Assembly (NCBI GenBank): GCA_963785895.1
Contig: CAWAXB010000006.1
Coordinates: forward strand, 24,062-88,061
Direction of reading: 5' to 3'
Source: an uncultured Actinomycetes bacterium
GTDB taxonomy: Bacteria > Actinomycetota > Thermoleophilia > Gaiellales > Gaiellaceae
Length of the DNA: 64,000 bases
Shown: piece after piece, positions 1-64,000 of the stretch
Position numbering within the stretch: position 1 is the first letter of the stretch
How the letters are laid out: the number at the start of each line of letters is the position of its first letter
The notes under the pieces: model-generated
Seen by the model: only the letters and a program-made list of their open reading frames with translations
Databases searched by the model: none
What the model was told of the DNA's origin: nothing
Program-made: the position numbers and the translations under genes

Positions 1-705
1 TGAGCGCGCCGTAGAGCACGAGCGCGTTGCCGGCGCCCTGCGCCTTCGCCGAGAGCACGCGCTCGGTCGGGCAGGAGCCCGACGCACATCGCGTTGACGA
101 GCGGGTTCGCGGCGTACGCCTCGTCGAAGACGCATTCGCCGCCGACGTTCGGGACGCCGACGCAGTTGCCGTAGTGGCCGATGCCGGCGACCGCGCGCTC
201 GAAGTGCCAGTCGGGCGCGCCGAAGCGCAGGCCGTCGAGCAGCGCAATCGGCCGGGCGCCCATCGCGACGATGTCGCGCAGGATCCCGCCGACCCCGGTG
301 GCCGCGCCCTGGAACGGCTCGACCGCCGACGGGATGGTTGTGCGACTCGGCCTTGAACGCGACGGCGACGCCCGTCGCCGAGGTCGATCACGCCCGCGTT
401 CTCGCCCGGCCCCTGCAGGACGCGCTCGCCCTGCGACGGCAGCCGCCGGAGCAGCCGCGCCGAGTGCTTGTAGCCGCAGTGCTCCGACCAGAGCAGCGAG
501 AAGACCGCGAGCTCGAAGTCGTTCGGCACCCGGCCGAGCAGCTCCCGGATACGGTCGAACTCTCCGTCGGTGAGACCGAGCGAACGGTGAAGGGGCTGGT
601 CGGCGACGGCAGCCAGAGAGCCAGTGTACCCCGCCTCTAGGATGGCTTCGTGCAGGCGACCACGGAACGGATTGTGGGAATGCGCCCGCCTCGCGCCGAC
701 GACGA
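1..705 (-). pseudogene. purL: phosphoribosylformylglycinamidine synthase subunit PurL, N-terminal part (runs off window start); frame broken twice as assembled
   Basis: Minus-strand translation reads [40 protein letters not shown]...[14 protein letters not shown] / [13 protein letters not shown] / [37 protein letters not shown] in three successive frames. There is one extra base in each of the homopolymers at plus 371-373 and 331-333. The start (GTG near 705) is uncertain. Confidence 0.85.
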
Positions 706-793
706 GCACCTTCACGGCGCCGTCTCCTGAGGAAGGCACGCGCTGTGTTCGTCGTTCAATCTCACGGACGTGCCCGTACGCGGTTGGAAAAGG

Positions 794-1708
794 ATGAACC
801 GCCGCTCGCTCCCGCTACTCGTGCTGCTCGCGCTGATCTGGGGCAGCTCGTTCATGTTCATCAAGATCGCGGTGCGCGAGCTCGACCCGGCCACGCTGGT
901 GCTCGGGCGACTCGGCCTCGCCGCGGTCGCGCTCGGGATCGTCGTGCTCGCTCGACGCTCGGGCGTGGTGCGACGCTCGCCGAGCTGCGCGCGCACTGGG
1001 CCGGCGCTGGCCGTCGTCGGGCTCCTGAACACGGCGGTGCCCGTTCTGGCTGCTCTCCTGGGGCGAGACGCGGATCGACTCCGGCCTCGCGTCGATCATC
1101 CAGGCGTCGGTGCCGATCTTCAACGCGCTGCTCGCGTTCGGCTTCTTCCACGAGCAGCGGGTGAGCGGGCGCCGGCTCGTCGGCGTCGTGGTCGGGTTCG
1201 TCGGCGTCGCGCTGCTCGTCGGCGCCCAGCCGCAGGCGAAGATCCTCGGCGCGCTCGCCGTCGTCGGCATGGCGACGTGCTACGCCGCCGGCGGTCTGCT
1301 CGCCGCGGCACTACCTGGCCGACGTCCGCCCGCAGGTCGTCGCGCTTCGGCACGACCGCAGTCGCCGCGCTTGCGGTCGCTGCCCGCGGGCGTCGCTCTG
1401 GCGCCGCACCACGTGCCGCACTGGAAGACCGATTGCGTCGGTCGCCGTGCTCGGGCTCGTCGCGACGGCGTTCGCCTACCTGCTCTTCTTCACGATCATC
1501 GCCGAGCGCGGGCGCGGGCTACGCGTCGCTCGTCACCTATCTCGTGCCGCCGATCGCGCTCGTCTACGGCGCGCTGTTCCTCGGCGAGAGCGTCGGCGTG
1601 GCGGCGCTCGCCGGGCTGGTCCTGATCCTCGGCGGCGTGGCGCTCGGCACGCGGACGCGCAAGGCTGCGCCACCGGCCGTCGGGCCGGCGGCCGCGGAGC
1701 TGTCGTGA
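794..1708 (+). pseudogene. EamA/DMT-family transporter, several frameshifts as assembled
   Basis: N-terminus [22 protein letters not shown] and C-terminus YLVPPIALVYGALFLGESVGVAALAGLVLILGGVAL are in one frame. The middle part (SVPIFNALLAFGFFHEQRVSGRRLVGVVVGFVGVALLVG) is in another (ORF 1110-1625). Confidence 0.7.
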
Positions 1709-2227
1709 TCACGCTTCGCCGTGCGACTGCCCGAGGACGTCGATTGGCTCGGCGGCGCTCTATGCCGACGAGCGACGTCGAGCCGTTTCTCGGTGGGCAG
1801 CACGCCCAGGGCGAGACGGCGGTTCTGCGCGGAGGTCGAGCGCTCGCAGCGCGAGCCCGAGCGCTTCGGGCGGATGATCGTCGAGCTCGACGGCGAGCGC
1901 GCCGGCGCGCTCGGGTATCACGAGATGAACGAGCGCGAACCGGATCGCGCAGCTCGGAGGCCTGGCCGTCCATCCCGACTTTCGCCGGCGCGGCGTGGCC
2001 GACGAGGCGGCGCGGCTCGTCCAGCGCTATCTGATCTTCGAGCTCGGCTTCCACCGGCTCGAGCTCGCGTGCTACGGGTTCAACGACGCGCGCGATCCGT
2101 CACGCCGAACGTGTCGGGCTTCGTGCGCGAAGGCGTGAAGCGAAAGGCGTACCTGCGTCACGGCGAGTGGCAGGACGCGGTGCTGTTCGCGCTGCTGCGG
2201 GAAGACCTCGAAGAAGTGGAGGGATGA
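1705..2227 (+). pseudogene. GNAT-family N-acetyltransferase, multiple frameshifts as assembled
   Basis: Fragments FGRMIVELDGERAGALGYHEMNE, LGGLAVHPDFRRRGVADEAARLVQRYLIFELGFHRLEL and GFVREGVKRKAYLRHGEWQDAVLFALLRED are spread over three frames. The GTG start overlaps the EamA stop (GTGA). Confidence 0.65.
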
Positions 2228-2581
2228 TGCTCACCTGTTCCAGGCCGAGTGGTGCCCGTACTCGGCGGCGGTGCGCGAGCGATTGACCGAGCTCGGCATC
2301 GACTTCGTCGCACGCCACGTCGAGCCGTGGCCGGAGCAGCGGGCCGAGCTCGCCGCGCTGGTCGCCGAGCCGTCGATCCCCGTGCTCCAGACCGACGACG
2401 GGCAGGTCTTCGCGGGGCCCGAGGAGATCTTTGGCTACCTCGACGGGCTGCCCGAGGGCGAATGCGACGTCCGCGCATCGCGAGCGCTATCGCGAGCACG
2501 CGGGCCGAGCGGCGCCTCGAGCTGACGAACCAGGTTCTCGAACGCCTGGCGCACCGCTCGATTCCTAGAATGCCTGCATGA
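2224..2581 (+). pseudogene. glutaredoxin-like / GST N-terminal-domain protein, frameshifted as assembled
   Basis: LFQAEWCPYSAAVRERLTELGIDFVARHVEPWPEQRAELAALVAEPSIPVLQTDDGQVFAGPEEIFGYL has a CPYS thioredoxin-fold motif. The ATG at 2224 overlaps the GNAT stop (ATGA) but is out of frame, with an apparent missing C at 2234-2235. The tail frame ending at 2581 overlaps the gloA ATG (ATGA). Confidence 0.6.
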
Positions 2582-2967
2582 CATCCCGCTATCTCCACAC
2601 GATGGTCCGGATCACCGATCCCGAGCGGAGCCGCGCGTTCTACGAGGCGCTCGGGTTCGAGTTCCGGCGCGAGTCGCCGATCGTTCGCAACGGCGAGCTC
2701 GAGGCGACGCTCTACTTCTTCGGTTTCCCGGGCCAGGAGGAGGAGCTCGAGCTGACGTTCAACCAGGACGGCAGACGCTACGACCTCGGCACCGGCTACG
2801 GGCACATCGCGATCGGCGTCGACGACCTCGACGGCACGCTCGCACGGCTGGCAGAGCAGGGGATCGAGCCGGAGCGCGCGCCGTACCAGGTGCGCGAGGG
2901 CGGCTCGTGGCTCTGCTTCGTGCGGGACCCGGACGGGTACCGGATCGAGATCATCGGCCGGACCTAG
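2578..2967 (+). CDS. gloA: lactoylglutathione lyase (glyoxalase I, VOC family)
   Basis: Intact 129-aa ORF: YLHTMVRITDPERSRAFYEALGFEF...GYGHIAIGVDDLDGTLARLAEQGIE...FVRDPDGYRIEII. Confidence 0.85.
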   Translation: MTSRYLHTMVRITDPERSRAFYEALGFEFRRESPIVRNGELEATLYFFGFPGQEEELELTFNQDGRRYDLGTGYGHIAIGVDDLDGTLARLAEQGIEPERAPYQVREGGSWLCFVRDPDGYRIEIIGRT

Positions 2968-3158
2968 TGGTCGCTCCGGCAAGTACGCCGCTGCTTGGCC
3001 GGCTGCAAACGCTTCGCATCGCCGCGTCCTCGGTCGCCCCGATAGCTCAAGCTATCGAGGCTCCCTGCGTCCTTGCGCTGCTCGGTTTTCGCGCGGCCAA
3101 CCAGCACCGGACTTCCTGGAGAGACCACTAGTGGTCGCTCCGCCGGAGAGACCACTCG
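2964..3158. repeat. 195-bp intergenic element bounded by 17-bp imperfect inverted repeats, with an internal 24-bp palindrome
   Basis: CTAGTGGTCGCTCCG occurs at 2964-2978 and again at 3128-3142. GGAGAGACCACT occurs at 3118-3129 and 3145-3156. The core GACCACTAGTGGTC (3123-3136) is a perfect 14-bp palindrome. An inner small inverted repeat GATAGCT..AGCTATC sits near 3041-3056. Confidence 0.6.
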
Positions 3159-3187
3159 TGCACGCGTCCGGGATCGACAGACGCGCG

Positions 3188-4353
3188 ATGGTCGAGCTGT
3201 CGAGCGGCCACCTCGCCGTCGACTTCGCATCGGGGAGCGTGCCGGCGTTGATCCCGTTCCTCACCGACCGTTTCCACCTCGGCTACGCGCTCGCGGCGAT
3301 GCTGCTGCTCGCGGCAACCGTCTCGTCGTCGCTCGTGCAGCCGCTCTTCGGGCTGTGGTCGGACCGCCGGGGGGCGCTCTGGCTGATCCCCGGCGGCGCG
3401 GTGCTCGCAGCAGCCGGCATCGGCGGAGCCGCGATCGCGCCGGCCTACCCGATCGTGCTTCTCCTGGTGTTCGCCGGCGGTCTCGGCGTGGCGGCGTTCC
3501 ATCCCGAAGGCGCGAAGTTCGCGGCCTACGCGAGCGGCCACAAGCGCGCGAGCGGCATGTCGTACTTCAACATCGGCGGCAACACCGGCTACGCGCTCGG
3601 GGCGTTCGCCACCGGACAGCTCGTCGTCTGGCTCGGGCTCGTCGGCGGGCTGCTGGCGATGGCGCCGGTGCTGCTGGTGGCGGTGGGGCTTTTCCGGGCC
3701 GTCCCGTACTTCTCCCGGCTCACACCGGGCCCGGGGGACGCGACCTACGGGCGGGGCGACGACCGGCGCAGAGCGATGACGCTCCTGGGAGTGGTGATCG
3801 CCCTCCGCAGCGTCGCCTGGTTCACGTTGCTCGCCTTCGTGCCGCTCTGGGTCGTCTCGCTCGGCCACTCGAAGGCCGACGGCAGTCGCCTGCTCTTCAT
3901 GATGCTGCTCGCCGGCGCGCTCGGGACGCTTGCGCTGGGCCCGGTCGCCGACCGGATCGGCTCAGGCGGACGCTCGTGATCACGCAGGCGGTGATCGCGC
4001 CCGCCATGCTCGTCTTCGTCTACGTCGGCGGGCTGGCCGGAGCGCTCGCGCTGATGCTGGTCGGCGTGTGCATCGTCGGCACCTTCGGCGTGACGATGGT
4101 GTTGAGCCAGCTCTATCTGCCGCGCCACGTCGGCATGGCCTCGGGTATCTCGGTCGGGCTGGCGATGGGCATCGGCGGCGTCGCAGCCGTCGTGCTCGGC
4201 GCGGTCGCGGACGCGGTCGACCTCAAGACCGCGCTCACGATCAGTGCCGTCGCGCCCGCGCTCGGAGTCGTCTTCTGCATGAAGCTGCCCGCGCCGGCTG
4301 AAGCCACACGGGCGATCGTCGGCCCGGTCGTCGCCGCGGGGAGCGAGTCGTGA
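3188..4353 (+). pseudogene. MFS transporter (Fsr-like), one frameshift near 3955-3975 as assembled
   Basis: The N-terminal half is ORF 3131-3979 (LAVDFASGSVPALIPFLTDRFHLGYALAAMLLL...). The C-terminal half is in the frame of ORF 3073-4353 (VITQAVIAPAMLVFVYVGG...SISVGLAMGIGGVAAVVLGAVAD). It is multi-TM throughout. The likely start is the ATG at 3188. Confidence 0.7.
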
Positions 4354-4949
4354 TCCTCTACGAGAGTCCCCGCTCGGGCAATTGCTACAAGGTGCGGCTG
4401 CTCCTCGCACACCTCGGGCTCGAGGTGGAGCGGCGCGCGGTCAACGTGCTCGACCCCTCGGAACGGCAGCGACTCCTCGACGGTCTCAACCCGGCGCTCC
4501 GGATCCCGACCCTGGTCCTCGACGACGGCAACGCGCTCGCCGAGTCCGGCGCGATCCTCTGGTATTTCGGCGAGGGCACGCGCTTTGTCCCCGGTGACCG
4601 GTACGAGCGGGCGCAAGTGCTCCAGTGGATGTTCTTCGAGCAGTACGAGCACGAGCCGGCGATTGCCGTCGTGCGTTTCTGGCTGACGCTGTCGGGCGAT
4701 CCGGGGGCGCACGCCGACCGGGTGCCGGGAAAGCAGGCGATCGGATACCGCGCGCTCGACGCGATGGAACGTCATCTGGCCGGCCGCGATTGGCTGGTCG
4801 GCGGCGGGATCACGCTCGCCGACATCGCGCTCTACGCCTACACGCACGTCGCGGGCGAGGGCGGATTCGACCTCGGGCGTTACCCGGCGATCCGTGCCTG
4901 GCTTGCGCGCGTCGCGGCCGAGCCCGGACACGTGCCGATGAACGCTTAG
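4350..4949 (+). CDS. glutathione S-transferase family protein
   Basis: Intact 199-aa ORF: ILYESPRSGNCYKVRLLLAHLGLEVE...IPTLVLDDGNALAESGAILWYF...ITLADIALYAYTHVA. The GTG start overlaps the MFS stop (GTGA). Confidence 0.85.
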   Translation: MILYESPRSGNCYKVRLLLAHLGLEVERRAVNVLDPSERQRLLDGLNPALRIPTLVLDDGNALAESGAILWYFGEGTRFVPGDRYERAQVLQWMFFEQYEHEPAIAVVRFWLTLSGDPGAHADRVPGKQAIGYRALDAMERHLAGRDWLVGGGITLADIALYAYTHVAGEGGFDLGRYPAIRAWLARVAAEPGHVPMNA

Positions 4950-6239
4950 CGGACGAAGAGCGGTGCGCCGGCGACCGCTCCCGCCTGGGCGCGGATCAGC
5001 GACCGGTGTGGCAGGGCACCCGTCCAGCGGAAGAAGCCGCCGGCACCGCGCTGCACGGTCGCCACGGTGCTCCAGCCCGCGCCGGTCTTCTGCTGGATCT
5101 GTGCCGGCGACGCTGTGGCCGGCGCGCGCAGCTGGCCCCACAGTGTGACCCGTTCTCCGCTGCGCATCACCTCGGCGAGCGGGAGTTGGAACGCTGCGAG
5201 TGCGGGCTTCGGCCGGCCGGCCAGCGTCACGAGCCCGCTCTGGAACCGTGAGCTGCTGGGCTCGTCGCGATAGAGGAAGTGGATCAGCAGGTCGACGCGC
5301 GGAGTGCGGTACGCCACATAGGCGCCTTCGCTGATGTACAGCGCCTGCGAGGGCCGGCGACACGCCGAGCACCCGATCGGGCGGGTTCGACTGGTAGCCG
5401 TACTCGGTCAGCCAGATTCGCGCCCGCTTCCAGTCACGCGAGACGAGCGTGACGAGTCGTTGGATCGTCGCCATCGTGATCGTCGTGCAGTGCATGCAGC
5501 CGCCGGTGAACGGCGACTCGCGCTTCGGGTTGAGCGGGTACGGATGGTGCGCGTACGCGTCGAGGCGAGCGTGGGCCGCGTGCATGCCCGCGATCCACGC
5601 GACGGGCGATACGCCGCGAGTCGCGCCGCGCGGAGCGGTCCCGCCGCCTGCGACCTGGACGCCGGGGATCGCGGCGTGGATGGCCGTGTAGGCCGGGTTC
5701 AGCAGTCGTGCCGTGTACAGCGCCGGCTTGGTGGGCCGTAGCCAGCGGGCCTGGTTCGGCTCGTTCCAGATCAGCCATCGCGTGACCCAGGGATAGTGCG
5801 TCGCCGCAGCGGTCGCGAAGTCGCCGAACGGCCGCGCGGAGGCCGGCGCGTAGTTCGGGGGCAGCCCGCCGTTCGCCCAGCCCGGCGTGCCGTTCAGTTG
5901 CAGCACGACGGCAACCCCTTCGCTGTGGAGCTCGTCGAGCACAGGGTCGGTGGCGCTCCAGTCGTACGCGGCGTCGGTGGGGTCGGTCGGCACCGTTGGC
6001 TCCGTCGCGGCGATGCGATTCCAGTTCAGCGTGATCCGCACGACCTTCACGCCGAGCTGCTTGAGCTGCGCAACTCTGACGGGAAGCGTGCCGGGGCCGT
6101 CCTCGAGCCAGGCGTCGTCGGTCAGCCCGAACTTGACGGTCGAGGCGGCGTGCGCCCGTGGCGCGAGCGCGCCGGCGCTGAGCGCCGTCACGGCGAGGAC
6201 GATCGTCGCGGCCAGCGCGAAGCGGACGGGAGGCGTCAT
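4946..6239 (-). pseudogene. secreted clan GH-A (GH5/GH39-like) glycoside hydrolase, one frameshift near 5320 as assembled
   Basis: Signal peptide MTPPVRFALAATIVLAVTALSAGALAPRAHA. WLIWNEPN (acid/base Glu) and IWLTEYGYQ (nucleophile Glu) are present. The C-terminal 123 aa are in another frame (ORF 4946-5317). Confidence 0.65.
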
Positions 6240-6363
6240 CGGCTCAGCCTGTTCGGCGCCACCCGGACGCAAACGTCGGGAGGCGTCTGAGCAGGTCGAA
6301 ATTCACACTTTCGTCACAGAGTCGTCTTCCACACGTTGGAGATTCCCGTCTAGCGTCGCCTCC

Positions 6364-6620
6364 ATGAGCGGGACGTCCACACCGTGGGGGCCGACGACGG
6401 TCGTCGAGCGCCTCGTGCTGTCCCAGCGGGCAGGCGACAAGCGCTTCTCGTCCATCGTCGAGCTGCTCGAAGACGATCGCGGCGAGCGGCTCGTGCGGTT
6501 TGCCTACTCGACGGGAGGGGTGGCACGCCGGGGGCCGGTCACGTTGCGCGCCCGTGACCTCGAGCGCCTGCGGGCGGCGCTCGGCAAGACGCCCGCGCTG
6601 GCGGTCTGCTGGTCTTCCTC
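6364..6620 (+). CDS. hypothetical small protein; 3' end unresolved (stop-free frame runs antisense into purQ)
   Basis: The ATG at 6364 follows a lower-GC promoter-like gap. Sequence: MSGTSTPWGPTTVVERLVLSQRAGDKRFSSIVELLEDDRGERLVRFAYSTGGVARRGPVTLRARDLERLRAALGK. Confidence 0.3.
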
Positions 6621-7338
6621 AGCGAGGAGCCGGGCATCTAGATGGGCGCCCGGCAGACAATCGAGCTGCATCGACAAGCGAGCCGAGCAGAAGCGCGCCA
6701 TCGGTCGAGCCGAGCAGCGAATCGACTGCATGCTCGGGGTGAGGCATCAGCCCGAAGACGTTCGCGTCGGCATTGAGCACGCCCGCGACGTCGCCCACCG
6801 AGCCGTTGGGATTGAGGGCGTACCGAAGTGCGATCTGGCCGTTGGCCTCGAGCTCGGCGAGCAGCTCCGCATCCGCGAACCAGCATCCCTCTCCGTGCTT
6901 GATCGGGATCGACAACGGCTGCCCCGGCGCGCAGCGCGCGGTGAACGGTGTGTCGCTGCGTTCGACGACGAGCGGGACGTCGCGGCAGATGAACGACAGG
7001 GAGTTGTTCGGGCGCAGTGCGCCCGGGAGCAATCCTGCCTCGGTGAGGATCTGGAAGCCGTTGCAGATGCCGAGCACGAGGCCGCCGTCGGAGGCGAAGC
7101 GTGCGACCGCGCCGAGCACGGGGGAGAAGCGGGCGATCGCGCCGCAGCGGAGGTAGTCGCCATAGGAGAATCCGCCGGGGAGGACGACCGCTGCCGTGCC
7201 TCGCGGCAGCGACTCCTCCGTGTGCCACACCCGCGGCGCGTCCGCGCCGAGGAGCTCGAGCGCGAGCTGCGCATCGCGATCGTCATTCGAGCCCGGGAAG
7301 ACGACGACCGCGATCGTCGGGCGTGGGAGGCTGCTCAT
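6619..7338 (-). CDS. purQ: phosphoribosylformylglycinamidine synthase, glutaminase subunit PurQ
   Basis: IAVVVFPGSNDDRD...LPGGFSYGDYLRCGAIA...GICNGFQILTEAGLLPG...GLMPHPEHA. The ATG overlaps the purS stop (ATGA). Confidence 0.9.
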   Translation of the reverse strand: MSSLPRPTIAVVVFPGSNDDRDAQLALELLGADAPRVWHTEESLPRGTAAVVLPGGFSYGDYLRCGAIARFSPVLGAVARFASDGGLVLGICNGFQILTEAGLLPGALRPNNSLSFICRDVPLVVERSDTPFTARCAPGQPLSIPIKHGEGCWFADAELLAELEANGQIALRYALNPNGSVGDVAGVLNADANVFGLMPHPEHAVDSLLGSTDGALLLGSLVDAARLSAGRPSRCPAPR

Positions 7339-7577
7339 TCTCGGTCCAGCTCGATCTCGTATCCCTCGATCAACGGGTTGGTGAGCAGCTGCTCGCACAT
7401 CTGCCGCAGCTGCGCGAGCGCCTCCTCGCGGTCGTCGGTCTGCAGGTCGACGTCGACCAGCCGTCCGACACGTGCGTCATCGACCGCGAAGCCGAGGTGT
7501 CGCAGTGAGCTCGAGACCGCCTGGCCCTGTGGATCGAGGATCCCCTGTTTCGGTCGGACGAGCACGGTCGCCTTCAT
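7335..7577 (-). CDS. purS: phosphoribosylformylglycinamidine synthase subunit PurS
   Basis: 80 aa: MKATVLVRPKQGILDPQGQAV...NPLIEGYEIEL. ATGA overlaps on both sides. Confidence 0.9.
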   Translation of the reverse strand: MKATVLVRPKQGILDPQGQAVSSSLRHLGFAVDDARVGRLVDVDLQTDDREEALAQLRQMCEQLLTNPLIEGYEIELDRE

Positions 7578-8437
7578 GCCAGGACGACCGCCGGGTCGGC
7601 GAGGTAGTCGACGAAGGCGATCCCGGTCAGGCGCTCGAACGCCTCCACATACCGCGCCCGCGTGCCCGTGACGACGCCGTCGGGGAGCTCAGGCCCCGGC
7701 GCGGTCTTGTCCCAGCCGAGCGACTCGCAGTAGTCGCGCACGAACTGCTTGTCGAACGACGGAGGCGTCGCTCCGGGCCGGTACTCGTCGGCGGGCCAGA
7801 ATCGTGAGGAATCCGGCGTGAAGGCCTCGTCTCCGAGCACGAGCCGGCCCTCCGGGTCGATGCCGAACTCGAGCTTCGTGTCGGCGAGGATGATCCCGCG
7901 CTCGCGTGCGTAGTCGGAGACGTACGCGTAGAGCTCGAGTGCGATCCGCTCGACCTCGTCGAATCGCTCCTCGCCGACCAATGCCACAGCGGTGGCTCGG
8001 TCGATGTTCTCGTCGTGGCCCGCCTCGGCCTTCGTCGCCGGCGTGAAGATCGGCTGTGGCAGCTGCTGGGACTCGACGAGCCCCGCTGGCAGGCGGTGCC
8101 CGCACACCGCGCCGGAGGCGAGGTAATCCTTCCAGCCCGAACCGGCGAGGTAGCCGCGGACGACGCATTCGATCGGCAGCATCTCGAGGCGCCGGCACTC
8201 CGTCGAGCGGGCGTCGCCGCGCAGCGAGAGCAGGTGGTTGGGCACAAGCTCGCGGGTGCGAGCGAACCAGAAGCCTGCGACACCGGTCAACACGCGACCC
8301 TTGTCGGGGATCTCGGTCGGCAGGATCACGTCGAAGGTCGAGATGCGGTCGCTGGCGACGAGCAGCAGGCGCTGCTCGTCAAGCGCGTAGAGCTCACGAA
8401 CCTTGCCACTGCCGACGTGCTGAGCGGCTTCAGACAC
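7574..8437 (-). CDS. purC: phosphoribosylaminoimidazole-succinocarboxamide synthase
   Basis: GSGKVRELY...LLLVASDRISTFDVILP...ILADTKLEFG...LGDEAFTPDSSRFW. The GTG start at 8437 overlaps the purB stop. Confidence 0.9.
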   Translation of the reverse strand: MSEAAQHVGSGKVRELYALDEQRLLLVASDRISTFDVILPTEIPDKGRVLTGVAGFWFARTRELVPNHLLSLRGDARSTECRRLEMLPIECVVRGYLAGSGWKDYLASGAVCGHRLPAGLVESQQLPQPIFTPATKAEAGHDENIDRATAVALVGEERFDEVERIALELYAYVSDYARERGIILADTKLEFGIDPEGRLVLGDEAFTPDSSRFWPADEYRPGATPPSFDKQFVRDYCESLGWDKTAPGPELPDGVVTGTRARYVEAFERLTGIAFVDYLADPAVVLA

Positions 8438-9758
8438 GGATAGCTTCCCCCTTAGAGCTCGCGAGACGGCGGAGACGGTCGAACGTTTGGTCGAGATTGG
8501 CGACGGTTGCATCGAGATCGAAAACATGCTCGAGGGCAGCTGCATCGAGCGACGCCGCGATTTCCACGTCGCCGCGCACGAGCTCTGCAAAGTCCAGTTC
8601 CTCGTCCCAGGCGCGCATCGCGTTCCGCTGCACGAGCCGGTAGGCATCCGCGCGGTCGGCGCCGCTCTCCACGAGCGCCAGCAGCAATCGGTGCGAGAAG
8701 AAGAGCCCGTGCGAGGCCCAGAGGTTCCGTTCCATCCGTTCGGGATAGACGACCAGCCCCTCGACGATCCAGGTAAACCGGTCGAGCATGTAGTCGAGTG
8801 CAAGAAACGCGTCGGGGAGCACGATGCGCTCCGCGGATGAGTGGGAGATGTCGCGCTCGTGCCAGAGCGTCATGTTCTCCAGGCCGACGATCGACGCCGC
8901 GCGGACGACGCGCGCGAGCCCCGAGATCCGCTCGGCCACCTTCGGGTTGCGCTTGTGCGGCATCGCGGACGAGCCCTTCATGCCGGTCGCGAACGGTTCC
9001 TCGACCTCGCGCACCTCCGTGCGGGCGAGGTGCCTGATCTCGGTCGCGAACCGGTCGAGCGATGTCGCGCAGACCGCGAGCGCGCAGAGCAGTTCGGCAT
9101 GACGGTCGCGCGAGATCACCTGGGTCGAGACCGGGTCGGGCTCGAGTCCGAGTCGTTCGCAGGCGATCCGCTCGACCTCCGGGTCGATCGCCGCGTAGGT
9201 CCCGACCGTTCCCGAGAGCTGGCCGACGCGACATTCCTCGAGTGCGCGCTCGAGGCGCGCACGCGCACGGTCGAGCTCGAAGGCCCAGCCCGCGAGCTTC
9301 CAGCCAAAGGTCGTCGGCTCCGCGTGGATGCCGTGGGAACGCCCGATGCAAACCGTCCGCCGGTGCTCCTCGGCCTGCCGGACGACCGCCGCGAGCGCGC
9401 GGGCAATGCCGGCGATCAGCACCTGGCCCGCGGTGCGAATCTGCAACGCCAGCGCTGTGTCGACCACGTCGGATGACGTGAGCCCGAAGTGCACCCAGCG
9501 GCCTTCCGGCCCGAGCGTCTCGGCCACCGCATCGACGAACGCCGCAACGTCGTGATCCGTGGTGCGCTCGATCTCGGCGACCCGTTCGGGTGTCGGCGCC
9601 ACCGCGCCGGCGCGGATCGCGGCGACATCGGCCGCCGGTACGGCGCCGACCTCGGCCCAGCCGTCAAGTGCGGCGAGCTCCACCTCGAGCCAGCCGGCGA
9701 GCTTGCCTTCGTCCGACCAGATGCCGCTCATCTCCGGACGGGAGTAGCGCGCGATCAC
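8430..9758 (-). CDS. purB: adenylosuccinate lyase
   Basis: Intact 442-aa ORF: MIARYSRPEMSGIWSDE...GLTSSDVVDTALALQ...GSSAMPHKRNP. Confidence 0.92.
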   Translation of the reverse strand: MIARYSRPEMSGIWSDEGKLAGWLEVELAALDGWAEVGAVPAADVAAIRAGAVAPTPERVAEIERTTDHDVAAFVDAVAETLGPEGRWVHFGLTSSDVVDTALALQIRTAGQVLIAGIARALAAVVRQAEEHRRTVCIGRSHGIHAEPTTFGWKLAGWAFELDRARARLERALEECRVGQLSGTVGTYAAIDPEVERIACERLGLEPDPVSTQVISRDRHAELLCALAVCATSLDRFATEIRHLARTEVREVEEPFATGMKGSSAMPHKRNPKVAERISGLARVVRAASIVGLENMTLWHERDISHSSAERIVLPDAFLALDYMLDRFTWIVEGLVVYPERMERNLWASHGLFFSHRLLLALVESGADRADAYRLVQRNAMRAWDEELDFAELVRGDVEIAASLDAAALEHVFDLDATVANLDQTFDRLRRLASSKGEAIRV

Positions 9759-9789
9759 TTCAGCCAGTGTAGAGGCCCAGGAAGGACGC

Positions 9790-10239
9790 TCAAGTCGTCA
9801 GAAGCGCGAGGATGCGCGCCGCGAGCACGGCGGCGTTCTTCGCGTTGTCGACGCCGACCGTCGCGACCGGCACGCCGGGCGGCATCTGGACGATCGAGAG
9901 CAACGCGTCCAGCCCGTCGAGCACCGACATCGACGAGCGGAGCGGCACGCCGATCACCGGCAGCTCCGTGTGTGCGGCCACGACGCCGGGGAGCGCGGCG
10001 GCGAGCCCCGCGCCGCAGATCAGGACCTTGAGGCCGCGCCCGGCCGCGGACTTCGCATACTCGGCGACCGCATCGGGATTGCGGTGCGCCGAGCGCACCT
10101 CGAACTCCCAAGCGATGCCGCGCGCGTCGAGTTCGTCGAGCGCAGCCTGCATGCGCGGGCGGTCGGACTCGGAGCCGACCAGGATCCCGACGGCGTTAGA
10201 CACCGGCGACCTGGCTGGCTGCCGCTGCGGCGATGTCAC
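9790..10239 (-). CDS. purE: 5-(carboxyamino)imidazole ribonucleotide mutase
   Basis: VGILVGSESDRPRMQ...SAHRNPD...VLICGAGLAAALPGVVAAHTELPVIGVP. The true start may be the GTG near 10203, overlapping the purD stop. Confidence 0.88.
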   Translation of the reverse strand: MTSPQRQPARSPVSNAVGILVGSESDRPRMQAALDELDARGIAWEFEVRSAHRNPDAVAEYAKSAAGRGLKVLICGAGLAAALPGVVAAHTELPVIGVPLRSSMSVLDGLDALLSIVQMPPGVPVATVGVDNAKNAAVLAARILALLTT

Positions 10240-11419
10240 GGCGGTACTGGGCGCCGTCGAAGTGCACGAGCTCGACGGCTGCGTACGCCCGGTCGCGTGC
10301 GTCGGCCACGGTTGTGCCGGTTGCGGTCACGGAGAGGATTCTGCCGCCATTCGCGATCACTCTGCCGTCGCGAACCGCCGTCCCGCCGTGGAAGACGAGC
10401 GCTCCTGCTGCTTCGGCCTGCTCGACGCCGTCTATGGCGGAGCCCGAGTAGTCACTCCGGGCCGGATAGTCGGGGGCGGCGAGCACGACGGTGACGGCAG
10501 GCTCGCCTGCCGTCCCGATCGAGACGCCCGAGAGGTCGCCGGAGGCCGCGGCCGCCAGAGCCGACAGCAGGTCGCCCTCGATGCGCGGCATCAGCACCTG
10601 CGTCTCCGGGTCGCCGAAGCGCGCGTTGAACTCGAGCACCTTGGGGCCGTCCGCCGTGAGCATCAAGCCTGCGAAGAGGCAGCCCTGGAACGGTGAGCCG
10701 CGCCGCGCGAGCTCCTCGATCACCGGCCGGTGCACCTGGTCGACGAGCTGCTCGAGGTCGCCGAGCACGGACACGGGCGAGTACGCACCCATCCCTCCGG
10801 TGTTCGGGCCGACGTTCCCGTCGCCGATCCGCTTGAAGTCCTGCGCGGCGCCGAGCGCAATCACTGTCCGCCCGTCCGAGAGTGCGAAGACGGAGGCCTC
10901 GTCGCCTTCGAGCAGCTCCTCGATCGTGAAGTCGCCGCCCAGCTCCGTCATCGCGGCGAGCGCCGTCTCCACCTCCTCCGGAGTTCGGCAGACGAAGACG
11001 CCCTTCCCGGACGCGAGGCCGTCGGCCTTCACCACGCACGGTGGCCGCGCCACCGGGAGGGTCGCTGCGGTGGGAACACCGGCAGCGTGCAGCACGTCCT
11101 TGGCGAACGTCTTCGAGCCTTCGATCCGCGCGGCTTCGGCGCCCGGCCCGAACACGGGGATACCGTTTCGCCGCAGCTCGTCCGCGACGCCGGCAACGAG
11201 CGGCCCCTCCGGGCCGATCACGACGAGATCGGCTTCGATCGTCAGCGCGAGGCTGAGCAGTCCTTCGCCGTCGTCGGCCCGCACCGGATGGCACCGGCCG
11301 AGGGCGGCGATGCCCGGGTTGCCAGGTGCCGCATGGAGATCTGTCAGGACAGGGCTCTGCGAGAGGCGCCACGCGAGCGCGTGTTCGCGCGCTCCCGAGC
11401 CGACGATCAGCACTTTCAC
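10196..11419 (-). CDS. purD: phosphoribosylamine--glycine ligase
   Basis: Intact 407 aa: MKVLIVGSGAREHALAWRL...VVKADGLASGKGV...GPNTGGMGAYSP...EFNARFGDPE. Confidence 0.92.
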   Translation of the reverse strand: MKVLIVGSGAREHALAWRLSQSPVLTDLHAAPGNPGIAALGRCHPVRADDGEGLLSLALTIEADLVVIGPEGPLVAGVADELRRNGIPVFGPGAEAARIEGSKTFAKDVLHAAGVPTAATLPVARPPCVVKADGLASGKGVFVCRTPEEVETALAAMTELGGDFTIEELLEGDEASVFALSDGRTVIALGAAQDFKRIGDGNVGPNTGGMGAYSPVSVLGDLEQLVDQVHRPVIEELARRGSPFQGCLFAGLMLTADGPKVLEFNARFGDPETQVLMPRIEGDLLSALAAAASGDLSGVSIGTAGEPAVTVVLAAPDYPARSDYSGSAIDGVEQAEAAGALVFHGGTAVRDGRVIANGGRILSVTATGTTVADARDRAYAAVELVHFDGAQYRRDIAAAAASQVAGV

Positions 11420-11428
11420 GCGGCGAGT

Positions 11429-11638
11429 CTACTCGGCCGTGCCGTCGACTTTGCCTTCAGCATCGTCTTCCTCAGCACGGCGCTGCTCGTCGTATCGGCG
11501 CCAGCGCTGCTCGTCGGGATCGTCCTTGGCGCCGCGCAGGATGAACCAGGTGAGCCAGAGGGCGATCACGACCGGGACGAAGATCGAGAGGCCGACGATT
11601 ATCTCGGTCCAGGTGCTCGCGGTGTACGCGAGCGTCAC
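11429..11638 (-). CDS. small single-TM protein with charged C-terminal tail, embedded between purA and purD
   Basis: VTLAYTASTWTEIIVGLSIFVPVVIALWLTWFILRGAKDDPDEQRWRRYDEQRRAEEDDAEGKVDGTAE. The GTG overlaps the purA stop and the ORF stops 9 nt before purD. Confidence 0.5.
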   Translation of the reverse strand: MTLAYTASTWTEIIVGLSIFVPVVIALWLTWFILRGAKDDPDEQRWRRYDEQRRAEEDDAEGKVDGTAE

Positions 11639-12903
11639 GCGAGCACACGTTCGCGCGCCGCGCCGACCCCAACCAGCTCGATCGGGGTCTCGAGCGATCG
11701 CGACACGAACTCGACGTATGCGCGCGCCGGGTCCGGGAGGTCGTCGAGCACCGAGACGCCGTCGAGTGTCTGCTGCCAGCCGGATAGCGTCTCCCAGACG
11801 GGCGTCGCATGGTGGAAGTCCGACTGATGCGCCGGAAAGTGCTCGGTCTCGCTGCCGTCGGGCAGCCGGTAGCGAACGCACACGGGCAGTTCGGCGAACT
11901 CCGACAGCACATCGAGCTTGGTCAGCGCCAGCGAGGTGATCCCGTTCACGCGTACCGCGTAGCGCAGCGCGACCAGGTCGAGCCAGCCGCAGCGGCGCTC
12001 GCGACCTGTGACGGTGCCGAACTCGCCGCCGAGTTCGCGAAGTTGCGCCTGCTCGGGCCCCTCGATCTCCGACGGGAATGGCCCTTCGCCGACGCGTGTC
12101 ACGTAGGCCTTCGACACGCCGAGCACCCGGTCGATCCTCGTCGGCCCGATGCCGATTCCGGTCGCCGCGCCGGAGGCGATCGGATTCGACGACGTCACGA
12201 ACGGATACGTGCCGTGGTCGAGATCGAGCATCGTCGCCTGCGCCCCTTCGAACAAGACGTTCTGCCCGGCGCGGAGGGACTGGTCGACGAGCAGCGACAC
12301 GTCGCCGACCGACGGTGCGAGCCGCTCGGCGAAGCCGGCGTATTGCGCCCAGACCTCCTCGAGATCGAACGGCTCGACCTCGTAGATCCGCTCGAGCCAG
12401 AGGTTCTTCTCGGCGAGCGCGACCTCGATCTTCTGGCGCAGGATCTTCGGGTCGAGCACGTCCTGCACGCGGATTCCGATCCGCGACGCCTTGTCGGCGT
12501 AGGTCGGGCCGATCCCTCGACGGGTCGTGCCGATCTGAAGGCTGCCGAGCCGCCGCTCCGACGCCTGGTCGATCGTCACGTGCCACGGCATGATCAGATG
12601 CGCGTTGCCGGACAGGGTGACGATCGAGGGGTCGATTCCGCGCTCTTGCAGCAGGTCGAGCTCGTCGACGAACACCTGCGCGTCGACGACGCAGCCGGCG
12701 CCGATCACGGACGGGGTCCCCGAGACCACGCCGCTGGGCATCTGGCGGAGCTTCCAGGTCTCGCCGTCGACGACGATCGTGTGCCCGGCATTGGGGCCGC
12801 CCTGGTAGCGGCACACGATGTCTGACTGCTGGGCGAGCAGGTCGACGATCTTCCCCTTGCCCTCGTCTCCCCACTGCGCCCCGACGATCACGGTCGATGG
12901 CAC
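11635..12903 (-). CDS. purA: adenylosuccinate synthase
   Basis: VIVGAQWGDEGKGKIVD...YQGGPNAGHT...GTTRRGIGPTYADK...TKLDVL. GTG start at 12903. Confidence 0.92.
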   Translation of the reverse strand: MPSTVIVGAQWGDEGKGKIVDLLAQQSDIVCRYQGGPNAGHTIVVDGETWKLRQMPSGVVSGTPSVIGAGCVVDAQVFVDELDLLQERGIDPSIVTLSGNAHLIMPWHVTIDQASERRLGSLQIGTTRRGIGPTYADKASRIGIRVQDVLDPKILRQKIEVALAEKNLWLERIYEVEPFDLEEVWAQYAGFAERLAPSVGDVSLLVDQSLRAGQNVLFEGAQATMLDLDHGTYPFVTSSNPIASGAATGIGIGPTRIDRVLGVSKAYVTRVGEGPFPSEIEGPEQAQLRELGGEFGTVTGRERRCGWLDLVALRYAVRVNGITSLALTKLDVLSEFAELPVCVRYRLPDGSETEHFPAHQSDFHHATPVWETLSGWQQTLDGVSVLDDLPDPARAYVEFVSRSLETPIELVGVGAARERVLA

Positions 12904-12929
12904 GGGGGGCAGTCTAGTGGGTGGCTCCT

Positions 12930-13142
12930 TCAGACAGCCGCGAGGTGCCGCGCGACGCGGCGCACGACGATGCGGTGACCGCGCGGGCAGGTCATGAAGC
13001 CGACGTCCGCGTCGCGGCGGAGCGTGCCGTGAACGACGAGCGAATCGGCGGCGAACGATTCGCGCAGCGACAGGCATGCCTCGCACGGTTCATCGAAGGT
13101 CGTCGCCTCCGGCCCGAGCCAGACATGCTGCCGCTGGATCAT
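12930..13142 (-). CDS. small CxxC...CxxGH zinc-ribbon-like protein (paralog 2)
   Basis: MIQRQHVWLGPEATTFDEPCEACLSLRESFAADSLVVHGTLRRDADVGFMTCPRGHRIVVRRVARHLAAV. The ATG overlaps the stop of paralog 1 (ATGA). Confidence 0.55.
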   Translation of the reverse strand: MIQRQHVWLGPEATTFDEPCEACLSLRESFAADSLVVHGTLRRDADVGFMTCPRGHRIVVRRVARHLAAV

Positions 13143-13393
13143 GCGATCTGCAGCTGGCGCTCGTCGGGACGGGTGAGTGCGGGCGGGCGCTCGATACGCC
13201 TGAGCACGATCTCGTGCCCCGCCGCGCAACGGACGTGCGAGCTCTCGGTGTCGATCGGGATCGAGCCGCGCACCGCGGCTCCGGCGAGTGCGTCCGCGAA
13301 GAGCGCGCCCGAGACTCGCGCAGCCTCCAGGCACGGCTCGCAGAGGCAGGAGAAGACCGTCGCCGACGGAGTCAGCCAGACGACCGTCCTCAC
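13139..13393 (-). CDS. small CxxC...CxxGH zinc-ribbon-like protein (paralog 1)
   Basis: VRTVVWLTPSATVFSCLCEPCLEAARVSG...SSHVRCAAGHEIVLRRIERP. The GTG overlaps the dnaB stop (GTGA). It shares VWL-P-AT-F---CE-CL and C--GH-IV-RR with paralog 2. Confidence 0.55.
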   Translation of the reverse strand: MRTVVWLTPSATVFSCLCEPCLEAARVSGALFADALAGAAVRGSIPIDTESSHVRCAAGHEIVLRRIERPPALTRPDERQLQIA

Positions 13394-14745
13394 GAGCCGG
13401 CCGCCAGGTCGGCGAACTTCGCGTACCGCTTCTGGAAGGCGAGCTTCTCGATCCCCGTTGCGCCGTTTCTGTGCTTGGCAAGCACCAGCTCGGCGATTCC
13501 CGCCGACTCGGTGTCCTCCGGGTTGTAGTACTCGTCGCGGTAGACGAACATCACGAGGTCCGCGTCCTGCTCGATCGAACCACTTTCACGAAGGTCGGAG
13601 AGGATGGGCCGCTTGTCGTGGCGCTGCTCGACCGCGCGTGAGAGCTGCGAGAGGGCGACGATCGGCACCTCGAGGTCGCGGGCGAGCACCTTCAGCGAGC
13701 GTGAGATCTGCGACACCTCCTGGACGCGGTTCTCGACCGAGGTACCGCTCGTCATCAGCTGCAGGTAGTCGACGATCACGAGGCCGAGGTCGGGCGCCTT
13801 CATCTTGAGGCGCCGTAGCTTCGACCGGATCTCCATCATCGTGATCGAGCCGGTGTCGTCGACGTAGATCGGCGCCTTCGCGAGCTTGTCGCAGGCGGCC
13901 GTGAGTCGCGGCCAGTCGTCGACGGCGAGCTTGCCGGTGCGCAGCCGTTGCGACTCGACCTTGCCCTCCGCGCACATCAGGCGCTGCGTCACCTCGGCCT
14001 TGGACATCTCGAGGGTGAACAGCGCGACAGGCGTTTCGTGGCGGACGGCGACATTCGCCGCCATGCAGAGGGCGAGCGCCGACTTTCCCATCGACGGGCG
14101 GGCCGCGATGATGATCAGGTTGCCGCCCTGGAAGCCGGAGGTCAGGCGGTCGAGGTCGCGGAAGCCGGATGGTGTGCCGGTGATGTCGCTGCCGGCTTCG
14201 TAGAGCTTGGTGATCGTCTCGAACGATTCCTTGAGCAGGTCGTCGATGTGCGCGAACTGAGTTGTGACCCGCTGCTGGCTGAGGGCGAAGATGGCGCTCT
14301 CGGCGCGGTCGATCAGCTCGACCACCTCGCCGGGCCGGTCGAAGCCGAGCTGGGCGATCTCCTGGCCGGCGCGGATCAGGCCGCGCAGGGTCGCCATATC
14401 GCGGACGATGCGCGCGTAGTGCGCGACGTTCGACGCGGCCGGGACGAGCGCCGCCAGTTCCTGGATCTTCTCCTGGCCTCCGATTGCCTCGAGCTGCTGC
14501 AGCTTGTCGAGCTCGTCCGCCAGGGTGATCGCGTCGACCGGGTCGCCCTTGGTGTAGAGCCCGACGGCGGCCCGGTAGATCATGCCGTGCGTCTCCCGGT
14601 AGAAGTCGCTCGCGTCGAGGATCTCCGCGACGGCCCCGATCGCCCCCGGGGAGAGCATCATCGCGCCGAGGACCGACTCCTCTGCATCGAGGTTCTGTGG
14701 CGGCAGGGGAGCGGTGCGGACGGGTGCTTCGGTCTGTGCGCTCAT
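13390..14745 (-). CDS. dnaB: replicative DNA helicase DnaB
   Basis: PPQNLDAEESVLGAMML...GFRDLDRLTSGFQGGNLIIIAARPSMGKSALAL...VIVDYLQLM...SQLSRAVEQR...DLRESGSIEQDADLVMFVYRDEYY. ATG at 14745. No intein. Confidence 0.93.
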   Translation of the reverse strand: MSAQTEAPVRTAPLPPQNLDAEESVLGAMMLSPGAIGAVAEILDASDFYRETHGMIYRAAVGLYTKGDPVDAITLADELDKLQQLEAIGGQEKIQELAALVPAASNVAHYARIVRDMATLRGLIRAGQEIAQLGFDRPGEVVELIDRAESAIFALSQQRVTTQFAHIDDLLKESFETITKLYEAGSDITGTPSGFRDLDRLTSGFQGGNLIIIAARPSMGKSALALCMAANVAVRHETPVALFTLEMSKAEVTQRLMCAEGKVESQRLRTGKLAVDDWPRLTAACDKLAKAPIYVDDTGSITMMEIRSKLRRLKMKAPDLGLVIVDYLQLMTSGTSVENRVQEVSQISRSLKVLARDLEVPIVALSQLSRAVEQRHDKRPILSDLRESGSIEQDADLVMFVYRDEYYNPEDTESAGIAELVLAKHRNGATGIEKLAFQKRYAKFADLAAGS

Positions 14746-14794
14746 CCGATCGCCATCCAATCGCGAGTCCGGCGCGGGCGCCAGTGGCCGTGCG

Positions 14795-14969
14795 TGTGGA
14801 CAACCCGGGGCGTTCGGGCCTGCCCGATGCGGCTTTCCACAGGTTCGGGGCCTTCTCCACGGCGTCTTCCACACTGGGCGAACATACGTTCGTCCAGTCT
14901 TCCACAGCTCCCGGCTGTTGTCCACGCGTGGACGGGGAGTGTCCACAGGAGGGAGGGCTTTTGTCCACA
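14795..14969. promoter_or_regulatory. cluster of nine DnaA-box-like 9-mers upstream of dnaB
   Basis: TGTGGACAA 14795-14803 (reverse orientation, 9/9 to TTGTCCACA), CTTTCCACA 14833-14841, TTCTCCACG 14853-14861, TCTTCCACA 14865-14873 and 14898-14906. TTGTCCACG 14918-14926 has an inverted partner within the palindrome GTCCACGCGTGGAC 14920-14933. GTGTCCACA 14939-14947 and TTGTCCACA 14961-14969 (9/9). Confidence 0.7.
14879..14892. promoter_or_regulatory. LexA (Cheo-type) SOS box upstream of dnaB
   Basis: CGAACATACGTTCG fits CGAAC-N4-GTTCG perfectly. With flanks, GCGAACATACGTTCGTC differs at one spacer base from the lexA operator GCGAACACACGTTCGTC at 37931-37947. Confidence 0.7.
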
Positions 14970-15022
14970 GCTGCCGCTGGCTGAAGAATCGGCCGCAGTT
15001 TGCGGGATGATTCGTCGCGCCG

Positions 15023-15316
15023 TCAGGGCAGTTGGTCGAGCTCCCGCTCGAGCCTTTCGCATCGTTCTTCGAGTCGCGCGGCGAGCAGGGCGAGCGCGCG
15101 GACCGCGCCTCCCTCGCCGAGCTGTGCCAGCTCGGGCCCGGTCGGCGCGGTCAGCAGGTCGAGGAAGTCCCGGGCCGCCTTCGACTCGTCGGCGAAGGTC
15201 AACCCGATCCCGAGGCAGCGCGGGCAGCGCTCGACGGCAGGCCCGCGGTCGTACTGGAGGACGCCGGCCCCATGGCATCCGCCACAGATCGAGATCCGGC
15301 TCATGCGGTCGAGCAT
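15023..15316 (-). CDS. small protein with DnaJ-type CxxCxGxG x2 zinc finger and C-terminal coiled-coil-like tail
   Basis: MSRISICGGCHGAGVLQYDRGPAVERCPRCLGIGLTF...LLAARLEERCERLERELDQLP. It occupies the rplI-dnaB slot. An alternative ATG lies at 15304. Confidence 0.55.
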   Translation of the reverse strand: MLDRMSRISICGGCHGAGVLQYDRGPAVERCPRCLGIGLTFADESKAARDFLDLLTAPTGPELAQLGEGGAVRALALLAARLEERCERLERELDQLP

Positions 15317-15334
15317 AGTGCGAGCCGTAGCCCG

Positions 15335-15976
15335 CTACTCGGTCGGGAGGTCGTCCTCCACGTGCTCGGCCGGCTCCGCCTCGACTTCGACCAGCTCTGC
15401 TTCGACCAGCTCTGCCTCGACCAGTTCCGCGGCGGTTCCCTGCACCTCGGCGGCTTCCCGTCCTTCGGCTTCCGTGGCCTCGACCTCGGCGGCCTCGAGC
15501 GCGGCGAGCTCCTCCTCGGGTGGCAACTCCTCGCCTTCGGGGGCGACGACGAGCTTGAGCTGGGCGGTCACGTCGGCGAACAGCTCGACGGGCACGGTGT
15601 AGCGGCCGATCCGCTTGACCGTGTCCATCTGCACCTTGCGGCGGTCGACCCGCACCTTCTCCTGCTCCCAGAGCCGGTCGGCCAGGTTCGTCGCGGTGAC
15701 CGAGCCGAACAGCGAGCCCGTGGGGCCGGCCGTGACGTCGAAACGCAGCTCGAGCGCCTCGAGACGGTTCGCGATCGCACGCGCCTCGTCGACGGTCTTC
15801 GCCTCGTGGCGTGCCCGCAGCGCGTCGCGCTTCTCGATCTCGCGCACGATCGCCGGTGAAGCGACCTCAGCCAGCCCGCGCGGCAGCAGGAAGTTGCGCG
15901 CGTAGCCACGGGCGACGTTGACGACCTCGCCACGCAGGCCGAGCGTGTCGACGTCCTGCTTGAGAACGACGTCCAT
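15335..15976 (-). CDS. rplI: 50S ribosomal protein L9 with about 65-aa acidic repeat-containing C-terminal extension
   Basis: MDVVLKQDVDTLGLRGEVVNVARGYARNFLLPRGLA..., then EELPPEEELAALEAAEVEATEAEGREAAEVQGTAAELVEAELVEAELVEVEAEPAEHVEDDLPTE. Confidence 0.9.
   Translation of the reverse strand: MDVVLKQDVDTLGLRGEVVNVARGYARNFLLPRGLAEVASPAIVREIEKRDALRARHEAKTVDEARAIANRLEALELRFDVTAGPTGSLFGSVTATNLADRLWEQEKVRVDRRKVQMDTVKRIGRYTVPVELFADVTAQLKLVVAPEGEELPPEEELAALEAAEVEATEAEGREAAEVQGTAAELVEAELVEAELVEVEAEPAEHVEDDLPTE
15385..15429. repeat. 15-bp tandem repeat x3 inside the rplI 3' region (encodes AELVE repeats)
   Basis: CTTCGACCAGCTCTG at 15385-15399 and 15400-15414 (identical), followed by the degenerate copy CCTCGACCAGTTCCG at 15415-15429. 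Confidence 0.8.
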
Positions 15977-15981
15977 GGCTC

Positions 15982-16263
15982 CTACTTCTCGCCGACGTAG
16001 GGGAGGAGGGCGAGCTCGCGTGCGCGCTTCACGGCGACGGCCACCTGGCGCTGATGGCGCCGGCAGGCTCCGCTGATCCGGCGGTTGCGGATCTTGCCCT
16101 TCTCCGACACGTAACGCCGGAGCTCGTTGATGTTCTTGTAGTCGACCTCGTCGACCTTCGACTTGCAGAAGAAGCAGGACTTGCGGCGGCCGGGCCCGGT
16201 GGGGGCGTTGCGCTTGCCCCTGCTCGAGCTGCGGTCACGATCGGAATTCTTCGGTGCAGGCAA
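15982..16263 (-). CDS. rpsR: 30S ribosomal protein S18
   Basis: [67 protein letters not shown] start at 16263 is preceded by AAGGAGAG, which overlaps the ssb stop. Confidence 0.88.
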
Positions 16264-16273
16264 TTCTCTCTCC

Positions 16274-16708
16274 TTAGAACGGGATGTCGTCGTCGGAGCC
16301 CTGGAAGTCGGCATCCGAGCCACTCGTGGCGCTTGCGGGCACGAACTGGTTGGCGCCGCCGCCTTCGCTGTCGCCGCGGCTGTCGAGGAACTGAACGGAC
16401 TGGGCGACGATCTCGACCTTCGAGCGCTTCGAGCCGTCCTGGGCCTCCCATGACGACCAGTCGAGGCGGCCGTCGACGCCGATTCGGCGTCCCTTGGCGA
16501 GGTGGTTCATCAGCATCTCGGCCTGGCCGCCAAAGACCTTGACGTCGAAGAAGTTCGGCTTGTCGCTCCAGTTGCCGGCAGCGTCCTTCATCCGGCCGTT
16601 GACGGCGACGCCCAGCTGCAGCACGGACGTCCCGGACGGCAGCGAGCGCAGCTCCGGGTCACGTGTGAGACGCCCGACGATCGTTACGCGATTGATGTCA
16701 CCAGCCAT
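16274..16708 (-). CDS. ssb: single-stranded DNA-binding protein
   Basis: [21 protein letters not shown]...[12 protein letters not shown]..., Gly-rich linker and acidic tip DDDIPF. Confidence 0.92.
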
Positions 16709-16741
16709 GGAATGTGCTCCTTTGCTCCGGGTCGCCCCAGG

Positions 16742-17125
16742 CTACTCCGCAGCTTCGCCGCTGTCATCGGAGGGATCGGACGCGCCCGCGCCGGTCGTGG
16801 CCGCAGGGGCCGGCGCCGGAGCCTTCGTGTGGCCGACGCCCTTGACGCGGCGGTACGCGCCGTGGCGCATCACACCGTCGGTGATCTTGAGCACGCGCGT
16901 GATCTCGGCCAGCGTCTCCGCCGGGGCCGTGAACAGGACGAGGTGGTAGACCGCCTCACCCTTGTGGTCGATCTCGTAGGCGAGGCGGCGCCGGCCCCAC
17001 GGCTCATGGCCGTCCCAGGAGCCTTGCGCGCCCTCGACCGAGTCGCGGATGCGCTGGATGATGTCGTCCCCACGCTCTTCAGCGACCTCGGGGTCCAGCA
17101 ACAGCATGATTTCGTAGTCGTTCAC
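16742..17125 (-). CDS. rpsF: 30S ribosomal protein S6
   Basis: MNDYEIMLLLDPEVAEE...WGRRRLAYEIDHKGEAVYHLVLF. SD GAAGGAGG lies upstream. Confidence 0.9.
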   Translation of the reverse strand: MNDYEIMLLLDPEVAEERGDDIIQRIRDSVEGAQGSWDGHEPWGRRRLAYEIDHKGEAVYHLVLFTAPAETLAEITRVLKITDGVMRHGAYRRVKGVGHTKAPAPAPAATTGAGASDPSDDSGEAAE

Positions 17126-17265
17126 AGGCCCGAATCCTCCTTCTCATGGACTGAATCGGCCCCGCCTCCTGAGCACCGCTTCGGGATGCGGCGCGACGGG
17201 CGTGGCGAGAAGCGGCGGCAGTGTAGCATCGCCGCCGTGGCGGGTTTGAGGAACGTGGTGGCTCG

Positions 17266-17526
17266 GTGAAGCGCCTGCTGGCGCTGCTTGCGGGCGCTTT
17301 CGGCCTCCGGGCCGGCATCAGGATCCTGCGCCGGCGCGGCCGGGGCGACGTCTCGCTCGCGAGCGATCTGCGGGCGCGCCTCGACGAAGCACGCGGGCGC
17401 GAGGCCGAACCGGTTCCGGCCGAGCCGGCTTCCGATCCGCCTCCCGTGGACGTCGCGGACGTGGATGCCCGCCGGGCCGACGTGCACGAGCGCGCTCGCC
17501 GCGCGATCGACGACCTGAACAGCTGA
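17266..17526 (+). CDS. hypothetical small protein (N-terminal hydrophobic segment)
   Basis: GTG start, MKRLLALLAGAFGLRAGIRILRRRGRGD..., high GC3. Divergent from rpsF. Confidence 0.35.
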   Translation: MKRLLALLAGAFGLRAGIRILRRRGRGDVSLASDLRARLDEARGREAEPVPAEPASDPPPVDVADVDARRADVHERARRAIDDLNS

Positions 17527-17533
17527 GCTTTCT

Positions 17534-18358
17534 CTACAGGACGGTCGCGAGCAGCTCACCGTGCTCCGCCGGCGTCAGCCCCCGCAGCGGTGACCGGACG
17601 TCGGGTTGCATCGGGACACCCTTCGCGGCGACGACCGCCTTGAACGCCGCGAGGCGTGGGAAGCGCTCGACGCGCGTCCGGAGCACGCCGGCCGCCTGGG
17701 AGTCAGCGCTCCGAACCGCCTCGACGACTACGTCGGGGAACGCGGAGGCCAACCCGGAGACGGCACCGGCGGCGCCCGCCGCCAGGCCGGGGCCGATCAG
17801 CGCCTCGGCGCCGATGTACACGTCGAGCCCCTCGAGCAGGTAGGGCCGCACCTTCTCGAACGGCGAATCGCTGACCTTCATCCCGGCGACGTTGTCGACC
17901 GTCTCGCGCAGGCGTTCGACGACCGGTACCGGAATCGCATAGCCCGACGCCCGTTCGAGCTCGTAGACGTAGAACGGCAGCGGGGCGCAGGCACGGGCGG
18001 CCGCAGTGAAGTGGGCCAGCAGCTCGTCGTCGTCGAACGGGAAGTACGGGGGCGCGATCACGGCCACCGCCTCGACGCCCGTCTCGGCGGCGTGGATCGT
18101 GAGCTCGACCGTGTCGGCCGTGGTCTGTGCCCCGCAGTGCGCGAGCACCGGCAGGGGGCCTTCCGCGAAGAGCTCCAGCGCCCGCTTGCGCTCGGACACG
18201 GAGAGCAAGATCCCCTCGCCCGTCGAGCCCAGCGCCAGGATGCCGTCGATCCCCGCCCCGGCCAGGAACGCGAGGTACGGCGCGAACGCGTGCTCGTCGA
18301 GCGACGCTCCACCGTCGCGGAGCGGGGTCAATGCTGCTGCGATCGCCCGGGCGCTCAC
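17534..18358 (-). CDS. dihydrodipicolinate synthase (DapA/NAL) family protein
   Basis: GILALGSTGEGILLS, FYVYE, and VAGMKVSD (Schiff-base Lys context). GTG start at 18358. Confidence 0.8.
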   Translation of the reverse strand: MSARAIAAALTPLRDGGASLDEHAFAPYLAFLAGAGIDGILALGSTGEGILLSVSERKRALELFAEGPLPVLAHCGAQTTADTVELTIHAAETGVEAVAVIAPPYFPFDDDELLAHFTAAARACAPLPFYVYELERASGYAIPVPVVERLRETVDNVAGMKVSDSPFEKVRPYLLEGLDVYIGAEALIGPGLAAGAAGAVSGLASAFPDVVVEAVRSADSQAAGVLRTRVERFPRLAAFKAVVAAKGVPMQPDVRSPLRGLTPAEHGELLATVL

Positions 18359-18403
18359 CGGCACGATCGTAGAGATTCGCGACACCTCGTATGACGAGGT
18401 ATA

Positions 18404-18730
18404 GTGACGCAAGGTATGCAAACGGAGACGCTCAGGGGGCACCTCGACGCACTCGTTCTCGCGACGCTGCAGGCCGGCCCGCTGCACGGCTACGCCGTCA
18501 TCAACGAGCTGAAACAGCGCAGCGAGGGCGCATTCGATCTCGCGGAGGGGACGATCTACCCCGTGCTCCACCGCCTGGAGGCCGAAGGGCTGCTCTCAAG
18601 CGCCTGGTCGACGGCGGCGGGGCGCAAGCGCCGTGTTTACCGCCTGACGCGGCGCGGCCGGTCGTCGCTCGCGCAGCGGCGCACCGACTGGCAGGGCTTC
18701 GTCCGCGCGGTCGAGGCGGTGCTCGCATGA
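18404..18730 (+). CDS. PadR-family transcriptional regulator
   Basis: LRGHLDALVLATLQAGPLHGYAVINELKQRSEGAFDLAEGTIYPVLHRLEAEGLLSS. Confidence 0.88.
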   Translation: MTQGMQTETLRGHLDALVLATLQAGPLHGYAVINELKQRSEGAFDLAEGTIYPVLHRLEAEGLLSSAWSTAAGRKRRVYRLTRRGRSSLAQRRTDWQGFVRAVEAVLA

Positions 18731-19548
18731 CCTACCTCGACGAGTTGAGACGTGAGCTGCTCGATGCAGGGATCAAGGGCGCGCCTGCACGGCGCATCGT
18801 GGCGGAGATCGACGACCATCTTCAGTGCAATCCCGCCGCCAAGCTCGGCGACCCGAAGCTCGTTGCCGGACGGTTCGCCGACGAGCTGCGGATTGTCCGC
18901 ACGCGCCGCTCGTCGACCATCAGCTTTGGCGCGCTGGCGGTTGGCGGCGTGCTGTTCGTCGCGTCGGCGGCGGGGCGTGGCAGCGTCGGCTATCCCAGCC
19001 TGAGCGGGGGGCGCGCGACGGCGGTGGCGCTTTCGGCTCTTGCGATGGTCGCGTTCGCTCAGGTCGCGTTCGTCGCCGGTGCGCTGGCGCTCGCGCGCGG
19101 CCTGCGCGCCGCCGAGCCCGCCGACCTGCGGTTGGCGCAGCAGCGGAGCTTCGTCGCCCTGCTCGCGGGCGCTGGCGTGTGTGCCTCCCTCGCCGTGCAC
19201 GCGGCGCTGCTGCCGTCGCCGACCTGGTGGCTGGTCTTGGCGTTCGCGACGGCTGCGGTGCCCGTCCCAATGCTGGGCGTGGCGCTCCGATCGGTCGGTG
19301 CTGCACGTTCGATCACACCTGCGGCGACGGGTGCGGCCGGGCTGTCGGGCGACCTGCCGGCCGGGCTGGCCAGGCACTCCGGTGCGCTGCTCGCGTTGCT
19401 GGGTGTTGCCGCGATCGTGTTCGTCGCGGCCGGAAGCGCATTCGCCGAACGCTCGGCGTCCGAGGGCATTGCCCGCGGGGTGATCGAGGGCGCTGGTCTA
19501 CTAACCGGTGTCGCTGCACTCGGGCGAGTGCTGGGCCTGCGCCGGTAA
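18727..19548 (+). CDS. polytopic membrane protein partnered with PadR (DUF1700-like N-terminus)
   Basis: The ATG overlaps the PadR stop (ATGA). MTYLDELRRELLDAGIKGAPARRIVAEIDDHL is followed by about 6 hydrophobic segments. Confidence 0.6.
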   Translation: MTYLDELRRELLDAGIKGAPARRIVAEIDDHLQCNPAAKLGDPKLVAGRFADELRIVRTRRSSTISFGALAVGGVLFVASAAGRGSVGYPSLSGGRATAVALSALAMVAFAQVAFVAGALALARGLRAAEPADLRLAQQRSFVALLAGAGVCASLAVHAALLPSPTWWLVLAFATAAVPVPMLGVALRSVGAARSITPAATGAAGLSGDLPAGLARHSGALLALLGVAAIVFVAAGSAFAERSASEGIARGVIEGAGLLTGVAALGRVLGLRR

Positions 19549-19608
19549 GAGGCTCCCACCTGGGAGCCTCTGTGGGCGCAAGCCCAGGGTTCAGCGTGAG
19601 CTGAGTGC

Positions 19609-20784
19609 TTAGCGCCGGCGGCGGCGCTGGCGGCGAGCCGCCGGGCGGGCTGAGGTGCTCGCCGTCTGCGTGCGCATGCCCGAGGCGGCGAAGTCGTCGC
19701 CGTGGCCGAGGCGGTTCGCGAGCTTGCCGACGTCGGTCTGCTGCTCGGGCAGGACGAACGTGACGCCGGTGCCGCTGCGGCCTGCGCGGCCGGTGCGGCC
19801 GACCCGGTGGACGTAGTCCTCGTCACCGTGCGGCGGATCGAAGTTGATCACGTGCGTGATGTCGTCGATGTCGAGGCCGCGGGCGGCCACGTCGGTGGCG
19901 ACGAGGGTCGAGACCTTGCCCGACTCGAAGCGTGAGAGCGACCGCTCCCGCTGGTTCTGCGACATGTTCCCGTGCATCGCAGTTGCGGCAACGTCGTGGC
20001 GCGAGAGCTTCTTGACGAGCTTGTCGGCGCCGTGCTTCGTGCGAACGAAGACGAGCGTCAGCCCGCGCTCGCCGCGCAGATGCTCGACGAGACGGTCGAG
20101 CTTGTCATCATTCGTGACGGCGACGAACTGATGCTCGATCTCGCCGCCGCTGCGCTCGCTCGGAAGCTCGGCGTGGAAGCGCGACGGGTTGTCGGTGTAG
20201 CGCTGCGCCAGCGCGTCGACCGGCCCTTCGAGCGTTGCCGAGAAGAGCATCGTCTGCCGGTTGCCCGGGACGTGCGAGAGGATGCGGTCGACCTGCGGCT
20301 GAAAACCCATGTCGAGCATCCGGTCGGCCTCGTCGAGCACGAGGACGCGGACGCCCTCGAGCGAGACCATCCGGCGCTCGAGCAGGTCGTTGAGCCTGCC
20401 GGGCGTTGCGATCAGGATGTGGGCCGAGCGGGCGGCCTTCGCCTGCTGGCCGACGGACGTGCCGCCGTAGACCGCGGTGATGCGCAGGCCCTTGGCCGCA
20501 GCGAGCGGCTTCAGGTCGGCTGCGACCTGTGTTGCAAGCTCGCGTGTCGGGACGAGCACCAGCGCGCCCGGCTGCTTGCCACCCGCGGCGGTGCGCTCGA
20601 CGAGCGGCAGGCCGAACGCGAGGGTCTTGCCCGATCCGGTCGGCGACTGGGCGAGGATGTCCAGGCCTGCGAGCGCGTCCGGAAGGGCGAGCTCCTGAAC
20701 GGCGAAGGGACTGTGGATGTTGCGCTGCGCGAGTACGCGCACGAGAGGTTCGCTGACGCCGAGCGCCGTGAACGATTGAGACAT
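19609..20784 (-). CDS. DEAD-box ATP-dependent RNA helicase
   Basis: Q-motif FAVQELALP, AQSPTGSGKTLAF, VLDEADRMLDMGF, SAT, HRVGRTGRAG, and an Arg-rich tail. ATG at 20784. Confidence 0.9.
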   Translation of the reverse strand: MSQSFTALGVSEPLVRVLAQRNIHSPFAVQELALPDALAGLDILAQSPTGSGKTLAFGLPLVERTAAGGKQPGALVLVPTRELATQVAADLKPLAAAKGLRITAVYGGTSVGQQAKAARSAHILIATPGRLNDLLERRMVSLEGVRVLVLDEADRMLDMGFQPQVDRILSHVPGNRQTMLFSATLEGPVDALAQRYTDNPSRFHAELPSERSGGEIEHQFVAVTNDDKLDRLVEHLRGERGLTLVFVRTKHGADKLVKKLSRHDVAATAMHGNMSQNQRERSLSRFESGKVSTLVATDVAARGLDIDDITHVINFDPPHGDEDYVHRVGRTGRAGRSGTGVTFVLPEQQTDVGKLANRLGHGDDFAASGMRTQTASTSARPAARRQRRRRR

Positions 20785-20927
20785 GTGTTGTTCGACTCCT
20801 TGTTGTGAAGCTGGGTTCGAGATGCACCTACTCGAACACCGTGTAAGGAGGAACGAGAAGCTAGATCTCACGGAGGCCAGAATCGGCTCCGTCAGGTCAC
20901 GGTAGCACGGAGACCGCGCTGAGCAGG

Positions 20928-21194
20928 CTATTTGTGGAGAGGCGCGACGCGCACGGTGCCGTCACGGGCCACGACGAGCCGGCTGGGCAGCTCCTCGTCG
21001 TGGAGGAATGGCATCAGTGCCTCGCGTGCGTAGCCGTTCGACGCCACCGCTGACGGGGCGGTGAACTCGACGATCGAGCGCGCCTTGCGCTCACCGCGTG
21101 AGAGCTTCAGGAGGTACGACGCGTCGCACTTCGACTTCGGCGTCGGCTCGATCGCCCTCGTCTCGTCGACATTCCACTTTTCGACGGCGATCAT
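20928..21194 (-). CDS. hypothetical protein
   Basis: 88-aa ORF in a locally lower-GC stretch. No recognisable motif. Confidence 0.35.
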   Translation of the reverse strand: MIAVEKWNVDETRAIEPTPKSKCDASYLLKLSRGERKARSIVEFTAPSAVASNGYAREALMPFLHDEELPSRLVVARDGTVRVAPLHK

Positions 21195-21230
21195 CTGTCT
21201 ATTGTAGTCATTCTCGGCTAGAAGTCGGGC

Positions 21231-21887
21231 GTGTTTTTACCGCCTCAGCGGCTTCTTTCTGGCGGCGAGCTGCGTGCACGGGGCCGACGGAGCGGTCCCG
21301 CCGTCATCTGTGTCAACGGCGGTCAGAGGGCCGAGGTTGAAGGCACCTGGAGCGCCTCGCTCGAATGGCTCGTGGGCCGCCTCGCGCCTCGTTTTCCCGG
21401 TCTCTGCTTCGCCGAGCTCCGCTACCGGGTCAAGTCGTGGACTCGACTCGATTCGTGCGTCGAGGACGCCCGCGAGGCGATCCGGGCGGTCGCCGCCCCG
21501 CGGACGCTGCTGGTCGGCTTCTCGATGGGCGGCGCCGTCGCGGCGGTGTGCGCCGACGAGCCCTCGGTGGAGGTGGTCGTCGGGCTCGCTCCGTGGCTGC
21601 CCGAGCAGGTGCCGCTCGCCGCGCTTCGCGGGCGGCGGCTCGTGGTCGTGCACGGATCGCTCGACCGGGCGCTTCCGGGTATCCCGGGAGTCAGCGCCGA
21701 GAGCTCCCGTCGAGGCTTCGCGCGGGCCCAGGCGCTCGGCGCCGAGGGCGAGCACACGGTCGTCACAGGCGCGGTGCACGGGTTGGCGCTGCGTGCCCCG
21801 TGGGGCCGGCCTGTCCCGCTGCCCGGCGCATACAGGCTGGCCGGGTTGATCGAAGCGGAGGTCGCGCGTTTTCGCGGCGACGGGTGA
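21231..21887 (+). CDS. alpha/beta hydrolase
   Basis: Nucleophile elbow GFSMGG and a late VVHGSLD...H pattern. Confidence 0.7.
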   Translation: MFLPPQRLLSGGELRARGRRSGPAVICVNGGQRAEVEGTWSASLEWLVGRLAPRFPGLCFAELRYRVKSWTRLDSCVEDAREAIRAVAAPRTLLVGFSMGGAVAAVCADEPSVEVVVGLAPWLPEQVPLAALRGRRLVVVHGSLDRALPGIPGVSAESSRRGFARAQALGAEGEHTVVTGAVHGLALRAPWGRPVPLPGAYRLAGLIEAEVARFRGDG

Positions 21888-21893
21888 TCGCCG

Positions 21894-22115
21894 TCAGTGC
21901 TCGAAGGCGATGCGCCACTCGCTGCGCAGTACGGCGGCGTAGACCTCTCCGTCCGCCGGCTCGCGACCGATCGCATCGCGGATCGCCCGGGCGCGTGCGT
22001 TCCGAGCCGTCTGGCCGGGGCGGCGCTCGACCTCGCCCGCCAGCTCCCACGCGCCGGGAGCGGTCTGGCGCAAGACGACGTAGCTCGGCTTGCCCGGCTG
22101 CTTGACGTCCGGCAT
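21894..22115 (-). CDS. hypothetical small protein
   Basis: 73-aa ORF: MPDVKQPGKPSYVVLRQTAPGAWELAGEVERRPGQTARNARARAIRDAIG... Confidence 0.4.
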   Translation of the reverse strand: MPDVKQPGKPSYVVLRQTAPGAWELAGEVERRPGQTARNARARAIRDAIGREPADGEVYAAVLRSEWRIAFEH

Positions 22116-22144
22116 CGGCTCAGCGGTCGAGAGGCGGTTCGCGG

Positions 22145-22369
22145 CTACTCGGTGGTTGCCGGCTCCCCGTCGCCCTCTGCCGAAAGCTCGGTCTCAGGCT
22201 CTTCGACGAGACCCGCCGCAGCCGCCTGCTTCTTGTACTCCTTCTTCTCGAGCTTGCGTGCACGCTTCTCGCGGACGGCCTGCTCGCGCGCCATCTTCGC
22301 CATCGTGGTCTGTCTCTTCGAACTCGAAGCCATCCAACCACGCCCTTTCGTCGGGTTTGCGTTGGTCAC
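22145..22369 (-). CDS. hypothetical highly charged small protein
   Basis: MASSSKRQTTMAKMAREQAVREKRARKLEKKEYKKQAAAAGLVEEPETELSAEGDGE. The start is possibly at 22333. Confidence 0.4.
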   Translation of the reverse strand: MTNANPTKGRGWMASSSKRQTTMAKMAREQAVREKRARKLEKKEYKKQAAAAGLVEEPETELSAEGDGEPATTE

Positions 22370-22399
22370 ACGGTACCCCCGAACGCGGCCCTTGCCGCG

Positions 22400-23701
22400 T
22401 CAACCGCTCACGCGGCCTCCGTCGATCTCCCACAGGACGTGTGCGTAGGCGTGGGCGCGCGCCTCGTGGGTCGCCACGAGGCAGCTCGTCCCGCGCTCCG
22501 TCGCGGCCAGGAGCAGCGACCACACGCGGTCGCGGAAGACAGGATCCTGGTGGGATGTCGGCTCGTCGACGAGCACGACCTGCGGATCCAGGACGAGGGC
22601 TCGCGCCAGGGATGCCCGTTGCTGCTGCCCCACGGAGGTCTCGTGCGGATACCGGTCGGCGAGCTCGGCGAGGCCGAGCTCGCCAAGCAGGTGTGCGATG
22701 TGGGGCCGCCGTTCCTCGAGGCGGGCGGCCAGCCGCGCCGGCAGCTCGATGTTCTCGCGCACGCTCAGCTCCGGAACGAGCGCGGGCCGCTGCGGCACGT
22801 ATGCCAGCTCGCTCCAGGAGCGTTGCGGCGATGGCGCGATCGACCCCGTGTCCGGCGTTTCCCAGCCGCCGAGCAGCATCAGCAGCGTCGATTTCCCCGA
22901 GCCCGATCTGCCGACGAGCACCGCCAGTTCCGCCGCGTGCAGGTCGAGCGACACGTCGCGTAGCGCAGCGATCCCCCCGTACGACTTCGTCACCCCGCGC
23001 ACCGCGACCGCGACGTCGGCCCGCGCGCGCCCGCGCGCGACCGGTTCGGCAGGGACGGTCTCGGCCGCATTCCGGCCGCGGTCGAGCCGCACGACGTGGT
23101 GGGCGATCTCGAGCACGTCCTCGTCGTGGGTCGCGATCACGAACGTGGTTCCGCCGGTGGCCGACGTGTGGATCGCCTCGAGGAGCGCTCCGGCCGAGGC
23201 GCGGTCGAGCTCGGCGGTCGGCTCGTCGGCCAGGACGATCGGCACGCGTCGTGTGAGCGCCAGCGCGAACGCCGCGCGGGCGAGCTCGCCACCGGAGAGC
23301 TGTGACGGCCGGTCGTGCAGCTTGTGAGCGATCCCGAACGTCTCGAAGATCGCGATGTCCGCGTTCCGGCCTGCGTGCTCGAAGATGGTCAGGTGCGGAA
23401 CGAAGTTGTCGGCCGCGCGCTGCGCGACATAGCCGACGCTGTCGCGGCGGTATGCGCGCAGCGACCGTGTGTCCAGCCCGCCGAGGTCGCGGCCGTGCAC
23501 GATCGCCCGGCCGGACGTGGGTGTGTCGAGCGCAGCAAGCAGGCGCAGGAGCGTCGACTTGCCGCTGCCCGAGACGCCGACGAGTGCGCTCACCTGCCCC
23601 TGCGGGAACTCGGCGTCCACCTCGTGCAGCGCCTCGACCGTCCCTGCCGGAGTGACGTACGCCTTCGTGATCCGGTCGGCGATTGCGAATTGGTCAGGCA
23701 A
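22400..23701 (-). CDS. ABC transporter ATP-binding protein with two fused ATPase domains
   Basis: Walker A motifs GVSGSGKST and GRSGSGKST, signatures LSGGELAR and VGQQQRASLARA, Walker B LADEPT and LVDEPT. The TTG start overlaps the permease stop. Confidence 0.85.
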   Translation of the reverse strand: MPDQFAIADRITKAYVTPAGTVEALHEVDAEFPQGQVSALVGVSGSGKSTLLRLLAALDTPTSGRAIVHGRDLGGLDTRSLRAYRRDSVGYVAQRAADNFVPHLTIFEHAGRNADIAIFETFGIAHKLHDRPSQLSGGELARAAFALALTRRVPIVLADEPTAELDRASAGALLEAIHTSATGGTTFVIATHDEDVLEIAHHVVRLDRGRNAAETVPAEPVARGRARADVAVAVRGVTKSYGGIAALRDVSLDLHAAELAVLVGRSGSGKSTLLMLLGGWETPDTGSIAPSPQRSWSELAYVPQRPALVPELSVRENIELPARLAARLEERRPHIAHLLGELGLAELADRYPHETSVGQQQRASLARALVLDPQVVLVDEPTSHQDPVFRDRVWSLLLAATERGTSCLVATHEARAHAYAHVLWEIDGGRVSG

Positions 23702-26381
23702 CGCGCAGCGCCTCCCCAACCTTGCCGCGTGCCGCCACGACAGTCGCGGCGACGCCCGCCAGCGCGGCCACGGCGACGGCGATGAGCACCGCGACGCCGA
23801 GCGGCAGCCACGGGACGTGCAGGACAGCCGGAGGCGGCAGCGCCGGCAGCGGATCCACATGCGGGACGAGCGGCCACGCCGCCACGAGCGCGCCGGCCCC
23901 GCCGGTGATCGTCGAGAAGAGCACGAGGCCGGCCGACTCGAGCGCGAGCGACAGTGCCTGCGCGCGTTCGCCCAACCCCATGCGCCGCAAGAACGCGTTC
24001 GACACGAGCTGGGCGCGCTGGCGCGCTTGCAGGTAGAGGAGCAGTGCGACGAGCGCGAGCAGACCGGCCCCGATCGCAATCGCGCGCATGAACCCGTACG
24101 TGCGCGTCACGTTCGTCACGTCGGGGCTGTCGAGCGTGTGCGCGACGCTCGTCACGTAGTACGGGTCGATCTGCCCACTACGAACGAGCGCCGCGGTCAC
24201 GGCACGGGGCGGACCCTTGGCCCACAGCAAGAAGTACGGCAGCGACTGCTCGGTCGGGATGCCGTGCTCCCGCTTCGCACGCTGGAGCTGTCGCTGCGAG
24301 ACGATCAGGAGCGGCTGGCCGACCGTCATCCCCGGGAAGGCGGCGACCGTCGCGACGACGCGAACCGGGACGCGCCGGCCGGCGAGCCAGATTGCGGCCG
24401 GTGAGCGCGCATCGGAGGTGGCGAGCAGCGGCAGCGGGGTATCCGGCGCGGCCGCCAGCTTCCGGAGCGCCGGCCGCGGGTCGCGACCCCAGTCGCTCCG
24501 CCAGTGGATCACAGCGGCGATCGACGCCGGCTCTCCGGCGAGCAGTTCGGCTGACCGGCCGCCCGCCGAATCGAGGCGCGCCGAGTTGAAGTCTTGCGAG
24601 ACGAGCGCCAGCGGGTACGGGAAGTCCCGAGGCAGCGTTTGTTGCGGGTCGACGATGCTCGAGATGTCACTGCCGTTGGCGACGTAGGCCTTGAGCCCAC
24701 TGTTGACGTCGAGCGACGAGGCGAGTGATTCGGCGTACGCGAACGCGCCGAACGAGACCGCTGCGGTGACGGTGAGGAGGACGAGCAGTCCTCGGGCTGC
24801 CGCAAGCCGCCGCAGCGCGAGGTACGGCGCGTGGTGTGCAGGCGCGCCGGAGCTGCGCAGCAATCGGCGGCCCGCCCGTGTCAGGAGGCCTGTCAGCCCG
24901 GCGCCGGCAAGGAGCGGCAGCACGAAGACGGCGAGGCGCGGGTGCGAACCGGCTCTGCCGTTCGAGACGAGCCCCCCGCCGCGATCGAGCAGGATGAAGA
25001 GTGCACCGGCCGCGGCGAGCGCGAACGCTTCCCATGGCACGCGCACGCGTCGCAGGAAGCGCAGCGACGTCGGGCCGCCGCCGGGGAAGCCCAGAGCGGC
25101 GCCGCTTGCGACGGCCAGGATCCCCGCGGCAGTTGCAATGACCGCCACTACGAGTGCCTGGCGCGTCACGCCGCCGTCGATCGTGCCGTGCGGGGTGAAG
25201 AGCCCGGTGAGGAGGACTGCCGCCCCGTAACCCGCAGCCCCGCCCGCGAGCGCCGGGAGCAACGCCTCGAGCCCCGACCGGGCTGCGAAGACCGTCGCGC
25301 GCTCGCCGCGCACGTGCAGCAGGAGAGCCTCGCCTGCGCGACGGCGCACGCTGAAGACGCCGGCCGAGATCGCCGCCGCCAGCGCGAGCAGCGACCCGAA
25401 CCCTGCGAGCAGGACGAGCGTCGGCGTGAGCGACTCCACACTCTGCTCGGCGAGTGTGAGCGCCGAGCTCAGGGAGCTCGTGCTCCTGCAACGGAACGTC
25501 TGCCCTTGGAACCGCTCGTTGCACCCGAGGCTGCGAGCGAGCGGACTGCGGCCGGCGCTGAGTCGACGCCGCAGTTCCGCGAACTGGGTGTTCAGCGACT
25601 TGGCGCGCGTGAGCGTGATCTCGCCCCGGACGATCGGCAGCTCGTAGATGTTCTGGACGATGTTGCCGCCCTTCGACTGGGCGATCCGGTACAGCTGGGC
25701 TCGGCTCATCAGGACGAACGTCGGCAGGGGCGGCGCGTCGGGGTTCACGGGCCGGATGTCGTGGATGAAGTTCGCCCAGTAGGGATTCTCGAGGTCGGCG
25801 TCGAGCGTGCGGTAGACGGCTGCGATCCGGAACGTGACCGGCTGTGGAGGCGCTTGCGAGCCGGACGCGAACGTGATCAGCGTGAGCTTGTCACCGGGAC
25901 CGAGCCGGGCGGTCTTTGCGACCGACTGTGCGATCCACACGCCGTTCGTGCCACCGCCCGCCACGAGCTTCACGTGCGAGCGCGCGCCGGTGCGCGCCAT
26001 CGGCACCACCTCCAGGCCACGCGGTGCGTACGTCTTCACTGCGCCGTTGCTGACCAGTGCCCGGGGCAGCTCCGTCGTGACGATCGGCGCGCCAACCTGT
26101 GGTAGCGATGCGGCCAGCCGCTCGACAGCGCGGCGGCGAGCAGCGTCGGCCGAGGGGAGGTGGCGGACCGGGGTCGGGTCCGTTCGGATCACGAGCCCGG
26201 CGTCGAGCGGCGTGAGCGCGGCAACCTTGTTCTTCAGCGCCTGGCTCTCGGCGCCGGCCTTCAGGAGCGGGGCGGAGGAGGCGGCGAGCGTCACCAGGAA
26301 CGACGCGCAGACGACCGCGACGAGCGCGCCGGGGTGGCGCGCCAGAACGAACGGCGCCTTTCTCCACAATGCCCCGCGCAC
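23694..26381 (-). CDS. FtsX-like ABC transporter permease (895 aa, two FtsX modules)
   Basis: Intact 895-aa ORF with an N-terminal TM, large extracytoplasmic domains and clusters of TM helices. Confidence 0.8.
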   Translation of the reverse strand: MRGALWRKAPFVLARHPGALVAVVCASFLVTLAASSAPLLKAGAESQALKNKVAALTPLDAGLVIRTDPTPVRHLPSADAARRRAVERLAASLPQVGAPIVTTELPRALVSNGAVKTYAPRGLEVVPMARTGARSHVKLVAGGGTNGVWIAQSVAKTARLGPGDKLTLITFASGSQAPPQPVTFRIAAVYRTLDADLENPYWANFIHDIRPVNPDAPPLPTFVLMSRAQLYRIAQSKGGNIVQNIYELPIVRGEITLTRAKSLNTQFAELRRRLSAGRSPLARSLGCNERFQGQTFRCRSTSSLSSALTLAEQSVESLTPTLVLLAGFGSLLALAAAISAGVFSVRRRAGEALLLHVRGERATVFAARSGLEALLPALAGGAAGYGAAVLLTGLFTPHGTIDGGVTRQALVVAVIATAAGILAVASGAALGFPGGGPTSLRFLRRVRVPWEAFALAAAGALFILLDRGGGLVSNGRAGSHPRLAVFVLPLLAGAGLTGLLTRAGRRLLRSSGAPAHHAPYLALRRLAAARGLLVLLTVTAAVSFGAFAYAESLASSLDVNSGLKAYVANGSDISSIVDPQQTLPRDFPYPLALVSQDFNSARLDSAGGRSAELLAGEPASIAAVIHWRSDWGRDPRPALRKLAAAPDTPLPLLATSDARSPAAIWLAGRRVPVRVVATVAAFPGMTVGQPLLIVSQRQLQRAKREHGIPTEQSLPYFLLWAKGPPRAVTAALVRSGQIDPYYVTSVAHTLDSPDVTNVTRTYGFMRAIAIGAGLLALVALLLYLQARQRAQLVSNAFLRRMGLGERAQALSLALESAGLVLFSTITGGAGALVAAWPLVPHVDPLPALPPPAVLHVPWLPLGVAVLIAVAVAALAGVAATVVAARGKVGEALRVA

Positions 26382-26434
26382 GTGCGGACAGTACCGGCCT
26401 CAAGTCCGGGGCGTCTATTGCCGATTGGCGTTCT

Positions 26435-26617
26435 ATGGATGAACGTGCCGGCTACGAGGCGGCGCCCGAGCGCGGGCGGTTCCTGCGCTGGCTCGACCCG
26501 GGGCCGGAGCCGGCTCCTGCTCCCGGTGCGCCCACCGCCGGCGCGCTCGTGCTCACCGACGCCGCTGCAGCCGCGGTCGACGAACTGCTGCCGCTCCGAA
26601 TCGCCGGTCGCTGGTAG
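26435..26617 (+). CDS. hypothetical small Pro/Ala-rich protein
   Basis: ATG at 26435, 60 aa, no motif. Confidence 0.25.
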   Translation: MDERAGYEAAPERGRFLRWLDPGPEPAPAPGAPTAGALVLTDAAAAAVDELLPLRIAGRW

Positions 26618-26627
26618 CCGGGTACAG

Positions 26628-27522
26628 CTAGAGCTCGCCCGGTTTCTCGCCGCCCGACTGCAGCGCGACCGCGGCGATCACGACGACGCCGCCGGCGAGC
26701 GTTGCGGTGCTCGGCTGTTCTGAGAGGGCGAGCCACACCCAGAGCGGGCCGAGCACGACTTCGAGCAGTGTGATCAGCGCCACCTCTGCGGCTGGGATCA
26801 GCCGCGCCCCGATCGTCAGGAACGCAAGACCCAGCGCCATCTGGCCGGCGCCGAGCGCGAGGATCAGCAGGAGATCCTGGCCGCCGATCGTGGCCGGCGT
26901 GCGCAAACGGCGCCGTGACGAGGAGGACGAGCACTTGCGAGAGGCAGATCGCGGGGCCCATCGAGATGTCGCGGCGGTGCCGGGTGACCACCACGCTGAC
27001 GGCGAAAGCGAGCGTCATCACGACCGAGAGTGCGAGGCCGAGGCCGGGCGAGTTGCCCGGGCCGCCGACCATCAGGCCGACGCCGGCGAGTGCGATCGCC
27101 ATCGCGACCCCCGTGCGCCGCGATACCGATTCGCGGAGCGCCGCCCACGCGATCAGCGCCGCGGCGATCGGCGCGACCGCCTGCATGAAGAGCACATTCG
27201 CGACGGTCGTGTGGTTGAGCGCGACGATGAATGTTCCCGACGCAATTGCGGTGCAGACGGCGACGGCGAGCTCCGCGCGGCCGATCGAGGTGAACGCCTT
27301 GACGACGCGCCCGCGGTTCGTGAGCGCGACGAAGACGAACAGCGCGAGGGCGGCAACGAAAGCGCGGCCCGCGACCTGCGTCGCGGTGTCCACCGACAGC
27401 TCGCGCTGCAGGACGCCGGCACTCGACCACGCGAGCGCCGCGAGCGCAACGTACATCTGCCCGCGACGCCGGACGCTCCGCGCCTCGAGAGTGGCGGTCA
27501 TCGTGGCCATCGCACTAGTCAA
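26628..27522 (-). pseudogene. EamA/DMT-family transporter, one frameshift near 26900 as assembled
   Basis: N-terminal part: YVALAALAWSSAGVLQR...FMQAVAPIAAALIAWAALRE. C-terminal part in ORF 26628-26906: LILALGAGQMALGLAFLTIGARLIPAAEVALITLLEVVLGPLWVWL. Confidence 0.7.
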
Positions 27523-27531
27523 TCAGCAGAA

Positions 27532-27623
27532 CGGAGCGGCCCCAGAGTCGAACTGAGCAAGCGTGGGGTTGCCACGCCGGGTCGGCTTTGAAGGCCGACT
27601 GGGCCACCGGGCCCCGCCGCTCC
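27532..27623 (-). tRNA. selC: tRNA-Sec (anticodon UCA)
   Basis: GGAGCGGC/GCCGCTCC forms an 8-bp acceptor stem. D-arm GGGCC-CGGT-GGCCC. Anticodon arm GTCGGC-CTTCAAA-GCCGAC. Long variable arm GCGTGG-CAAC-CCACGC. T-arm CTCAG-TTCGACT-CTGGG. Discriminator G. No encoded CCA. Confidence 0.9.
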
Positions 27624-27642
27624 CTGCGCCGCCGACTGTACG

Positions 27643-29356
27643 TCACCTTGTCTCGTCGCTACGGCCGCGGCGCAGGACGCGGACGTCGCCGCGGCGCAGC
27701 GTCAGCCCGTCCGAGTCGTACCGCTCGAGCAGCAACTGCGCCGTGCGGCGGCCGACGCCGAGCGCGTCGCGGAACGACGGCAAGTGTGATCGGGTCGAGC
27801 GTCCGCAGCGTTGCGACGCCGCGTTCGTAGAGCTGCGGGGAGACGGCGAGCCCGTCGCCGACGCGGCGCAGCCGGCCGCGCTCCTCCAGGAAGGCCGCGA
27901 GCTGCTTGTCGCCCACCTTCACCGTCTCCTGCTGTGCGAGCTGCTGTTCGAGCTCCGCGGCCGCATCCGCGTGTTCGCCAAGGGCGGCGGACGCTCCCGG
28001 CAGGAATGCCTTGGCGTCGCGGCGCTCGAGCTGCAGGAGATTGAGCACGTGCGGTGCCCAGGGCTCGTTCGGCAGCAGCTCGGCGAGCGGGACGCCCGGG
28101 TCGAGCGGATTCGCGCGCGCTCGATCGCGCGAGTCGCGCTCGTACCTCCGTGCGGAGCGTCGAGAGCCACTGCGTTGGAGAAGTAGTGCTCTCCGGCGGC
28201 GCGGACCGCAGCGAGGCCCTGCGCCAGCTCGATCGGTGCGAGCACGCCGCGCGCCTGCAGCTCACGGCCGGAAACCGGCGCGTGCACCAGCATGCCCACG
28301 ATCTCGGTGGGATCGCCGCGCTCGAGCACCGTGAGACGCTCGAGGTCCAAGCCGCGGGGCGGCGCCGGGTCGAGCACGATGCCCCCACCGACGGTCGTCT
28401 CGGCGCGCAGCACGACACGGTCGCCGCGCGCGGCCGCCACCGGCTCGACGAGCCGGAGTTGTGCGTACGCGCCACTCCGCGTGAGCCGGGCCTGCACCGC
28501 CTTCGTGCCGGCGTGCACGGTGACGGCGGCGGGGATCTGCGCGAGCTCGGTGAGCTTCACGTCCAGCCGGTACGACACGGGATAGTGGCCCGACTCGACG
28601 AGCACGTCGCCGCGCGCGAGCTGCTGCCGCTCCAACGCGGGCAGGTTGACCGCGACGCGCTGTCCGGCCTCCGCCTCCGGTGACGGCGGCGTCGTGCACG
28701 TGCACGCTGCGCACGCGAACGGTGCGGCCGCTCGGCTCGACGCGCAGCACGTCGCCGGGCGCGATGCGTCCCGACCAGAGCGTTCCGGTGGCGATCGTGC
28801 CGACGCCCTGCAGCGTGAACACGCGGTCGACATACAGGCGCGTTGCACGCTCGGCGTCTCGTTCCGCCGCGGGCACGCGCGCAAGGGCGGCGCGCAGCTC
28901 GTCGAGCCCGGCGCCGGTCTTCGCCGAGACGGCGACCACTTCGGCGCCCGGGACGAGCTCGCGCGCCTCGTCGATCGCGAGCGCGAGCGTCTCTGCGTCG
29001 ACCGCATCGGCTTTCGTGACCGCGACGACACCCTGGTCGACGCCGAGCAGCCGCAGGACGGCGAGATGCTCGTGCGTCTGCGGGCGCGCGCCCTCCTGCG
29101 CGTCGATCACGAGCAGGAAGAGGTCGATGCCGGTGGCTCCGGCGATCATCGTGCGCACGAACCGCTCGTGGCCGGGCACGTCGACGAGCGAGAGGCGTCG
29201 CCCGTCCGGCAGCTCGAGCGGGGCGTAGCCCAGGTCGATCGAGATTCCGCGCGCCTGCTCTTCGGGCAGCCGGTCGGTGTCCTTGCCCGTGAGCGCGCGC
29301 ACGAGCCACGTCTTGCCGTGGTCGATGTGGCCGGCCGTGCCGACCGTCAGCGGCAT
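27643..29356 (-). pseudogene. selB: selenocysteine-specific elongation factor SelB, at least 3 frameshifts as assembled
   Basis: [24 protein letters not shown]...DVPGHERF...VAVTKAD. Domains continue in two other frames (ORFs 27919-29031 and 27659-28048), plus a last shift to the tail FRDALGVGRRTAQLLLERYDSDGLTLRRGD. Confidence 0.85.
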
Positions 29357-30633
29357 GCGCGAACCGCGGCGGCGACCTCGTCGAGCTCGCCGTCCGCGAG
29401 CGTGCGGCAGTCGAGCAGCAGGCGGCCGTCGCGGACGATCCCGATCACCGGCGGCTCGCTGGTCGCGCAGCGCGGCCGCGAGCGACTCCTCGACCGCGCA
29501 GGCGAACGACGGCAGCTCGGCGAGCGGCAGCGCGCCGCCGCCGACGCGGCCGACCGTCTCCTCGACCTCGCCGCCGACGCGCGCCGCGAGGCGCTCGGCG
29601 CGCGCGCGGACGGCTCGCGACGTCCTCGTGCAGCATCCGCAGCACCGGCACCTCGCGCAGCGCGCGTTCCGGCTCGAGATAGAGCAGCAGCGTTCCCTCG
29701 AGCGCCGCGAGGCCGAGCTTGTCGATGCGCAGCGCGCGGTGCAGCGGATGGCGCCGCAGCCGCTCGACGAGATCGGCGCGTCCGACGACGATGCCCGCCT
29801 GCGGCCCGCCGAGCAGCTTGTCGCCGCTGAAGCAGACGAGATCGGCGCCGGCCGCGAGCGACGCGCGCGCGCGTCGGCTCGTCGGCGATGTCGACGAACG
29901 CGCCCGAGCCGAGGTCGTCGAGCAGCGGCAGCTCGGCGCGGCGAGCGACCGCGGCCAGCTCGTTCAGCGTCGGGCTGCTCCGCGAAGCCGACGACGCGGA
30001 AGTTCGACTGGTGCACGCGCAGGAGCAGCGCCGTGTCCGGCGCGACCGCGCTGCTCGTAGTCGGCCGCACGCGTCCGGTTCGTCGTGCCGACCTCGACGA
30101 GCCGTGCGCCGGAGCGGCGCGAGCACGTCGGGGATGCGGAAGCCGTCACCGATCTCGATCAGCTCGCCGCGCGAGACGAGCACCTCGCGCCCTTCGGCGA
30201 GCGCGGCGAGCGCGAGCAGCATCGCCGCCGCGTTGTTGTTGACGACGATCGCCGCTTCGGCGCCCGTCAACCGCCGCAGGATCGCGGCGACGTGGTCCTG
30301 GCGCGAGCCTCGCGAGCCCGTCGGCGAGGTCGTACTCGAGGTTCGAGTAGCCGCGGCCGACGGCGACGCATGCGCTCGACCGCGCGGTCGGGAGCGGCGC
30401 GCGGCCGAGGTTCGTGTGCACGACCACGCCGGTCGCGTTCAGGACCCGCCGGAGAGCAGGGCGCGCGCGCGCGCGCCAGCTCGACTCGAGCGCACCGTCA
30501 GATCGCCGGGGTCGGCGCCTGCGCGGATCTCCTCCCGCGCTCGCGCCAGGACCATGCGGGCCGCGTCGACCGCGAGCGGGTCGGCGCTGCTCCGGGCCAG
30601 CTCGTCGACGGAAGGGAGGTCGCGCAGCTCCAC
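29347..30633 (-). pseudogene. selA: L-seryl-tRNA(Sec) selenium transferase SelA, at least 5 frameshifts as assembled
   Basis: The fragments [62 protein letters not shown]...[20 protein letters not shown] and [18 protein letters not shown] are scattered over three frames. The stop overlaps the selB start by 10 nt. Confidence 0.8.
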
Positions 30634-30695
30634 TCCGCCGGGCACGATACGCCCGATCGTCGTCGGCCGCCGAGGCCGCTGCTTCACTGTTCGGG

Positions 30696-32386
30696 ATGAA
30701 GCGCGGCCGCTCATTCTCCTGGCGCTGATCCTGCTCGCGCTCGCGGCGGCGCGGTGCCGTGCGCGAAGTGCAGTACCACGGCGCGGCGAAACCCGGTGTG
30801 CATCTGCTCGGGATGGATGTCGGCGGCAAGTCGCGGGCCCAGATCGAGTCGGCGGTGCGCGCGCTGGGAGAACCGGCCGTCACCGTCCGCGCCGGCGGCC
30901 GCTCCTATCACGTCCCGCGGGGTTGGATCGTCACCGTCGACGCGCACGCGACGGCGACGCGGGCGCTCGCCGCGGGGACGCCCGTGTCGCTCCTCGTGCC
31001 GCGAGCGGTCTCGGTCGAGCCCGTCGCCGGGAGCTCGGCGAGCGCGCAGAACATTCTCGGCGAGATCGCGAAGGCAGGCCGCCCTCCGGTGTCTGCGACA
31101 GTTGCAGTGCACGGGACGGACGTGACGATGGCGCCCGTCGCAGACCGGGCGCGAGCTCGACCGGGCCGCACTGCTCCGGCTGCTCTCAACCGATGCGCGA
31201 ACGATCGACGCGCCGTTCGTCGACGTTCGCCCGGCGATCGCCGACCCGGCGGCACGTAGCGCTGCGTCGACGGCGCGGCTGCTCCTCTCGCGGCCGGTCG
31301 CGATCACGTACCACGGCGCGCGGCTGGGCGCGCTGACGCAGCAGCAGCTCGCGCGTGCGCTGCAGATCCGGCCGCGCAAGCATCGCTTCGCGGTCGGGTT
31401 CGATCCTGGTCTGCTGGCGCGCGCGGTCAGGCCGCGGCTCGGCAAGTGGGTGCGGCGGGCGCACAACGCCCAGTTCGCAGTCTCGGGTGACCGCGTGCAC
31501 GTCGTGCCGTCGAAGCCCGGCCGCGACGTCGACCCGCTGCAGCTCGCGGTGGCCGTGACGAAGGCCGCGCACGGCAGTCACCTGGCGCAGGTGGAGCTTG
31601 GTGCGAGCGACGCGGAGCTGACGACCGCCAAGGCGAACGCCCTCGGGATCCGCCAGAAGCTCGTCTCCTACACCACGCAGATGGGCGTGTCGTCGTCGAA
31701 CCGCATCCACAACGTGCATCTGATGGCCGACTTCATCGACGGCACGGTGATCGGTCCCGGCGAGACATTCTCGTTCAACGACGTCGTCGGTGAGCGCACC
31801 GCCGAGCGTGGCTTTCTCGAGGGGCAGGAGATCATCGGCTCGCTCGTGCTCCCGTCGATCGGCGGTGGCGTCTGTCAGACGGCGACGACGTTGTTCAACG
31901 ATGCGTTCGAGCTCGGCCTCCCGATCCTCGCCCGCACCAACCACAACCTCTACCTGGCCCATTACCCGATCGGTCGCGACGCGACGGTCGCCTGGGGAGG
32001 CCCCGACTTTCGGTTCCGCAACGACCTGAAGCACGGCCTCCTGATCAAGACGTCGTACACCGACGCGACGCTCACATTCACCTTCTACGGCACACCGGAG
32101 CACCGGAAGGTCGTCTCGACGACAGGCCCGATGACGAACTGGACGAGGCCCGTCGATGAACTACGCCGTCGACCCGAACGCGCCGCGCGGCTCGGTAAAG
32201 GTCGTGGCGGGCACCGGCGAGAAGGGCTTCGACGTCGCGGTGACGCGCGACGTCTACGACGCCTCGGGGAAGCTGCTGCGCCACGACGACTTTCGCTCGC
32301 ACTACATCCCCGACAGCCCGACCACCGTCTACGGCCCGGGCAAGACGCCGCCCGGCCCGTACATCGTGATTCCCACGACGATCTGA
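30696..32386 (+). pseudogene. VanW-family protein with N-terminal TM anchor and C-terminal G5-like domain, several frameshifts as assembled
   Basis: MKRGR / [15 protein letters not shown] anchor. FSFNDVVGERTAERGFLEGQEI...GGGVCQTATTLFNDAFELGLPI...YPIGRDATVAWGGPDFRFRND. Tail ORF 32156-32386. Confidence 0.75.
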
Positions 32387-32453
32387 GACGGTCTGGACCT
32401 CACGTGCTGCGCCCTCCGCGGCACAAGCCAGGTGTCTCGCTGCGGCGTTTCGC

Positions 32454-33134
32454 CTACGCCGCGGGCTCGTCGGCGCAGCGCTCGTCGTAGCGGTCGAGCA
32501 CGTAAGCGACCGCCACATCCGGATCGTCGGTCAACTCGAGCAGGCCGAGGTCGGCGGCCGAGATCATCCGCTCGCCGAGCAGCTTGTCCGTGATCCAGTC
32601 GAGCAGGCCGCTCCAGTAGCCGGAGTCGAAGAGGACGACCGGAAAGTGCTTGATCTTCCCGGTCTGGATCAGGGTCAGGGCCTCGGTCAGCTCGTCGAGC
32701 GTGCCGAAGCCGCCCGGGAAGATCACGAACCCCTCGGCGGGGCGGACGAAGCAGACCTTGCGCGCGTAGAAGTGGTCGAAGGTGTGGTCGATGTCGAGAT
32801 ACGGGTTCGGCGCCTGCTCGTGCGGCAGTTCGATGTTGAAGCCCACCGAGAGCCCGCCGCCTTCTCGAGCACCGCGGTTGGCGCCTTCCATCACGCCGCC
32901 GCCGCCGCCGGTGATCACGGCCCAGCCGGCTTCCGCGAACTTCCGGCCCACGACCCGTGCGCTCTCGTACGGCTTGCTGCCCTCGGCGACGCGCGCCGAG
33001 CCGAACAACGTCACCGCCGGCCGGTCGATGCGCGCAACCTGCTCGAACCCGGCCCGCAGCTCGGCCGCGATCTTCTTCACATCCGCGTCGATCTCGAACG
33101 TCGGATGGTCGAGGATCTTCCGGTCGGTGCTCAC
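32454..33134 (-). CDS. LOG-family (TIGR00730) nucleotide phosphoribohydrolase
   Basis: VTLFGSAR...ITGGGGGVMEGANRGA...FPGGFGTLDELTEALTLIQTGK. The GTG overlaps the upstream stop (GTGA). Confidence 0.85.
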   Translation of the reverse strand: MSTDRKILDHPTFEIDADVKKIAAELRAGFEQVARIDRPAVTLFGSARVAEGSKPYESARVVGRKFAEAGWAVITGGGGGVMEGANRGAREGGGLSVGFNIELPHEQAPNPYLDIDHTFDHFYARKVCFVRPAEGFVIFPGGFGTLDELTEALTLIQTGKIKHFPVVLFDSGYWSGLLDWITDKLLGERMISAADLGLLELTDDPDVAVAYVLDRYDERCADEPAA

Positions 33135-33790
33135 AGGCGATGCTGCGGCACGTGGGCGGCGAACATCCCGACGATGAGCGCGAGCGCCGTGCCGAAGTAG
33201 AGGACGTAGGCAACGGTCGCCTTGTTGCCGCCGCCGCCGAGCCGGAGGAAGCGGGCCGAGCGCCACACCGCGCCGCCGTCGAGAATCCCGAAGGGCAGCA
33301 GGTTGAACAGGTTGAGGAAGAAGCCGAAGTAGGCGAGCGCCAGCATCAGGTCGGAGCCCTGCGAGCGGCCGATCAGGTAACAGGCGAGCGCGGTGAGACC
33401 ACCGAGGATCGGCCCGGCGATCGCGACGCGCACCGTCTGCCACGGATGTCCGCGCGTGTACTGCACGTACGCGCCGAGAAACGGCACGAACACCGGTAGC
33501 TTCGGGTTCAGGCCCTCGCGCTTCGCCTCCAGATAGTGGCCCAGCTCGTGCAGCAGGATCAGCGCCACGACCCCGACGCCGAACTTCCAGCCCCAGATCA
33601 GCGCGTAGGCGCCCATGGCGATGAAGATGCTCCCCGCCTTCACGAGCACGAACGACCACTTCGCGAGTGCGATCGCGCCTGCCACGACCGGGCCGACGAG
33701 CCGTCTGAAGGTGGCGCGCCAGTTCGTGCCGTGGGGCTGGATCGGGTCGTAGTCGCGGTAGGGCTCGGTCACGATCCTCTGCCGATCCAT
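33131..33790 (-). CDS. site-2 protease (peptidase M50) family membrane metalloprotease
   Basis: LLHELGHYLEAKREG and NLFNLLPFGILDGG motifs, multi-TM. Confidence 0.8.
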   Translation of the reverse strand: MDRQRIVTEPYRDYDPIQPHGTNWRATFRRLVGPVVAGAIALAKWSFVLVKAGSIFIAMGAYALIWGWKFGVGVVALILLHELGHYLEAKREGLNPKLPVFVPFLGAYVQYTRGHPWQTVRVAIAGPILGGLTALACYLIGRSQGSDLMLALAYFGFFLNLFNLLPFGILDGGAVWRSARFLRLGGGGNKATVAYVLYFGTALALIVGMFAAHVPQHRL

Positions 33791-34401
33791 TCCTCGCCGC
33801 CCGCGTAGACCTCTTTCTTCCAGAGCGGCACGCGCTCCTTGAGCTCGTCGATTGCGTCTTTGCACGCGGCCAGCGCGTCCTGGCGGTGCGGGGCCGACAC
33901 CGCGATCACGACCGAGGTGTCGCCGATCGCGCAGCGGCCGACCCGGTGATGGATCGCGACCGAGCACAGCTCGTAGCGCTTGCCGAGCGTTGCGGCGATC
34001 TCCTCCATCACGCGCTCGGCCATTCCCGCGTAGGCCTCGTAGTCGAGGTAGCGAACGTCGCGCCCGCGTGAGTTGATGCGCGTCGTGCCCGTGAACGTGG
34101 CGATCGCCCCGGCGCGTTCGTCGCGCACCTCGTCGACCGCGCGGTCGAGCGACAGCGGCTCGTCGCTGAGCAGGAATGCCCCGCCCGAGACGGGTGGGAT
34201 CAGGGCGACCTCGTCGCCGTCGGCGAGCGGCAGGTTCCGCTCGGCGTACTCCTTGTTGACCGCGTAGAGCAACCCGCCCGGTTCGTCGCCGAGGCCAAGC
34301 GCGGGCCAGACGTCCGCGACCGTCACCGCCTCGCTCTCGCGCTGCGACCAGCCGGCGCGCTCGCGTAGGCCGGCGAAGAGGCGAACGGTCACCGTCGCCA
34401 T
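33769..34401 (-). CDS. moaE: MoaD-MoaE fusion (molybdopterin synthase sulfur carrier + catalytic subunit)
   Basis: The MoaD-like part ends in ALIPPVSGG. It is followed by MoaE-like [11 protein letters not shown]...[11 protein letters not shown]...IAVSAPHR...[11 protein letters not shown]. Confidence 0.8.
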
Positions 34402-34685
34402 GCGATCCCCCAGTCGTGGTGACCGTAGTAGCCGATCGAATAGCCAAGGTTCGCGAGCGGGCCGAACAGCTTGCGGGCGTGGAGCACCATCGCCCGACCG
34501 TAGCCGTTCCGCTCGCGAACGAAGGCGAGCGAGTTTCCGTCAGGCGACCAGACCGGCTCCTCGTCCGCCCAGCCCGGCGGCGGCACGTCCCCGCTCAGGT
34601 GCGGGCAGGCAGCTCGGGGCGGAGCGCCGGCTGCGGCGGTGGCCGGGGCAACCAGAGCGAGGAGCGCGAATGCGAGGACCCGCAC
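34389..34685 (-). CDS. small secreted protein with one PD40/TolB-like repeat
   Basis: Signal peptide [20 protein letters not shown], then [13 protein letters not shown]. Overlaps the moaD/E start by 13 nt. Confidence 0.4.
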
Positions 34686-34705
34686 GTCGCGAGCATACTT
34701 CGGGC

Positions 34706-36286
34706 GTGGCAGCGACCGATCGGCGCGAGACGGAATCCGGGATCGAGGTGAAGCCGGTCTACACAGCTGCCGACGCCTCGGGTGCGCTCGAGGCGCCCGG
34801 CGAGTATCCGTATACGCGCGGGCCGTATCCCGACATGTATCGCGGCCGCCCCTGGACGATGCGCCAGTACGCGGGCTTCGCCTCGGCCGAGGAGTCGAAC
34901 GAGCGCTACCGCTACCTGCTCGCGCACGGGCAGACGGGCCTGTCGATCGCGTTCGACCTGCCGACGCAGCTGGGCTACGACTCCGACGATCCGCGCTCGC
35001 TCGGCGAGGTCGGGCGCACCGGCGTCGCGATCGACTCGATCGCCGACATGGAGATCCTGCTCGCAAACATTCCGCTCGGGGACGTCTCGACGTCGATGAC
35101 GATCAACGCACCCGCATCCTTGCTGCTGCTCCTCTACGAGCTGGTTGCCGAGCAGCAGGGGGTGGCGAGCGCCGCGCTGCGTGGGACGGTGCAGAACGAC
35201 ATCCTCAAGGAGTACATCGCCCGCGGGAACTACGTCTTCCCGCCGAGGCCGTCGATGCGGTTGACCACCGACCTGTTCGCGTACTGCGCGGAGCGGATCC
35301 CGTCGTGGAACACGATTTCGATCTCCGGCTATCACATCCGCGAGGCCGGCTCGACAGCGGTGCAGGAGCTGGCGTTCACCCTCGCGAACGGGATCGCCTA
35401 CTGCACGGCGGCCGTCGACGCCGGGCTGTCGCCCGACGATTTCGGCGCCAGGCTGTCGTTCTTCTTCAACGCGCACAACGACTTCTTCCAGGAGGTCGCC
35501 AAGTTCCGTGCGGCGCGCCGGTTGTGGGCGCGGATCATGCGCGAACGGTTCGGCGCAACCAACCCGAAGGCGCTGGCGCTGCGCTTCCACGCGCAGACCG
35601 GCGGCTCGACGCTCACCGCGCAGCAGCCGGAGAACAACGTGGTGCGAGTCGCGATCCAGGCGCTGTCTGCGGTGTGCGGCGGCGCGCAGTCGCTGCACAC
35701 GAACTCGTTCGACGAGGCGCTGGCGCTGCCGACCGAGCACGCGGCGACGCTCGCGTTGCGGACGCAGCAGATCCTCCAGGCCGAGGCCGGCACGACCGCC
35801 ACCGTCGATCCGCTCGGCGGCTCGTTCTACATCGAGTCGCTCACCAGCGAGCTCGAGGCGCGCGCCTGGGAGCTGATCGAGCGCGTCGACGAGATCGGCG
35901 GCGCCGTCGAGGCGGTCGAGCGGGGTTTCATCCAGTCGGAGATCGAAGACGCGGCCTACCGCTGGCAGCAGCAGATCGAATCGGGGGAGCGTCCGATCGT
36001 CGGCGTCAACGTCTACGCCGCCGAGTCGGAAGCGCCGATCGAGCTGCAGCAGATCGATCCCGATGCCGAGCGCAAGCAGCTCGAGCGCACCGCGAAGGTG
36101 CGGGCCGGGCGCGACGCCGGCGCGGCGGCTGGTGCGCTGGAGCGCGTCCGCGAGGCCGCGCGCGGAACCGAGAACATGCTCTGGCCGATGCGCGAGGCGC
36201 TGCAAGCGCGCTGCACGATCGGCGAGATCTGCGGCGTGCTGCGCGGCGAGTGGGGCGAGCACGACCGGGAACGCACCGCGCTGTGA
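34706..36286 (+). CDS. methylmalonyl-CoA mutase-family acyl-CoA mutase, catalytic (large, N-terminal) subunit only
   Basis: [57 protein letters not shown]...TMNAP-like TINAP...GYHIREAG...[18 protein letters not shown]. It ends before any B12-binding domain. Confidence 0.88.
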
Positions 36287-36311
36287 GAGCCTCTAACGTG
36301 CGGCAACCGGC

Positions 36312-37301
36312 ATGAAGATCCTGCTCGTCTCGCAGATGTACCCGGGCCCGGACGACCCCGACCTCGGCTCGTTCATCGCCCAGCAGGAGCGGGTGCTGCG
36401 CGAGCGCGGGCACGAGATCGAGCTCGCCGTGCTCGACCGGCGCGCCGGTGGCAAGGCGCGCTTCCTCGAGCTGCGGCGGCGCGTCAACAGGTCAGGCAGG
36501 CCAGATGTCGTGTGGGCGCACTTCCTCGTTCCGTCGGGGCTCTTCGCGGCTCGAGTCGATGCGCCGCTCGTCGTCACCGCGCACGGCCGTGATGTCCGGA
36601 ACATCGGCAGCATCCCGGGGATCGCAGCGCTCACCCGCCGCGTCGTGCGGCGCGCGAGCACCGTGATCGCCGTATCCCACTACCTGCGTCGCGAGCTCGA
36701 GGAGAAGGTGCCCGAGGCGCGCGGAAAGACCGAGGTCGTCGACTCCGGCGTCGACATCGAGCTGTTCGACGCCGTCGCGCCCGCCGCGGCGCTTCCGCAT
36801 CCTGCCTTTGTCCACGTGGGGACACTGACGGAGCGCAAGAACGTCGTGCGCCTGGCCGATGCGTTCGCCCGTTTCGGCCGCGGGTCGCTCACGTTCGTCG
36901 GCGACGGCCCCCTGCGGGGAGCACTCGAGGGCCGCGAGCGTGTGCGCGTCGTCGGGAAGATCGCCCACGATCGCGTGCCGGGCTGGCTGAGCGCCGCCGA
37001 CGTGGTCTGCGGGCCGGCACACATCGAGCCGTTCGGGCAGGCGCTGCTCGAGGCGATGGCCTGTGCGCGCACCGTCGTCGCGACGCGCATCGGCGGGCCG
37101 CCCGAGTTCGTGACGGACGGCGCCGGCATCCTGGTCGATCCGCTCGAGATCGGCGAGATGGCGCGAGCGCTCGAAACGGCGGCCGCGATGCCGTCGCCGA
37201 ACAGCGCTGCGCGCGAGGCCGCGCTCGCGCACGAGCTCAGGCAGCAGGTGAGCCGGGTGGAGGAGATCCTCCAGCGGGCGGTTCAAGACCGGCCAGCCTG
37301 A
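36312..37301 (+). CDS. glycosyltransferase family 4 (GT-B)
   Basis: MKILLVSQMYPGPDDP... and the C-terminal EPFGQALLEAMACARTVVATRIGGPPEFV motif. Confidence 0.8.
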   Translation: MKILLVSQMYPGPDDPDLGSFIAQQERVLRERGHEIELAVLDRRAGGKARFLELRRRVNRSGRPDVVWAHFLVPSGLFAARVDAPLVVTAHGRDVRNIGSIPGIAALTRRVVRRASTVIAVSHYLRRELEEKVPEARGKTEVVDSGVDIELFDAVAPAAALPHPAFVHVGTLTERKNVVRLADAFARFGRGSLTFVGDGPLRGALEGRERVRVVGKIAHDRVPGWLSAADVVCGPAHIEPFGQALLEAMACARTVVATRIGGPPEFVTDGAGILVDPLEIGEMARALETAAAMPSPNSAAREAALAHELRQQVSRVEEILQRAVQDRPA

Positions 37302-37467
37302 TCTCGACGAGCGGCCGCACTGCGTCGGCGAGCCCGTGCTCGCGGGCAAGTGCGAGCGCCTGCTCGTAGCTCGCGCGCACCTTGTCGTGCGAGACGCCCT
37401 GCTTCAGGCGGTTGTCGCCGGTCAGGAGCAGGTCGTGGATCTTTGCGCGAGCTTCCGTCTGGTCCAT
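37237..37467 (-). CDS. hypothetical small helical protein
   Basis: 76-aa ORF: MDQTEARAKIHDLLLTGDNRLKQGVSHDKVRASYEQALALAREHGL... The 3' end overlaps the glycosyltransferase by 65 nt. Confidence 0.35.
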   Translation of the reverse strand: MDQTEARAKIHDLLLTGDNRLKQGVSHDKVRASYEQALALAREHGLADAVRPLVEIRLAGLEPPAGGSPPPGSPAA

Positions 37468-37493
37468 CGGCGTGAGGCTACAATCCCCAGGTC

Positions 37494-37715
37494 ATGCTGC
37501 CGGTCTTCTCCGTCATCCACGTGCTGCTCTCGGTCGCGCTGGTCGGCCTGATCCTCATGCACTCGACGCGGGACGGTGGCCTCGGCGGCATGGGCTTCAC
37601 GCCGCAGTCGCAGGGCGGCACGCACATCGTGGAGCGAAACCTGACGCGTGTAACGGTGGTGTTCTCGGTGCTGTTCTTCGCCAACACCGTCCTGCTCTTC
37701 CGCCTGCTCCAATAG
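37494..37715 (+). CDS. secG: preprotein translocase subunit SecG
   Basis: 73 aa with two TM segments and a Gly-rich loop: LILMHSTRDGGLGGMGF...LTRVTVVFSVLFFANTVLL. Confidence 0.8.
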   Translation: MLPVFSVIHVLLSVALVGLILMHSTRDGGLGGMGFTPQSQGGTHIVERNLTRVTVVFSVLFFANTVLLFRLLQ

Positions 37716-37728
37716 CTTCGCGCAGGCG

Positions 37729-37757
37729 ATGACGGGGCGCCGGGCAGCGGCTACACT
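37729..37757 (+). promoter_or_regulatory. candidate promoter for tRNA-Leu
   Basis: ATGACG (37729-37734), a 17-nt spacer, then TACACT (37752-37757), 13 nt before the mature tRNA 5' end. Confidence 0.35.
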
Positions 37758-37770
37758 AGCCCCCGCTCAC

Positions 37771-37855
37771 GCGCTGGTGGCGGAATTGGTAGACGCGCTA
37801 GGTTGAGGGCCTAGTGGCCATTGCGGCCGTGGAGGTTCAAGTCCTCTCCAGCGCA
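37771..37855 (+). tRNA. tRNA-Leu (anticodon GAG)
   Basis: GCGCTGG.../...CCAGCGC acceptor stem, anticodon arm CTAGG-TTGAGGG-CCTAG, long variable arm, T-loop GGTTCAAGTCC. Confidence 0.9.
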
Positions 37856-37862
37856 CTGAGGA

Positions 37863-37893
37863 GCCGTCCCCCCGGGGGCGGCTTTTTGTTTTT
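37863..37893 (+). terminator. rho-independent terminator after tRNA-Leu
   Basis: GCCGTCCCCC/GGGGGCGGC hairpin followed by TTTTTGTTTTT. Confidence 0.8.
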
Positions 37894-37897
37894 GGCG

Positions 37898-37926
37898 TTG
37901 ACGGCGTCCGGAGGAGTCTCTACTCT
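37898..37926 (+). promoter_or_regulatory. lexA promoter
   Basis: TTGACG (37898-37903), a 17-nt spacer, then TACTCT (37921-37926). The SOS box starts 5 nt downstream. Confidence 0.6.
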
Positions 37927-37931
37927 GAGAG

Positions 37932-37945
37932 CGAACACACGTTCG
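37932..37945. promoter_or_regulatory. LexA operator (Cheo-type SOS box) of lexA
   Basis: CGAACACACGTTCG is a perfect CGAAC-N4-GTTCG, 30 nt upstream of the lexA GTG. Confidence 0.85.
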
Positions 37946-37974
37946 TCACCGTCAAACGACCTCGGAGGAGCAAG

Positions 37975-38604
37975 GTGCTCACCGCCCGTCAACAGGAGAT
38001 CTGGAACTTTCTCGTCGAGTACGTCGACCGGCACGGCTATCCGCCGACCGTGCGCGAGATCGGGGAGCAGGTCGGGCTTGCGTCGCCCTCCACGGTGCAC
38101 GCGCACCTTGCGAACCTCGAACGGGCGGGCCTGCTGCGCCGCGATCCGACAAAGCCACGCGCCCTCGAGCTGATCGGTCGCGAACGCCGTGAAGCCCTGC
38201 CGGCCGAGCAGCACGAGCAGGTCGACGTCGCACGCCTTCCACTTGTCGGTGAGATCGCCGCCGGCGGCCCGCTGCTCGCCGAGCAGAACATCGAGGACTA
38301 CCTGCCGATGCCGGCGTCCACCAAGGGCGATTTTCTCGTCCGCGTCAAGGGCGAGTCGATGATCGATGCGGGCATCCTCGACGGAGACCTCGTGATCGTG
38401 CAGCGTGCGCAGACCGCTCGGGACGGCGAGATCGTCGTCGCGCTTGCCGGCGACGACGAGTCCGCCGACGAGGCGACGGTCAAGACCTTCTACCGCGAGC
38501 GTGACCGCATCCGGCTGCAGCCCGAGAACTCGACGATGGAGCCGATCTATGCGGAGCACGTCCAGATCCTCGGGCGCGTCGTAGGAGTCTTCCGGGAGCT
38601 CTAG
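37975..38604 (+). CDS. lexA: LexA repressor
   Basis: LTARQQEIWNFLVEYVDRHGYPPTVREIGEQVGLASPSTVHAHLANLERAGLL, cleavage site VGEIAAGGP, and S...K peptidase motifs (KGESMIDAGI...VKTF). Confidence 0.93.
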   Translation: MLTARQQEIWNFLVEYVDRHGYPPTVREIGEQVGLASPSTVHAHLANLERAGLLRRDPTKPRALELIGRERREALPAEQHEQVDVARLPLVGEIAAGGPLLAEQNIEDYLPMPASTKGDFLVRVKGESMIDAGILDGDLVIVQRAQTARDGEIVVALAGDDESADEATVKTFYRERDRIRLQPENSTMEPIYAEHVQILGRVVGVFREL

Positions 38605-38606
38605 TG

Positions 38607-38792
38607 ATGGCCTCCGTCGCGTCGCTCCACCGCACGCTCGACCAGGAGCTCGTCGCGCTGCTGCGCGGCGCATCGCTCGAATGCCTCGTCTGCGGCGAGT
38701 TCGTGATGCACGCGCGCGGCGGCTCGGTGTTCTGTCCGGAGTGCTGCAGCCAGCTCGCCGACGAGAACGCGCTCGAATCCGGGCTAGAATCG

Positions 38793-38810
<18 letters not shown>
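38607..38810 (+). CDS. small CxxC...CxxC zinc-ribbon protein immediately downstream of lexA
   Basis: MASVASLHRTLDQELVALLRGASLECLVCGEFVMHARGGSVFCPECCSQLADE, high GC3. It starts 3 nt after the lexA stop. The last 18 nt overlap the rnpB 5' end. Confidence 0.5.
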
Positions 38811-39125
<315 letters not shown>

Positions 39126-39128
39126 ACG

Positions 39129-39156
39129 GAGAAAGCCCTGGAAACGGGGCTTTCTC
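39129..39156 (+). terminator. 10-bp hairpin directly after rnpB (no U-tract)
   Basis: GAGAAAGCCC-(8-nt loop)-GGGCTTTCTC. Confidence 0.4.
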
Positions 39157-39241
39157 TATGGCTACCTCCGGTCGTCCCTTCCTTGCGCATCGAGAACCTG
39201 CGCAGGGCCGCTCGGATCGAGCGCCGGGCGAAGGCGGTACC

Positions 39242-39619
39242 GTGTGCCCCTTGCTCGTCGCGACAGCCGCCACTTTCACTACGGCACACATCGCCGCGAC
39301 GGCAGCCATCGCGGGTGCCGCTGCTCTCGTCGCGGGCCTGCTGGTGCTCGGACGCCGGCGCGGGCTGGCTGAGAGCATCGCGATTGCCGTCCTCGCTGCG
39401 GGGGCTGTCTTTCTCTGGCGTAAGTCGGCGAACATGCCGCAGCTCAACAACGACGGCCTTTCGCCGCTCTCGGCGAATGACTGGCTCGCGCCAGCACTCA
39501 CCTACGTCGTGCTGGGCATGTACGCAAGCGTGCGCCGCCCCGGGAACGAACGCCGATTCGCACAGGCGCGCGCGCTCGCTGTCCTCGCCGCATTTGTGGT
39601 CAACGTCGTGACGATCTGA
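39242..39619 (+). CDS. hypothetical membrane protein (3-4 TM)
   Basis: GTG at 39242 is preceded by GAAGG. VCPLLVATAATFTTAHIAATAAIAGAAALVAGLLVLG... An alternative ATG at 39158 lacks an SD. Confidence 0.5.
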   Translation: MCPLLVATAATFTTAHIAATAAIAGAAALVAGLLVLGRRRGLAESIAIAVLAAGAVFLWRKSANMPQLNNDGLSPLSANDWLAPALTYVVLGMYASVRRPGNERRFAQARALAVLAAFVVNVVTI

Positions 39620-40023
39620 TGCCCGTGATAGCGGCGATAGCCGGATCGGCCGTGCTGGCTCTAGGTGCCGCCTCGACCGTGCCGCCACCGCCTGCCCCGG
39701 GAGCGTGGCACCAGCTCGGCGCGGCCGTGACGTCACGGCCCGGGAAAGGCCTGCACTTCTTCCGAACGGCCTTGAGCCCACAGGGGCTCGGAATTGTCGT
39801 CACGTCATCATCGAAACGGCCGATCCGCGGTGCCTGGTCCAGCTGGTGCGAGATCGCCGACGACGACGGCCCCGTGGAGCAGATGCAGGGCTCGCTCACA
39901 GGCGTGAGGACGGTGATCGCGTATCCACACGTCCTCTCGGGCGCAACGCGCTGCTACGTCTCGGTCTACACAAGGGCACCGGGTCCCGTTGCCAAAACAG
40001 CGGCTGCGGAGTTCGCGTACTAG
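39619..40023 (+). CDS. hypothetical secreted protein
   Basis: The ATG overlaps the upstream stop (TGATG). Signal-like MPVIAAIAGSAVLALGAAS. Confidence 0.45.
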   Translation: MPVIAAIAGSAVLALGAASTVPPPPAPGAWHQLGAAVTSRPGKGLHFFRTALSPQGLGIVVTSSSKRPIRGAWSSWCEIADDDGPVEQMQGSLTGVRTVIAYPHVLSGATRCYVSVYTRAPGPVAKTAAAEFAY

Positions 40024-40034
40024 ATGAGACCGAC

Positions 40035-41036
40035 GTGAGGGCCTTCGTGGTGGTTCTGGCTTCGGCGCTCGCTTCGGCGCTGGCCGTGAGTGGATCGGTG
40101 CCGGCAGCAACTGTTGCCCGCGCCTTGCCGCTTCGGACGGTCGCACGCGTTTCGCTTTCGGGGCCTGGCGTTCGCTTCGACTACACGAGCCTCGATCCAG
40201 GCACCAATGAGCTGTGGATCTCGCACATGAACGCGAGCCAGCTGCTTGCCTTCAACGTCCGCACGCGGAAAATCGTCAAGACGATCCCTGCCCCCGGTGT
40301 CCACGGCGTCATCGCAGTCCCGACGCTGGGTCGGGTCTTCGCGTCGGCAACCGACGCACGCGAGGTCATGACGATCAACGCAAAGACGGGGGCGGTCTTG
40401 GCGCGGGCTCCCGCAGGTGCCTATCCCGATGGGCTTGCCTACGATCCCGTCGAGCGCCACGTCTTCGTCTCCGACGAGACCGGCGGAGTCGAGACCGTGA
40501 TCAACGCCCGCGGAGGTCGGATCGCGACGATCTCGCTCGGCGGCGAGGCTGGCAACGTCCAGTACGACGCCGGCTCGGGCCGCGTCCTCGTCGATGTCCA
40601 GACGCGCGGTGACATCGCGATCATCGACCCACGATCGAACAAGATCATCCGTCGTCTGCCACTCCAGGGTTGCGCGAGCCCGCACGGGCTGCTCGTCGAC
40701 GCGGCGCGGCGGCTCGCGTTCATCGCCTGCGACGCCAACGCCAGGCTTCTCACCCTCGACCTCCGCAGCATGCGCGTCACCGGCAACGCGAGCGTCGGAG
40801 ACACCCCCGATGTGCTCGCCTTCGACGCCTCGCTCCACCGCCTGTACGTCTCGGCCGAGAGCGGCGTCGTCACTGTCTTTGCCGAGCACCCACACGGCCT
40901 CACGAAGCTCGGGCAGGCATTTCTCGCGACCGAAGCGCACACGGTTGCGGTCGACCCACGCACCCATCTCGTCTACTTCCCCCTCGAGAGCGGGTCGAAC
41001 GGCAAGCCTCAGCTGCTGATCATGGCGCCCGCCTAG
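40035..41036 (+). CDS. secreted YncE/YVTN-like beta-propeller repeat protein
   Basis: Signal peptide, then repeated units ending in hydrophobic-x-D/N (GVHGVIAVP, PDGLAYDP, GNVQYDA, PHGLLVD, PDVLAFD, AHTVAVDP). Confidence 0.6.
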   Translation: MRAFVVVLASALASALAVSGSVPAATVARALPLRTVARVSLSGPGVRFDYTSLDPGTNELWISHMNASQLLAFNVRTRKIVKTIPAPGVHGVIAVPTLGRVFASATDAREVMTINAKTGAVLARAPAGAYPDGLAYDPVERHVFVSDETGGVETVINARGGRIATISLGGEAGNVQYDAGSGRVLVDVQTRGDIAIIDPRSNKIIRRLPLQGCASPHGLLVDAARRLAFIACDANARLLTLDLRSMRVTGNASVGDTPDVLAFDASLHRLYVSAESGVVTVFAEHPHGLTKLGQAFLATEAHTVAVDPRTHLVYFPLESGSNGKPQLLIMAPA

Positions 41037-41110
41037 GCCCCCGCCGCGTCAGTCGCCGTCTACGAGACCGCGTTGCGCCGCAGCGCGGGGCTGGGGTCGG
41101 GCCGGCGGCG

Positions 41111-41560
41111 TCAGGTCGTAGCGCAGTCGCGGCAGGCGCCGCGGAGCAGCACGTCATGGCCGGCGACCGAGTAGCCGGTGCGCCCTTCGACCTTGTGGAG
41201 CACCCGCTCCAGCTCGGCGTCGGCGAACGCCTCGACCTTGCCGCAGTCAGCGCAGACCAGGTGGTGGTGATGGACACCGTCCGGATGAATCGGCTCGAAG
41301 CGCGAGGTCCCTGCGCCGATGTCGATCCGCTGCACGAACCCGTCCGTCGTCAGCTGATCGAGTGCCCGGTAGACGCTGGCGACGCCGACACGGCGGCCTT
41401 CGGCACGAAGCTGATCGAAGATCTCCTGCGCGGTCAGGCAACAGCGCTGCCGGCCGAGCAGCTCGACGACCGCGCGCCGCGCACCGCCGTTCCGGCGCCC
41501 CTGCGAGCGCAACGCCGCAATCGTCGCCTCAGCCCACGAGCCGGGGGCCGTGTCCTCCAT
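41111..41560 (-). CDS. Fur-family metalloregulator
   Basis: RRAVVELLGRQRCCLTAQEIFDQL...VGVASVYRALDQL...HHHHLVCADCGKV...CRDC. Confidence 0.85.
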   Translation of the reverse strand: MEDTAPGSWAEATIAALRSQGRRNGGARRAVVELLGRQRCCLTAQEIFDQLRAEGRRVGVASVYRALDQLTTDGFVQRIDIGAGTSRFEPIHPDGVHHHHLVCADCGKVEAFADAELERVLHKVEGRTGYSVAGHDVLLRGACRDCATT

Positions 41561-41654
41561 CGCTTAATGATAGCCCGTCGCGTTTTCGCGGTTCGCCACG
41601 CTCGAGTGTTTTACCTCGTGTATAACATGAGAAATCGATGAGAAAGGCGGCCGA

Positions 41655-41963
41655 ATGACCTATGTGATCGGGGAGTCGTGCATCGACGTAAAGGATCGCT
41701 CCTGCGTCGACGTCTGTCCCGTCGATTGCATCCACGAGGTGGGACGGATGCTCGTGATCGACCCGGAAGAGTGCATCGACTGCGGCGCGTGCGAGCCCGA
41801 ATGCCCGGTGGAGGCGATCTTTCCCGAGGATGCACTGCCCCAGAACTGGGAGCCGTTCGTGGCGATCAACGCCACGTTCAACGAAGGCGTCGCGGCGGTC
41901 GACACCGTCGTCGACGCATACCTCGAGACTCACGACCTGCCGCCGATCGAAGGATTTCGCTGA
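41655..41963 (+). CDS. fdxA: 7Fe ferredoxin (3Fe-4S + 4Fe-4S)
   Basis: MTYVIGESCIDVKDRSCVDVCPVDCIH...CIDCGACEPECPVEAIF. Confidence 0.9.
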   Translation: MTYVIGESCIDVKDRSCVDVCPVDCIHEVGRMLVIDPEECIDCGACEPECPVEAIFPEDALPQNWEPFVAINATFNEGVAAVDTVVDAYLETHDLPPIEGFR

Positions 41964-42187
41964 AAGGCGACACCCGCGTCGGCGACCCGGCGGAGGCCGT
42001 CGAGCAGCTCGGGCTCTTGCTCGACCGCGCTGTTCGCGCTCTCGGCGACGCGGGCGAGCCCGACGCCGCCTCACGGATCGCCGCTGAAGCATGGTGGATC
42101 GTCCGCGAGCCGTCGCCCCGCTGCGCGCGGCGGCTGAACGCGGCGCTCCACTACCTGGCTTTGAGCATGCCGACAACCAACGAATGA
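41960..42187 (+). CDS. possible small helical protein between fdxA and DUF2249 (start codon unclear)
   Basis: The open frame overlaps the fdxA stop and ends in an ATGA overlap with the next gene. Only a CTG is available at the 5' end. Confidence 0.25.
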   Translation: MKGDTRVGDPAEAVEQLGLLLDRAVRALGDAGEPDAASRIAAEAWWIVREPSPRCARRLNAALHYLALSMPTTNE

Positions 42188-42444
42188 AGGGACACACCAT
42201 GACCGCAACAGCTGACTCGATTCTCGACGTGCGGAGCGAGCCACCGGCCCGCCGGCACGAGTTGATCTTCGACACCTATCGCGCACTGCCCGAGGGCGCC
42301 GCTTTCGTGCTCGTCAACGACCACGATCCGAAGCCGCTCTGGTACCAGTTCGAGGCCGAGTTCAAGGGCGCGTTCTCGTGGGACTACCTCGAGCAGGGTC
42401 CCACCGACTGGCGCGTCCGCATCGGCCGTCCGGCTGCGAGCTAA
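42184..42444 (+). CDS. DUF2249 domain protein
   Basis: LDVRSEPPARRHELIFDTYRALPEGAAFVLVNDHDPKPLWYQFEAEFKGAFSWDYLEQGPTDWRVRIGR. Confidence 0.8.
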   Translation: MKGHTMTATADSILDVRSEPPARRHELIFDTYRALPEGAAFVLVNDHDPKPLWYQFEAEFKGAFSWDYLEQGPTDWRVRIGRPAAS

Positions 42445-42460
42445 CTCTAAGAGAGAGCCT

Positions 42461-43153
42461 CTAAGCGCGCGCGAGATGAGCGACGCAGAGCTCGGGCCGG
42501 ACGAACGGCTCGAGCTTCGTCGCCGTCGTCTGCGCGCCGAGCTCCGAAAGCGCTCCACGCATCAGGCCCAGATGGATCGGACAGACGACCTCCTCGTGCC
42601 GGCGGGCCAGCTCGAGAAAGGGGCACGGCTGCATCAGGATCCGTTTGGAGCGCCCCGCCCGCTCGAGCTCCGGCTGGAAGCCGATCTCGGCCAGCAGCGA
42701 GACGAGCCGAGTCACCGCCTCCTCCTCTGACGGTTCGGCGAACGGCGGCGGTGACTCGACGAGGTGACGGCCCCAGGCGGCTCCGATCTCCTCGAGATGC
42801 GCGGTCGCATCCTGGCCGCCGAAGCGGGCAACGAGCGCTGTCAGCATCTCTGCGAGCAGCCGGTATCGACGTCCGCCGTCGTCCGGCGCGGTGACGGTCA
42901 TCTTGTACGTGAGGCGCGGCCGGCCCCGGCCCCGCGGCGGCGCTGTCTCCGCTTCGACCAGCCCGGCGTCGATCAGTGCGGTGAGGTGTACGCGCACCGT
43001 GTTGACGTGGAGGCCGACGCGCTGCGCAAGCTCGCGCGTGTCGAGCGGCCCATCGTCGGCAAGCTCGGCGAGAATCTGTGCCCTGCTCGGCTCGGCGAGC
43101 GCGCGGTGGCGACGCCGCGCCAGCTCCTGCTCGTTGCCTTCCCGCATAGCCAT
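42461..43153 (-). CDS. ArsR-type HTH regulator with Cys-containing C-terminal domain
   Basis: LAEPSRAQILAELADDGPLDTRELAQRVGLHVNTVRVHLTALIDAGLV, and C-terminal CPFLELARRHEEVVCPIHLGL. Confidence 0.75.
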   Translation of the reverse strand: MAMREGNEQELARRRHRALAEPSRAQILAELADDGPLDTRELAQRVGLHVNTVRVHLTALIDAGLVEAETAPPRGRGRPRLTYKMTVTAPDDGGRRYRLLAEMLTALVARFGGQDATAHLEEIGAAWGRHLVESPPPFAEPSEEEAVTRLVSLLAEIGFQPELERAGRSKRILMQPCPFLELARRHEEVVCPIHLGLMRGALSELGAQTTATKLEPFVRPELCVAHLARA

Positions 43154-43157
43154 GAGA

Positions 43158-43481
43158 TTAGTTGTACGCCCCGAGCAAGAATTTTGCGCCGTCCGTCATG
43201 CGCTCGTGCGACCACGGCGGGTCGAAGACCAACTCCGCCTCGACGTCGTCAACACCGGGCACGGTGCTGGCGGCTCTCACGATGTCACGCTCGATCATCG
43301 GGCCGATCGGGCACCCCATCGACGTCAGCGAATAGACGATCCGGGCATGGCCATCGTCACACGCGATCTCGTAGACGAGGCCGAGCGACACGATGTCGAG
43401 ACCGAGCTCGGGATCCTCGACCGTCATCAGCGCGCTCCGGATCGCGTCGACCGGCCGGTCAGGCGACACGGCCTTGCCCAT
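43158..43481 (-). CDS. DUF59 / SufT-like metal-sulfur cluster assembly factor
   Basis: VEDPELGLDIVSLGLVY...SLTSMGCPIGPMI...VFDPPWSHERMT. Confidence 0.8.
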   Translation of the reverse strand: MGKAVSPDRPVDAIRSALMTVEDPELGLDIVSLGLVYEIACDDGHARIVYSLTSMGCPIGPMIERDIVRAASTVPGVDDVEAELVFDPPWSHERMTDGAKFLLGAYN

Positions 43482-43523
43482 CTTCGGGGAACAAAAACAC
43501 GATGTCAATAGTATAAAAGAGTC

Positions 43524-44618
43524 GTGCCCCGTCCGGCAATCGAGATCGTTGCTCGTGTGCGCTTTCCGGTGCTTGCGCTGGGGCTCGCCTCGCTCGTGCT
43601 GGGCGTGTGGGGCGGGCTGATCCGATTCGGGTGGAGCATCCCGGAAGGCCGCGCGAACCTTGTCGAACTGCACGGGCCACTGATGGTGTTCGGCTTCCTC
43701 GGGACGGTCATCTCGCTCGAGCGCGCGGTGGCATTGCGGCGGCCGTGGGGCTACCTCGCACCGGTCGGGACGCTCGCGGGCACGTGCGTGCTGCTTGCCG
43801 GCGGACGGCAGGGGGTGGGCGAGCTGTTGCTGCTCCTGGCCGGCTGCGTCCTGGCGGGCCTGTTCGCGCTGATCCTGCACGCGCACGCGACGGCGCCGGT
43901 CGCCACGCTCTTCCTCGGTGCGTTGTTCTGGGTCGGCGGCTGCGCGCTCTGGCTCGGCGGCCTTCCGCTGGTGAAGGTCGTGCCGTGGTGGGCCGGCTTC
44001 CTGATCCTGACGATCGTCGGCGAGCGGCTGGAGCTCGCCGCGCTCGGCCGGTTAACCCGTGCCGGCCGCGTCATCTTCGCCGTCCTCACCGTTGCGCTCG
44101 TGTGCGGCCTCGTGCTCGATGCGTTCACGGCAGGCCCCGGTATCCGACTCGCCGGGGCGGCGCTCGTGGGGTACGCGCTCTGGCTCGCGCGTTTCGACAT
44201 CGCACGCCGGACGCTCCATCGCGCAGGGCTGCCCCGGTTCGTCGCGCTCTCGCTGCTGCCCGGCTATCTCTGGCTTGCGATCGGCGGAGCGCTGTGGCTG
44301 CGCTATGGCGCGGCCCTGGCCGGTCCGAGCCACGACGCCGAGTTGCACGCGATCTTCGTGGGCTTCGTCTTCTCGATGATCTTCGGCCACGCGCCCGTGA
44401 TCTTCCCCGGTGTGCTCGGAGTGGCGATCCCGTTTCGCAAGGTCTTCTACGGCCACCTGACGTTGCTGCACGTGGGATTGACGCTACGTGTTGCCGGTGA
44501 TCTGACCGGCGAGTTCCGGCTCGCGCAACGAGGCGCCCTCGTAATCGCGATCGCGATCGGGGTATTTCTCTTCGCAACTCCCGGTTCGGCTGGGTTGCGC
44601 CGGGTCGCCGGTCGGTGA
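43524..44618 (+). CDS. polytopic membrane protein (about 10-12 TM, conserved His; NnrS-like is only a guess)
   Basis: Intact 364-aa ORF: ELHGPLMVFGFLGTVISLERAVA, HAIFVGFVFSMIFGHAPVIFP. An AT-rich promoter-like stretch lies at 43482-43523. Confidence 0.55.
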   Translation: MPRPAIEIVARVRFPVLALGLASLVLGVWGGLIRFGWSIPEGRANLVELHGPLMVFGFLGTVISLERAVALRRPWGYLAPVGTLAGTCVLLAGGRQGVGELLLLLAGCVLAGLFALILHAHATAPVATLFLGALFWVGGCALWLGGLPLVKVVPWWAGFLILTIVGERLELAALGRLTRAGRVIFAVLTVALVCGLVLDAFTAGPGIRLAGAALVGYALWLARFDIARRTLHRAGLPRFVALSLLPGYLWLAIGGALWLRYGAALAGPSHDAELHAIFVGFVFSMIFGHAPVIFPGVLGVAIPFRKVFYGHLTLLHVGLTLRVAGDLTGEFRLAQRGALVIAIAIGVFLFATPGSAGLRRVAGR

Positions 44619-44698
44619 TCGGACGCCGTCCGCACCTGGTAGGAGACTGATCTCGCATCTCCAGGTTCATTTCGTCCCGCGCCACGAAAGGGGATCAG

Positions 44699-45094
44699 AT
44701 GAAGGACTTCAAGGAATTTCTGCTGCGTGGCAATCTCGTGGACATGGCCGTCGGCATCGTCGTCGGCCTCGCGTTCGCAGCCGTCGTCACCGCGCTCGTC
44801 GGTGACCTGATCACGCCGTTGATCGCGGCGATCGGCGGGCAGCGCGACTTCTCCGGCCTGTCGTTCACGATCAACAACAGCCACTTCCTCTATGGCGCGT
44901 TCATCAACTCGGCGATCACGTTCGTCGTGATCGCGGCTGTCATCTTCTTCCTGGTCATCAAGCCCGTGAACGCGCTGATGGCGCGGCGGAAGACCCAGGC
45001 GCCGGTGGACGAGACGATCAAGGACTGCCCGTACTGCCTGAGCCAGATCCCCGCCGCAGCGAGTCGCTGCGCGTTCTGCACCCAGCCGGTTTAG
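44699..45094 (+). CDS. mscL: large-conductance mechanosensitive channel MscL with C-terminal CxxC...CxxC zinc-ribbon
   Basis: MKDFKEFLLRGNLVDMAVGIVVGLAFAAVVTALVGDLITPLI..., and C-terminus KDCPYCLSQIPAAASRCAFCTQPV. Confidence 0.88.
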   Translation: MKDFKEFLLRGNLVDMAVGIVVGLAFAAVVTALVGDLITPLIAAIGGQRDFSGLSFTINNSHFLYGAFINSAITFVVIAAVIFFLVIKPVNALMARRKTQAPVDETIKDCPYCLSQIPAAASRCAFCTQPV

Positions 45095-45104
45095 GAGCTC
45101 GTTC

Positions 45105-45737
45105 GTGAAAGCTATGTCGCTCTACCAGCAGCTCGCGCGGCTGGGCTCGGCGACGGTGTACGAAGCCGCCGGGCAGCAAGGGTTGGTCGACATTCCGCTG
45201 CACCAGATCGTCGCAGGCTCGCGGGTTGCGGGTCCGGCGCGTCCGGTGCTCTGCGGCCAGGGCGACAACCTGATGGTCCACGCGGCCATGGCCGCAGTCA
45301 CGCCGGGCGACGTGCTGGTGCTGACGATGCCCGATCCGGGGTCGGTCGCGCTCGTCGGCGATCTCCTTGCCACGCAAGCACTGGCGCACGGCGTCGCCGC
45401 GCTCCTCGTCGACGGCGCCGTGCGAGACATCGAGGAGCTGGCGGAGCTGGGGCTGCCGATCTGGGCGCGCGTCGTCTCGATCCGCGGTGCGACGAAGGTG
45501 ACACCGGGGACGATTGACGAACCGGTGACCGTCGGCGGGCAGCGGATCGAGAAAGGCGACGCGGTCGTGCTCGACGCGGACGGCGCCGCGGTCGTGCCAC
45601 GAGCGCGGTTCGACGACGTCCTCGCTGCGGCGCTTGCTCGTGAGGAGAGCGAGCAGGGGAAGCGGGAGCTGTTACGCAACGGAGAGCTGACGTACGACCT
45701 GCTCGGGTTACGCGAACGTGTGGAAGGGGCTGGGTGA
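45105..45737 (+). CDS. RraA-family protein (RNase E regulator / HMG-CHA aldolase family)
   Basis: SATVYEAAG...GDNLMVHAA...GDVLVL...GDLLATQALAHGVAALLVDGAVRD. Confidence 0.75.
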   Translation: MKAMSLYQQLARLGSATVYEAAGQQGLVDIPLHQIVAGSRVAGPARPVLCGQGDNLMVHAAMAAVTPGDVLVLTMPDPGSVALVGDLLATQALAHGVAALLVDGAVRDIEELAELGLPIWARVVSIRGATKVTPGTIDEPVTVGGQRIEKGDAVVLDADGAAVVPRARFDDVLAAALAREESEQGKRELLRNGELTYDLLGLRERVEGAG

Positions 45738-45742
45738 GCGGC

Positions 45743-47119
45743 TCAGGACGGCCGTAGGACGACCTCGAGCGCCGTGCCGCCGCCCGGAGCCGAGTCGAGC
45801 GAGAAGACGCCGCCGATCGACAGCGCCCGGTCGCGCATGTTGCCCAGCCCCTGGCCCGTCGAACCTCGATCGGGTTGGAAGCCGGCTCCGTCGTCGCGGA
45901 GGCGAACGAAACGCGTCCCGACTCGCTCGCCGATCTCCACCCAGGCGCGCCGCGCCCCTGCATGCTTGCGCGCGTTCGAGAGGCCCTCCTGGACGATCTT
46001 GAACAGCTCGATCTGCTCGTCGGGCCCGAGCTCCACCTCCGGGTCGATCGACAGCTCGACGTCGAGCGCGCCGTCGGCGGTGAGCAGCTCGACGTAGCGG
46101 CGGAGCGCCGAGTCGAACGGTGCGCGCCCGGATGCCGAAGACAACGCGAGGATCGCGTACCGCGCCTCCTGCTGCGCGGCGAGCGCCGCTTCCTTCAGCT
46201 TGGGCAACGTCTCGCCCGGATCGGCCCCCGCCTCGAGCATCGAGGCGTGTGTCGACACCGCGAAGAGATACTGCGCGAGCCCGTCGTGAATCTCGCGGGC
46301 TACGCGAGCCCGCTCTTCCGCCACGGCGCGGCGAGTCTCCGACTCACGGATCGCACGCCATACGCCTACGAGCAGCACGCCGTACGACAGCAGGCGGAGG
46401 AAGTCACCCTCGGAGACGTCGCCGGCACGTACGAGCGGCGTGAAGATGAAGTGGAGAGACGAGAAGAGCATCAGCGTCGCTCCGAAGGCGAGCCAGTAGT
46501 CGAGATCCTCGCCGTGTTCGCGAAAGCGACTGCCGAAACCGATCGCCGCGAGCAGCGACAGCAACGCAGCGATCGCGAGCGTCCCGGTCAGGGTGAGCGG
46601 CGCCGACGTGTGTGTCGCGCCGTCGAGGGTCGGCAGTCTGCCGCCGAGCGAGGTCGAAAGGCCCCACGCAAGGATCAGGCCGCCGACCCCAAGCGCAAAC
46701 GCGCTTCCGAGTGCGAACCGCGGCCGCTCGACGCGACCGCGGACGAACGGCGAGGCGGAGATCAGGCCCCAGCCCAGGAGCTGCCCGACGAGCGCGGCCC
46801 ACAGATCGGTGCGCCGGGCCGGGGCCCGCACCAGCTCCGGGACGATCGAGAACGCAAACCACGAGAGCGCCAGCACGAAGAAGCCCGAGCAGAGAACGAG
46901 GTCGAACCGGCGCCCTTCGACGCCGAAGCGCGTGGCGCACAGCACGGTCACGGCTGCGGCGGCAAGCATCGAGACCGTCGCCAGCACGAGCTTCAGCTCG
47001 GGCAGGTGATAGGGCGTACGCAGGGAGTGATAGGTCAGGAACAACGCCAGCGAGGCGCCGAGCAACCCGAAGAGCAGCAGCTGCCCCCAGAGGAACTTCT
47101 CGTAACGATCATGGTGCAT
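45743..47119 (-). CDS. sensor histidine kinase (HisKA_3 type) with polytopic N-terminal domain
   Basis: H-box RVAREIHDGLAQYLF and ATPase part QEGLSNARKHAGA...DDGAGF...GQGLGNMRDRA. An alternative TTG start lies at 47137. Confidence 0.85.
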   Translation of the reverse strand: MHHDRYEKFLWGQLLLFGLLGASLALFLTYHSLRTPYHLPELKLVLATVSMLAAAAVTVLCATRFGVEGRRFDLVLCSGFFVLALSWFAFSIVPELVRAPARRTDLWAALVGQLLGWGLISASPFVRGRVERPRFALGSAFALGVGGLILAWGLSTSLGGRLPTLDGATHTSAPLTLTGTLAIAALLSLLAAIGFGSRFREHGEDLDYWLAFGATLMLFSSLHFIFTPLVRAGDVSEGDFLRLLSYGVLLVGVWRAIRESETRRAVAEERARVAREIHDGLAQYLFAVSTHASMLEAGADPGETLPKLKEAALAAQQEARYAILALSSASGRAPFDSALRRYVELLTADGALDVELSIDPEVELGPDEQIELFKIVQEGLSNARKHAGARRAWVEIGERVGTRFVRLRDDGAGFQPDRGSTGQGLGNMRDRALSIGGVFSLDSAPGGGTALEVVLRPS

Positions 47120-47151
47120 CGCTGTTCGTATCGGCAAGATCCACTCAGCCC

Positions 47152-47789
47152 ATGACGACCGAACGCATCCTCCTGGCCGACGACCACCCGCTCACACGCG
47201 ACGCGCTCGGGACGCTGCTGCGCCAGAACGGCTTCGACGTCGTCGGCGAAAGCCGGCGGCGGTGAGGAGGCGATCAAGCTCGCACGTGAGCTGCGCCCCG
47301 ACCTCGTGCTGCTTGACCTCTCGATGCCCGACCTGGAGCGGGCTCGAGGCGTTGCCGCTCGTACGCGCTGCGGCGCCCGAGGCGGAGGTGGTCGTGCTGA
47401 CTGCGTCGGAAGACGAAGACAATCTGCTCGCGGCGATTCGCGGCGGCGCGGCCGGCTACCTCCTGAAGACCGAGCCGCCCGAGCGGATCGTCTCGTTTCT
47501 ACGAGGCGTTGCGCGCGGAGAGGCCGCTCTCTCCGGCGCGGTCGCGAAGCGCCTGCTCGACCAGGTGCGGGAGGGCGTGCCGCGCAGAGCCGTGCCGGAA
47601 TCTGTCGCCCGGCTCGTGACCGCCCGGGAGCTCGAGGTGCTGCTGCTGCTCGATCGCCACCTCGGCACGGCCGAGATCGCCGAGCGCCTCTTCATCTCCG
47701 AGCACACGGTGCGCTCGCACGTAAAGAGCCTGCTCGGCAAGCTCAACGTCTCCTCTCGCCGCGAGGCGCTCGAGAAGTTGGAGAGCTGA
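47152..47789 (+). pseudogene. NarL/LuxR-family response regulator, two +1 frameshifts as assembled
   Basis: MTTERILLADDHPLTRDALGTLL...VVGE / AGGGEEAIKLARELRPDLVLLDLSMPDL / SGLEALPL...[11 protein letters not shown]...[19 protein letters not shown]. Extra A at 47249-47251 and extra G at 47335-47336. Confidence 0.85.
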
Positions 47790-48610
47790 AGCCGAACCCG
47801 TCGAGCGCCGCCTCGACGAGGTCGGGCAGCGTCTCGAGGTTGTAGCCGCCCTCGAGCACCGCGGCGACTCGCGGAGCGAGCTCCGCCGTGCGGGCGGCGA
47901 GCTCGCGAAAGCAGCCGGCGCTCAGCTCCAGGTTTGCGAGCGGGTCGTCGACGTGCGCGTCGAATCCGGCCGAGACGAGCAGAAGCTCGGGGTCGAACCG
48001 GCGCACGGCCCGTTCGACCCGTGCGAATGCCTCGAGGTAGGCGCTGTCGCCGGTGCCCGCCGGCGAGCGGCACGTTGACGAGCGTTTCGTGCTGCTCGTC
48101 CGGGCCGCCGCTGCCGGGATAGAACGGCCACTGGTGCAGCGAGGCGAACAGGATGCTCTGGTCGGCCCCGACGATGTCCTGTGTGCCGTTGCCGTGGTGC
48201 ACGTCCCAGTCGACGATCGCGACCCGGCCGATGCCGAGCTCGGCCTGGGCCCAGCGTGCGGCGATCGCGACCGAGTTGAAGATGCAGAAACCCATCCCCC
48301 GGTTGTGCTCGGCGTGGTGGCCGGGCGGGCGCGCCAGCGCGAAGCCGCCTCGCCGCACTGCCTCGAGCGCGGCGCCGGCCGCGAGCAACGCCGCCTCGTA
48401 GGTCGTCGCGGTGCAGATGGTGTCGCCGTCGAGCCGGCCGCTCGTCGTGCGAACGCGTTCGACCAGCGCGGGGGTGTGGCAGCGGAGGATGTCGCCGACG
48501 GACGCCGGGGCGCATTCGACGAACGGGAAACGGTCGTGCAGCACTCGATGCGCCGCTGCGACTCCGGATGCGAGCCCGTCGGGTGCAGGCGCGCGAACGC
48601 GGTGTTGCTG
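47743..48610 (-). pseudogene. histone deacetylase-family (AcuC/Aph-like) protein, two frameshifts as assembled; start unclear
   Basis: [20 protein letters not shown]...[13 protein letters not shown] is in one frame. [41 protein letters not shown]...LEGGYN is in another. Confidence 0.75.
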
Positions 48611-48617
48611 ACGACCT

Positions 48618-49442
48618 CTATGTGGCCGTCCGTTCGGCGAGCCTGGTTGCGACGCCGTTCAGGCCGAGCTGGCGTGCGTGGGCTTCGGCCCGCCGCCAGT
48701 CGGGCGGGGTCGCCACGAGCTCGGGCAGCGGCGCCGCCGGATCCATCGTTGCGATGCTCCGATAGAGCCGGAGCTCGTCGGCGATCGCCGGGAACCGCCC
48801 ATCGGCGAGAGCGGCTTCGAGCGAGCCGTACTGCGCGATCAGCTCGGCAGCTTTCTTGGGGCCGATCCCCGGCGCGCCCGGGATCTTGTCGGAGGGGTCG
48901 CCGCGGAGGGCGATGAAGTCGGGCACCTGGGCCGGCTCGACGCCGTAGCGCTCGCGCACCCCGGACGGCCCGACCCGGGCGAGCTCCGACACGCCCTTCA
49001 CGGGTTGCAGGATCGTGACGCGGTCCGAGACGAGCTGGTAGGCATCGCGGTCGGAGGTGGCCACGAGCACCGGGCCGGGCCAGGTGGCAGCTGCGGCCGC
49101 GAGAAAGTCGTCGGCCTCGAAACCGGGCGCCTTCCCGACGAGGAAGCCGAACGACTCGACCAGCTCGGGGAGCCGCGCCAGCTGCTCGACGATCCCGTCC
49201 TCGAACTCGCGTCCCGACTGGTACGCCGGCAGTGCCTCGTGCCGGTAGGTCGGCGTCTCGAGCGAGTCCCAGCCGACGAGCACCGCGCCCGGCCGCTCCG
49301 CGTCCCACAGCCGCATCAGGAAACCCGCGAAGCCGACGAGGGCGTTCGCCGGACGTCCGGCGCCGTCGCGCATCTGCTTGGGGAGCCCGTGGTAGGCGCG
49401 ATGGGCGAGCGAGTCGCCGTCGACCGCGAGCAGCGTGCTCAC
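48618..49442 (-). CDS. 5'-3' exonuclease (Pol I N-terminal / FEN-like)
   Basis: [18 protein letters not shown]...[11 protein letters not shown]...[10 protein letters not shown]...[25 protein letters not shown]. Confidence 0.88.
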
Positions 49443-50065
49443 AGCGAGCCTTCGAGCTCGCGGATCGCCGCCATCACACGTTCGGTTGCGATTCGCGCGG
49501 CCTCGGCCGGGTCGAGACCGTCAAGGTCGTCGAACGCAACCGGGGCGCCGTAGGCGACGCGCCAGCGCGCGAGCCGCCGCAGATCGGCGGTTCCCTTGAT
49601 GCCGGCGGGGACGAGCGGGACGCCCGCCTCGAGGGCGATGCGCGCGGCCCCGGTGTGCGCCTCGGCGACCCGCGTCTTGCGGAGGCCCTTCTTACGGCGA
49701 GTCCCCTCCGGGAACATCGCGATCACGTTTCCGGCGCGTGCGAGCGACACCGCCTGCTCGATCGCCTCCCGGTCGGCCTGCCCGCGCCGCACCTTGAACG
49801 CTCCGCAGGCCGCGATCAGCGGGCCGAGCGGGAACCAGAACAGCTCCGACTTCGCCATGAAGCGCAGGAAGCGGTGCGGCCAGAGCGCGAGCCCGATTGC
49901 CCAGGGGTCGAGGTTCGAGGCGTGCCCGGCCGCCAGGACATAGCCGCCGGCGGCGGGCAGATTCTCGCGGCCCCGGGGCCTGTAGCGGAAGACGAGGTGC
50001 AGCACCGGCCAGGAAACAACGGCAATTGCGGAGTAGAGCGGGGTGGGCCGGGGCGGACGTGCCAT
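49439..50065 (-). CDS. plsC: 1-acyl-sn-glycerol-3-phosphate acyltransferase family protein
   Basis: AAGHASNLDPW (HxxxxD), MFPEGTR, and VPLVPAGIKG. Overlaps the downstream gene by 4 nt. Confidence 0.8.
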   Translation of the reverse strand: MARPPRPTPLYSAIAVVSWPVLHLVFRYRPRGRENLPAAGGYVLAAGHASNLDPWAIGLALWPHRFLRFMAKSELFWFPLGPLIAACGAFKVRRGQADREAIEQAVSLARAGNVIAMFPEGTRRKKGLRKTRVAEAHTGAARIALEAGVPLVPAGIKGTADLRRLARWRVAYGAPVAFDDLDGLDPAEAARIATERVMAAIRELEGSL

Positions 50066-50115
50066 CGGCGGCGAGTATCGCTGATCCGTGCCACGGCGCT
50101 ATGGTGGCGCGCGAA

Positions 50116-52701
50116 ATGGCTGCCTCCAAAGACCGCAAGCTCGTGATCGTCGAGTCGCCCGCCAAGGCGAAGACGATCGCGGGCTACCTCGGCCCCGGGT
50201 ACATCGTCGAGTCGTCGATCGGGCACATCCGCGACCTGCCCAACAACGCCTCCGAGATTCCCGCAAAGCTCAAAGGCGAGGAGTGGGCGCGCCTCGGTGT
50301 CAACGTCGACAACGACTTCGAGCCGATCTACGTCGTCGACTCGCGGAAGAAGAAGGTCGTCGCCGATCTGAAAGCCAAGCTGAAAGGCGCGGACGAGCTG
50401 TTGCTCGCGACGGACGAAGATCGCGAGGGCGAGGCGATCGCCTGGCATCTCCGGGAGGTGCTCGCGCCGACGGTGCCGGTGCGGCGGATGGTCTTCCACG
50501 AGATCACCCGTCCTGCCATCGAGAAGGCACTGACCGAGACCCGCGAGATCGACGACGCCCTCGTCGACGCTCAGGAGACACGTCGCATCCTCGATCGCCT
50601 CTACGGCTACGGCGTCTCGCCGGTGCTCTGGCGGAAGATCATGCAGGGGCTGTCCGCGGGCCGGGTGCAGTCGGTGGCCACTCGCCTCGTCGTCGAGCGT
50701 GAGCGCGAGCGGATGAGATTCGTCGCCGCCGACTACTGGGACGTCGTCACCACGTTCGAGCCCGGAGCGTTCACCGCCCGCCTGGCCGCCGTCGACGGAA
50801 AGCGCGTCGCCCAGGGACGGGACTTCGGCCAGGACGGGACGCTCCGCTCGCCTGCACTCGCCCAGGCCCCTGAGGTCGTCCAGCTCGCCGAGGCCGACGC
50901 ACGCGAGCTGGCCGCCAAGCTCGACGGCGCGGCATTTGCGGTCACGTCGGTCGAGGAGAAGCCGTACACCCGCCGGCCCGCCGCTCCGTTCATGACGTCG
51001 ACCTTGCAGCAGGAGGCGAGCCGCAAGCTGCGGCTCTCGTCGCAGCAGACGATGCGCGTTGCCCAGCGCCTCTACGAGAACGGGTACATCACCTACATGC
51101 GCACCGACTCGACGACCCTGTCGGAGTCGGCGCTCGCCGCGGCGCGCGACCAGGCGCGCGAGCTGTACGGAGCGGACGCCGTGCCGGCCGAGCCGCGGCG
51201 CTACGAGCGCAAGGTGAGGAACGCGCAGGAGGCACACGAGGCGATCCGTCCGGCCGGCGACCGCTTCCGGACACCCGACCAGGTCGCGCGCGAGCTGTCG
51301 GGCGACGAGCTGAAGCTCTATGACCTGATCTGGAAGCGGACCGTCGCGTCGCAGATGGCCGACGCGCGCGGGCAGACCGTGTCGGTGCGCATCGCGGCGG
51401 CCGCCGCCGACGGCCGGGCGACCGAGTTCGCCACTGCGGGCACCGTGATCACGTTCCGCGGCTTCCTGCTCGCCTACGAGGAGGGCCGGGACGACCCGTC
51501 GGTCGACGCGGAGGAGAAGGTGTTGCCGGCGCTGCACGAGGGAGATGCTCTGTCGGCGACTGCGCTCGAGCCGGAGGGGCACTCCACCTCGCCGCCGGCA
51601 CGGTTCACCGAGGCGAGCCTTGTCAAGGCGCTCGAGGAGCGCGGCATCGGCCGCCCGTCGACGTACGCGGCGATCATGGGCACGATCCTCGACCGCGGCT
51701 ATGTGCGCAAGCAGGGGCAGGCGCTGATTCCCGAGTTCCTCGCGTTCTCGGTCGTCCAGTTGCTCGAGCAGCATTTCTCGCGTCTCGTCGACTACGAGTT
51801 CACCGCCCGGATGGAGGACGATCTCGACGAGATCGCCTCTGGCGAGGAAGCGCGCAGCACCTGGCTGCAGCGCTTCTACTTCGGCGAGAACGGCAACGAC
51901 GGGCTGAAGTCGCAGATCGAAGGCCGCCTTGACGAGATCGACGCACGCGAGGTCAACACGGTGAGCCTGCCGCGCACGGACATCGTCGTGCGCGTCGGCA
52001 AGTACGGTCCGTACCTCGAGCGCGGCGAAGAGCGGCAGACGCTGCCGCCCGACATCGCACCCGACGAGCTGACGCCCGAGCGCGCTGAAGAGCTTCTCGC
52101 GCAGGCGGGCAACGAGCACGAGCTGGGCGTCGATCCGCAGACCGGCCACACGATCGCGTTGCGCGCGGGCCGCTACGGCCCGTACGTGACGGAGCTGCTC
52201 GACGGCGACGAGAAGCCGCGGACGGCTTCGCTCTTCAAGTCGATGTCGCCCGAGACGGTGACCCTCGAAGACGCACTCCGCCTGCTCACATTGCCCCGCA
52301 CGCTCGGCGAGTCCGAAGGTGAAGAGGTGGTCGCCGCCAACGGCAGGTACGGCCCGTACGTGAAGAAGGGCAAGGAGTCGAGATCGCTCGACAACGAGGA
52401 GCAGCTGTTCTCGATCACGCTCGAAGAGGCGCTGGCGAAGCTCGCCGAGCCGAAGCAGCGTGGCCGCCGCGCCGCGGCACCGCCGCTCAAGGAGCTGGGC
52501 GATGACCCCGTCAGCGGTAAGCCGATCGTCCTCAAGGAAGGCCGCTTCGGCCCGTACGTGACCGATGGCGAGACGAATGCGAGCCTGCGGGCGGCCGACT
52601 CGATCGAGGAGATCACGCCCGAACGGGCCGCGGAGCTCCTGCAGAACCGGCGTGAGCAAGGCCCCGCAAAGAAGAAGCGCACCGCCCGGAAACGCTCGTA
52701 A
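50116..52701 (+). CDS. topA: DNA topoisomerase I (actinobacterial type, C-terminal GxYGPY repeats, Lys-rich tail)
   Basis: KLVIVESPAKAKTIAGYLG...ATDEDREGEAIAWH...ITYMRTDS. C-terminal repeats GKYGPYLE, GRYGPYVTE, GRYGPYVKK and GRFGPYVTD, with no Cys zinc fingers. An alternative ATG lies at 50101. Confidence 0.93.
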   Translation: MAASKDRKLVIVESPAKAKTIAGYLGPGYIVESSIGHIRDLPNNASEIPAKLKGEEWARLGVNVDNDFEPIYVVDSRKKKVVADLKAKLKGADELLLATDEDREGEAIAWHLREVLAPTVPVRRMVFHEITRPAIEKALTETREIDDALVDAQETRRILDRLYGYGVSPVLWRKIMQGLSAGRVQSVATRLVVERERERMRFVAADYWDVVTTFEPGAFTARLAAVDGKRVAQGRDFGQDGTLRSPALAQAPEVVQLAEADARELAAKLDGAAFAVTSVEEKPYTRRPAAPFMTSTLQQEASRKLRLSSQQTMRVAQRLYENGYITYMRTDSTTLSESALAAARDQARELYGADAVPAEPRRYERKVRNAQEAHEAIRPAGDRFRTPDQVARELSGDELKLYDLIWKRTVASQMADARGQTVSVRIAAAAADGRATEFATAGTVITFRGFLLAYEEGRDDPSVDAEEKVLPALHEGDALSATALEPEGHSTSPPARFTEASLVKALEERGIGRPSTYAAIMGTILDRGYVRKQGQALIPEFLAFSVVQLLEQHFSRLVDYEFTARMEDDLDEIASGEEARSTWLQRFYFGENGNDGLKSQIEGRLDEIDAREVNTVSLPRTDIVVRVGKYGPYLERGEERQTLPPDIAPDELTPERAEELLAQAGNEHELGVDPQTGHTIALRAGRYGPYVTELLDGDEKPRTASLFKSMSPETVTLEDALRLLTLPRTLGESEGEEVVAANGRYGPYVKKGKESRSLDNEEQLFSITLEEALAKLAEPKQRGRRAAAPPLKELGDDPVSGKPIVLKEGRFGPYVTDGETNASLRAADSIEEITPERAAELLQNRREQGPAKKKRTARKRS

Positions 52702-52841
52702 CGGTTCGTTCCACATTTACCGCCCTGGACGGTCCATAATCCAGGTCGGCCGGCAGGAATGGCTGCGCCGCCGTACGCGTTGACAGTGGCGGTACCCTGG
52801 CCCGGCCCGGGATTTGGAGCTCAGAACGCAGGCAGGCAGGT

Positions 52842-53957
52842 TTGCAGTGCCTGTTGGAGAAACGAAAGGACATCGATTCCCACTTGACCCAGACTCAGCT
52901 TTCCGAACTGCTCGACACCGAGAGCGCCCTCACATTGATCGCGGCGGGCGAGGAGCGCGGCTGGATCGAGCCGGCCGAGCTCGAAGCGTTCGCCGTCGAG
53001 AACGACCTGCCCGAGGGCGAGGTCGCCGATGTCGTCAAGGAGCTCGAGCGCATCGGGCTCGAGGTGCGCGAGCCGGTCACCGAGGAGAAGAACACGAAGC
53101 ACAAGCCGGAGCCCGTGGTCTACGAGGCGTCGGCTCCTTCAGGCGCGGGCGACAGCCTGCAGCTCTTCCTCGCCGACGTCGGAAAGCACAAGCTCCTCAC
53201 CGCGCATGAGGAGGTCGTCCTTGCGAAGGCGATCGAGCGCGGCGACGGGCGGGCGAAACGCCGCATGATCGAGTCGAACCTGCGCCTTGTCGTCTCGATC
53301 GCGAAAGGCTACCGCGGTCTCGGTGTTCCGTTCCTCGACCTGATCCAGGAGGGGACGCTGGGATTGAATCGCGCGGTCGAGAAGTTCGACTGGCGCCGTG
53401 GCTACAAGTTTTCGACGTACGCGACCTGGTGGATCCGGCAGAGCGTGCAGCGCGCGGTTGCGAACCACGCGCGCACGATCCGCGTGCCGGTGCACGTCGT
53501 CGAGCGCCAGCAGAAGCTGTCGCGCGCAGCGCGCCGGCTCGAGGTGGAGCTGGGTCGCGAGGCGACGAAGGAGGAGCTGGCCGAGGCGACCGGGCTGCCG
53601 CTTCAGCACGTCGAGGAGGCTCTCTCGGCCGCGTCGGCTTCGGTCTCGCTGAACCAGACGGTCGGCGCAGACGACGAGGGCGAGCTCGGCGATCTGTTCG
53701 CCGACCGTGAAGCCGCCGATCCGTTCGAGGAGGCCGAGGAGTCGTTGCGCCGCCAGAACATCCGCAAGGCACTCGATGCGCTACCCGAGCGTGAGCGGCG
53801 AATTCTCGAGCTTCGCTTCGGGTTCGAGGGCGAGCCGTGGACGCTCGAGGCGATCGGTCACGAGCTCGATCTGACGCGCGAACGCGTCCGCCAGCTCGAG
53901 GGCCAGGCGCTCTCACGGCTCGCGGCGCTGCGCGAGCTCGCCGGCCTCGCAGCCTGA
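52842..53957 (+). CDS. rpoD: RNA polymerase sigma-70 factor, principal (group 1/2) type
   Basis: [32 protein letters not shown]...[55 protein letters not shown]...[22 protein letters not shown] start. Confidence 0.88.
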
Positions 53958-53971
53958 CGATCGGCGGGGTC

Positions 53972-55022
53972 TTACGCAGCGCCTTCGAGGCGCTGCTGGT
54001 CGTGCCGTAGGGCGCCTTCGGCCTGGTAGATCTCCGCATCGGTCATCGGCCACTTCTCGAGCGGGTAGTGGCAGGCGGCCTCGTGGTGCGGTGCGAGCTC
54101 GCGCAGGAGGGGCGTCTCGACGTCACAGTGGCCCTTGTGGAAGCGCGGGCAGCGGGGGTGGAACACGCAGGCCGCGCGGCGGGAAGATCGGCGAGGGCAC
54201 GTCGCCGCTCAGCACGATCCGCTCGCGGCCGCCGGTGGTCGCGCGCGGCACGGCGGATAGGAGCGCCGCCGTGTATGGATGCTTCGGGTTGTCGTAGATC
54301 GATTCGCTGTCGCCGATCTCGGCGATCTGGCCGAGGTACATGACCGCGATCCGGTCGGCGATCTGCCGGATCACCGACAGGTCGTGCGAGATGAAGACGT
54401 ACGTCAGGTTGAAGTCCTTTTGCAGGTTGCGCAGGAGGTTCAGGACCTGCGCCTGGATCGAGACGTCGAGCGCCGACACGGGCTCGTCGCAGACGATCAG
54501 CTTCGGCGACAGCGCGAGCGCGCGCGCGACCCCGATCCGCTGGCGCTGCCCGCCCGAGAACTCGTGTGGGTACCGGTTGTAGTGCTCGGGGCTCAGGCCG
54601 ACCGTCTCGAGCAACTCCTGTACGCGCGACTTCGCCTTCTTCTCGCCGTGGATGGCGAACGGCGAGCCGACGATCTGCCCGACGGTCTTGCGCGGGTTCA
54701 GCGACGAGTACGGATCCTGGAAGATCATCTGCATCTCGCGGCGGAGCGGGCGAAGCTGGCGCTGCGAGAGCTTCGAGATGTCGCGACCCTGGAAGCGGAT
54801 CGTTCCCGACGTGGGGTCGAGGAGACGCAGGATCAACCGCGCCGTCGTCGATTTGCCGCAGCCCGACTCGCCGACGATCCCCAGCGTCTCGCCGCTGCGT
54901 ACCTCGAACGAGATGTCCTCGACCGCGTGCACCATGCCTTTGCCGCGCGCAAACACCCCCTGCTTGACCGGGAAGTGTTTCGTCAGGTGCTCGACCTCGA
55001 CCAGGTTCTCGCTCACGCCCAT
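53972..55022 (-). pseudogene. peptide/nickel-type ABC transporter ATP-binding protein (OppF-like), one frameshift near 54170 as assembled
   Basis: [27 protein letters not shown], and [10 protein letters not shown]. The C-terminal Cys motif [13 protein letters not shown] is in ORF 53972-54166. Confidence 0.8.
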
Positions 55023-55066
55023 GGCCCCCCTTTCGCTTCCGCCCGGCGGAGCCGGGGCGAGCCTGC

Positions 55067-56137
55067 TCATGCAGCATCCCCGAGGCGCGAGATCGAACGC
55101 TTCCCGCCCAGATCGAGCTTCTTCTCCCACGGCAGGTAGCACGCGTCGAGATGAGAGCCGGCGACGGGCGCCTCGAGCGGCGGCGGCGGGTCGATCGGGC
55201 ACGGCGCAAAGGCATAGGGACAGCGCGGGTGGAACGGGCAGCCGGAGGGCGGGTTGAGCAGTGACGGCGGGGAGCCCTCGATCGGTACGAGCGCTGCCAG
55301 GCGCCGTTCGATCGTCGGCATCGAGTCGAGCAAGCCCCAGGTGTACGGATGCTGCGGCTGTCCGAAGATGTCGTCGGCGGGGCCGTACTCCATGATCCGC
55401 CCCGCGTACATCACCATCACCGAGGTCGCCGTCTCGGCGATCACGCCGAGGTCGTGCGTGACCAGGATCACGCCGATGTCGAACTCGCGCTTGACCTCTT
55501 CGATCAGCTCGATGATCTGCGCCTGCACGGTCACGTCGAGCGCGGTCGTCGGTTCGTCGCAGATCAGGATCGCTGGGTTGTGGACGAGCGCCATCGCGAT
55601 CATTGCGCGCTGCCGCATGCCGCCGGAGAACTGATGGGGGTAGTCGCGCGCACGGCTCTTGGCATTCGGGATCCCGACATGGTCGAGCAGCTCGACGGCG
55701 CGGGCGCTTGCTTCGGATTTGCTCACATGAGAGTGGGCGAGCACCGCTTCGATGATCTGGTCGCCGACCCGGTACATCGGGTGCAGGCATGCGAACGGAT
55801 CCTGGAAGACCATTGCGATGTCCTTGCCGCGGATCTTCTGCAGCTCGCCGGGCGGCAGGGTGAGTAGGTCGCGCCCGAGGAAGTCGACTTCGCCGCTGAT
55901 CTGCGTACGGTCGCGGTTCAGCAGCCCCATGATCGCGAGGTTCGAGACGCTCTTGCCCGAGCCGGATTCGCCCACGACGCCGAGCGTCTCACCGCGGCTG
56001 AGCGAATAGCTGACGTTGCTGACCGCCTGGACGATTCCGTCCGTCGTCGGGAAGCGGACAGTGAGCCCGCGCACGTCGAGGAGCCGCTGCTTGTCAGTGC
56101 CCATGACAGTCTCGATCGAGCTTGCGCTCGCGCTCAC
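55067..56137 (-). CDS. peptide/nickel-type ABC transporter ATP-binding protein (OppD-like)
   Basis: [37 protein letters not shown], and C-terminal [14 protein letters not shown]. The GTG overlaps the permease stop (an alternative ATG lies at 56104). Confidence 0.88.
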
Positions 56138-57100
56138 GCGTAGCGCACCCGCGGGTCGAGGAAGGCGTAGACGATGTCGACGAGCAGGTTCATCAACGCG
56201 ACCGCGACGGCGGCGAGCAGCACGACTCCGAGCACGGTGGGCAGGTCCTGGCTGAGCGCGCCGTTGATGGCGAGATACCCGAGCCCCTGCAGGTTGAAGA
56301 CCGACTCGGTGATCACCGCACCGCCCACGAGCAGAGCGATGTCGAGCCCGAACATCGTCACGATCGGGGTGAGGCTCGCGCGCAGCGCGTGCTTGAAGAT
56401 CACCCGCGCGTTCCGACAGCCCCTTCGCGCGGGCCGTGCGTATGTAGTCCTCGCCGAGCGTCTCGAGCAGGTTGTTGCGCGTCATCCGGGCATAGAAGGC
56501 CGCATAGAGCATGCCAGCGCCACCCACGGCAACCACATGTGCGAGAGGAAGCCGCCGACGCTGTCGGTGGGCGACACGTAGCCGGTGCCCGCCGACCAGC
56601 CGAGCTGCCGCCAGAAGATGTACAGGCCCATCAGTCCGAGCCAGAAGACCGGCGCCGAGATGCCGAAGAGGGCGAAGCCCATCGCGGCCCGGTCGGTCAA
56701 CGAGCGGCGCTTGACGGCGGAGATGATTCCGATCGAGACGCCCGAGGTGAGCCAGAGCACGGCCGAGCCGGCGATCAGGAGCAGGGTGCGCGGCGCGCGG
56801 TCGATGATCAGCGACAAGCACCGAGGTCTGGCCGGAGAACGTGTAGCCGAGCCCGGGCCAGCCGTACTGGTCGCCACTGAAGAACGTCTTGATGAACTTG
56901 AGGAACTGGATGTACCAGGCGCGGTCGAGCCCCAGCCGGTGCCGGATCAGCTCGAGCTCCACCGGGGTCGGGTTCTTGCCGGCGAAGCGCAGCGCCGGGT
57001 CGCCGGCGGGGAGCACGTAGAAGACGACGAAGGTGATGGCGATCACCGCCGCGACGACGATGAGCGTCCAGAAAAGTCGGCGTACGATGTAGAAGGCCAT
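56134..57100 (-). pseudogene. peptide/nickel-type ABC permease (OppB-like), about 3 frameshifts as assembled
   Basis: The pieces MAFYIVRRLFWTLIVVAAVIAITFVVFYVLPGDP..., SLIIDRAPRTLLLIAGSAVLW..., YIRTARAKGLSER and IFKHALRASLTPIVTMFGLDIALLVGGAVITESVF are in different frames. Confidence 0.8.
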
Positions 57101-57179
57101 TCGATTTTCCTCGGTCGTCGTCGGGAAAGGGTGAGGCGGGGCGCCGAACGGCGCCCCGCCCTCGTCGTTCATTTCAGCC

Positions 57180-59080
57180 TTACTTCTGCGAAACCGCCAC
57201 CTGTGAGTAGGCGGTCGTGTCGCTGAACTGGTCGTACGACCAGTTCGTGACCTTCGGGCCGACGATGATGACGTTGTTGGCCCAGAGGTACGGCACCCAC
57301 GGAACAACCTGGGTCATCAGCTTCTTGTCCAGGTTCTCCCAGCAGGTCGTGCGGTCCTGGCCGAGCTTCGCCTGGCAGGCGTCGACGTCGGCGTTGACCG
57401 ACGGGATGCCGTTCAGGTTCCCCTTCACGCCGAGCTTCTTGGCGGTGTTGATCTCAGGGGTGATTCCGACGAGCGAGTAGTTCGTGTTGCCCGACGGGAT
57501 CAACGCGCGGCTGTCGAAGAGCTCGCCGAAGAACGTGTACGGGTCGGCGTAGTCCTTCCCCCAGCCGGGACGCTCGGAGATCGGGACGTTCTTGTTGGTG
57601 GTCTGGAGGAGTCGGGTACGCGCCGTTGATTGCGCGCACCGTGAACGTGACGCCGATCTTGGCGGCGTCGGCCTGGATGACCGGAACCATCCGGGTGTCG
57701 AGGCGCACGCGTATCGACGATCATGAGAACACCCTTGCAGGCGGAGGCGGTGCACTTGCCCGTCTTGCCCGGGTCGTACTTGGACTGCTTCACCTCGGCG
57801 GCCGCCTTGGCGACGTCGCCGATGTGACCGGGGGTCGAGTACGGGTCGTACTCGGCGAGCCCGTTGTTGTACATGACCGGCGGCGCGATGTGCGTCGCGA
57901 TCGACCCGAGCAGCGGGCCGCCCCATGCCTTCCGCAGGGCTTCCTTGTCGATGATCAGGTTCATCGCCTTGCGGATGTGGATGTCGTCGAACGGCGCCTG
58001 GGTGAGGTTCATCGTGATGTACCAGGTGCGGTCGCCGACGTTCGAGAGCAGACGCGGCTTCAGCGTCGGGTTGGTCACGTACTCGCGAATCGTCTTCGGC
58101 TGCGGGCTCGACGTCTCGTCGTCGTACTGCCCGGCCTGAACCTTCGCGTAGATGTCGTCCGCGTTCGAGTTGATCAGGAACTTGAACGTGTCCGGATAGT
58201 TCTTCCGGTACTGGTCGGTCGACTGGTCGTAGTTCGGGTTGCGGACGAGGACAAGCTTCTGCCCGTTCGCGCCGGCATAGCCGGCCATCGGCTTGAGCGA
58301 AGCGCACGGGAGGCTGACCTTGTCGGCGCCCTGGATCATGTACGGGCCGGTCGAGATGATGTCGCGGCCGTAGTCACCGGGCTTTCCGTTGAAGCAGTTG
58401 CCGACTTCCGGCGGGATCGGTGCCGTCGCCGGCATGCCCATCCGCAGGTTGAAGTCGCCCGTCTTCGTGGTGAGGTGGAAGACGATCGTGCTGTCGTCCG
58501 GCGTCGTGATGCCGGAGACCGTCTTCGCCTTGCCGCCTCCGACGGCGTCCCAGCCCTTGATCACGGAGTAGTAGAAGCCGTACTGGCCACCCTGCTTCGG
58601 ATCGGCGAGGCGGTTCATCGCGTAGGCGACGTCCTTCGAGGTGACGGCACGGTTGACCGGAGGGCCGAACTTGATGCCGCTCCGGAGCTTGTACGTGTAC
58701 GTCAGCCCGTTATCGGTCGGTGTCGGCACGGATTCGGCGAGATCGCCGATCAGTTGGTTGCCCTCGGCGCCGCCTGCGTGCTTGTAGCCCATGAGTGGGC
58801 GAACCAACAGGTTGTCGAGGATGCCCCATGCATTGCCGAGGTACTCGCCGGTCGGATCGAGGTTGTTCGTGAATCCGAACGAGCTCTCCCAGCCGATGGT
58901 GTACGTACCTCCCTTGGCGGCAGTGCCGTTGGTGTAGCTCGTCTGCACGTTGGACGTTGAGCCCGAGCTCGAGGTGGTGGTGCCGCTCGAGCTCTTCTTG
59001 GACGAGCCACAGCCCGCCGCAAGCGCCGCCAACGCGACAACGGCTACGGCAAAGGCCGCGAGCCGAAGAGATCTCCTCAT
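57180..59080 (-). pseudogene. ABC substrate-binding lipoprotein, family 5 (OppA/DppA-like), two frameshifts near 57620-57720 as assembled
   Basis: Lipobox LAALAAGCGSS with a Ser/Thr linker and a long SBP body. The C-terminal 150 aa are in ORF 57180-58307. Confidence 0.8.
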
Positions 59081-59115
59081 GCGCAACTTCTCCTTTCTGG
59101 GGGTCAAATTCACTA

Positions 59116-60090
59116 TCACCGTTCGGAGCGGACATCGAACGCGTCACGCAGTCCGTCGCCGAGCAGGTTGAAAGCCAGCGTCGTGATGATCAGGAATGCG
59201 CCTGGGAACAGCATGAGCCACCAGGCAACGTCGTAATACCCGGACGCGTCGTTGAGAATGGAGCCCCAGGACGCTTCGTTCGATGGAACACCGAGGCCAA
59301 GATACGAGAGCGCAGCCTCGAAGAGGATATTGGTTGGGATGAGCAGCGTGGCGTAGACGACGAGTGGCCCGATCAGGTTGGGGAGCATCTCACTGGCCAG
59401 GATCCGGATGTTCGTTGCTCCGAGCGAGCGCGAGGCCTCGACGAATTCCTTCTCTCGGAGCGAAAGCGCGTACCCGCGCACGATGCGCGCGATGTACGAC
59501 CACGAGAATACGGTGATCACCGCGATCACCACCGGCAGGCCCGGCTGGAGCAATCCGCCGAGGCAGCCTTGCTTCGAGGTCGAGCAGGCGGCGACCACGC
59601 CCACGGCGATCAGGATCTGTGGCACGGCTAGGAGCACGTCGGCGAAGCGCGACAGCATCGTGTCGATGAAGCCGCCGAAGAATCCGGCGAGCAGTCCGAC
59701 GACGAGCCCGATGAAGAGTGCGAAGCCGGTGGCGACGATGCCGACGAAGAGCGAGATGCGTGCGCCGTACATGGTGCGGACGAAGAGGTCGCGACCGGCC
59801 GAGTCTGCGCCGAACCAGAACTGGCTGTTCGGGCCTTTCGGTACGCCGAACTCGTCGGTCATCGAGTCGTAGGTCGAGTTCTGGCCGTGGCCGGTGATGT
59901 GCTCGGCGAGCGGCCCGCCGAAGATCGCGATCAGGATCAGCACGATGATCACGATGCCGCCGGCGAGCGCCGCCTTGTCCTGGCGCAGGCGCGCCCAAAA
60001 AAGTTGGCTGGGCGACCTCCGCACGATCGCGACCGGCTGGAGCGCGATCGCGCCGCTCGAGGAGACCTCGAAATCCGGTGGGTTCGTCAT
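59116..60090 (-). CDS. peptide/nickel-type ABC permease (OppC-like)
   Basis: FGADSAGRDLFVRTMYGARISL...EFVEASRSLGATNIRILASEMLPN... Intact 324 aa. Confidence 0.88.
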   Translation of the reverse strand: MTNPPDFEVSSSGAIALQPVAIVRRSPSQLFWARLRQDKAALAGGIVIIVLILIAIFGGPLAEHITGHGQNSTYDSMTDEFGVPKGPNSQFWFGADSAGRDLFVRTMYGARISLFVGIVATGFALFIGLVVGLLAGFFGGFIDTMLSRFADVLLAVPQILIAVGVVAACSTSKQGCLGGLLQPGLPVVIAVITVFSWSYIARIVRGYALSLREKEFVEASRSLGATNIRILASEMLPNLIGPLVVYATLLIPTNILFEAALSYLGLGVPSNEASWGSILNDASGYYDVAWWLMLFPGAFLIITTLAFNLLGDGLRDAFDVRSER

Positions 60091-60144
60091 CGCAGCTGCA
60101 AGCGTAATACCCCCACGGTTTCGCTGGAAGCGATACTGACGCCG

Positions 60145-60738
60145 GTGGGCCAGGTTTCTGAGCTGGGCGGGCTGCAGCCGGCTGGGCCGTTCGAGGGCCG
60201 GATCGTTCGACTCGAGCCGATCGGCGAGCGGCATCGCGACGGTCTTCGTGTGGCGGCGACGCGGGATCCGCACATCCATCGGTACACGAATATGGAGACG
60301 TTCGGATTCGACACGTGGTTCGAAAACGCGCTGGCGGCCAGGGGGGAGATCCCGTTCGTGGTGCTGATCGGAGGCGTCCCGGCGGGCTCGACCCGTTACC
60401 TGAACATCGAGCCGTTCCATCGCCGCACCGAGATCGGCTGGACGTGGCTCGAGCGTGCGGGCTGGGGCACAGGTGCGAATGTGGAGGCGAAATACCTGCT
60501 GATGCGGCATGCCTTCGAGCGGGCCGGGATGATGCGCGTCGAGTTCAAGACCGATGCGCGGAATCTCCGTGTGCGAGGCGCCCTGCTCGGCGTCGGTGGG
60601 ACGTTCGAGGGGATCCACCGCAAGCACATGGTGCTGCCGGACTCGATCCGCGACTCCGCGTACTACGCAGTCGTCGATGACGACTGGCCCCGGGTGAAGG
60701 CGATGCTGGAGGCGAAGATCGACAAGCACGCGCCATGA
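60145..60738 (+). CDS. GNAT-family N-acetyltransferase (RimJ/RimL-like)
   Basis: RLEPIGERHRDGL...TEIGWTWLERAGWGTGANVEAKYLLMRHAFERAGMMRVEFKTDARN. The GTG start at 60145 is tentative. Confidence 0.75.
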   Translation: MGQVSELGGLQPAGPFEGRIVRLEPIGERHRDGLRVAATRDPHIHRYTNMETFGFDTWFENALAARGEIPFVVLIGGVPAGSTRYLNIEPFHRRTEIGWTWLERAGWGTGANVEAKYLLMRHAFERAGMMRVEFKTDARNLRVRGALLGVGGTFEGIHRKHMVLPDSIRDSAYYAVVDDDWPRVKAMLEAKIDKHAP

Positions 60739-61318
60739 GGTGCGCGGTCGACGTGGCGCCGCTCCGCGCCGAGCCGGAAGACGCGTCCGAGCAGGTGACG
60801 CAGGCGCTCCTGGGCGAGCCGTTGCGGGTCGAGGAGCGACGCGCCGGCTGGGCGCGGGTCGTGACCGCCTAACGACTATCCGGGCTGGGTGCGTGCAGAG
60901 TCGCTCGAGGGCGGCGACGGGGGAGCTGGTCGCCGATCTCGATGCGACGACTCACTCGCCAATCGACGTTGCCCGGCTCTACCTGGGTGCGCCGTATCTC
61001 TGGGGCGGCATGACCGAGCGCGGGATCGACTGCTCGGGGCTCGTCCACATGGCCTACCGGCGCCTTGGCCGGCTCGTGCCCCGAGACGGCGATCAGCAGG
61101 AGGAGGCCGGCCGGGAGACGGACGTGCCTCGTGCGGGCGACCTCATTACCTATGGTGAACCGAGACGACCTCCAGGCCTCGCCGCCGACCACATCGCCTT
61201 CTGGGTGGGCGACGGGCGGATCCTGCACTCGACCGGACGCGACGGCGGCATCGGCGTCGTCGAGGAGGACGAGCCCGAGTATCTGCACACGCGGCGACGG
61301 AAGATCGTCCGTCTCTAG
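60735..61318 (+). pseudogene. NlpC/P60 (C40) peptidase with N-terminal SH3b-like domain, two frameshifts as assembled
   Basis: The ATG overlaps the GNAT stop (ATGA). MRCAVDVAPLRAEPEDASEQVTQALLGEPLRVEERRAGWARVVTA / DYPGWVRAESLEGGDG / ELVADL...YLWGGMTERGIDCSGLVHMAY...DHIAFWVGDGRILHS. Extra A at 60871-60872 and extra G in the run 60919-60923. Confidence 0.8.
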
Positions 61319-61383
61319 CCGAACCCTCGATCGGGGGTGCGCTCGCGCTAAAGCCGGCGTTCCGGGCGGCCGATAGCTCGGGA

Positions 61384-61710
61384 GTGGACGCTGTACAGCG
61401 CGATGAGATCCTGACGCGGTATCGCGTTCACTCGGCACGGTTCGAGTCGGTCGCCGCGCGCCGGAAGCCGACGATCGCCGAAGTGATCCCGCTCCAGCCA
61501 CTCGCCGGTCTGGAACAGGAGCCGACCGCCCGGGAGATCGAAGTGCTGCAGTTGATCTCGGACGGCCTCGTCAACCGCGAGATCGGCGTAAGGCTCTACC
61601 TCTCCGAGGAGACGGTGAAGAGCCATGTGAGGCATCTACTTGCGAAGCTGCAAGCAAGAAGTAGAGCCCACGCCGTAGCGGTTGGCTTCCGGCGTGGGCT
61701 CATCAACTGA
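61384..61710 (+). CDS. small LuxR/GerE-type HTH regulator (no receiver domain)
   Basis: TAREIEVLQLISDGLVNREIGVRLYLSEETVKSHVRHLLAKLQARSRAHAV. Confidence 0.75.
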   Translation: MDAVQRDEILTRYRVHSARFESVAARRKPTIAEVIPLQPLAGLEQEPTAREIEVLQLISDGLVNREIGVRLYLSEETVKSHVRHLLAKLQARSRAHAVAVGFRRGLIN

Positions 61711-61727
61711 CGTACCGACCTGACGGG

Positions 61728-61781
61728 TTTTCCACTGGCTGTGGACAATCACCACAAAGGGTGACGTCGATCTGTGGAGAA
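61728..61781. promoter_or_regulatory. three DnaA-box-like 9-mers in a low-GC intergenic region
   Basis: TTTTCCACT 61728-61736, TGTGGACAA 61740-61748 (9/9, reverse) and TGTGGAGAA 61773-61781. Confidence 0.3.
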
Positions 61782-62490
61782 CCTCGTTAACTACACGCTC
61801 CCTGTTACCAGGAGGAGGCTCCACCAGCGATCGGCTCTGGCGGACGAACTGCACAAACTTGCGCATTTATATCCCCCAATATCAGTAGGAACTGACGACA
61901 GGGATGGACGTTATAACCCTTTTGGGGGATGCGCACAGTGTTCGAAGGTTGTCGAGAACTTCAGGAGCTTAGGTTGTCCCGGTCGCTATCTATCTCGTCT
62001 AGTAATGCGCTTGCGCGCTGGCCGCAGTAGTCATCCTGTGTCGCGATCGGTGTGGGGTTCGGCTCGGCAGTGGTCGGTCGGGCGCTCGCGCGCGTTGCCG
62101 CATTTCCGAGTGGCGAGGACATATCGCCTTGCGCGTGACCTGACGGTTTCGATTTCGCTCTTTCCCGCGTCTTCGCGGCCGTTCTCTTTGGGCCGCTCGC
62201 TGGGATGGTTGTGTTCAGCGCGTCGATCGTCGGATTGAGCATGCCGTTGCTGGCCGCGTCGTCTATATCTCTGCAATCGCGCAATCATCGGAGCATTAAC
62301 CGGCGCGGTCGCCGTCGCCGTCGCATGGCTCCTCCCTTCGGGGCGCCGGGGAGATGGTCGCGGCCGCAACGGCGGCAGCGCTCACCGCGGAAGTGGTTGA
62401 TGCGTCTCGCCTCCTGCACATACGCACTGCGCGGTCTACGGACGATGGTCGGACGCGACTCGGGATCTGGTCCCTGTCATCGTTGCTTCG

Positions 62491-63273
62491 GTGCCGTTCT
62501 ATGGCCCAGTCGTTGCTGTCCTCGCCCTCGCATACCAGGACATCTCGCCATGGACGCTGCCACTCTTCTTCGCCCCCGCCCTCGCAGCCCAGCGCTGGTT
62601 TCTCATGTATCAGGATCAGCGACGCCTGGCTGGCGATCTTCAGACCGCGAACGAGCGACTTCGTGCAGCGAACCTGTCGTTTGCAAAGGGCCTGATCGCA
62701 ACGCTGGATGCTCGCGATCGATATACAGCCGGCCATTCCGCGGCAGTCGCCATCTATGCGCGCGACATCGCAGCGAGGATGGCTCTCGATGAGGAGCAGT
62801 GCGAACTGGCTCATCTGTGCGGACTTGTGCACGACATCGGGAAGATCGGTCTTCCGGCCGGCTTGCTTGAAAAGCCCGGGGCATTGACGCTCGACGAACG
62901 ACGCGTGATGCAGAGTCACTCAGAGATCGGCGAGCGGATCCTTGCAAACGTCGATACGTACGCCGAGATTGCGGCCATCGTCCGTCATCACCACGAGCGT
63001 GTTGACGGCCAGGGCTATCCGGACGGTCTGGCTGGCGAGGACACGCCGCTTCTCTCCCGGATCATCGCGGTTGCGGACGCCTATAACGCGATGACTTCAG
63101 ACCGTCCTTACCGTGACGCGATGCCGAGCAGGGTTGCGCGGCTTCGCCTCGCACAGGCAGTCGAAAGCCAGTTCGACACCACGATCGTCGCTGCTTTTGA
63201 GGCGATTCTCGCGGGTGCCTCCGAGAGGTATCGGCTCGGCGCAAGGGCCGGAATTCGATCTCGATGGTATTGA
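62491..63273 (+). CDS. HD-GYP domain protein (c-di-GMP phosphodiesterase family); intact C-terminal part of a probably longer, 5'-degraded gene
   Basis: TAGHSAAVAIYARDIA...LCGLVHDIGKIGLP...HHERVDGQGYPDGL...IIAVADAYNAMTSDRPY. TM-like fragments lie in other frames between about 62040 and 62490. Confidence 0.8.
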   Translation: MPFYGPVVAVLALAYQDISPWTLPLFFAPALAAQRWFLMYQDQRRLAGDLQTANERLRAANLSFAKGLIATLDARDRYTAGHSAAVAIYARDIAARMALDEEQCELAHLCGLVHDIGKIGLPAGLLEKPGALTLDERRVMQSHSEIGERILANVDTYAEIAAIVRHHHERVDGQGYPDGLAGEDTPLLSRIIAVADAYNAMTSDRPYRDAMPSRVARLRLAQAVESQFDTTIVAAFEAILAGASERYRLGARAGIRSRWY

Positions 63274-63302
63274 ACCCGCGCCGCAGATGCTGGCGAACCG
63301 AG

Positions 63303-64000
63303 CTACTCAGTCTTGAACATCTCGTAGCGCGCGACGGCTTCGGATCGAGTTCGCACCCCGAGCTTCTCAAAGACGTGCCGAACATGGACCTTCGCTGTTG
63401 ATTGCGAGATGTAGAGGGCATTCGCTATGTCCCGGTTCTTCATACCTCTCGCGATCAGCCCAAGCACCTCAGATTCGCGCGGCGTGAGTAGTTGTTCGGG
63501 CGCGCGGGTTGCTCGAGTTCGGAAGCCGGCGCGGCGTGCGAGTCCAAGGTCGTTTGACGCGGCGTAGAGGGACTCCAGGATTTCGCGCGATGGCCCGTGG
63601 GACTGCGAGTGCATCGGCAAGTTCCGGGGATGCGCGTAGTGCGCACACGACTGGATCCCATGTGCCCAAGCGCCTCGCTCGTCTTCAGAACTGTCGATGC
63701 CTGGCCCGCATCGCCTCGTTGGGCTGCGACGACAGCCTCAGCAGCTGCCGCTAGGACAGCCGCCTCGATTCCGCCGGAGGTACTTCGTGCCGGCGTGCTG
63801 TTTTGAGCGCTTCAGCTGTTCGGTAGGTGCAGGCCAAGGCGAGAGCTCGGGTGCCGGTGTACTCGGCTTCCCAAGCGGCGAAGAGCGTTGTCTCGACGCG
63901 CTCCGAGATTAGCTCGACGGCCTCGTCGCTCTTACCGGTTTGGAGCAGGAGGCGTGCGCGAAGCATCCGAGCATTAAGCGAATGCCGAGGATCGTGGGTG
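63303..64000 (-). pseudogene. C-terminal part of a large LuxR-family regulator (TPR-like region + GerE HTH), frameshifted; continues beyond window end
   Basis: The HTH LTPRESEVLGLIARGMKNRDIANALYISQSTAKVHVRHVFEKLG is in ORF 63303-63620. The upstream helical-repeat fragments (ORFs 63455-63661 and 63751-63966) are in other frames. Confidence 0.6.

Follow-up and report, generated by a model that had tools for sequence, protein, structure and literature searches.

In both M. tuberculosis and S. coelicolor, the DnaA box of high affinity is the 9-mer TTGTCCACA (PMC4285127), and in mycobacteria one of the places most strongly bound by this initiator lies ahead of the gene for the replicative helicase DnaB. 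Indeed, among the five top M. tuberculosis DnaA sites identified by Hicks et al. (2020) with in vitro affinity sequencing, one is given as 'Rv0057 (upstream of dnaB)' (PMC7738170). The same five sites were recovered by DnaA ChIP-seq in M. smegmatis (PMC7738170), the gap between dnaB and rplI being the strongest DnaA peak, at 225-fold versus 44-fold for oriC (Table S9, PMC7738170). In addition, the I282T variant of M. tuberculosis DnaA was shown to bind the dnaB promoter more weakly, with dnaB being under-expressed (PMC7738170). Binding of DnaA upstream of dnaB is also described in Caulobacter, as cited in PMC7738170.

The mycobacterial dnaB promoter has also been connected with the response to DNA damage. 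In the dnaB promoter of M. tuberculosis, Smollett et al. (2012) identified an SOS-box motif along with a sub-threshold LexA ChIP signal (PMC3381160), and the expression of M. tuberculosis dnaB is induced by damage in a partly RecA-dependent manner (PMC3381160; Brzostek et al. 2021, PMC8151990). WhiA and WhiB2 were described as further activators of this promoter in a 2026 paper. Finally, clusters of DnaA boxes located outside oriC are known to curb initiation, as exemplified by datA in E. coli, D78 in S. coelicolor and the clusters of B. subtilis (PMC5742627, PMC3245932, PMC3479198).

The dnaB locus of a Gaiellaceae genome

Here, we analysed the gap upstream of dnaB in a 64-kb stretch of DNA, referred to as the window in its full length. 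The window was placed in the Gaiellaceae (Thermoleophilia, Actinomycetota) by its DnaB homologues, the top matches being MAGs of Gaiellaceae/Gaiellales with 77-94% identity. The genes around the gap are as follows, in the direction of dnaB:

16742-17125, minus strand: rpsF, at the head of the rpsF to purB gene order
16274-16708, minus strand: ssb, next after rpsF
15982-16323, minus strand: ORF that contains rpsR, whose start is approximate
15335-15976, minus strand: rplI, upstream of the 97-aa ORF
15023-15316, minus strand: 97-aa ORF with two CxxCxGxG motifs and a weak DnaJ_CXXCXGXG match (E = 0.017)
14746-15022, minus strand: probable control region, non-coding, 277 bp, between the 97-aa ORF and dnaB
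13390-14745, minus strand: dnaB, replicative helicase of 451 aa without intein (Pfam DnaB and DnaB_C)
downstream of dnaB, minus strand: 84-aa ORF, followed by purA, purD and purB

The gap had initially been described as the only sizeable one in this block, which is probably not the case: 215 bp separate purA from purD (11420-11634) and probably ~215 bp lie ahead of purA.

For comparison, we used 80 species-level Gaiellaceae loci retrieved in one scan, whose DnaB proteins are 77-88% identical. The order rplI, gap, dnaB, ORF84 and purA is found in nearly all of these relatives, with rplI directly upstream of the gap in 76 out of 80. Homologues of the 97-aa ORF are present in two of the 80 only, L001 and L053, which are also the nearest relatives of the window. 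On comparison of the loci, this ORF is a lineage-specific local insertion between rplI and the array described below, the boxes having stayed on the dnaB side.

In the window, the dnaB reading frame is open upstream of its ATG to position 15150. An N-terminal extension of DnaB running through the gap was considered and is ruled out by three features, namely a flat codon-position GC (GC1/GC2/GC3 of 0.66/0.66/0.66 in the gap versus 0.67/0.42/0.92 in dnaB), the variable length of the open frame upstream of the codon-14 anchor PPQNLDAE (14-312 codons across relatives, with no conserved N-terminal extension) and a conserved dnaB ATG ~42 nt before this anchor. Since codon-position GC is flat and the open frame varies among relatives, the gap is taken as non-coding and the longer DnaB models found in databases as annotation artefacts.

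The search of the gap for Rfam families returned none, its sole match being meaningless (E = 0.8), and scans of the gap for sigma-70 consensus promoters and for intrinsic terminators found nothing. Compared with shuffled sequence, the folding of the gap is somewhat more favourable (z = -2.2). We also considered a WhiA-type GACAC motif, which occurs as a single copy in the gap, within TGTGGACAC, and is not kept in relatives.

An array of DnaA-box-like sites upstream of dnaB

The initial annotation had reported nine DnaA-box-like 9-mers in the 277-bp gap, and a direct check of the window sequence confirmed every one of them, in position and in sequence. As an array of sites that fit the consensus, it stands for eight of the nine; the ninth, the 'inverted partner' CCGTCCACG, is weak, with 3 mismatches. 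The sites are given below from the most distant to the closest to dnaB, with positions relative to the candidate transcription start discussed in the next section:

14961-14969, plus strand: DnaA-box-like TTGTCCACA, 9/9; farthest from dnaB, at ~-90 from the candidate start; not kept in L001/L053
14939-14947, plus strand: DnaA-box-like GTGTCCACA, 1 mismatch; kept as CCTGTGGACA in the window, L001 and L053
14918-14926, plus strand: DnaA-box-like TTGTCCACG, 1 mismatch; half of a palindrome; CGTGGACAA invariant in the window, L001 and L053
14920-14933: palindrome GTCCACGCGTGGAC, formed by TTGTCCACG and the weak inverted partner
14927-14935, minus strand: weak inverted partner CCGTCCACG; its 3 mismatches exceed the limit of 2
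14898-14906, plus strand: DnaA-box-like TCTTCCACA, copy 1; overlaps the expected -35 region (~-24 to -32); kept in L001 and L053
14865-14873, plus strand: DnaA-box-like TCTTCCACA, copy 2; at ~+2 to +10; partly kept in L001 and L053
14853-14861, plus strand: DnaA-box-like TTCTCCACG, 2 mismatches, the weakest; not kept as a box in L001/L053
14833-14841, plus strand: DnaA-box-like CTTTCCACA, in the putative 5' leader; CTGTGGA invariant in the window, L001 and L053
14795-14803, minus strand: DnaA box TGTGGACAA, which reads TTGTCCACA in the dnaB direction, 9/9; in the putative 5' leader, ~50 nt before the ATG

Boxes were counted under a strict definition, in which a site may depart from TTGTCCACA at no more than 2 positions, of which no more than 1 in the TCCACA core; this consensus comes from other Actinomycetota and is assumed to apply to the Gaiellaceae. 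With this definition, eight boxes lie within 175 bp. The density that had drawn attention to the gap holds up within the 64-kb window, where no comparable cluster exists, the next-best one having 3 boxes. Sequences simulated with a first-order Markov model (200 runs) contained at most 2-4 boxes in any 200 bp. The gap also contains 4 of the 12 matches to TTGTCCACA with at most one mismatch, and 6 of the 33 matches to TCCACA, that are found in the whole window.

Seven of the boxes share the same orientation, with starts at 14833, 14853, 14865, 14898, 14918, 14939 and 14961, and they are helically phased: R reaches 0.93 at a period of 10.7 bp, a value attained by ~0.5% of random placements (p ~0.005). 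The cluster of DnaA-box-like sites is real, non-random and unique in the window.

A predicted LexA operator in the middle of the array

The centre of the array is occupied by a LexA (SOS) box, CGAACATACGTTCG, which the initial annotation had overlooked. This operator, the candidate -10 element that it contains and the lexA gene of the window with its promoter are listed here:

14879-14892: LexA (SOS) operator CGAACATACGTTCG, palindrome of the actinobacterial and Gram-positive SOS-box type (CGAAC-N4-GTTCG), perfect at all ten specified positions; centre of the array
14881-14886, minus strand: candidate -10 TATGTT, inside the SOS box
37898-37903 and 37921-37926: consensus-like lexA promoter elements TTGACG and TACTCT, with a 17-nt spacer
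37932-37945: reference LexA operator CGAACACACGTTCG in the lexA promoter, 5 nt downstream of the -10 and ~30 nt upstream of lexA
37975-38604, plus strand: lexA, LexA equivalog TIGR00498 (222 bits versus a cut-off of 111), with LexA DNA-binding and S24 peptidase domains

Only two GAAC-N4-GTTC sites exist in the 64-kb window, one in the dnaB gap and one in the lexA promoter; the motif is thereby calibrated by an operator located at the genome's own lexA promoter. The SOS box is bracketed by a direct 10-mer repeat, TGTGGAAGAC, in two identical copies 33 bp apart, each of which contains TCTTCCACA.

The 277-bp gap has a single TA dinucleotide and a single TAnnnT, and both belong to the TATGTT located inside the SOS box. 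We therefore placed the -10 element at 14886-14881, with a start near 14875. This putative start site, with its leader of ~129 nt, is deduced from a single TAnnnT that has no recognisable -35. Indeed, no -35 element could be recognised at the candidate dnaB promoter, and a DnaA box is found at that place in the window as well as in relatives. In most relatives, the SOS box is directly followed by a TATACT, TATAAT or TGATAT hexamer. Relative to the putative start, four boxes lie upstream and four within the leader. Based on this arrangement, the gap is predicted to be a promoter with two inputs, DnaA and LexA, rather than a plain DnaA array.

Conservation of the boxes and of the operator in relatives

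The layout of DnaA and SOS boxes in relatives was read from motif-anchored maps, and a column alignment was made with the two nearest relatives, L001 and L053. In this alignment, the conserved islands correspond to the boxes at 14939, 14918, 14898, 14833 and 14795, partly to the box at 14865, and to the SOS box; those at 14961 and 14853 are not among them.

Across the 80 relatives, matches to TTGTCCACA with at most one mismatch peak at 200-300 nt upstream of the codon-14 anchor, where 139 are found (17.3/kb versus ~0.05/kb elsewhere in the loci). A motif-blind count of 7-mers in the 300 nt upstream gives the same picture: TCCACAG ranks first, with 224 occurrences observed for 0.89 expected in 76 of the 80 loci, and the enriched 7-mers also include GTCCACA (135 versus 0.57 expected) and TTCCACA (89 versus 0.37 expected). 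Under the strict definition, each relative has 2-8 boxes (mean 4.6). The comparison of dnaB upstream regions that had been put forward as a check of the array thus comes out in its favour, with the boxes being conserved at a density of 13.1/kb upstream of dnaB versus 0.63/kb elsewhere in the loci. In the 80 relatives, the boxes occupy fixed positions with respect to the SOS box, and the one just upstream of it is retained. The box at 14795-14803 is kept in L001 and L053, and its counterpart in most relatives is a TTTCCACAC box ~50 nt downstream of the SOS box. The window differs from most relatives in how many boxes it has and in their orientation and spacing.

The operator is equally widespread. 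GAAC-N4-GTTC is present upstream of dnaB in 78 of the 80 relatives, usually at exactly 144 nt from the anchor, its GAAC and GTTC arms being invariant and its centre variable. These 78 sites lie in 27.9 kb of dnaB-upstream DNA, versus 7 sites in the other 446 kb.

More distant loci were also inspected. L083, a Gaiellaceae-type locus whose DnaB cluster representative is 65% identical to that of the window, has the same layout, SOS box included. Two loci with an intein-bearing DnaB that is 51-52% identical, L085 and L087, possess CGAAC-N4-GTTCG just upstream of dnaB along with two to four DnaA-like boxes; L085 comes from a MAG labelled Actinomycetota and has the synteny rpsF-ssb-rpsR-rplI-dnaB, and L087 has a divergent cation-efflux gene between rplI and dnaB. 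Neither boxes nor SOS site were found in L081, L082, L084, L086 and L088, which are phage-like or non-actinobacterial dnaB contigs.

Discussion

We consider it probable, judging from the sequence, that the 277-bp gap is the promoter control region of dnaB and that it receives inputs from both DnaA and LexA. A LexA dimer bound to CGAACATACGTTCG would cover the sole -10 candidate, TATGTT, so that dnaB transcription would be held down. Upon DNA damage, the RecA-dependent cleavage of LexA would release dnaB, and more helicase would become available for replication restart. DnaA, for its part, would bind the approximately eight TTGTCCACA-type boxes located on both sides of the LexA operator, one of them at the expected -35, and the position of seven same-orientation boxes on one helix face would favour a cooperative DnaA oligomer. 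Going by the mycobacterial and Caulobacter data, abundant active DnaA would raise dnaB expression. By analogy, we favour DnaA as a positive input at dnaB because the -35 is absent with a box in its place and because of the mycobacterial mutant data; four boxes are downstream of the putative start, a classically repressive layout, and the sign of the DnaA control is thus uncertain. The array may also act, as a side role, as a sink for DnaA, since a dense cluster would hold many DnaA molecules; the high occupancy observed in M. smegmatis makes such a side role plausible.

Direct DnaA control of dnaB is, among the three readings that the initial annotation had offered, the one that fits best. It had been argued that such a density of boxes is not typical of a helicase promoter. 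This premise fails, since the top DnaA-bound locus of mycobacteria is precisely the dnaB-rplI gap, and DnaA binding ahead of dnaB is likewise cited for Caulobacter (PMC7738170).

It is possible, albeit doubtful, that the main job of the array is the control of replication initiation, as a DnaA reservoir or inactivation site resembling datA, D78 and the B. subtilis clusters, which would be compatible with promoter control. Its duplication early after initiation would lower free DnaA, and the adjacency of dnaB would be secondary. The helical phasing of 8 boxes in 175 bp is consistent with this role, as are the binding of DnaA to the homologous M. smegmatis gap far above oriC (225-fold versus 44-fold, PMC7738170) and the restraint of initiation by extra-oriC clusters in S. 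coelicolor and B. subtilis (PMC5742627, PMC3245932, PMC3479198). However, the box positions are fixed around the core promoter and the LexA operator in 80 relatives, which indicates a promoter function; dnaA and dnaN are absent within 13 kb on one side and 49 kb on the other; and an initiation phenotype for the mycobacterial site was not found in the mycobacterial literature examined. Moreover, the M. tuberculosis DnaA mutant with reduced binding to the site under-expresses dnaB (PMC7738170). This last result also bears on the reverse direction of control, in which RNA polymerase would be kept out by a DnaA oligomer extending over the promoter and the leader boxes, in the manner of dnaA promoters, and high active DnaA would mean less helicase synthesis. 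Such a repression would be in line with the four boxes downstream of the putative start, with the box overlapping the -35 region and with the retention in relatives of the box ~50 nt downstream of the SOS box. We nonetheless regard it as unlikely: in M. tuberculosis, reduced DnaA binding accompanies lower, not higher, dnaB expression (PMC7738170), and the dnaB promoter has no -35 where that of lexA has TTGACG, a pattern that suits an activator-dependent promoter.

What the boxes themselves stand for was also considered. They might be the sites of another factor, or terminator hairpins of the upstream ribosomal-protein operon; indeed, in most relatives the stop codon of rplI is directly followed by inverted repeats made up of the distal boxes (e.g. 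GTCCACAGGC-N9-GCCTGTGGAC), and the folding of the gap in the window (z = -2.2 versus shuffled sequence) points the same way. This is very improbable in view of what is conserved, namely the TCCACA sequence as such, whichever its orientation, with single boxes also found on the downstream side of the promoter. Another gene lies between rplI and the array in the window, and the scan returned no terminator-like site. The motif is, moreover, identical to the experimentally defined actinobacterial DnaA box (PMC4285127), and the homologous mycobacterial gap is occupied by DnaA (PMC7738170). The initial annotation had also offered an origin-related reading. Whether the gap is taken as a piece of oriC, as an additional origin or as what is left of one, this reading draws on box density only and has a negligible probability, every feature tested going against it. 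GC content is 66% over the gap, and the 20-mer poorest in GC (45%) coincides with the SOS box; the gap contains neither an AT-rich unwinding element nor DnaA-trio repeats; dnaA, dnaN, recF and gyrB are absent among the annotated genes of the window; the cumulative GC skew climbs steadily and monotonically through the site, with no turn; and the cluster is located at the promoter of a gene, together with a LexA operator.

Returning to the control of dnaB by DnaA and LexA, we read the region as the Gaiellaceae counterpart of the dnaB control region of actinobacteria, a kind already known from mycobacteria, and not a new type of element. Very strong binding of DnaA in the rplI-dnaB gap, accompanied by an SOS motif at the dnaB promoter, was a feature known experimentally in mycobacteria only, and it is extended here, at the sequence level, to a deep-branching and mostly uncultured class. 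Its presence in both mycobacteria and such a class makes the pairing of initiator and damage inputs over helicase supply look old and under selection in Actinomycetota. In addition, the footprint obtained from 80 genomes provides a base-level map of boxes, operator and -10 that could guide mutagenesis in mycobacteria, where dnaB activation and the soaking-up of DnaA are both still in play as the role of the top DnaA site. A bolder view, in which the region would be an ancient, phylum-wide DnaA hub with a LexA operator gating the DnaA load from within a phased DnaA oligomerisation site, is in our opinion decidedly unlikely. Were it true, damage would alter the free initiator pool as well as helicase supply, and a datA-like brake on initiation would be wired to the SOS response.

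Comparison with known systems

The closest described system is the mycobacterial DnaA site between rplI and dnaB, which has the phylum, the position and the box consensus TTGTCCACA in common with the Gaiellaceae array, and which has been linked to dnaB expression. The Gaiellaceae copy differs in that it belongs to the deep-branching Thermoleophilia and that its DnaA sites are predicted from sequence. It also tightly brackets a perfect LexA box. The comparison with the mycobacterial site covers position and consensus. With regard to the SOS site, a LexA-type palindrome lies within the dnaB promoter of both M. tuberculosis and the Gaiellaceae. While that of M. tuberculosis is weak and below ChIP peak calling, the 14-mer of the window is a perfect box with the CGAAC-N4-GTTCG form also seen at lexA, from which it differs in the four central bases.

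Like datA, D78 and the B. subtilis clusters, the Gaiellaceae array lies outside oriC and consists of densely packed high-affinity boxes, able to hold many DnaA molecules. These clusters were defined by their effect on initiation, and datA of E. coli needs IHF and promotes the hydrolysis of DnaA-bound ATP; in contrast, the Gaiellaceae cluster is built around a promoter and known from sequence. Finally, at Caulobacter dnaB and at the autoregulated dnaA promoters, the expression of a replication gene is tied to initiator activity by DnaA boxes in its promoter, as would also be the case in the Gaiellaceae. Caulobacter belongs to another phylum and uses the box variant TGATCCACA, and an embedded LexA operator, such as the one found here at the centre of the array, is not reported for Caulobacter dnaB or for the autoregulated dnaA promoters.

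The genes around dnaB

In the window, the DnaA-box-like 9-mers upstream of dnaB (the box array, in the gap 14746-15022) are surrounded by the following genes, in the order in which they are read:

15335-15976, minus strand: rplI, ribosomal protein L9 (213 aa in total)
15023-15316, minus strand: 97-aa ORF that contains two CxxCxGxG motifs and weakly matches the DnaJ central domain (E = 0.017)
13139-13393, minus strand: Cys/His-containing 84-aa ORF, with a 4-nt overlap across the dnaB stop codon

The L9 protein is extended at its C terminus by an acidic stretch of about 65 aa, and rplI of the relatives likewise ends in acidic, repeat-like tails immediately ahead of the box array. The 97-aa ORF, which separates the array from rplI, was found only in the window and in its two nearest relatives (L001 and L053). 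In most relatives (L002-L080), the distal boxes are arranged as inverted repeats directly past the rplI stop, some 90-130 nt ahead of the SOS box (the predicted LexA operator), as in GTCCACAGGC-N9-GCCTGTGGAC. These repeats could also serve as a terminator hairpin of the ribosomal-protein operon; L004 and L005 differ by one change that looks compensatory.

On the other side of dnaB, the 4-nt overlap suggests that the 84-aa ORF is translationally coupled to the helicase gene. This ORF is kept downstream of dnaB in 56 of the 80 relatives and has no match in Pfam or NCBIfam; its product may be a small helicase partner protein.

Other loci of the window

Beyond the dnaB region, we noted these features:

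27532-27623, minus strand: tRNA-SeC
27919-29106, minus strand: ORF with a SelB beta-barrel domain, adjoining tRNA-SeC
37771-37856: tRNA-Leu(GAG), directly upstream of the lexA promoter
37898 onward: near-consensus lexA promoter (TTGACG, 17-nt spacer, TACTCT)
37932-37945: SOS box of lexA, CGAACACACGTTCG, coinciding with the inferred start site
37975-38604, plus strand: lexA
61728-61781: runner-up DnaA-box-like cluster of the 64-kb window, three boxes in 54 bp

By its gene content, the stretch 27532-29106 is a selenocysteine-incorporation locus. The runner-up cluster comprises TTTTCCACT, TGTGGACAA (9/9) and TGTGGAGAA, scored against a consensus assumed from other Actinomycetota; it is located in the gap behind a LuxR-type regulator gene, where GC falls to about 63-65%.

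Gaiellaceae-type dnaB in other contigs and genomes

Two contigs labelled as Gemmatimonadaceae (L009) and Burkholderiales (L019) MAGs carry a Gaiellaceae-type dnaB (85% identical) and are probably binning contaminants. L019 shares the box and SOS layout found upstream of dnaB in the Gaiellaceae loci, and L009 has no box in the ~200 nt upstream of dnaB that its contig holds. Finally, an intein (PF14890) is present in some of the near DnaB homologues from Gaiellaceae, at 78-83% identity (P0096, P0099, P0102, P0105, P0110 and P0113), and absent from the window DnaB; its presence therefore varies within the family.

Follow-up and report, generated by a model that had tools for sequence, protein, structure and literature searches.

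SOS regulons usually consist of genes for DNA repair, recombination, mutagenesis and cell division, and the helicase of the replisome is normally not counted among them. The usual core regulon comprises recA, lexA, uvrA, ruvCA and dnaE2; dnaB is not part of it. In E. coli, ssb is a classical SOS gene, an essential replication gene whose promoter is regulated by LexA. The operator that serves lexA, recA and other SOS genes in Gram-positive bacteria and Actinobacteria is the Cheo box, CGAAC-N4-GTTCG.

The closest described counterpart of the locus studied here is dnaB of Mycobacterium tuberculosis. A LexA motif is found in its promoter region, and its induction by DNA damage depends in part on RecA; the LexA ChIP-seq peak falls below the threshold of the peak caller (PMC3381160). 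Mitomycin C also induces the gene, and a PafBC/RecA-NDp motif is located 57 nt upstream of it (PMC8151990 and its supplement). A LexA ChIP-seq study in Streptomyces venezuelae does not name dnaB as a target, so a link between LexA and dnaB does not appear to be universal in the phylum. A supplementary table from that organism, which we take to report RNA-seq after mitomycin C, gives values of 1.66 for the replicative helicase and 1.94 for an ssb.

DnaA is the other regulator of interest. As summarized in a later article, DnaA and LexA jointly regulate uvrB and recN of E. coli (Wurihan et al. 2018, cited in PMC8203912), and dnaB of Caulobacter crescentus falls within the DnaA regulon (Hottes et al. 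2005, cited in PMC8203912). In Firmicutes and Actinobacteria, DnaA boxes also form clusters away from oriC, which control adjacent genes and titrate DnaA (PMC3245932). In Mycobacterium and Streptomyces, the box with high affinity for DnaA is TTGTCCACA (PMC4285127).

Here we describe a perfect Cheo palindrome in front of dnaB in a genome of the Gaiellaceae, a mostly uncultured family of soil Actinomycetota. Comparison with related loci predicts that it is a genuine, selected LexA operator embedded in DnaA boxes.

Gene context and comparison loci

The stretch of DNA analysed here, referred to as the window, is 64 kb long, has a base composition of 69% GC and comes from a Gaiellaceae genome (Thermoleophilia, Actinomycetota). 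On its minus strand, the genes rpsF, ssb, rpsR and rplI are followed by a 97-aa open reading frame (ORF), a 277-nt leader, dnaB, an 84-aa ORF and purA (Table 1). The identity of the dnaB product is supported by Pfam domains DnaB and DnaB_C and by a match to NCBIfam model TIGR00665 that scores 576 bits against a cut-off of 385. The 84-aa ORF is probably co-transcribed with dnaB.

Relatives of the locus were collected by scanning species-representative genomes with the DnaB protein. This yielded 80 loci with 77-88% amino-acid identity, nearly all of which are labelled as metagenome-assembled genomes of Gaiellaceae, Gaiellales or Thermoleophilia. In a separate search for DnaB homologues, all of the 120 matches listed share at least 78% identity with the window's protein, such that sampling is within the Gaiellaceae. 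Two large groups are distinguished below, clade A (loci L002-L052) and clade B (loci L054-L080). The window's own sub-clade is represented by seven distinct sequences, which include the contigs of its closest homologues. A metagenome scan with the LexA protein produced a further 80 loci with 74-89% identity, and 77 of these extend far enough upstream to be informative.

Several features of the neighbouring genes vary among relatives. The 97-aa ORF encodes two CxxCxGxG motifs (CGGCHGAG and CPRCLGIG) that resemble a DnaJ-type zinc finger, and searches of Pfam and NCBIfam gave no match to it. ORFs of 88-95 aa occupy its position in the closest relatives and not in clade A. An intein domain, PF14890, is found in some close DnaB homologues (P0096, P0099, P0102, P0105, P0110 and P0113; 78-83% identity, 627-683 aa) and is absent from the window's DnaB. 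The public gene call for the closest DnaB homologue among the matches listed (P0001, corresponding to L161 and L162) begins at an upstream GTG to give a protein of 497 aa. A start at this codon would imply translation through the DnaA boxes. The ATG equivalent to position 14745 is supported as the dnaB start by the conserved N terminus. Elsewhere, the window holds a tRNA-Sec gene at 27533-27623 on the minus strand.

The window also encodes LexA, which supplies a reference for the operator. The protein matches Pfam LexA_DNA_bind and Peptidase_S24 and the TIGR00498 equivalog model (222 bits; cut-off, 111). In alignments with solved LexA structures, which cover the whole protein, the Ala-Gly cleavage site is retained, as are the Ser and Lys of the dyad (in 3k2z: AG, GESM and Lys). 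Thus, the window's LexA is intact and, from its sequence, predicted to be cleavable. A perfect CGAAC-N4-GTTCG palindrome, mostly in the form CGAACACACGTTCG, precedes lexA in all 77 informative loci, where it lies 4-5 nt past a very conserved TTGACG-N17-TACCCT promoter. Because the palindrome is perfect at 77 of 77 related lexA genes, CGAAC-N4-GTTCG can be regarded as the LexA operator of this clade.

Other features surround the lexA promoter. Its 17-nt spacer, gcgtccggaggagtctc (37904-37920 in the window), is almost invariant across the 77 metagenomic lexA loci (drawn from L081-L160). This is far more conserved than is normal for a spacer, so it may hold a second regulatory site. A tRNA gene with a terminator-like hairpin (37771-37855, plus strand) is located directly upstream of the promoter, and the RNase P RNA gene (38795-39131, plus strand) is located directly downstream of lexA.

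Table 1. Features of the dnaB and lexA regions of the window, with Cheo boxes at ssb in related loci. Positions are window coordinates unless a locus is named.
Feature	Position	Strand	Remarks
LexA operator (Cheo or SOS box), perfect palindrome	14879..14892		CGAACATACGTTCG on plus strand; CGAACGTATGTTCG on dnaB coding strand
dnaB, replicative DNA helicase, 451 aa, no intein	13390..14745	-	Gene downstream of the box
84-aa ORF	13139..13393	-	Overlaps dnaB stop; kept in relatives
97-aa ORF	15023..15316	-	Between rplI and dnaB; its stop is the upstream edge of the 277-nt leader
Predicted -35, TGGACA	14919..14924	-	Inside DnaA box CGTGGACAA; invariant in the window's sub-clade
Predicted -10, AAGACT (AAnnnT)	14896..14901	-	3 nt before SOS box; overlaps DnaA box TGTGGAAGA; from conservation
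Alternative -10, TATGTT	14881..14886	-	Inside SOS box, coding strand
DnaA box TGTGGACAA	14961..14969	-	Perfect match to TTGTCCACA
DnaA box TGTGGACAC	14939..14947	-	1 mismatch
DnaA box CGTGGACAA	14918..14926	-	1 mismatch; overlaps -35
DnaA-type box TGTGGAAGA	14898..14906	-	2 mismatches; overlaps -10; 5 nt from SOS box
DnaA-type box TGTGGAAGA	14865..14873	-	2 mismatches; 5 nt downstream of SOS box
DnaA-type box CGTGGAGAA	14853..14861	-	2 mismatches
DnaA-type box TGTGGAAAG	14833..14841	-	2 mismatches
DnaA box, opposite orientation	14795..14803	+	TTGTCCACA, perfect, on dnaB coding strand; 58 nt before ATG
lexA promoter, TTGACG-17 nt-TACTCT	37898..37926	+	TTGACG 37898-37903, TACTCT 37921-37926; ends 5 nt before operator (box from 37932)
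lexA operator CGAACACACGTTCG	37932..37945	+	Reference LexA site of the genome; 30 nt upstream of lexA start
lexA, 209 aa	37975..38604	+	HTH and S24 peptidase domains
ssb Cheo box, locus L055	1283-1296
ssb Cheo box, locus L061	1181-1194
ssb Cheo box, locus L071	1239-1252
ssb Cheo box, locus L073	1151-1164
ssb Cheo box, locus L074	1267-1280
ssb Cheo box, locus L079	1216-1229

The SOS box and the dnaB promoter

The original prediction held that a perfect Cheo box precedes dnaB, that it differs by a single base from the operator of lexA, and that it is set between two boxes of one sequence. Each of these particulars was borne out. CGAACATACGTTCG is present where it was predicted to be, between copies of TCTTCCACA at 14865-14873 and 14898-14906, and the 17-mers that include the flanks of the dnaB and lexA sites differ by one spacer base. 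The distance from the edge of the box to the dnaB ATG is 134 nt, as had been claimed, and the downstream gene is indeed dnaB. Perfect CGAAC-N4-GTTCG matches occur twice in the 64 kb, once at lexA and once at dnaB, compared to 0.15 expected from shuffled sequences. Boxes with one mismatch are found at 11 places (5.4 expected), and none of them is obviously associated with a promoter.

Loss of the site from relatives had been named beforehand as an outcome that would count against the prediction. The box is instead kept upstream of dnaB in 79 of 81 Gaiellaceae loci, where GAAC-N4-GTTC falls between positions -170 and -60 relative to the gene. The background for this motif is eight occurrences in the 532 kb that make up the remaining sequence of the loci, or 0.0017 per interval of equal size. 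When the loci are aligned on the motif, [C/G]GAAC-N4-GTTC[T/C/G] is seen roughly 100-150 nt before the dnaB ATG in almost every one. The two exceptions are L069, which reads GAAC-N4-GTTT, and L055, whose decayed site is the sole true loss.

The pattern of change within the box is informative. Its ten arm positions are essentially invariant, and 20 different spacers are found among the 79 loci. Shared ancestry alone could not produce this combination of fixed arms and a free spacer. Judging from the alignments, the arms of the dnaB box are under purifying selection at an orthologous position and the spacer is not. What preference the spacer does show is for a purine at position 6 (77 of 79) and a pyrimidine at position 9 (79 of 79), a preference that is shared by the Gram-positive LexA consensus.

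The same operator recurs elsewhere in the gene cluster. In six clade B loci, a Cheo box is found directly upstream of ssb, where a TATGCT hexamer precedes it and an AGGAG ribosome-binding site follows. One of the six is L055, the locus that has lost its dnaB box. The rpsF-ssb gap in the window (16709-16741) contains no Cheo box. The ssb boxes in relatives suggest that LexA control of replisome genes in the rpsF-ssb...dnaB cluster may recur within the family.

Three promoter architectures are apparent at dnaB, one each in the window's sub-clade, clade A and clade B. The window has the arrangement TGGACA-N17-AAGACT followed by the box after 3 nt. All seven distinct sequences of its sub-clade preserve TGGACA, a gap of 17-18 nt, AAnnnT, a further 2-3 nt and a perfect palindrome, a composite of -35, -10 and box with a chance rate of 0.0003. 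In 31 of 51 clade A loci, the right arm GTTCT is fused to TANNNT, usually in the form TATAAT or TATACT. Clade B leaders have GGGACA-N17-GAnAAT ahead of the box in 11 of 25 loci. Chance rates are 0.0003 for the general form xGGACA-N16-18-nAnnnT-N2-6-box and 0.0007 for TANNNT fused to the right arm. Thus -10-like hexamers abut or overlap the dnaB box in all clades, with the assignment of the -10 resting on conservation. The -10 element is a place where repressors act.

A scan of positions 14600-15400 for consensus sigma-70 promoters and terminators found nothing, and the proposed -10, AAGACT, matches TATAAT at three of six positions. Since the consensus scanner calls no sigma-70 promoter, the promoter assignments at dnaB are inferences drawn from conservation. 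The start site is likewise uncertain, because promoter geometry differs between clades. With the window's promoter ending 3 nt before the box, transcription of dnaB is predicted to start inside the left arm of the palindrome, as is the case for lexA.

It had also been suggested that TATGTT, inside the box, could serve as a -10. The hexamer is present on the coding strand at the predicted place, but it is unlikely to be the main -10 element, as TGGACA-N17-AAnnnT is better conserved (seven of seven sub-clade sequences). TATGTT occurs in six of the seven and in none of the other clades, and no -35 element is paired with it. It is listed here as an alternative only.

Additional conserved sequences are found on both sides of the box. 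CCTGCA is located 6-8 nt downstream of it in 46 of 51 clade A leaders and 24 of 25 clade B leaders, and is absent from leaders of the window's sub-clade. Near the start codon, the leaders of clade A have two further blocks in common, TTTCCACACCCTTTCG and GGTCTACTA. RNAalifold, applied to 35 clade A leaders of about 100 nt, predicted zero pairs and hence no conserved RNA structure, which implies that the conserved leader blocks act at the DNA level. Conserved near-palindromic blocks, gaagtt..CGCAAAGAGCG for clade A and gaacttCCCGCTCnnAGCGG for part of clade B, occur between the DnaA boxes 30-60 nt upstream of the SOS box in L002-L080, and a CCTAGTAGTAGG palindrome is present in the leader of part of clade B. 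These upstream blocks and the CCTAGTAGTAGG palindrome could be sites for further regulators.

DnaA boxes and alternative readings of the leader

The window's leader contains eight DnaA-type boxes in 175 bp, compared to 0.4 per kb across the window. Scored against TTGTCCACA, a consensus from Mycobacterium and Streptomyces that may not be the one used by Gaiellaceae, two are perfect, two have one mismatch and four have two mismatches; the TCCAC core is intact. Seven of the eight are co-oriented. Successive spacings are 22, 21, 20, 33, 12 and 20 nt; the 33-nt interval is the one that accommodates the SOS box. Across the 80 related loci, the density of DnaA-type boxes is 13.75 per kb in 260-nt leaders and 0.23 per kb in the remainder, a difference of about 60-fold. 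The number and orientation of boxes vary: clade A leaders have 4.4 boxes on average and clade B leaders 1.9, compared to eight in the window. The window's box of opposite orientation, 58 nt before the ATG, has a counterpart in clade A, where a box at about -50 is conserved.

Two of the window's boxes overlap the predicted -35 and -10 elements and four are located in the predicted transcribed leader, a layout that fits repression by occlusion. In the lineage represented by L165-L168, the three boxes downstream of the SOS box read GGGGA rather than GTGGA, and the upstream boxes keep GTGGA; this change is apparently concerted. A second, small group of DnaA-type boxes (ttttccac, TGTGGACAA and TGTGGAGAA) is found at 61730-61781 in the window, where it follows a LuxR-like ORF in a region of lower GC content (63-65%).

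Joint control of dnaB by DnaA and LexA, as put forward in the original prediction, is the reading that these comparisons favour most. The dnaB box is conserved (79 of 81 loci), its palindrome is the operator of lexA (77 of 77 loci), and DnaA boxes are conserved around it (13.75 versus 0.23 per kb). We consider it likely that dnaB is transcribed from a LexA-repressed, damage-inducible promoter with DnaA probably acting as a co-regulator. A LexA dimer on the box would block RNA polymerase at dnaB, as at lexA itself. Once DNA is damaged, LexA would cleave itself under stimulation by RecA and thereby free the promoter, and more helicase would become available for replication restart. Because dnaB is essential, repression would have to be partial or bypassed, for which read-through from rplI or a second promoter are conceivable routes. 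The eight phased DnaA-type boxes would span from about -80 to +95 relative to the predicted start, with two of them over the -35 and -10 elements. DnaA would most likely modulate the promoter, probably as a repressor by occlusion, and/or be titrated there, and its presence could tie helicase expression to initiation status. The promoter, the start site, the direction of regulation by either protein and the interplay between LexA and DnaA are all inferred.

Other functions for the leader can be envisaged. The DnaA-box array might mainly titrate or modulate DnaA, in the manner of datA or the B. subtilis DnaA-box clusters (DBCs), rather than serve as a transcriptional control region. Such a role is unlikely, although eight boxes, seven of them co-oriented and spaced by roughly whole helical turns with the SOS box in a 33-nt gap, would suit it, and DnaA-titrating clusters outside of oriC are known from Firmicutes and Actinobacteria (PMC3245932). 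In this case LexA bound in the gap could modulate DnaA oligomerization and link damage to initiation, with any effect on dnaB transcription being secondary, an elaboration that we likewise think unlikely. However, the number, orientation and position of the boxes differ widely between clades, from one box to eight, and clade B keeps its LexA box with just one or two DnaA boxes. No such variation affects the SOS box or its association with a -10-like element, which argues that the unit of LexA site and promoter is the constant feature. A somewhat less probable alternative is that the palindrome is bound by a regulator other than LexA, or that LexA binds it without regulatory consequence, as at M. 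tuberculosis sites that are bound by LexA with no apparent regulation (PMC3381160). Against this, the dnaB motif matches the clade's lexA operator both in its arms and in its R6/Y9 spacer preference, is fixed beside -10-like elements and also precedes ssb in relatives.

In Actinomycetota, the usual location of the rpsF-ssb-rpsR-rplI-dnaB cluster is close to the origin, and the density of DnaA boxes in the leader is comparable to that of oriC. Both points would agree with a chromosomal or secondary replication origin in which the LexA box is the site of an origin-binding regulator, but this idea is very improbable. Neither dnaA nor dnaN was identified among the window's large ORFs or the Pfam-annotated neighbours of dnaB. 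Cumulative GC skew rises or is flat through 14.9 kb, with no turn or minimum, and the genes to either side share one orientation. GC content is 66% in the leader, where the 13-mer richest in AT coincides with the SOS box. The 30-mer with the lowest GC content (50%) is also at the SOS box, and about 35% of random 277-nt windows are at least as AT-rich. Moreover, box content is not conserved in clade B. An oriC at this position was therefore rejected, given the lack of dnaA and dnaN among the ORFs covered, of a skew turn and of an AT-rich unwinding element, together with the co-oriented flanks and variable boxes. Two perfect Cheo sites arise in 1 of 100 shuffles of the window, so the dnaB match could in principle be a chance palindrome that has no function. 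The probability of this is close to nil: a fixed position in 79 of 81 loci, fixed arms with a free spacer and a background of 0.0017 refute it.

A LexA-repressed promoter at dnaB could also be part of a more elaborate device. Release of LexA might both derepress dnaB and change DnaA oligomerization, to give a combined checkpoint for helicase supply and initiator titration in Gaiellaceae; we regard this as unlikely. In this reading, dnaB would be a core, family-wide SOS gene, with LexA and DnaA acting on interleaved sites of a phased array. If true, such a checkpoint would couple DNA damage to replication initiation. To our knowledge, a mechanism of this kind has not been described in any bacterium.

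Comparison with known systems

In the sampled Gaiellaceae, a LexA operator is a standing feature of the dnaB promoter, which suggests that an increase in helicase supply is a selected part of the damage response. With its interleaved LexA and DnaA sites, the leader is also a small natural system in which to ask how one promoter might be shared by an initiator and the SOS repressor. That such an arrangement was not established, as the original prediction remarked, is correct in part. Each half of it has precedent, which lowers its novelty. Literature searches turned up neither a combination of LexA and DnaA at dnaB nor the family-wide conservation of one. Overall, the LexA box on dnaB extends the known SOS response in a way that is real, if moderate in its novelty.

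With respect to known Cheo systems, the palindrome is identical here, it lies on or next to the predicted core promoter, and both the genome and its clade possess an autoregulated lexA with this operator. The difference is in the target, which here is the gene for an essential replicative helicase, and in the conservation of this link across the sampled family. A precedent for placing an essential replisome gene behind an SOS-inducible promoter is E. coli ssb, and some Gaiellaceae ssb genes carry a Cheo box as well; the gene in question here is a different one, and the window has no box at ssb.

The M. tuberculosis dnaB gene (Rv0058) has the rpsF-ssb-rpsR-rplI-...-dnaB neighbourhood in common with the window. 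Its main driver, in contrast, is a PafBC/RecA-NDp motif, TGTCGGTG-N8-TACGCT, and no PafBC-type motif was seen by eye in the window. The window's box, unlike the mycobacterial LexA motif, is a perfect palindrome, found family-wide and embedded in DnaA boxes. Taken together, the Gaiellaceae operator and the weak LexA motif and PafBC control of M. tuberculosis dnaB raise the possibility that damage-inducible dnaB expression may be an old trait of the phylum that is exerted by different regulators.

The DnaA component of the leader also has counterparts. E. coli uvrB and recN, as far as they are described in the article that summarizes them, similarly have DnaA boxes and a LexA operator in one promoter region, such that initiator status and DNA damage can be integrated. 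Those are repair genes with one or two DnaA boxes, whereas the Gaiellaceae target is a helicase gene with up to eight phased boxes. In Caulobacter, DnaA boxes are likewise found upstream of the replicative helicase gene; that system belongs to another phylum, uses the box consensus TGATCCACA and, in the same summary, is reported with no LexA component. The B. subtilis DBCs, E. coli datA and a cluster in Streptomyces coelicolor resemble the leader in their dense intergenic DnaA boxes, but the number of boxes in the leader varies between close relatives. We know of none among these clusters that has been described with an embedded LexA operator, the feature that is constant in front of Gaiellaceae dnaB.
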